In this document: positions 1-33,627 of the stretch, in pieces | Position numbering within the stretch: position 1 is the stretch's first letter | Layout: each line of letters begins with the position of its first letter | From: Eledone cirrhosa | Lineage: Eukaryota | DNA length: 33,627 nucleotides | NCBI GenBank assembly: GCA_964016885.1 | Contig: CAXHJY010001575.1 | Location: 1-33,627 of the forward strand | Reading direction: 5' to 3' | Notes under the pieces: model-generated | Databases searched by the model: none | Told to the model about the DNA's origin: nothing | The model's input: only the letters and a program-made list of their open reading frames with translations | Translations under genes and position numbers: made by a program

Positions 1-10119: not shown

Positions 10120-11950
10120 TAGACACCATTACTGCAAACCGCAAACATACTTGTAAACCATTCCTTGGAAATCTCAACTGAAAGACATTACTATAACGTC
10201 TTTTAGGAAGCCGTTCCTGTAAAACCACATCTGTAAATGATTGCTCCAAACCATAATCCTACGCCATGTTTGCACCCCCCCCCCCCCCAAAAAAAATCAA
10301 AATCAAAGACAAAAACCAAATTAGTTTGTCATGTCACCCGCACAGAATAATTCTTTACTCTAAAATATTTTAACAAACGATCCTTGTAAACTGGAAACAG
10401 AAGTGAAGTTTGAAAACCGCAATAGCAAGTCATTACTGGAGCACATACCAGTTTATGGTGCTGGTAAAACCACAGCATAAAAAAAGACGAGCCGTGGAAG
10501 ATATAACAAAATAGAAAGAACAGAGGCAATCGTCAGATCGGACCGAGGAAACAATGTTTCCATTGATTTTCTCATTGCTGATGTTATCTGTCAGTATACA
10601 CTCCTAGCAGGAGAAAGGAAAGGAGCCGGTCATCAAATCGGACCAGGGAAACAATGTTTCCATTTGTCTTCCCATTGTTGATATTATCTGTCAGTCTTCC
10701 TGGCAGAACATAATATTAAACCATTCCTGGAAACCACAAGGAGCACAAGCCGAATTCACAAACCACACTGGTTAGTAAACCATTCCTGGAAACCACAAGA
10801 GTAAAAGTCATTACTGAGAATCACCCTAGAACACCATTTCAGTCTACCATCCTTGAAAACCACAAAATAAAAATAAATAAAAATAAAATAAAAATAAGAA
10901 GTAAAAATAAGAAGTAAAAATAGGAAATGAAAATCCTAACAGGAAGTCATTCGTGAAAGATGTAATAATTAGAAAGGAAAGAGTCCTTCATCAGATCAAA
11001 CTAAGGAAATAATGTTTCTATTCATCTTCCCATTGTTGATGTTATGTCAGACATAATTCCTGGCAGAATATAATGAAAAAATATTTTTGGAAACCACAAG
11101 AAACACAGGCCAACTCCGTCAACTACACTGGCTAGTAACCATTCCTAGAAACCACAAGGAACCCCATCAACTACAATGGTTAGTAACCATTCCTGGAAAC
11201 CACAAGAAACAAAGGCCTACCTCATCAACTACAATGGTTAGTAACCATTCCCGGAAACCACAAGAGTAAAAATCAAACCCACCAACTACACTGCTTAGTA
11301 ACCATTCCTGGAAACCACAAGAGTAAAAACCAAACCCACCAACCACACTGCTTAGTAACCATTCCTGGAAACCACAAGAAACACAGGCCAACCTTATAAA
11401 CCACACTGCTTAGTAGCCATTCCTGGAAACCACAAGAACACAGGCCAACCTTATAAACCACACTGCTTAGTAACCATTCCTGGAAACCACAAGAAACACA
11501 GGCCAACCTCATCAACTACACTGGTTAGTAGCCATTCCTGGAAACCACAAGAGTAAAAACCAAACCCACCAACTATACTGCTTAGTAACCATTCCTGGAA
11601 ACCACAAGAAACACAGGCCAACCCTATAAACCACACTGCTTAGTAAACATTCCTGGAAACCACAAGAAACACAAGCCAACCTTATAAACCACATAGGTTA
11701 GTAAAGTATTGTTGCAGCTTTAAATTTTCCCATATTTTCTTCTTTTTTGCGGTTTACAAGGATGGTAGTTTGTGATGATTTTGAGAGTAATTCACAGTAA
11801 TGGCTTTCACTCTTGTGGATTTCAGGAACGGTTTACTAAATATATCCCTTCCTGGAAACCACAACAGACAAAGCTATTATTGTCAAACACTTGAGAAACC
11901 ATTTCTGTAAATCACAACAACCCGCCACCATTGAAAACTCCATTAAATCA
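10120..11950. mobile_element. Composite repeat element with an internal 58-bp minisatellite, ~95-bp subrepeats and an inverted ~97-bp segment
   Basis: ACCATTCCTGGAAACCACAAG-type units throughout. 10772-10868 is inverted at 11742-11839. A second copy lies at 23870-25261. Confidence 0.6.
11090..11703 (+). repeat. 58/59-bp minisatellite array with interleaved unit variants
   Basis: Unit ACCATTCCTGGAAACCACAAGAAACACAGGCCAACCTCATCAACCACACTGCTTAGTA, with a variant carrying GAGTAAAAACCAAACCCACC. Confidence 0.95.
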
Positions 11951-11959
11951 AAAGAACAG

Positions 11960-12282
11960 CGTGTGTGTGTGTGTGTGTGTGCGCGCGTTTGTATGTATGA
12001 GTGCGTGCACGTGTGCGTGCGTATATGCATATACCTGTGTGCGTGTGTATGTATTTATGCTTATGTGTTTGCGTGCATGTGCGCGTGATTGTATGTGTTA
12101 TGTGTGCGTGTATATATGTATTCATGCATGTATATGTATGTGTGTACGTGTGTGCGTGTGTATGTATTTATGCTTATGTGTTTGCGTGTTTGCATGCATG
12201 TGCGCGTGTATGTATGTGTATTAATGCGAGTATATGTATGTGTGTATGTGTGTACATGGATGTGCGTTCATGTGTTTGTATG
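11960..12282. repeat. Degenerate (TG)n microsatellite
   Basis: Direct reading. Confidence 0.9.
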
Positions 12283-12414
12283 AGTTACAAATGTCGATGT
12301 TATTTAAACCTAGATCAGACATGGTCTAGTTGTAATATGATTGAGGCATTCCAGCCGTGACAGTCCCGACAAGTCTTCGATTCTCTTCTTTCTATAATTC
12401 TTTTTAAAATGGTT

Positions 12415-12540
12415 CAGTGTGGAGTTGTTAAAATGTCAGAAATCTTTGAGGTATTCCTTCCGGCTTTCAGATCGAAGTTCAAATCCCGCCGATGCCAACT
12501 TTGACTTTCGTCCTTTTGAGGTCGATAAATAAGTATCACT
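12415..12540 (+). mobile_element. Diverged family A SINE
   Basis: GTTCAAATCCCGCCGATGCCAACTTTGACTTTCGTCCTTTTGAGGTCGATAAATAAGTA matches the family A body. Confidence 0.75.
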
Positions 12541-12633
12541 CGGTTCTTTCTATAACTTTCTCACGCCCCCCCCCCCCCCTCTTTCTCCTTCTCTCTCTCT
12601 GTATCTCCTCTTCTCAGGAAGAAATTGGCTGTG

Positions 12634-12635
<2 letters not shown>

Positions 12636-12709
<74 letters not shown>

Positions 12710-12806
12710 CCTGTATGTACGTATATATATATATATCTTGTTACATATGTGCTTATATATACATATGTATATATATATAAACACACACATATATATAATA
12801 TATACA

Positions 12807-12872
<66 letters not shown>

Positions 12873-13105
12873 CATATATATATATATAAATATATATATA
12901 TTTATATATATGTGCGTATATATATATATGTGTGTGTGTATATTTATATATATATGGGTTTGTGTGTATGTATGTACCACTTTGCTGCCAATATCACTGT
13001 ATACATCTACCACCAATTCGTATCCAATATTCTACGGTGTCGCTACCTGGGTGGTCTGTCTTACTAATTGCCTTTGTCTCTCAAACAACGGCTAGGTTTC
13101 CAATA

Positions 13106-13138
<33 letters not shown>

Positions 13139-13331
13139 GACATACATATATAAAGACATACATACATATAGATATACACACACATACATACATATATATA
13201 TAGACCCATATACATACACATAGACCACATACATACAGACATACTTATATATGTGTGTATAATTGCATGTATACTTGTGTATGTGTCTATACATATAAAC
13301 AGCCCTGGAAATCCCACTCACACACATATAG

Positions 13332-13369
<38 letters not shown>

Positions 13370-13390
13370 CTCTGTGTGTGGGTGCCGCTG

Positions 13391-13427
<37 letters not shown>

Positions 13428-13486
13428 CTGTGTGTGTGTGTGAGTTTGTGCCTCTGTGTGTGTGTGTGTGCCTGCCTCTGTGTGTG
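12636..13486. repeat. (CA)n/(TA)n/(TG)n microsatellite block
   Basis: Direct reading, with a small unique island at 12975-13105. Confidence 0.9.
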
Positions 13487-13793
13487 AGCTTCCCTGTCGC
13501 CGTTTTAAGTACTTTTAACAGGCTTCGATGGTGGCATACAACTTGCTAATTACGAAATGTGATATTTACTTAATTAAGAAGGTAATTAAAATTAAGCTTT
13601 CCACTGGTTTAGCTGGCTATGGGAGCCCCTCTGTGTCAATAGCTGGGTTTGCTAGAAAAAAAAAACAGAAAGAAAAGGGCCCTTAACTCTTAATGCAGTC
13701 GTAGCGACGCTGTCCAAACATATTTCGTGAGTTTCTTGGTCATTTTGAACCTAGCGCAACCCTTCCCTGGTCGGAACACAGCTGATTTCTTCC

Positions 13794-13945
13794 AGAGAGA
13801 GAGAAAGAGAGAAAGAGAGAAAGAGAGAATGAGAGAGTGAGTGAAAGAGAAAGAAATGCAGGGAGGTTGAGAGAGAGAGAAAGAAATGGAGGGAGGTTGA
13901 GAGAGAGAGAGAAATGGGGGGAGGTTAAGAGAGAGGGGAAGTGAT

Positions 13946-13980
<35 letters not shown>

Positions 13981-13988
13981 AAGAAAGA
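13794..13988. repeat. (GA)n purine-rich repeat
   Basis: Direct reading. Confidence 0.9.
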
Positions 13989-13989
13989 A

Positions 13990-14357
13990 CCTCAGTACAT
14001 AACAGATATTTTATTTAACGTCACTGACCTCGAAAGGTCTCGCGTGGGGATCTAGACGGATCAGCTGGAGACGGTTGCTTCTGACAGGACCCACTTGAAG
14101 GAGTGTTTGAGGACTCTGCTGCCCCCATGGCCCTTCTAGGAATAAGCGGGCAAGAAAGAAGAAGAAGGCGAAGAAAAAGAAAAAGAAAAAAGAAAAAAGA
14201 AAAAAGAAAAAAGAAAAAAGAAAAAAGAAAAAGAAGAAAAAGAAGACCTCAAAAGGATGAAAGGTAAAGTTGACCTCGGTGGGATTTGAACTCAGTAATC
14301 TGGAATAAATACCGAGGAATTTTAACCCATTGGTCTAATGACTCAATTCACCGCCGT
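13990..14357 (-). mobile_element. Family A SINE split by a LINE-fragment insertion
   Basis: Removing the insert and one TSD copy (14038-14256) restores ...GACCTCGAAAGGATGAAAGGTAAAGTTGACCTCGGTGGGATTTGAAC. Minus-strand B-box at ~14282-14291. Confidence 0.75.
14038..14244 (+). mobile_element. 5'-truncated RTE-clade (Rex3/Expander-like) LINE 3' end with GAA/A-rich tail and 12-bp TSD
   Basis: Translates SRVGI*TDQLETVASDRTHLKECLRTLLPPWPF*, resembling the RTE C-terminus (LGI..EEL..VA.DR..W..LL.LLPPRP). TSD GACCTCGAAAGG (14026-14037) / GACCTCAAAAGG (14245-14256). Confidence 0.7.
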
Positions 14358-14520
14358 CAGTAAAACAAATAAAGGAACAAAGAACGAGTCCATAGCATTT
14401 ATATAGGTCCTGAGCCCCCCATCTACGAAACGTCCGTAACTATGTATAATCAATAAAGAACTTAATGTGAAACCTCGTTTTGTTCTTAATACACACACAC
14501 ACACATATATGCACATATAC

Positions 14521-14567
<47 letters not shown>

Positions 14568-14610
14568 ATTAAATAAATGGAAAACTATATTTATAAAACT
14601 GTTTATATTG

Positions 14611-14676
14611 TATTTTGTCTGATGAAGGCATAGCATATTGTTAATATGATATCCCCGAAATATATATAATGAATTA
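14611..14676 (+). ncRNA. Minimal type-I hammerhead ribozyme (family 1) at the tip of a long hairpin
   Basis: TATTTTGT-CTGATGA-AGGCATAGCATATT(GTT)AATATGATATCCCC-GAAA-TATATA-TA-ATGAATTA. Closed by a perfect 38-bp helix (14562-14599/14683-14720). Predicted cleavage after 14668. Confidence 0.75.
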
Positions 14677-14804
14677 AATATGGTTTTATAAATATAGTTT
14701 TCCATTTATTTAATATTGTAAATATACTCCAAATATTTGTCGAGTGCTTTTATATCAGTTATAAATATTTACTAGTTGTAACCCAACAATTTTAAATATA
14801 ACTT

Positions 14805-14841
<37 letters not shown>

Positions 14842-14939
14842 GAGAGAGAGATGAGATTATATATATCGACTTTCGTCAAATCGGACCGAGGAAACAATGT
14901 TTTCATTGGTCTTTCCAATTGCTAATACTATCTATTGGT

Positions 14940-15060
14940 TGCAACTCCAGATAGAAGGAGCAACGTGAAATAAAGTGTCTTGCTCAAGGACATAACGCAT
15001 CATCCGGTCCAGGAATCGAACTCACAACCTCACGATTGCAAATTCAATTCTCTAACCACT
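14940..15060 (-). mobile_element. tRNA-derived SINE, family B (5' part)
   Basis: Minus-strand B-box GTTCGATTCC (15012-15021). CCTTGAGCAAGACACTTTATTTCACGTTGCTCC is homologous to ~29125-29157. Confidence 0.85.
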
Positions 15061-15144
15061 CATATGTGTGTTTCCCGGCTTCAAACGGGGGTAACCACAG
15101 GAAGTAAGGTACTCAATACATAGCAGAGTATAAATATTTAATAC

Positions 15145-15236
15145 AGAAATGGCTTCTACAGGATTAGAACTGTTTCATTCGAAGGGCTTTCCTGATGATT
15201 TCCTTCGAATGAAACAGTTCTAGTCCTGTAGAAGCC

Positions 15237-15242
<6 letters not shown>
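15145..15242. repeat. 41-bp arm fold-back with CTGATGA in the 16-nt spacer
   Basis: 15145-15185 pairs with 15202-15242 with one mismatch. Confidence 0.95.
15185..15236 (+). ncRNA. Type-I hammerhead ribozyme motif (family 4)
   Basis: GGCTTTC-CTGATGA-T TTC(CTTC)GAA T-GAAA-CAG(TTCTAGTC)CTG-TA-GAAGCC. Helix III ACAG/CUGU, GUA site after 15230, stem I 6 bp with one bulge. The first pair of helix II is U/U. Confidence 0.75.
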
Positions 15243-15304
<62 letters not shown>

Positions 15305-15454
15305 GAGAAGCGGGAGTTATGGTATCTCTGACATGGTAAATCAGGATTTTCAGAAATGTCGCGAGGTGAAAGGGAGACGGTGCAATGTTAGAAATCGAAA
15401 CCGGGTCAAACATGTTACTGGGTACATGTGTGTGTGTATGTATGTATGTAAGTG

Positions 15455-15508
<54 letters not shown>

Positions 15509-15547
15509 ATAGTGTGGTGGAGATTTAGTGTGCTGCATTTGGATCTG

Positions 15548-15905
15548 GGTGTGGTGTCGTAGCGTGTGGAAGGGGGTGGTGTGGTGTTGTGTATGTGTGG
15601 AAGGGGTGGTGTGGTGTTGTGTATGTGTGGAGGTGGTGGTGTGGTGTCGTAGCGTGTGGAAGGGGGTGGTGTGGTGTTGTGTATGTGTGGAAGGGGTGGT
15701 GTGGTGTTGTGTATGTGTGGAGGTGGTGGTGTGGTGTTGTAGTGTGTGGAAGGGGTGGTGTGGTGTTGTAGTGTGTGGAAGGGGTGGTGTGGTGTTGTGT
15801 ATGTGTGGAGGTGGTGGTGTGGTGTTGTAGTGTGTGGAAGGGGTGGTGTGGTGTCGTAGCGTGTGGAAGGGGTGGTGTGGTGTTGTAGTGTGTGGAGGTG
15901 GTGTG
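15548..15905. repeat. ~30-bp GT-rich minisatellite GTGTGGAAGGGGTGGTGTGGTGTTGT(GTAT/AGT)
   Basis: About 11 tandem units by direct reading. Confidence 0.9.
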
Positions 15906-15959
15906 GAATGGCGTGGCGTAGTGTAGTCTGGAATGGCGTGGTGTTGTGTACTGTTGAAT

Positions 15960-17218
15960 GGTGTGTGGTGTTGTGTAGTGTACTGTGGAATGGTGTGGTG
16001 TTGTGTAGTGTAGTTTAGTGTGGTGTGGTGTTGTGTAGTGTAGTTTAGTGTGGTGTAGTGTAGTTTAGTGTGGTGTTGTGTTGTGTAGTGTAGTGTGGTG
16101 TGGTGTTGTGTAGTTTAGTGTGGTGTGGTGTTGTGTAGTGTAGTTTAGTGTAGTGTGGTGTTGTGTAGTGTAGTTTAGTGTAGTGTGGTGTTGTGTAGTG
16201 TAGTTTAGTGTGGTGTGGTGTTGTGTAGTGTAGTTTAGTGTGGTGTGGTGTTGTGTAGTGTAGTTTAGTGTGGTGTGGTGTTGTGTAGTGTAGTGTAGTT
16301 TAGTGTGGTGTTGTGTAGTGTAGTTTAGTGTGGTGTGGTGTTGTGTAGTGTAGTTTAGTGTAGTGTGGTGTTGTGTAGGGTAGTTTAGTGTGGTGTGGTG
16401 TTGTGTAGTGTAGTTTAGTATAGTGTGGTGTTGTTTAGTGTAGTTTAGTGTGGTGTTGTGTAGTGTAGTTTAGTGTAGTGTGGTGTTGTTTAGTGTAGTT
16501 TAGTGTGGTGTGGTGATGTGTAGTGTAGTTTAGTGTGGGGTGGTGTTGTGTAGTGTAGTTTAGTGTGGTGTGGTGTTGTGTAGTGTAGTTTAGTGTAGTG
16601 TGGTGTTGTGTAGTGTAGTTTAGTGTGGTGTGGTGTTGTGTAGTGTAGTGTAGTGTGGTGTGGTGTTGTGTAGTGTAGTTTAGTGTAGTGTGGTGTTGTG
16701 TAGTGTAGTTTAGTGTGGTGTGGTGTTGTGTAGTGTAGTTTAGTATAGTGTGGTATTGTTTAGTGTAGTTTAGTGTGGTGTTGTGTAGTGTAGTTTAGTG
16801 TAGTGTGGTGTTGTTTAGTGTAGTTTAGTGTGGTGTGGTGATGTGTAGTGTAGTTTAGTGTAGTGTGGTGTTGTTTAGTGTAGTTTAGTGTGGTGTGGTG
16901 TTGTGTAGTGTAGTTTAGTGTGGTGTGGTGTTGTGTAGTGTAGTTTAGTGTGGTGTGGTGTTGTGTAGTTTAGTGTAGTGTGGTGTTGTTTAGTGTAGTT
17001 TAGTGTAGTGTGGTGTTGTGTAGTGTGGTGTTGTGTAGTGTAGTTTAGTGTAGTGTGGTGTTGTTTAGTGTAGTTTAGTGTAGTGTGGTGTTGTGTAGTG
17101 TGGTGTTGTGTAGTGTAGTTTAGTGTAGTGTGGTGTTGTGTAGTGTGGTGTTGTGTAGTGTAGTTTAGTGTAGTGTGGTGTTGTTTAGTGTAGTTTAGTG
17201 TGGTGTGGTGTTGTGGTG
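15960..17218. repeat. Pentamer-based satellite with a 30-bp higher-order unit (GTGGT GTTGT GTAGT GTAGT TTAGT GTRGT)
   Basis: Direct reading. Confidence 0.95.
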
Positions 17219-17269
17219 TTAATTGAAGTGTTGTGTAGTTATAGTTGGTTAATGATTATGATTATTGTA

Positions 17270-17515
17270 ATTGTGATAGTAGTAGTGGTGGTGGTGATAG
17301 TAGTTTTGGTTGTAGTAGTAGTAACAGCAACAGTAGTAGTAGTAGTGGTGGTGGTGATAGTAGTTTTGGTTGTAGTAGTAGTAACAGCAACAGTAGTAAT
17401 AGTAGTGGTGGTGGTGATAGTAGTTTTGGTTGTAGTAGTAGTAACAGCAACAGTAGTAGTAGTAACAGCAGTAGTAATATCATCAGTGGTAGTAGTAGTA
17501 GTAGTATCAGCAGTG

Positions 17516-17572
<57 letters not shown>

Positions 17573-17699
17573 TCAGCAGTGGTAGTAGTAGAAGCAACAG
17601 CAGTAGTAATAGTAGTAGCAGCAGAGCAGTAGTAGCAGTAGCACTAGTAGTAATAGTAATAGTAGTAGTAGCATCAGCATCAACATCAGCAGTAGTAGT

Positions 17700-17731
<32 letters not shown>

Positions 17732-17788
17732 TAGTAATAGTAATAGTAGTAGTAGTAGTAATAGTAGTAATAGTAGTAGTAGTGGTAA
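17270..17788. repeat. (AGT/AGC)n repeat including three near-perfect 60-bp units at 17281-17460
   Basis: Consecutive 60-nt blocks are near identical. Confidence 0.95.
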
Positions 17789-18669
17789 CAATTCTGTCAG
17801 ACCGGAAATTCTGCCAACCTAGTTTCGATCGAGTGTTTTCTTTCTTGACAATCTGCCTTCGGTGTCATTCGGTGCTTTCTTCTCCTCCCCTTCTCCTCTT
17901 TCTACCTCGTCTTCTTCTTCGCCTTCTCTTCCTCTTCTTCTCCCTTTTATTCTTCACCTTCTTCCTTCTCCTCCTTCTTCTTACCAGTCTTCTCTTTGTC
18001 TGTCTGTCTCTCCCTCTCTCTCTCTATATATATTGTTTGCTTTTTATTGTCCCCCCCTATTTCCCCCCTCGTCCCCCACTCTCAGCCTTTTCTGTCCTCA
18101 ATATCTCCCTCCATATCTCCCTCCTTGATTCTCTCACAAACTCCCCCTCACTTTCTTACATTCTCTACCTCCCACCACCACCAACACCACGATCACTACT
18201 ACCACTATAACTACCAACACCACCACCACCACCACTATACCACCAACACCATCAGCATCAACACTATCGTCATCAACTGTGGTACAGTTACCACCACCAT
18301 CATCATCATCAACAACACTATCGTCAACAACTGTGGTACTGTTACCATCAGCTTCACCACCACCATCATTACCACTACCGTCCCCACCCTGTTGCTCCCT
18401 CCCCTCCTCTCCAACCCTTTCAGGAATGCCCTCTTATCTCACACCCTACTATTTACAACTGCTACTCCCACTTACATGACAACACCGCACCTCATCACCC
18501 CGTCCTCGGTTCACATACCTCATTCTCCAAGTTGAATCACAATAGCCAACCTTAGTACGAAGTCAACACTAGCTATGTAATACCGACTCCTTTGGGGCTT
18601 CTTTATTACCAATCGACTTTTTGTTGTTGTTTTTAACACAAATTTAGAATTTTGAGGGACAGTTTACCA

Positions 18670-18853
18670 TTGGCAGTATCGGTAGAGGGTCGGACGCCAT
18701 GCTTTGCAGCCAAGAGTTACAGCTCTTTATGGTCTGAGTTCAAATCCCGCCGAGGTTAACTTTGCCATTCATCCTTACTAGGATCGATAAAATAAAGTAC
18801 CAGTGATACACTGGGTGGTTGCTGACCTTGTGCCAAAAGTAGAAACAATTATT
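18670..18853 (+). mobile_element. tRNA-derived SINE, family A, near full length
   Basis: A-box-like TGGCAGTATCGG, B-box GTTCAAATCC (18738-18747), 3' end GTGCCAAAAGTAGAAACAATTATT. Confidence 0.9.
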
Positions 18854-18854
18854 T

Positions 18855-19350
18855 TCAGATCATTTTAAAAGTAAAGTGGAATTTGGAGGGATTTAGGTAT
18901 GTATCTAACATTCTCATTATTAAGTTGTTTTTTGGAACATAACTTAACAAAGGATCTTACATAAAATTGTAATATAAATATTTTAGATCAATATTACAAG
19001 TTTTGTAATGAAAGAGACTGCATGTGGTTTTTTTAATCATTTTGAAAATAATCAGGAATTAGGAAGCAGCTAATAATATATTTAACTTTCTCATTGTTAA
19101 GGTGATATTTGGAACATAGCTTAAAGGTTCGTAGATATTAAACTTTAACCCTTTCGTTGCCATAATTTCTAATAAAAAATCAGTTTATGATTCAGTACCA
19201 TCTCTCTCATTACTAAGTTGCGTTTGAAACGTAACTGAACGAAGATTTCAGATAGATTTAGACACTTTAAGTCTTCCATTACCATATTTCTAATGAAATA
19301 CACTGGCCATGATTTTAATTCATTGAAAATAATTAAGAATTTGGAGGTCG
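18855..19350 (+). mobile_element. Degenerate AT-rich interspersed repeat with internal subrepeats; contains a TTAA-CCCTTT piggyBac-like end at 19145
   Basis: TTCTCATTATTAAG...TTTGGAACATA and TTGAAAATAAT..GAATT recur about three times. No matching second terminus was found. Confidence 0.4.
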
Positions 19351-19876
19351 AAACAGACTGTTCCATTTCTAGCCTTTTTTCATACATCACAAATAACCAG
19401 TTTGTTTGTTTTTCATGCAAGACCCCATTTCTCGGACAATTCAGTCGAATTTTGGTATACAGAATCGCGTGAGCTCGAGTTAGGTTTTAAGCTAAGAATT
19501 ATGGGTATTCCAGTACAAATAAACCATTTCTGCTTCCATATAACTCATTTTTCAGCTAAATTTGTCCTTGACATGGACAAAACGAAGAGACATAACTCCT
19601 CAGTATTCATTTTGGAGTTACATCCCTTGCAACAATAAACTAGGCGGCATAATATCAAACACATTAAGCACACCGTCCGCACGCGTGCGCATACACAGGC
19701 ATGCAAGAGAGACACACCAGCCGTCACATCCAAGCACACACACACACTCACAAACATGCATGCGTGTTGTGTCAAAGTAACGTTCAATTTCATAGGAACC
19801 CTTCCCAGTAAGGGATTAAAGCTGTGTGTCTGTGTATGCATGCTTGTGCATATATATAGACGTGTGTATGTGTAAG

Positions 19877-23663
<3,787 letters not shown>

Positions 23664-23701
23664 AAATACTAGGAAAGCTGGAATTAGAAATGTTGTCCCG
23701 T

Positions 23702-23742
23702 ACTCCGACAGTTGTATCAGCACACTGCTTCATCTATCAGCA
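23702..23742 (-). ncRNA. Decayed hammerhead-like motif
   Basis: Minus strand: CTGA(TAGA)TGA-AGCA(GTG)TGCT-GATA-CA(AC)TG-TC. Helices II and III are retained and both core strands are mutated. Confidence 0.4.
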
Positions 23743-23869
23743 TCCTGTTTTATATCGACTCCCGACATCATGAAAAGTCTGGAAAACGATGCTTTCAAGT
23801 TTTGCTGGGAGGCATAACCATAAAAAATCTAACCTTATCAATCACATTGTGGTTAACAGGAATGGTTAA

Positions 23870-24180
23870 TAAACAAAGAACACAGGCCGACCTTATAAAC
23901 CACACTGCTTAGTAACCATTCCTGGAAAGCGCAAGGAACACAAGCCGACCTCACCAACTATACTGCTTAGTAGCCATTGTTGGAAGCCACAAGAAACACA
24001 GGCCAACCTTATAAACCACACTGGTTAGTAAAAGCCATTACTGAGAATCACTCTAGAAAACCATTTCAACCTACCATCCTTGTAAACCACAAAAAAAGAA
24101 GTGTGTATACATATATATATATATATATATATATATGCATGGTTATATTCATAAATTGGTATGTAAGAATGTGTGTTACG

Positions 24181-24213
<33 letters not shown>

Positions 24214-25261
24214 GTATATATTTATATATATGTATATATATATATATATGTATATATAGTAATAATAATAAATTTGAAGACTAAAATCCAAAGAGGGCTC
24301 GATAAGGATAAATATATATCAGATATATAAGAACCATAGAGCAAATATACATTTATATATATGTATGTATATGTATATATATATATATAAAAGAAGTAAA
24401 AATAGGAAATGAAAATCCTAACAGGAAGTCATTCGTGAAAGATGTAATAATTAGAAAGGAAAGAGTCCTTCATCAGATCAGACTAAGGAAATAATGTTTC
24501 TATTCATCTTCCCATTGTTGATGTTATGTCAGACATAATTCCTGGCAGAATATAATGAAAAAATATTTTTGGAAACCACAAGAAACACAGGCCAACTCCG
24601 TCAACTACACTGGCTAGTAACCATTCCTAGAAACCACAAGGAACCCCATCAACTACAATGGTTAGTAACCATTCCTAGAAACCACAAGGAACCCCATCAA
24701 CCACACCGATTAGTAACCATTCCTGGAAACCACAAGAAACACAGGCCTACCTCATCAACCACACTGCTTAGTAACCATTCCTGGAAACCACAAGAAACAC
24801 AGGCCAACCTCATCAACCACACTGCTTAGTAACCATTCCTGGAAACCACAAGAAACACAGGCCAACCTCATCAACCACACTGCTTAGTAACCATTCCTGG
24901 AAACCACAAGAAACACAGGCCAACCTCATCAACCACACTGCTTAGTAACCATTCCTGGAAACCACAAGAAACACAGGCCAACCTCATCAACCACACTGCT
25001 TAGTAACCATTCCTGGAAACCACAAGAAACACAGGCCAACCTCATCAACCACACTGCTTAGTAACCATTCCTGGAAACCACAAGAAACACAGGCCAACCT
25101 CATCAACCACACTGCTTAGTAACCATTCCTGGAAACCACAAGAAATACAGGCCAACCTCATCAACCACACTGCTTAGTAACCATTCCTGGAAACCACAAG
25201 AAACACAGGCCAACCTCATCAACCACACTGCTTAGTAACCATTCCTGGAAACTACAAGAAC
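23870..25261 (+). mobile_element. Second copy of the 58-bp-minisatellite element
   Basis: 24030-24097 matches 10803-10868. 24390-24675 is nearly identical to 10908-11193. Nine homogeneous 58-bp units start at 24716. Confidence 0.85.
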
Positions 25262-25577
25262 ACCGGAAATTTATAATAATTTGTTAACTAACAGGTGCGT
25301 GTGTTTTTTTATTTGCAGCATGACCCTTCCAAAGTATAGCAATATATATATATATAGTTGAAGTTAAAACAAAGAACAAAAACAATAACGAAGAGTGTAT
25401 CCCCTGTCATTCTTATTCTATCTTTCGTTTTTCCTGTACATCGCTATTCCTATTATATTCTTACATTCTTGGATTCTCTCAAATATTCCGATATTCTATG
25501 GACCCTGTTCGTATATTACAAAACACTACGGCATAAACCACCGTGTTTAGGGTTTACATCCAGAGTTGTGTTTCTAT

Positions 25578-25950
25578 AACCATTATCACCACAAACACCA
25601 CTGCCGCCATCACCACCACCACCACAAACACCACCACCACCACCACCACAAACACCACCACCACCACCACCACCAACACCACAAACACATCCACCACCAC
25701 CATAAAGACCACCTCCTCCACCATTAACGTTACCACCACAACCAACACCATCACCACCACCACCATCACCACCACAACCATCATCACAACCATCACAACC
25801 ACCACCACCATCATCACTACCACCACCACAACCATCATCACAACCATCACCATCACCACCACCACCACCACTACTACTACCACCACCACCGTCACCACCA
25901 CAACCATCACCATCACCACCACCACCACCACCACTACCACCACCACCACC
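25578..25950. repeat. (ACC/ATC)n trinucleotide repeat
   Basis: Direct reading. Confidence 0.95.
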
Positions 25951-26037
25951 CAGCCGTCCCCCCACATCACATGATCCCAACCCAGCCTGTAAGAGATATT
26001 TGGCATCTTATTGACATCACAGCAGTCTGGGGGCCGC

Positions 26038-26905
<868 letters not shown>

Positions 26906-27036
26906 TGCAAAAGGCAAACAGAAATAACAAAGCAAACAACACAGTACAATGAAGAAATATAATATTAGTATTACGCTTGATAGTAGGAAAAGAGTCTTAA
27001 CATTTCGGACGCTAGTCCTACATCAAAAGACAGAAT
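26906..27036 (-). mobile_element. Family 2 hammerhead-bearing element with mutated core
   Basis: Minus strand GTCTT-TTGATGT-AGGAC(TAGC)GTCC-GAAA-TGTT-AAGAC...TCAAGCGTAATACTAATAT...GTTATTTCTGTTTGCCTTTT is colinear with 5255-5378. Confidence 0.75.
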
Positions 27037-27464
27037 ATATGTATGTATGTATGTATGTATGTGTGTATGTATGTGTGTGTGTATGTGTGTATGTATGTAT
27101 GTATGTATGTATGTATGTATGTATGTATGTATGTATGTATGTATGTGTGTATGTGTGACTGTGTCATTTGGCATACATTTTGTGTATACATACATCCATC
27201 CATACATACTATACGTATATACAATTATAACTTTCCTTGATTCTGACCTTCCCTTGTCGACGACACCTCGTCCCTTCCCACCGAAACTTCTCCTGTCCTT
27301 CCCCTTCCGACACTTCCGCTATCCACCTCACCTTCCACCCCCACCCCCCACAATGGTGCCTTATCGATCTAACACTCACTAATTCCCTCTCACTACAACC
27401 ACCACTTTGACCTGAGAATTCCTCAGACATATTTCAGTTTGAGCAATCAACAGTTGTTTATACA

Positions 27465-28200
27465 TTTGGCACAGGGCCAGCAACTACCCCCACTGCATTA
27501 CTGGTACTTTATTTTATCGACTCCGTAATAATTGCCTCTACTTTTGGCACAAGGCCAGCAATTATCGACCCCCAGTGCATTACTGGTATTTTATTTTATC
27601 TATCCTGTAAGGATGAAAGGCCATCGCACTATTTGTCGTCGCTTTTAACATTTTGAGTTCAAATCCGACCAAAGTCAACTTTGCCTTTCATCCTTCCGAG
27701 GTCGATAAAATAGAGAAGCAGTCAAGTACTGACCCTGTGCCTAAATTAGAAATATTTATTATAACAGGAGATGAAAGGTAAAGCTATTTTCCCGCCGAAG
27801 TTACATTTGTCTTTCATCGCTTCAAATTGCCAAAAGGTAGAAACAGTTATTTCGGATGGTTGATCCCTTGTGGTATTTTGTCATAGTTCACACACACATT
27901 ATATATATATATATACATACACACACTTACGGGGTCGATAAAATAAAGTACCAGTAATCTACTCTGTGTTAATTGCTGGTCTTGTCCCAAAAGTAGAAAC
28001 AATTATTAAAGATACGGTGGTGAATTGGCAGTATCGGTAGAGGGTCGGACATGCTTTCCAGTATAGTTACATCTCTTTCCATTCTGAGATCAAATCCCGT
28101 CGAGGTTAACTTTGCCTTTCATCCTTACGGGGTCGATAAAATAAAGTACCAGTAATGCACTGGGTAATTGCTGGCCTTGTGCCAAAAATAGAAACTATTA
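27465..28200. mobile_element. Cluster of family A SINE fragments in both orientations
   Basis: Minus: 27465-27528 and 27537-27621 (tandem 3' halves). Plus: 27655-27755, 27790-27848, 27928-28008 and a near-full copy at 28014-28200. Confidence 0.85.
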
Positions 28201-28366
28201 TATATATATATATATATAGATGTGTGAGTATATATAAATATACACATATATATATATATACACTCATCTATATATATATATATATACACATCTATCTATA
28301 TATACATCTATCTATCTATATATACATCTATCTATATATACATCTATCTATCTATATATACATCTA

Positions 28367-28424
<58 letters not shown>

Positions 28425-28727
28425 TCTATCTATCTATCTATCTATATATATATATATATACACACACACATCTATCTATCTATATATATATATATATATA
28501 CACACACCGATTATATCAGACATAAGGCTAAGACTAAAACAACAAACAAGCAACCACAATGCGACCGTCTGTGTGTGTTTGCGCAGGCACGTATATGTAT
28601 GTGTGTGTATGTGTGTGTGTGTATACGTACGACCTAGACAGACGTTAAAACTATACAACTAACTGTCAGGTCGGCCATTGAAGCTAGTTTAATCTATTTG
28701 GTTTATGGCATTTTTCTGGTTTTCCCA

Positions 28728-28819
<92 letters not shown>

Positions 28820-28957
28820 CATGTGTGTGTATCTATATATGTGTATGTATGTATGTATGTATGTATGTGTGTGTGTGTGTGTATGTGTATATATACATGT
28901 GTGTGTATTTATATATGTGTATGTATGTATGTATGTATGTATGTATGTATGTATGTA

Positions 28958-29015
<58 letters not shown>

Positions 29016-29035
29016 TGTGTGTGTGTGTACATATA
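28200..29035. repeat. (TA)n/(TATC)n/(TG)n/(TATG)n microsatellites
   Basis: Direct reading. Confidence 0.9.
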
Positions 29036-29043
29036 CATGTAGT

Positions 29044-29319
29044 GGAGGCACGTGGCCTGGTGGTAAGGGTGTTGGAGCTACGATCATAATGTCGTGGGTT
29101 CGATTCCTGAGTTACGTGTTGTGTTCTTGAGCAAAACCCTTCATTTCACGTTGCTCCAGTATACTCAGCTGAAAATGCGTACCAGCAATAGCTGGAGGTT
29201 TAACCCTGCCATGGACTGGCGTCCTGTCCAGGGGGGAGTCTTGTACTCTCAGTCACTTCACGCCATGAAACCGGGATAAGCACCGGCCAAATGAGACTTC
29301 TGGCTTAAGACAGACTTTA
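29044..29319 (+). mobile_element. tRNA-derived SINE, family B, full length
   Basis: A-box TGGCCTGGTGG (29053-29063), B-box GGTTCGATTCC (29097-29107), central CTTGAGCAAAACCCTT, and CCCTGCCATGGACTGGCGTCCTGTCCAGGGG. Confidence 0.9.
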
Positions 29320-29320
29320 G

Positions 29321-29376
29321 ATATATATGTATATATATATATATATATATTATGTATGTATATATATATATACGCG

Positions 29377-29441
<65 letters not shown>

Positions 29442-29558
29442 TATGTATATATAGATATATATATATATATTTATTTATTATGTATGTATATATATATATA
29501 TATATAGATATATATATTTATTATGTATGTATATATATATATATATATATTTATTATG

Positions 29559-29609
<51 letters not shown>

Positions 29610-29613
29610 TATG

Positions 29614-29654
<41 letters not shown>

Positions 29655-29832
29655 GTATGTATATATATATATGTGGGTGTGTGTTTGTGTGTGTGTGTAT
29701 ATATATATATGTGTATCGGTGTATATATGAACATATATGCTTATTATGTATGTATATATATATATATATTTATATGTATGTATATATATGTACATATATA
29801 TTTATGTGTATTAATATGTATATATGTATATA
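29321..29832. repeat. (TA)n array with repeating TTTATTATGTATG interruptions
   Basis: Direct reading. Confidence 0.9.
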
Positions 29833-29946
29833 GAAAGACGACACCCCTCCCACCACCACTGCCACTTCCACCACATCACACTCCCTCCTCTTCTAGTTCT
29901 TTTCCTTGTCTCTCTCTTTCCATATACTCACACAGACCCTTATCTC

Positions 29947-29977
<31 letters not shown>

Positions 29978-30060
29978 CTCCCTCCTCTACCCTACAGTCA
30001 CCCTTGTTAGGAGATTAGATAAAGAAGCTCTGATTGAAGAGGAGGAGGGGAGGAAGAAGC

Positions 30061-30587
30061 GGTGGTGGTGATGTTGGTGGGGATGGTGGGGATGGTGGTG
30101 GTGGTGGTGGTGGTGATGGTGGTGGTGGTGGTGGTGGTGGTGATGGTGGTGATGGTGGTGGTGATGGTGGTGGTAGTGGTGGGGATGGTGGTGATGGTGG
30201 TAGTGGTGGGGATGGTGGTGGTGGTGGGGATGGTGGTGGTGGTGGTGGTGGTGGTGATGGTAGTGGTGGTGGTGGTGGTGGTGATGGTGGTGATGGTGGT
30301 GGTAGTGGTGGGGATGGTGGTGATGGTGGTGGTGGTGGTGGTGGTGATGGTGGTGGTGGTGGTGGTGGTGGTGTGGATGGTGGTGGGGATGGTGGTGATG
30401 GTAGTGGTGGTGATGGTAGTGGTGGTGGTGGTGGTGATGGTGGTGGTGGTGGTGTGGATGGTGGTGGGGATGGTGGTGATGGTAGTGGTGGTGGTGGGGA
30501 TGGTGGTGGGGATGGTGGTGATGGTGGTGGTGGTGGTGGGGATGGTGGTGGGGATGGTGGTGGGGATGGTGGTGATGGTGGTGGTGA
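30061..30587. repeat. (GGT/GAT)n trinucleotide repeat
   Basis: Direct reading. Confidence 0.95.
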
Positions 30588-30831
30588 TCGCATTGCACTG
30601 CCATCGTGCTGATAACGTCTGGTATGTACGTGAATGTGTATATGTGTACGTGTGTGTGGTGCATGTGTGTGTGTGTGTGTGTATGTTTTTCATTTTGAGG
30701 TGTCACCACAATGCAGGTAACTATAAATTTAAAAAAAATTAATAAAACTGCCCCACCCCTCGGAGCTGGAAAAAAACAGAAATACACACACGCGCGCGCG
30801 CGAGATAATGAAGTTTCACTTTAAAATGTTT

Positions 30832-30938
30832 TTATTGCATATCGAAAGTTACGTGTGTTTCGCTGATGATCGGCTCCAAGTCATTATCGATGTGATAGAC
30901 CTTACTCCAGCTATCAATCTTCTCGTCAATCATGTGGA
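30832..30938 (-). CDS. Possible short coding exon (xHMIDEKIDSWSKVYHIDNDLEPIISETHVTFDMQ*), product unknown
   Basis: Unique, compositionally balanced island with an open frame after a TAG acceptor (30941-30939). The TAA stop overlaps AATAAA. No homology recognised. Confidence 0.2.
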
Positions 30939-30942
30939 CTAT

Positions 30943-31172
30943 GGTAAGTGTGATGGTGGTGGTGGTGGTGGTAAGTGTGATGGTGGTGGTAAGTGTGATG
31001 GTGGTGGTAAGTGTGATGGTGGTGGTGGTAAGTGTGATGGTGGTGGTAAGTGTGATGGTGGTGGTGGTAAGTGTGATGGTGGTGGTAAGTGTGATGGTGG
31101 TGGTGGTGGTAAGTGTGATGGTGGTGGTGGTAAGTGTGATGGTGGTGGTGGTGGTAAGTGTGATGGTGGTGG
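30943..31172. repeat. GGTAAGTGTGAT(GGT)n minisatellite, 11 units
   Basis: Direct reading. Confidence 0.95.
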
Positions 31173-31484
31173 CAACAGAGTGGTGTGGGGTGATGGCTAC
31201 AGAAAGGTGCCTGGTAGTGATGCTGTGTCGTTTTAAGCATGTACAGTGTGATCTATCTACCTATCTATCTATCTATCTCCCTCTATCTACCTATCTATCT
31301 ATCTCCCTACCTATCTATCTCTCTATCTATCCTTTCGTCTGTCACTCAGAATGTATGTCTCTCTATTCATCTATCTCAGTTTGTCACTCTCTCTATATAT
31401 GCATGTGTATGTGTATGTATGTATGTATGTATGTGTATATATATATATATGTGTGTGTGTGAGTGAGTGTGTGCGTTTGTGTGT

Positions 31485-31555
31485 ATTAGCTATTAGTATA
31501 ACGCTTGAAATGAGAGGAAGGTTCTCTAAACGTTTCGGACTTTCGTTCTTGCAAG
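31485..31555 (-). mobile_element. Family 2 hammerhead element remnant (3' half)
   Basis: Minus strand GAACGAAAGTCC-GAAA-CGTT-TAGAG...TTCCT...ATTTCAAGCGTTATACTAATA matches 5276-5324. Confidence 0.55.
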
Positions 31556-31963
31556 AAAAAAAAAAATTTAAATGAGGGAAGGAAGGAGAGGGGGTGTGGG
31601 GAGGAATAGGGTGGGGCGTGGGTGGGGTGGGGATAACATAGTTAACAGAATATGAAAGAAGATGAACGTGAGGGATAGGTGGAGGAGCGACAGAGGTGGG
31701 GGGGGGGGAGAGACGAAGAAGGTTCCGCTGATGAATCAACAAGGTTGTTGGTAAGAGATAGGTGAAGGTTAGTTGCACGGGTGTGGGCGCGGGTGGGAGG
31801 CCCTTCTGACTTGAGGGAGTGTGAGAAGGAGAGGAGAGGAGAGGAGTATGTGCTCTGTGCCGCCGGGTAAATAGTCTGGCCACATGTTGAGCCTAGGTCT
31901 TAAAAAACATGGTTCCGGTTCTAAGAGAAATGGCGTGTTTAGTATAAGTGGGTAGGGTGGAGA

Positions 31964-32605
31964 TAGAAGTGATAGAGAGGTAGAAAGTAAGAGAGAGGAA
32001 GAAAGTGATAGAGAGGAAGAAAGTGATAGAGAGGAAGAAAGTAATAGAGAGGTAGAAAGTGATAGAGAGGTAGAAAGTGATAGAGAGGAAGAAAGTGATA
32101 GAGAGGAAGAAAGTAATAGAGAGGTAGAAAGTGATAGAGAGGTAGAAAGTAAGAGAGAGGAAGAAAGTGATAGAGAGGAAGAAAGTAATAGAGAGGTAGA
32201 AAGTGATAGAGAGGTAGAAAGTAAGAGAGAGGAAGAAAGTGATAGAGAGGTAGAAAGTAATAGAGAGGAAGAAAGTGATAGAGAGGTAGAAAGTAAGAGA
32301 GAGGAAGAAAGTGATAGAGAGGAAGAAAGTAATAGAGAGGTAGAAAGTAATAGAGAGGTAGAAAGTGATAGAGAGGAAGAAAGTGATAGAGAGGAAGAAA
32401 GTAATAGAGAGGAAGAAAGTGATAGAGGGGTAGAAAGTAATAGAGAGGAAGAAAGTGATAGAGAGGTAGAAAGTGATAGAGAGGAAGAAAGTGATAGAGA
32501 GGAAGAAAGTAATAGAGAGGAAGAAAGTAATAGAGAGGTAGAAAGTGATAGAGAGGAAGAAAGTGATAGAGAGGAAGAAAGTAAGAGAGAGGAAGAAAGT
32601 GATAG
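31964..32605. repeat. 18-bp purine-rich minisatellite AGAAAGTRAWAGAGAGGW, about 35 units
   Basis: Direct reading. Confidence 0.97.
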
Positions 32606-32699
32606 ATGGCGGACATTACTAAAACAAAGTAAAAAACATCAGTATGACATTACTACAGTGTTGTAAACATCTGTAAACGTCCATTACTACAACCACCTC

Positions 32700-33627
32700 T
32701 AACCGACACTACAACCAACACTACCACCAACACCAACACTACAACCAACACTACAACCAACACTACCACCAACACCAACACTACAACCAACACTACAACC
32801 AACACCAACACTACAACCAACACCATCACAACAACCAACACTACAACCAACACCAACAACACCATCACTACCACCATCACAACAACCAACACTACAACCA
32901 TCACCATCACCAACAACACCACCACTACCACCATCACTACAACCAACACTACAACCATCACCATCACCAACAACACCACCACTACCACCAACACTACAAC
33001 CAACACCATCACCAACAACACCACCACTACCACCAACACTACAACCATCACCATCACTACAACCAACACTACAACCATCACCAACAACACCACCACTACC
33101 ACCATCACTACCACCAACACTACAACCATCACCATCACCAACAACACCACCACTACCACCAACACTACAACCAACACCAACACAAACAACACCACCACTA
33201 CCACCACCACTACCACCACCACTACCACCAACACTACAACCAACACTACAACCAACACCAACACAAACAACACCACCACTACCACCACCACTACCACCAC
33301 CACTACCACCAACACTACAACCAACACCAACAACACCACCACTACCACCAACACTACAACCAACACCATCACCAACAACACACCACTACCACCAACACTA
33401 CAACCAACACCATCACCAACAACACCACCACTACCATCACCACCAACACTACAACAACATCAGCATCTCAACAACAAAGCTACCACAACACCAACAGCTT
33501 GAACTATATCAACAACTGCAGCATCACAACAACACTGGCAACAACTGTAACAACAACAACGACAGTAACAACAACAGTAAGAAGAACAACAACAACAACA
33601 GTAAGAAGAAGAAGAACAACAACAATA
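32700..33627. repeat. (ACC/AAC/ACT/ACA)n trinucleotide-derived repeat with higher-order blocks
   Basis: Direct reading. Confidence 0.95.

What the first reader, a model, noticed from the sequence alone, without database searches (positions are those of the whole stretch)
14562..14720. Second family 1 hammerhead with a completely different helix II, closed by a perfect 38-bp stem
Seen: core, helix III and flanks are shared with 7982-8044, but helix II sequence is unrelated (CATATT/AATATG versus TACCAAA/TTTGGTA) while still pairing. Inference: structure is conserved without sequence, which supports selection on the RNA fold in the source elements.
Basis: partly seen in the sequence, partly recalled or inferred. 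Interest (0 to 1): 0.7.

Follow-up and report, generated by a model that had tools for sequence, protein, structure and literature searches.

The report
Hammerhead end of Hydra-clade Penelope retroelement
This is a short, probably dead stub of a very abundant jumping gene of a known kind; its hammerhead-shaped RNA motif keeps its pairing across subfamilies, but the striking 38-base stem belongs to this copy, not to the family, and is likely a scar of how it was pasted in.

Summary
The type I hammerhead motif is real: core 14619-14625 and 14657-14660, predicted cut after 14668. It is the 3' end (pLTR) of a Hydra-clade Penelope-like retroelement. The motif has 58,133 exact pattern matches in the genome, and long copies carry a 737-aa RT plus GIY-YIG ORF.

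Two title claims fail. The 38-bp stem is not part of the ribozyme: 2 of about 5,585 subfamily copies have that junction. It is an inverted, truncated second arm joined at the native 8-nt complementarity TATAAAAC/GTTTTATA.

The inference holds. Eight of 9 helix II pairs show double-sided changes. Changes on subfamily branches keep pairing (17:2) and changes in single copies mostly do not (18:30).

This copy has a rare helix I mismatch and is predicted to misfold. Cleavage is untested and no RNA run was listed. The scan noted such elements earlier on other DNA of this genome. Verdict: a new family of a known clade.

The parts
14562..14599 (-). Inverted, 5'-truncated second arm (38 nt): reverse complement of pLTR 3' end 14683-14720, beginning at the family's short end next to (TA)n
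   Evidence: (most family copies match only query 27-159)
14592..14599 (+). 8-nt overlap TATAAAAC shared by both arms: the native 5' strand of the stem below helix I; inferred junction microhomology
   Evidence: same junction in independent locus L182 with the tail on the other arm
14592..14807 (+). Forward arm: 5'-truncated pLTR plus tail of a Hydra-clade Penelope-like element
   Evidence: 94-95% identical over 226-279 nt to pLTRs of ORF-bearing copies L104 and L109
14611..14618 (+). Hammerhead helix I, 5' strand TATTTTGT
   Evidence: 96.6% of cells paired across 96 sequences
14619..14625 (+). Catalytic box CUGAUGA (C3-A9)
   Evidence: invariant except N7, but fixed by the search pattern
14626..14656 (+). 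Helix II, 14 positions with GUU loop; A.C at the first pair, family-conserved C.C (14629.14653), G.A (14633.14649), distal CATATT/AATATG
14657..14668 (+). GAAA box, palindromic helix III (AUAUAUAU 14660-14667) and cleavage triplet AUA; predicted cut after 14668
   Evidence: sequence; self-duplex -3.2 kcal/mol; cleavage untested
14669..14676 (+). Helix I, 3' strand; T14674 is a rare variant (family A) that gives a U.U mismatch
   Evidence: A in 1,964,659 of 1,967,279 summed contig depth in run X1
14683..14720 (+). pLTR 3' end up to the short end-point (about 48 nt after the cut site)
   Evidence: 42 of 75 copies end here
14721..14807 (+). About 88-nt tail, equal to the start of the next unit's 5' UTR; ends at the long end-point
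   Evidence: 31 of 75 copies end here; runs into the ORF leader in L109
14726..14746 (+). Bulged hairpin ACTC-CAAATATTTG-TC-GAGT-G, 5 nt behind the short end; candidate RT start signal
   Evidence: loose motif in 62 of 75 non-short contexts across subfamilies; lead from earlier findings
14525..14561 (.). (TA)n target microsatellite, left flank; the right flank (TA)n begins near 14808
7944..8103 (-). Comparison copy: pLTR of a diverged sister subfamily (core 8036-8030), short end, no inverted arm
   Evidence: upstream EN in sister copy L064 is 48% identical to L104 over 129 aa

Best explanation
The stretch is a young, two-armed, 5'-truncated insertion of the hammerhead-bearing 3' repeat (pLTR) of a Hydra-clade Penelope-like retrotransposon, and its 38-bp stem likely arose during insertion rather than as part of the ribozyme. 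Shown: family, parent ORF, two fixed end-points, one per arm, and covarying helix II. Inferred mechanism: the element's GIY-YIG nuclease nicks both strands of (TA)n. Each nick primes reverse transcription at one of two internal start sites, about +48 and +137 from the cut site. One cDNA stopped after 38 nt and the other after about 215 nt, and they were joined through the 8-nt complementarity that the RNA already has below helix I. In source elements the type I hammerhead would cut the tandem precursor RNA after AUA, most likely as a dimer through the palindromic helix III and/or with help from the element's protein. Selection on source lineages kept helix II paired while its letters drifted. 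This particular copy is probably inactive.
For: Parent: full-length copies with pLTR-ORF-pLTR and the same hammerhead. The model (pLDDT 90.7) matches telomerase RT best (3du5, E 1.1e-9), and residues 613-715 match I-TevI GIY-YIG (Z 9.7, rmsd 2.2, 88 of 92 aligned). Hydra motifs are present (against PMC8557442 section 11). Stem: 2 against 5,585 copies; the second is an independent locus with the tail on the opposite arm. Among the first 100 listed matches, 33 of 37 neighbours within 10 kb are head-to-head. Of 28 two-armed loci, 19 have one short and one tailed arm, none has two alike, 1 runs on and 8 were cut off by the locus edge. Helix II: 88.8% of cells paired against 17-55% in slid registers; 143 double-change cells against 40.9 +/- 11.7 in shuffles, 0 of 500. 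Inner branches 17 paired to 2 unpaired, tips 18 to 30, p=0.0001; slid controls p 0.13-1.0. Published parallels: inverted 5'-truncated copies and a one-sided tail (PMC8557442); both-strand extension, two internal RT starts and protein-dependent hammerhead cleavage (PMC11167929); palindromic helix III and dimer model (PMC4209133).
Against: No cleavage or expression data. Rfam gives no hammerhead hit. RNAalifold's consensus is not the hammerhead but a weak rival helix that buries GAAA (-1.75 kcal/mol). Helix I has probability above 0.5 in only 11 of 68 sampled copies. Two of the five covariation measures do not beat shuffles (137 of 500 and 261 of 500). Core, helix III and part of helix I were fixed by my search pattern, so their conservation is not evidence. 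The tree is short and quick (203 columns, 64 of 112 inner branches open). The youngest lineages tolerate A.C, U.U and G.A mismatches in helix II. Pfam does not recognise the ORF. The dual-priming step rests on genomic footprints and on a Poseidon element, not on this one.
Confidence: 0.88

Rival explanations
1. The fold is selected but not for self-cleavage: the pLTR structure serves as a protein-binding or RT-positioning element and the hammerhead is vestigial or only conditionally active.
For: Poor predicted monomer folding. The first pair of helix II is non-standard in 17 of 96 variants. Hammerhead mutants of the anole element still insert in vitro and no RNA ends map to its cut site (PMC11167929). 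Metazoan PLE hammerheads cleave weakly (PMC4209133).
Against: 58,133 copies across diverged subfamilies carry an exact core with only N7 free, the one position that hammerheads leave free. The pattern required it, so the fraction without a core is unknown.
Confidence: 0.2
2. The 38-bp stem arose after insertion, by recombination or deletion between the arms of a longer inverted pair at the 8-nt repeat, rather than during cDNA synthesis.
For: Long inverted pairs are common and palindromes are unstable (general knowledge). The end state would be the same sequence.
Against: Arm lengths vary continuously, with 64 to 7,671 nt between hammerheads, as 5' truncation predicts. The arms are 100% identical and very short inverted arms occur at other junctions too.
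Confidence: 0.12
3. A MITE-like or foldback element with 38-bp terminal inverted repeats that carries a hammerhead, or a retrozyme whose long stem is selected to close the ribozyme.
For: Perfect terminal repeats next to (TA)n.
Against: The element runs 87 nt past the right repeat; only 2 copies have the junction; family copies lead upstream into an RT-EN ORF; no tandem monomers were seen in the fetched loci; the stem does not change the predicted hammerhead fold.
Confidence: 0.03

Closest known systems
Hydra clade of C-terminal EN+ Penelope-like elements, including Hydra-1_Obim from Octopus bimaculoides (Craig et al. 2021, PMC8557442; section 11, passages, supplement Files S1/S2 and protein passages read)
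   Same: Single RT plus C-terminal GIY-YIG ORF; RW(K/R), DKT, CxCX5C, CxxC and CxH motifs; no CCHH; (TA)n targets; sense type I hammerhead near the 3' end with self-complementary helix III; non-standard first pair of helix II in several published members; inverted truncated copies.
   Different: A different family from Hydra-1_Obim (unrelated hammerhead letters in File S2; protein alike only by eye). About 3.9 kb with a 1.35-kb 3' UTR, against generally under 3 kb. Helix II has 8-14 positions with a conserved C.C, against 3-7 bp in the Hydra rows of File S2. The tail is about 88 nt against the 30-40 bp quoted for PLEs. Tens of thousands of copies.
Metazoan PLE hammerheads (Cervera and de la Pena 2014, PMC4209133; results and discussion read)
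   Same: [quoted passage not shown]
   Different: That paper reports a highly conserved G10.1-C11.1 plus an extra nucleotide; here the best register has a variable first pair (AU 51, GU 24, UU 10, AC 5, GC 4 of 96). Cephalopods did not come up in my searches for it.
Poseidon_Ac element in vitro (Frangieh et al. 2024, PMC11167929; main text read)
   Same: Two internal RT start sites that bound the tail, extension on both strands, AT-rich targets.
   Different: Different clade; there the hammerhead overlaps the ORF start, here it lies about 210 nt upstream of the ATG and 1.35 kb downstream of the stop.
Animal non-LTR retrozymes (PMC7229834, search listing only; bioRxiv 10.64898/2026.07.22.740005, first fifth read)
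   Same: Type I hammerhead related to PLE pLTRs.
   Different: Not a tandem array of monomers; parents encode their own protein.

Membership tests
Type I hammerhead ribozyme | Core CUGANGA ... GAAA and NUH cleavage triplet | tested here: met
   CUGAUGA 14619, GAAA 14657, AUA 14666-14668
Type I hammerhead ribozyme | Helix I open-ended, helices II and III closed | tested here: met
   Family cells paired: helix I 96.6%, II 88.8%, III 100% (helix III fixed by the pattern). This copy has one U.U in helix I
Type I hammerhead ribozyme | Standard purine-pyrimidine pair 10.1-11.1 (usual, not universal) | tested here: inconclusive
   A.C in this copy in the symmetric register, G-C if A14626 is an extra nucleotide; 79 of 96 against 94 of 96 paired in the two registers, but only the symmetric one holds at pairs 2-3
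Type I hammerhead ribozyme | Active fold is thermodynamically accessible | tested here: inconclusive
   This copy: hammerhead fold 8 kcal/mol above MFE, P(helix I) 0.00; family median 3.2 kcal/mol above MFE. The model ignores tertiary contacts, dimers and protein
Type I hammerhead ribozyme | Match to an Rfam hammerhead model | tested here: inconclusive
   No hit at gathering score or at E<=10; whether Rfam models cover PLE variants with a 2-bp helix III was not tested
Type I hammerhead ribozyme | Self-cleavage | not testable with these tools
   Needs an assay
Penelope-like elements (EN+) | Single ORF with telomerase-like RT and C-terminal GIY-YIG | tested here: met
   In parent copies: 737 aa, YRDD; top fold hit TERT; I-TevI match at 613-715. 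The window copy itself has no ORF
Penelope-like elements (EN+) | pLTRs, partial tandems, inverted 5'-truncated copy, one-sided tail | tested here: met
   157-bp direct repeat in L109; 19 of 19 classifiable two-armed loci are short plus tail
Hydra clade | RWK and DKT motifs | tested here: met
   RWR at 37-39 (K 39, R 25 of 73 rows); DKT at 118-120
Hydra clade | CxCX5C linker; CxxC and CxH beside the conserved E and N; no CCHH | tested here: met
   CNC-RDRSK-C at 596-604, CDLC at 694-697 before E700, CKH at 721-723 after N712; one non-conserved Cys between the IVY and YVG motifs
Hydra clade | (TA)n targets and hammerhead present | tested here: met
Hydra clade | Groups with Hydra elements in an RT phylogeny | not tested
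   Reference sequences lay only in a paper supplement; compared by eye
Neptune clade | CX2-5CxxC linker and CCHH motif in the EN | tested here: not met
   my first label, dropped
Non-LTR retrozyme | Non-coding tandem monomers, each with a hammerhead | tested here: not met
   Single or inverted copies with ORF-bearing parents
MITE or foldback DNA element | Terminal inverted repeats shared by family members | tested here: not met
   2 of about 5,585

The most novel reading that the evidence does not exclude
These octopod-type Hydra elements carry a switchable, long-helix hammerhead. An invariant C.C mismatch at helix II position 4 would be a tertiary or protein contact, and the helix I 5' strand could pair either with the catalytic GAAA (off) or its true partner (on), so that the element's protein triggers cleavage. 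Every insertion would be built from two cDNAs primed on opposite strands at two hairpin-marked start sites, with this 38-bp scar as a minimal case. Tens of thousands of young copies with intact ORFs would make the unsolved PLE insertion mechanism directly testable.
Probability: 0.25. Interest if true: 0.6.

Novelty: new member of a known kind. Interest (0 to 1): 0.3.

Why it matters
As found, modestly. It adds an undescribed, very abundant and recently active family to a known clade. It also gives a lineage-versus-copy test showing that helix II pairing was selected in source elements, which the 2014 paper noted qualitatively. The strict short-arm plus tailed-arm rule and the junction at the ribozyme's own complementarity are useful footprints for the open question of how PLEs make inverted, one-tailed insertions. 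It is also a caution: perfect long stems around such ribozymes can be insertion products rather than RNA structure.

Tried and rejected
Rfam: only microsatellite-driven miRNA noise. The repeat finder was swamped by microsatellites.

Pfam found nothing useful on the ORF or on 12 of 153 relatives; best RVT_1 E 0.005 on an unrelated ORF in L061 and GIY-YIG E 0.2 on the L064 fragment. The PDB sequence profile found nothing. The single-sequence fold failed (pLDDT 31.9); the alignment-based fold worked.

The Neptune label was rejected on motifs. MITE and retrozyme readings were rejected.

The rival 'off' helix from RNAalifold is dominant (P>0.5) in this copy and in L104, but in only 3 of 68 positionally sampled copies. 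Its columns are largely fixed by my pattern, so it is not claimed as conserved.

The apparent recurrence of T at 14674 among the hits is query bias: one search shows it is rare.

Expression: no RNA holder listed; contigs of four runs of unrecorded kind were laid and say nothing on expression or cleavage. Runs X5 and X6 hold only 2-3 pieces and were not interpreted. R-scape was not available.

Literature: six searches. None listed a paper on this family or on a C.C mismatch in hammerhead helix II. Repbase, Dfam and subscription journals were not searchable, and bioRxiv supplements were closed, so the family may already have a library name.

Full report
Observation. 14562-14720 has a perfect 38-bp stem around 83 nt. 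Inside lie CTGATGA (14619), a 31-nt helix II region, GAAA (14657), TATATATA and ATGAATTA. The minus-strand copy at 8036-7990 shares core, helix III and flanks. Rfam does not recognise either. The window is contig C1602 of a 3.0-Gb microsatellite-rich genome. The closest named protein relatives are from Argonauta hians, so an octopod is my inference.

Family. A pattern for the motif has 29,192 + 28,941 exact matches and the reversed control has 0. Long copies lead upstream through a 1.35-kb 3' UTR into an ORF. Many copies are 97% identical in the C-terminal part, and seven of eight fetched stretches hold a 710-755-codon open frame. The window arm is 94-95% identical to their pLTRs. An alignment-based model of the 737-aa protein (pLDDT 90.7) matches telomerase RT first, and its last 100 residues match the I-TevI GIY-YIG domain (Z 9.7). 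I first called it Neptune. An earlier scan note pointed to the Hydra clade, and the motifs listed in PMC8557442 section 11 are all present: RWR, DKT, CxCX5C, CxxC, CxH, no CCHH. The published octopus member Hydra-1_Obim has a different hammerhead, so this is another family. The 7944-8103 copy belongs to a sister lineage whose endonuclease fragment in L064 is 48% identical. No phylogeny with reference PLEs was run.

The 38-bp stem. Most family hits cover only query 27-159; upstream they carry ordinary pLTR sequence. The fold-back junction occurs twice in the genome against 5,585 copies with the same downstream 31 letters. Of 75 sampled copies with this helix II type, 73 have enclosing perfect stems of 2-12 bp and two have 38. 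The left arm is the reverse complement of the pLTR end and overlaps the forward arm by TATAAAAC, which is the native partner of GTTTTATA. The second case, L182, has different flanks and the tail on the opposite arm, so it is an independent event at the same 8 nt. Copies end at two places, about +48 (42 of 75) or +137 (31 of 75; 2 neither) from the cut site. Head-to-head pairs dominate: 33 of 37 close neighbours among 100 listed matches. Of 28 two-armed loci, 19 have one end of each kind, 1 runs on and 8 could not be classed. The window copy fits: short left arm, tailed right arm to about 14807, (TA)n on both sides. Inverted truncated copies and one-sided tails are published PLE traits (PMC8557442). 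Both-strand extension from two internal RT starts was shown for an anole element (PMC11167929). Joining of two cDNAs by microhomology is my inference; it resembles L1 twin priming (recalled, not looked up). The stem does not alter predicted folding of the ribozyme part (same probabilities with and without it).

Helix II. Anchored on the core, TACCAAA faces TAGCATA (5 of 7 identical), both helices have C.C at pair 4, and sampled variants bridge them in 18 steps of 1-6 edits. Across 96 distinct variants, 8 of 9 pairs show double-sided changes (for example pair 2 AU 43/GC 40, pair 3 GC 74/AU 20, pair 5 GC 49/AU 37). 88.8% of cells pair against 17-55% in slid registers, and three measures beat 500 of 500 shuffles while two do not. 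Because kin share changes, I built a tree on flanks only (119 of 181 contexts, at most two per helix) and mapped the changes. In a fixed register, changes on branches with 4 or more tips end paired 17 times and unpaired 2; at tips the counts are 18 and 30 (p=0.0001); slid registers show no such contrast. With bulge fitting over all pairs the counts are 25:7 and 30:37 (p=0.002). This is what selection in source elements plus neutral decay of inserted copies predicts. Caveats: the tree is weakly resolved, the sample was chosen by a pattern that fixes the core and helix III, and young lineages carry mismatches at pairs 1 and 8. Pair 4 is C.C in 86 of 96; whether that is functional is untested. 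Compensatory families among PLE hammerheads were already described (PMC4209133).

Activity. Helix III is the palindrome AUAUAUAU (AUAUGUAU in other lineages), which fits the dimer model for metazoan PLE hammerheads. This copy is a poor candidate. T14674 is rare (A in 99.9% of laid depth) and breaks a helix I pair. The predicted MFE pairs the helix I 5' strand with CGAAAUAU (P 0.87), 8 kcal/mol below the hammerhead fold. RNAalifold also prefers that weak rival helix, but it dominates in only 3 of 68 sampled copies. No RNA data were available.

Extra. The tail begins with a bulged hairpin (14726-14746) found in 62 of 75 non-short contexts, and a similar one lies just behind the long end in four full-length elements. 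This agrees with earlier scan notes that propose these as RT start signals; I tested presence only.

Verdict. A real hammerhead motif and real covariation, in a new family of a known PLE clade. The two eye-catching claims in the title are an out-of-register comparison and a copy-specific inversion. Interest 0.3.

Noticed in passing
window 7655-7844: Near-perfect hairpin with arms of about 90 nt (-133.6 kcal/mol) with a truncated CTGATGA at 7748 on the minus strand; looks like a two-armed insertion of another PLE-type family.
   Followed up: partly
window 15165-15221: Small perfect fold-back (about 21-bp arms) containing CTGATGA at 15192; related sequence recurs in loci L015 and L071, probably another short two-armed insertion.
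   Followed up: no
window 10994 and 24476 (minus), 10536 (minus): Two near-identical CTGATGAAGGACTC... copies and a related CTGACGA copy with no GAAA within 100 nt; possibly another ribozyme-bearing repeat or the scrambled hammerhead named in earlier scan notes.
   Followed up: no
window 5259-5290: CTGACGA-AGGACTAGTTTCC-GAAATGTTA: candidate short-helix hammerhead of another family.
   Followed up: no
window 14920-15070 and 2426-2593, 18669-18853, 27454-28201: Copies of an abundant SINE-like repeat (tRNA-like B box, label recalled); several match flanks of L104.
   Followed up: no
L104, L108, L109, L110, L111: Young full-length elements with intact 737-aa ORFs and CUGAGGA cores; N7 (T, G, A or C) marks subfamilies.
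   Followed up: partly
L155, L179, L038, L108:8142-8208: A sublineage with helix II shortened to 20 nt and C.A in place of C.C, still paired.
   Followed up: partly
L060:1900-2568 (minus): A 223-codon open frame that looks like an intronless Ras-like small GTPase gene next to a family copy; label from motifs recalled, not searched.
   Followed up: no
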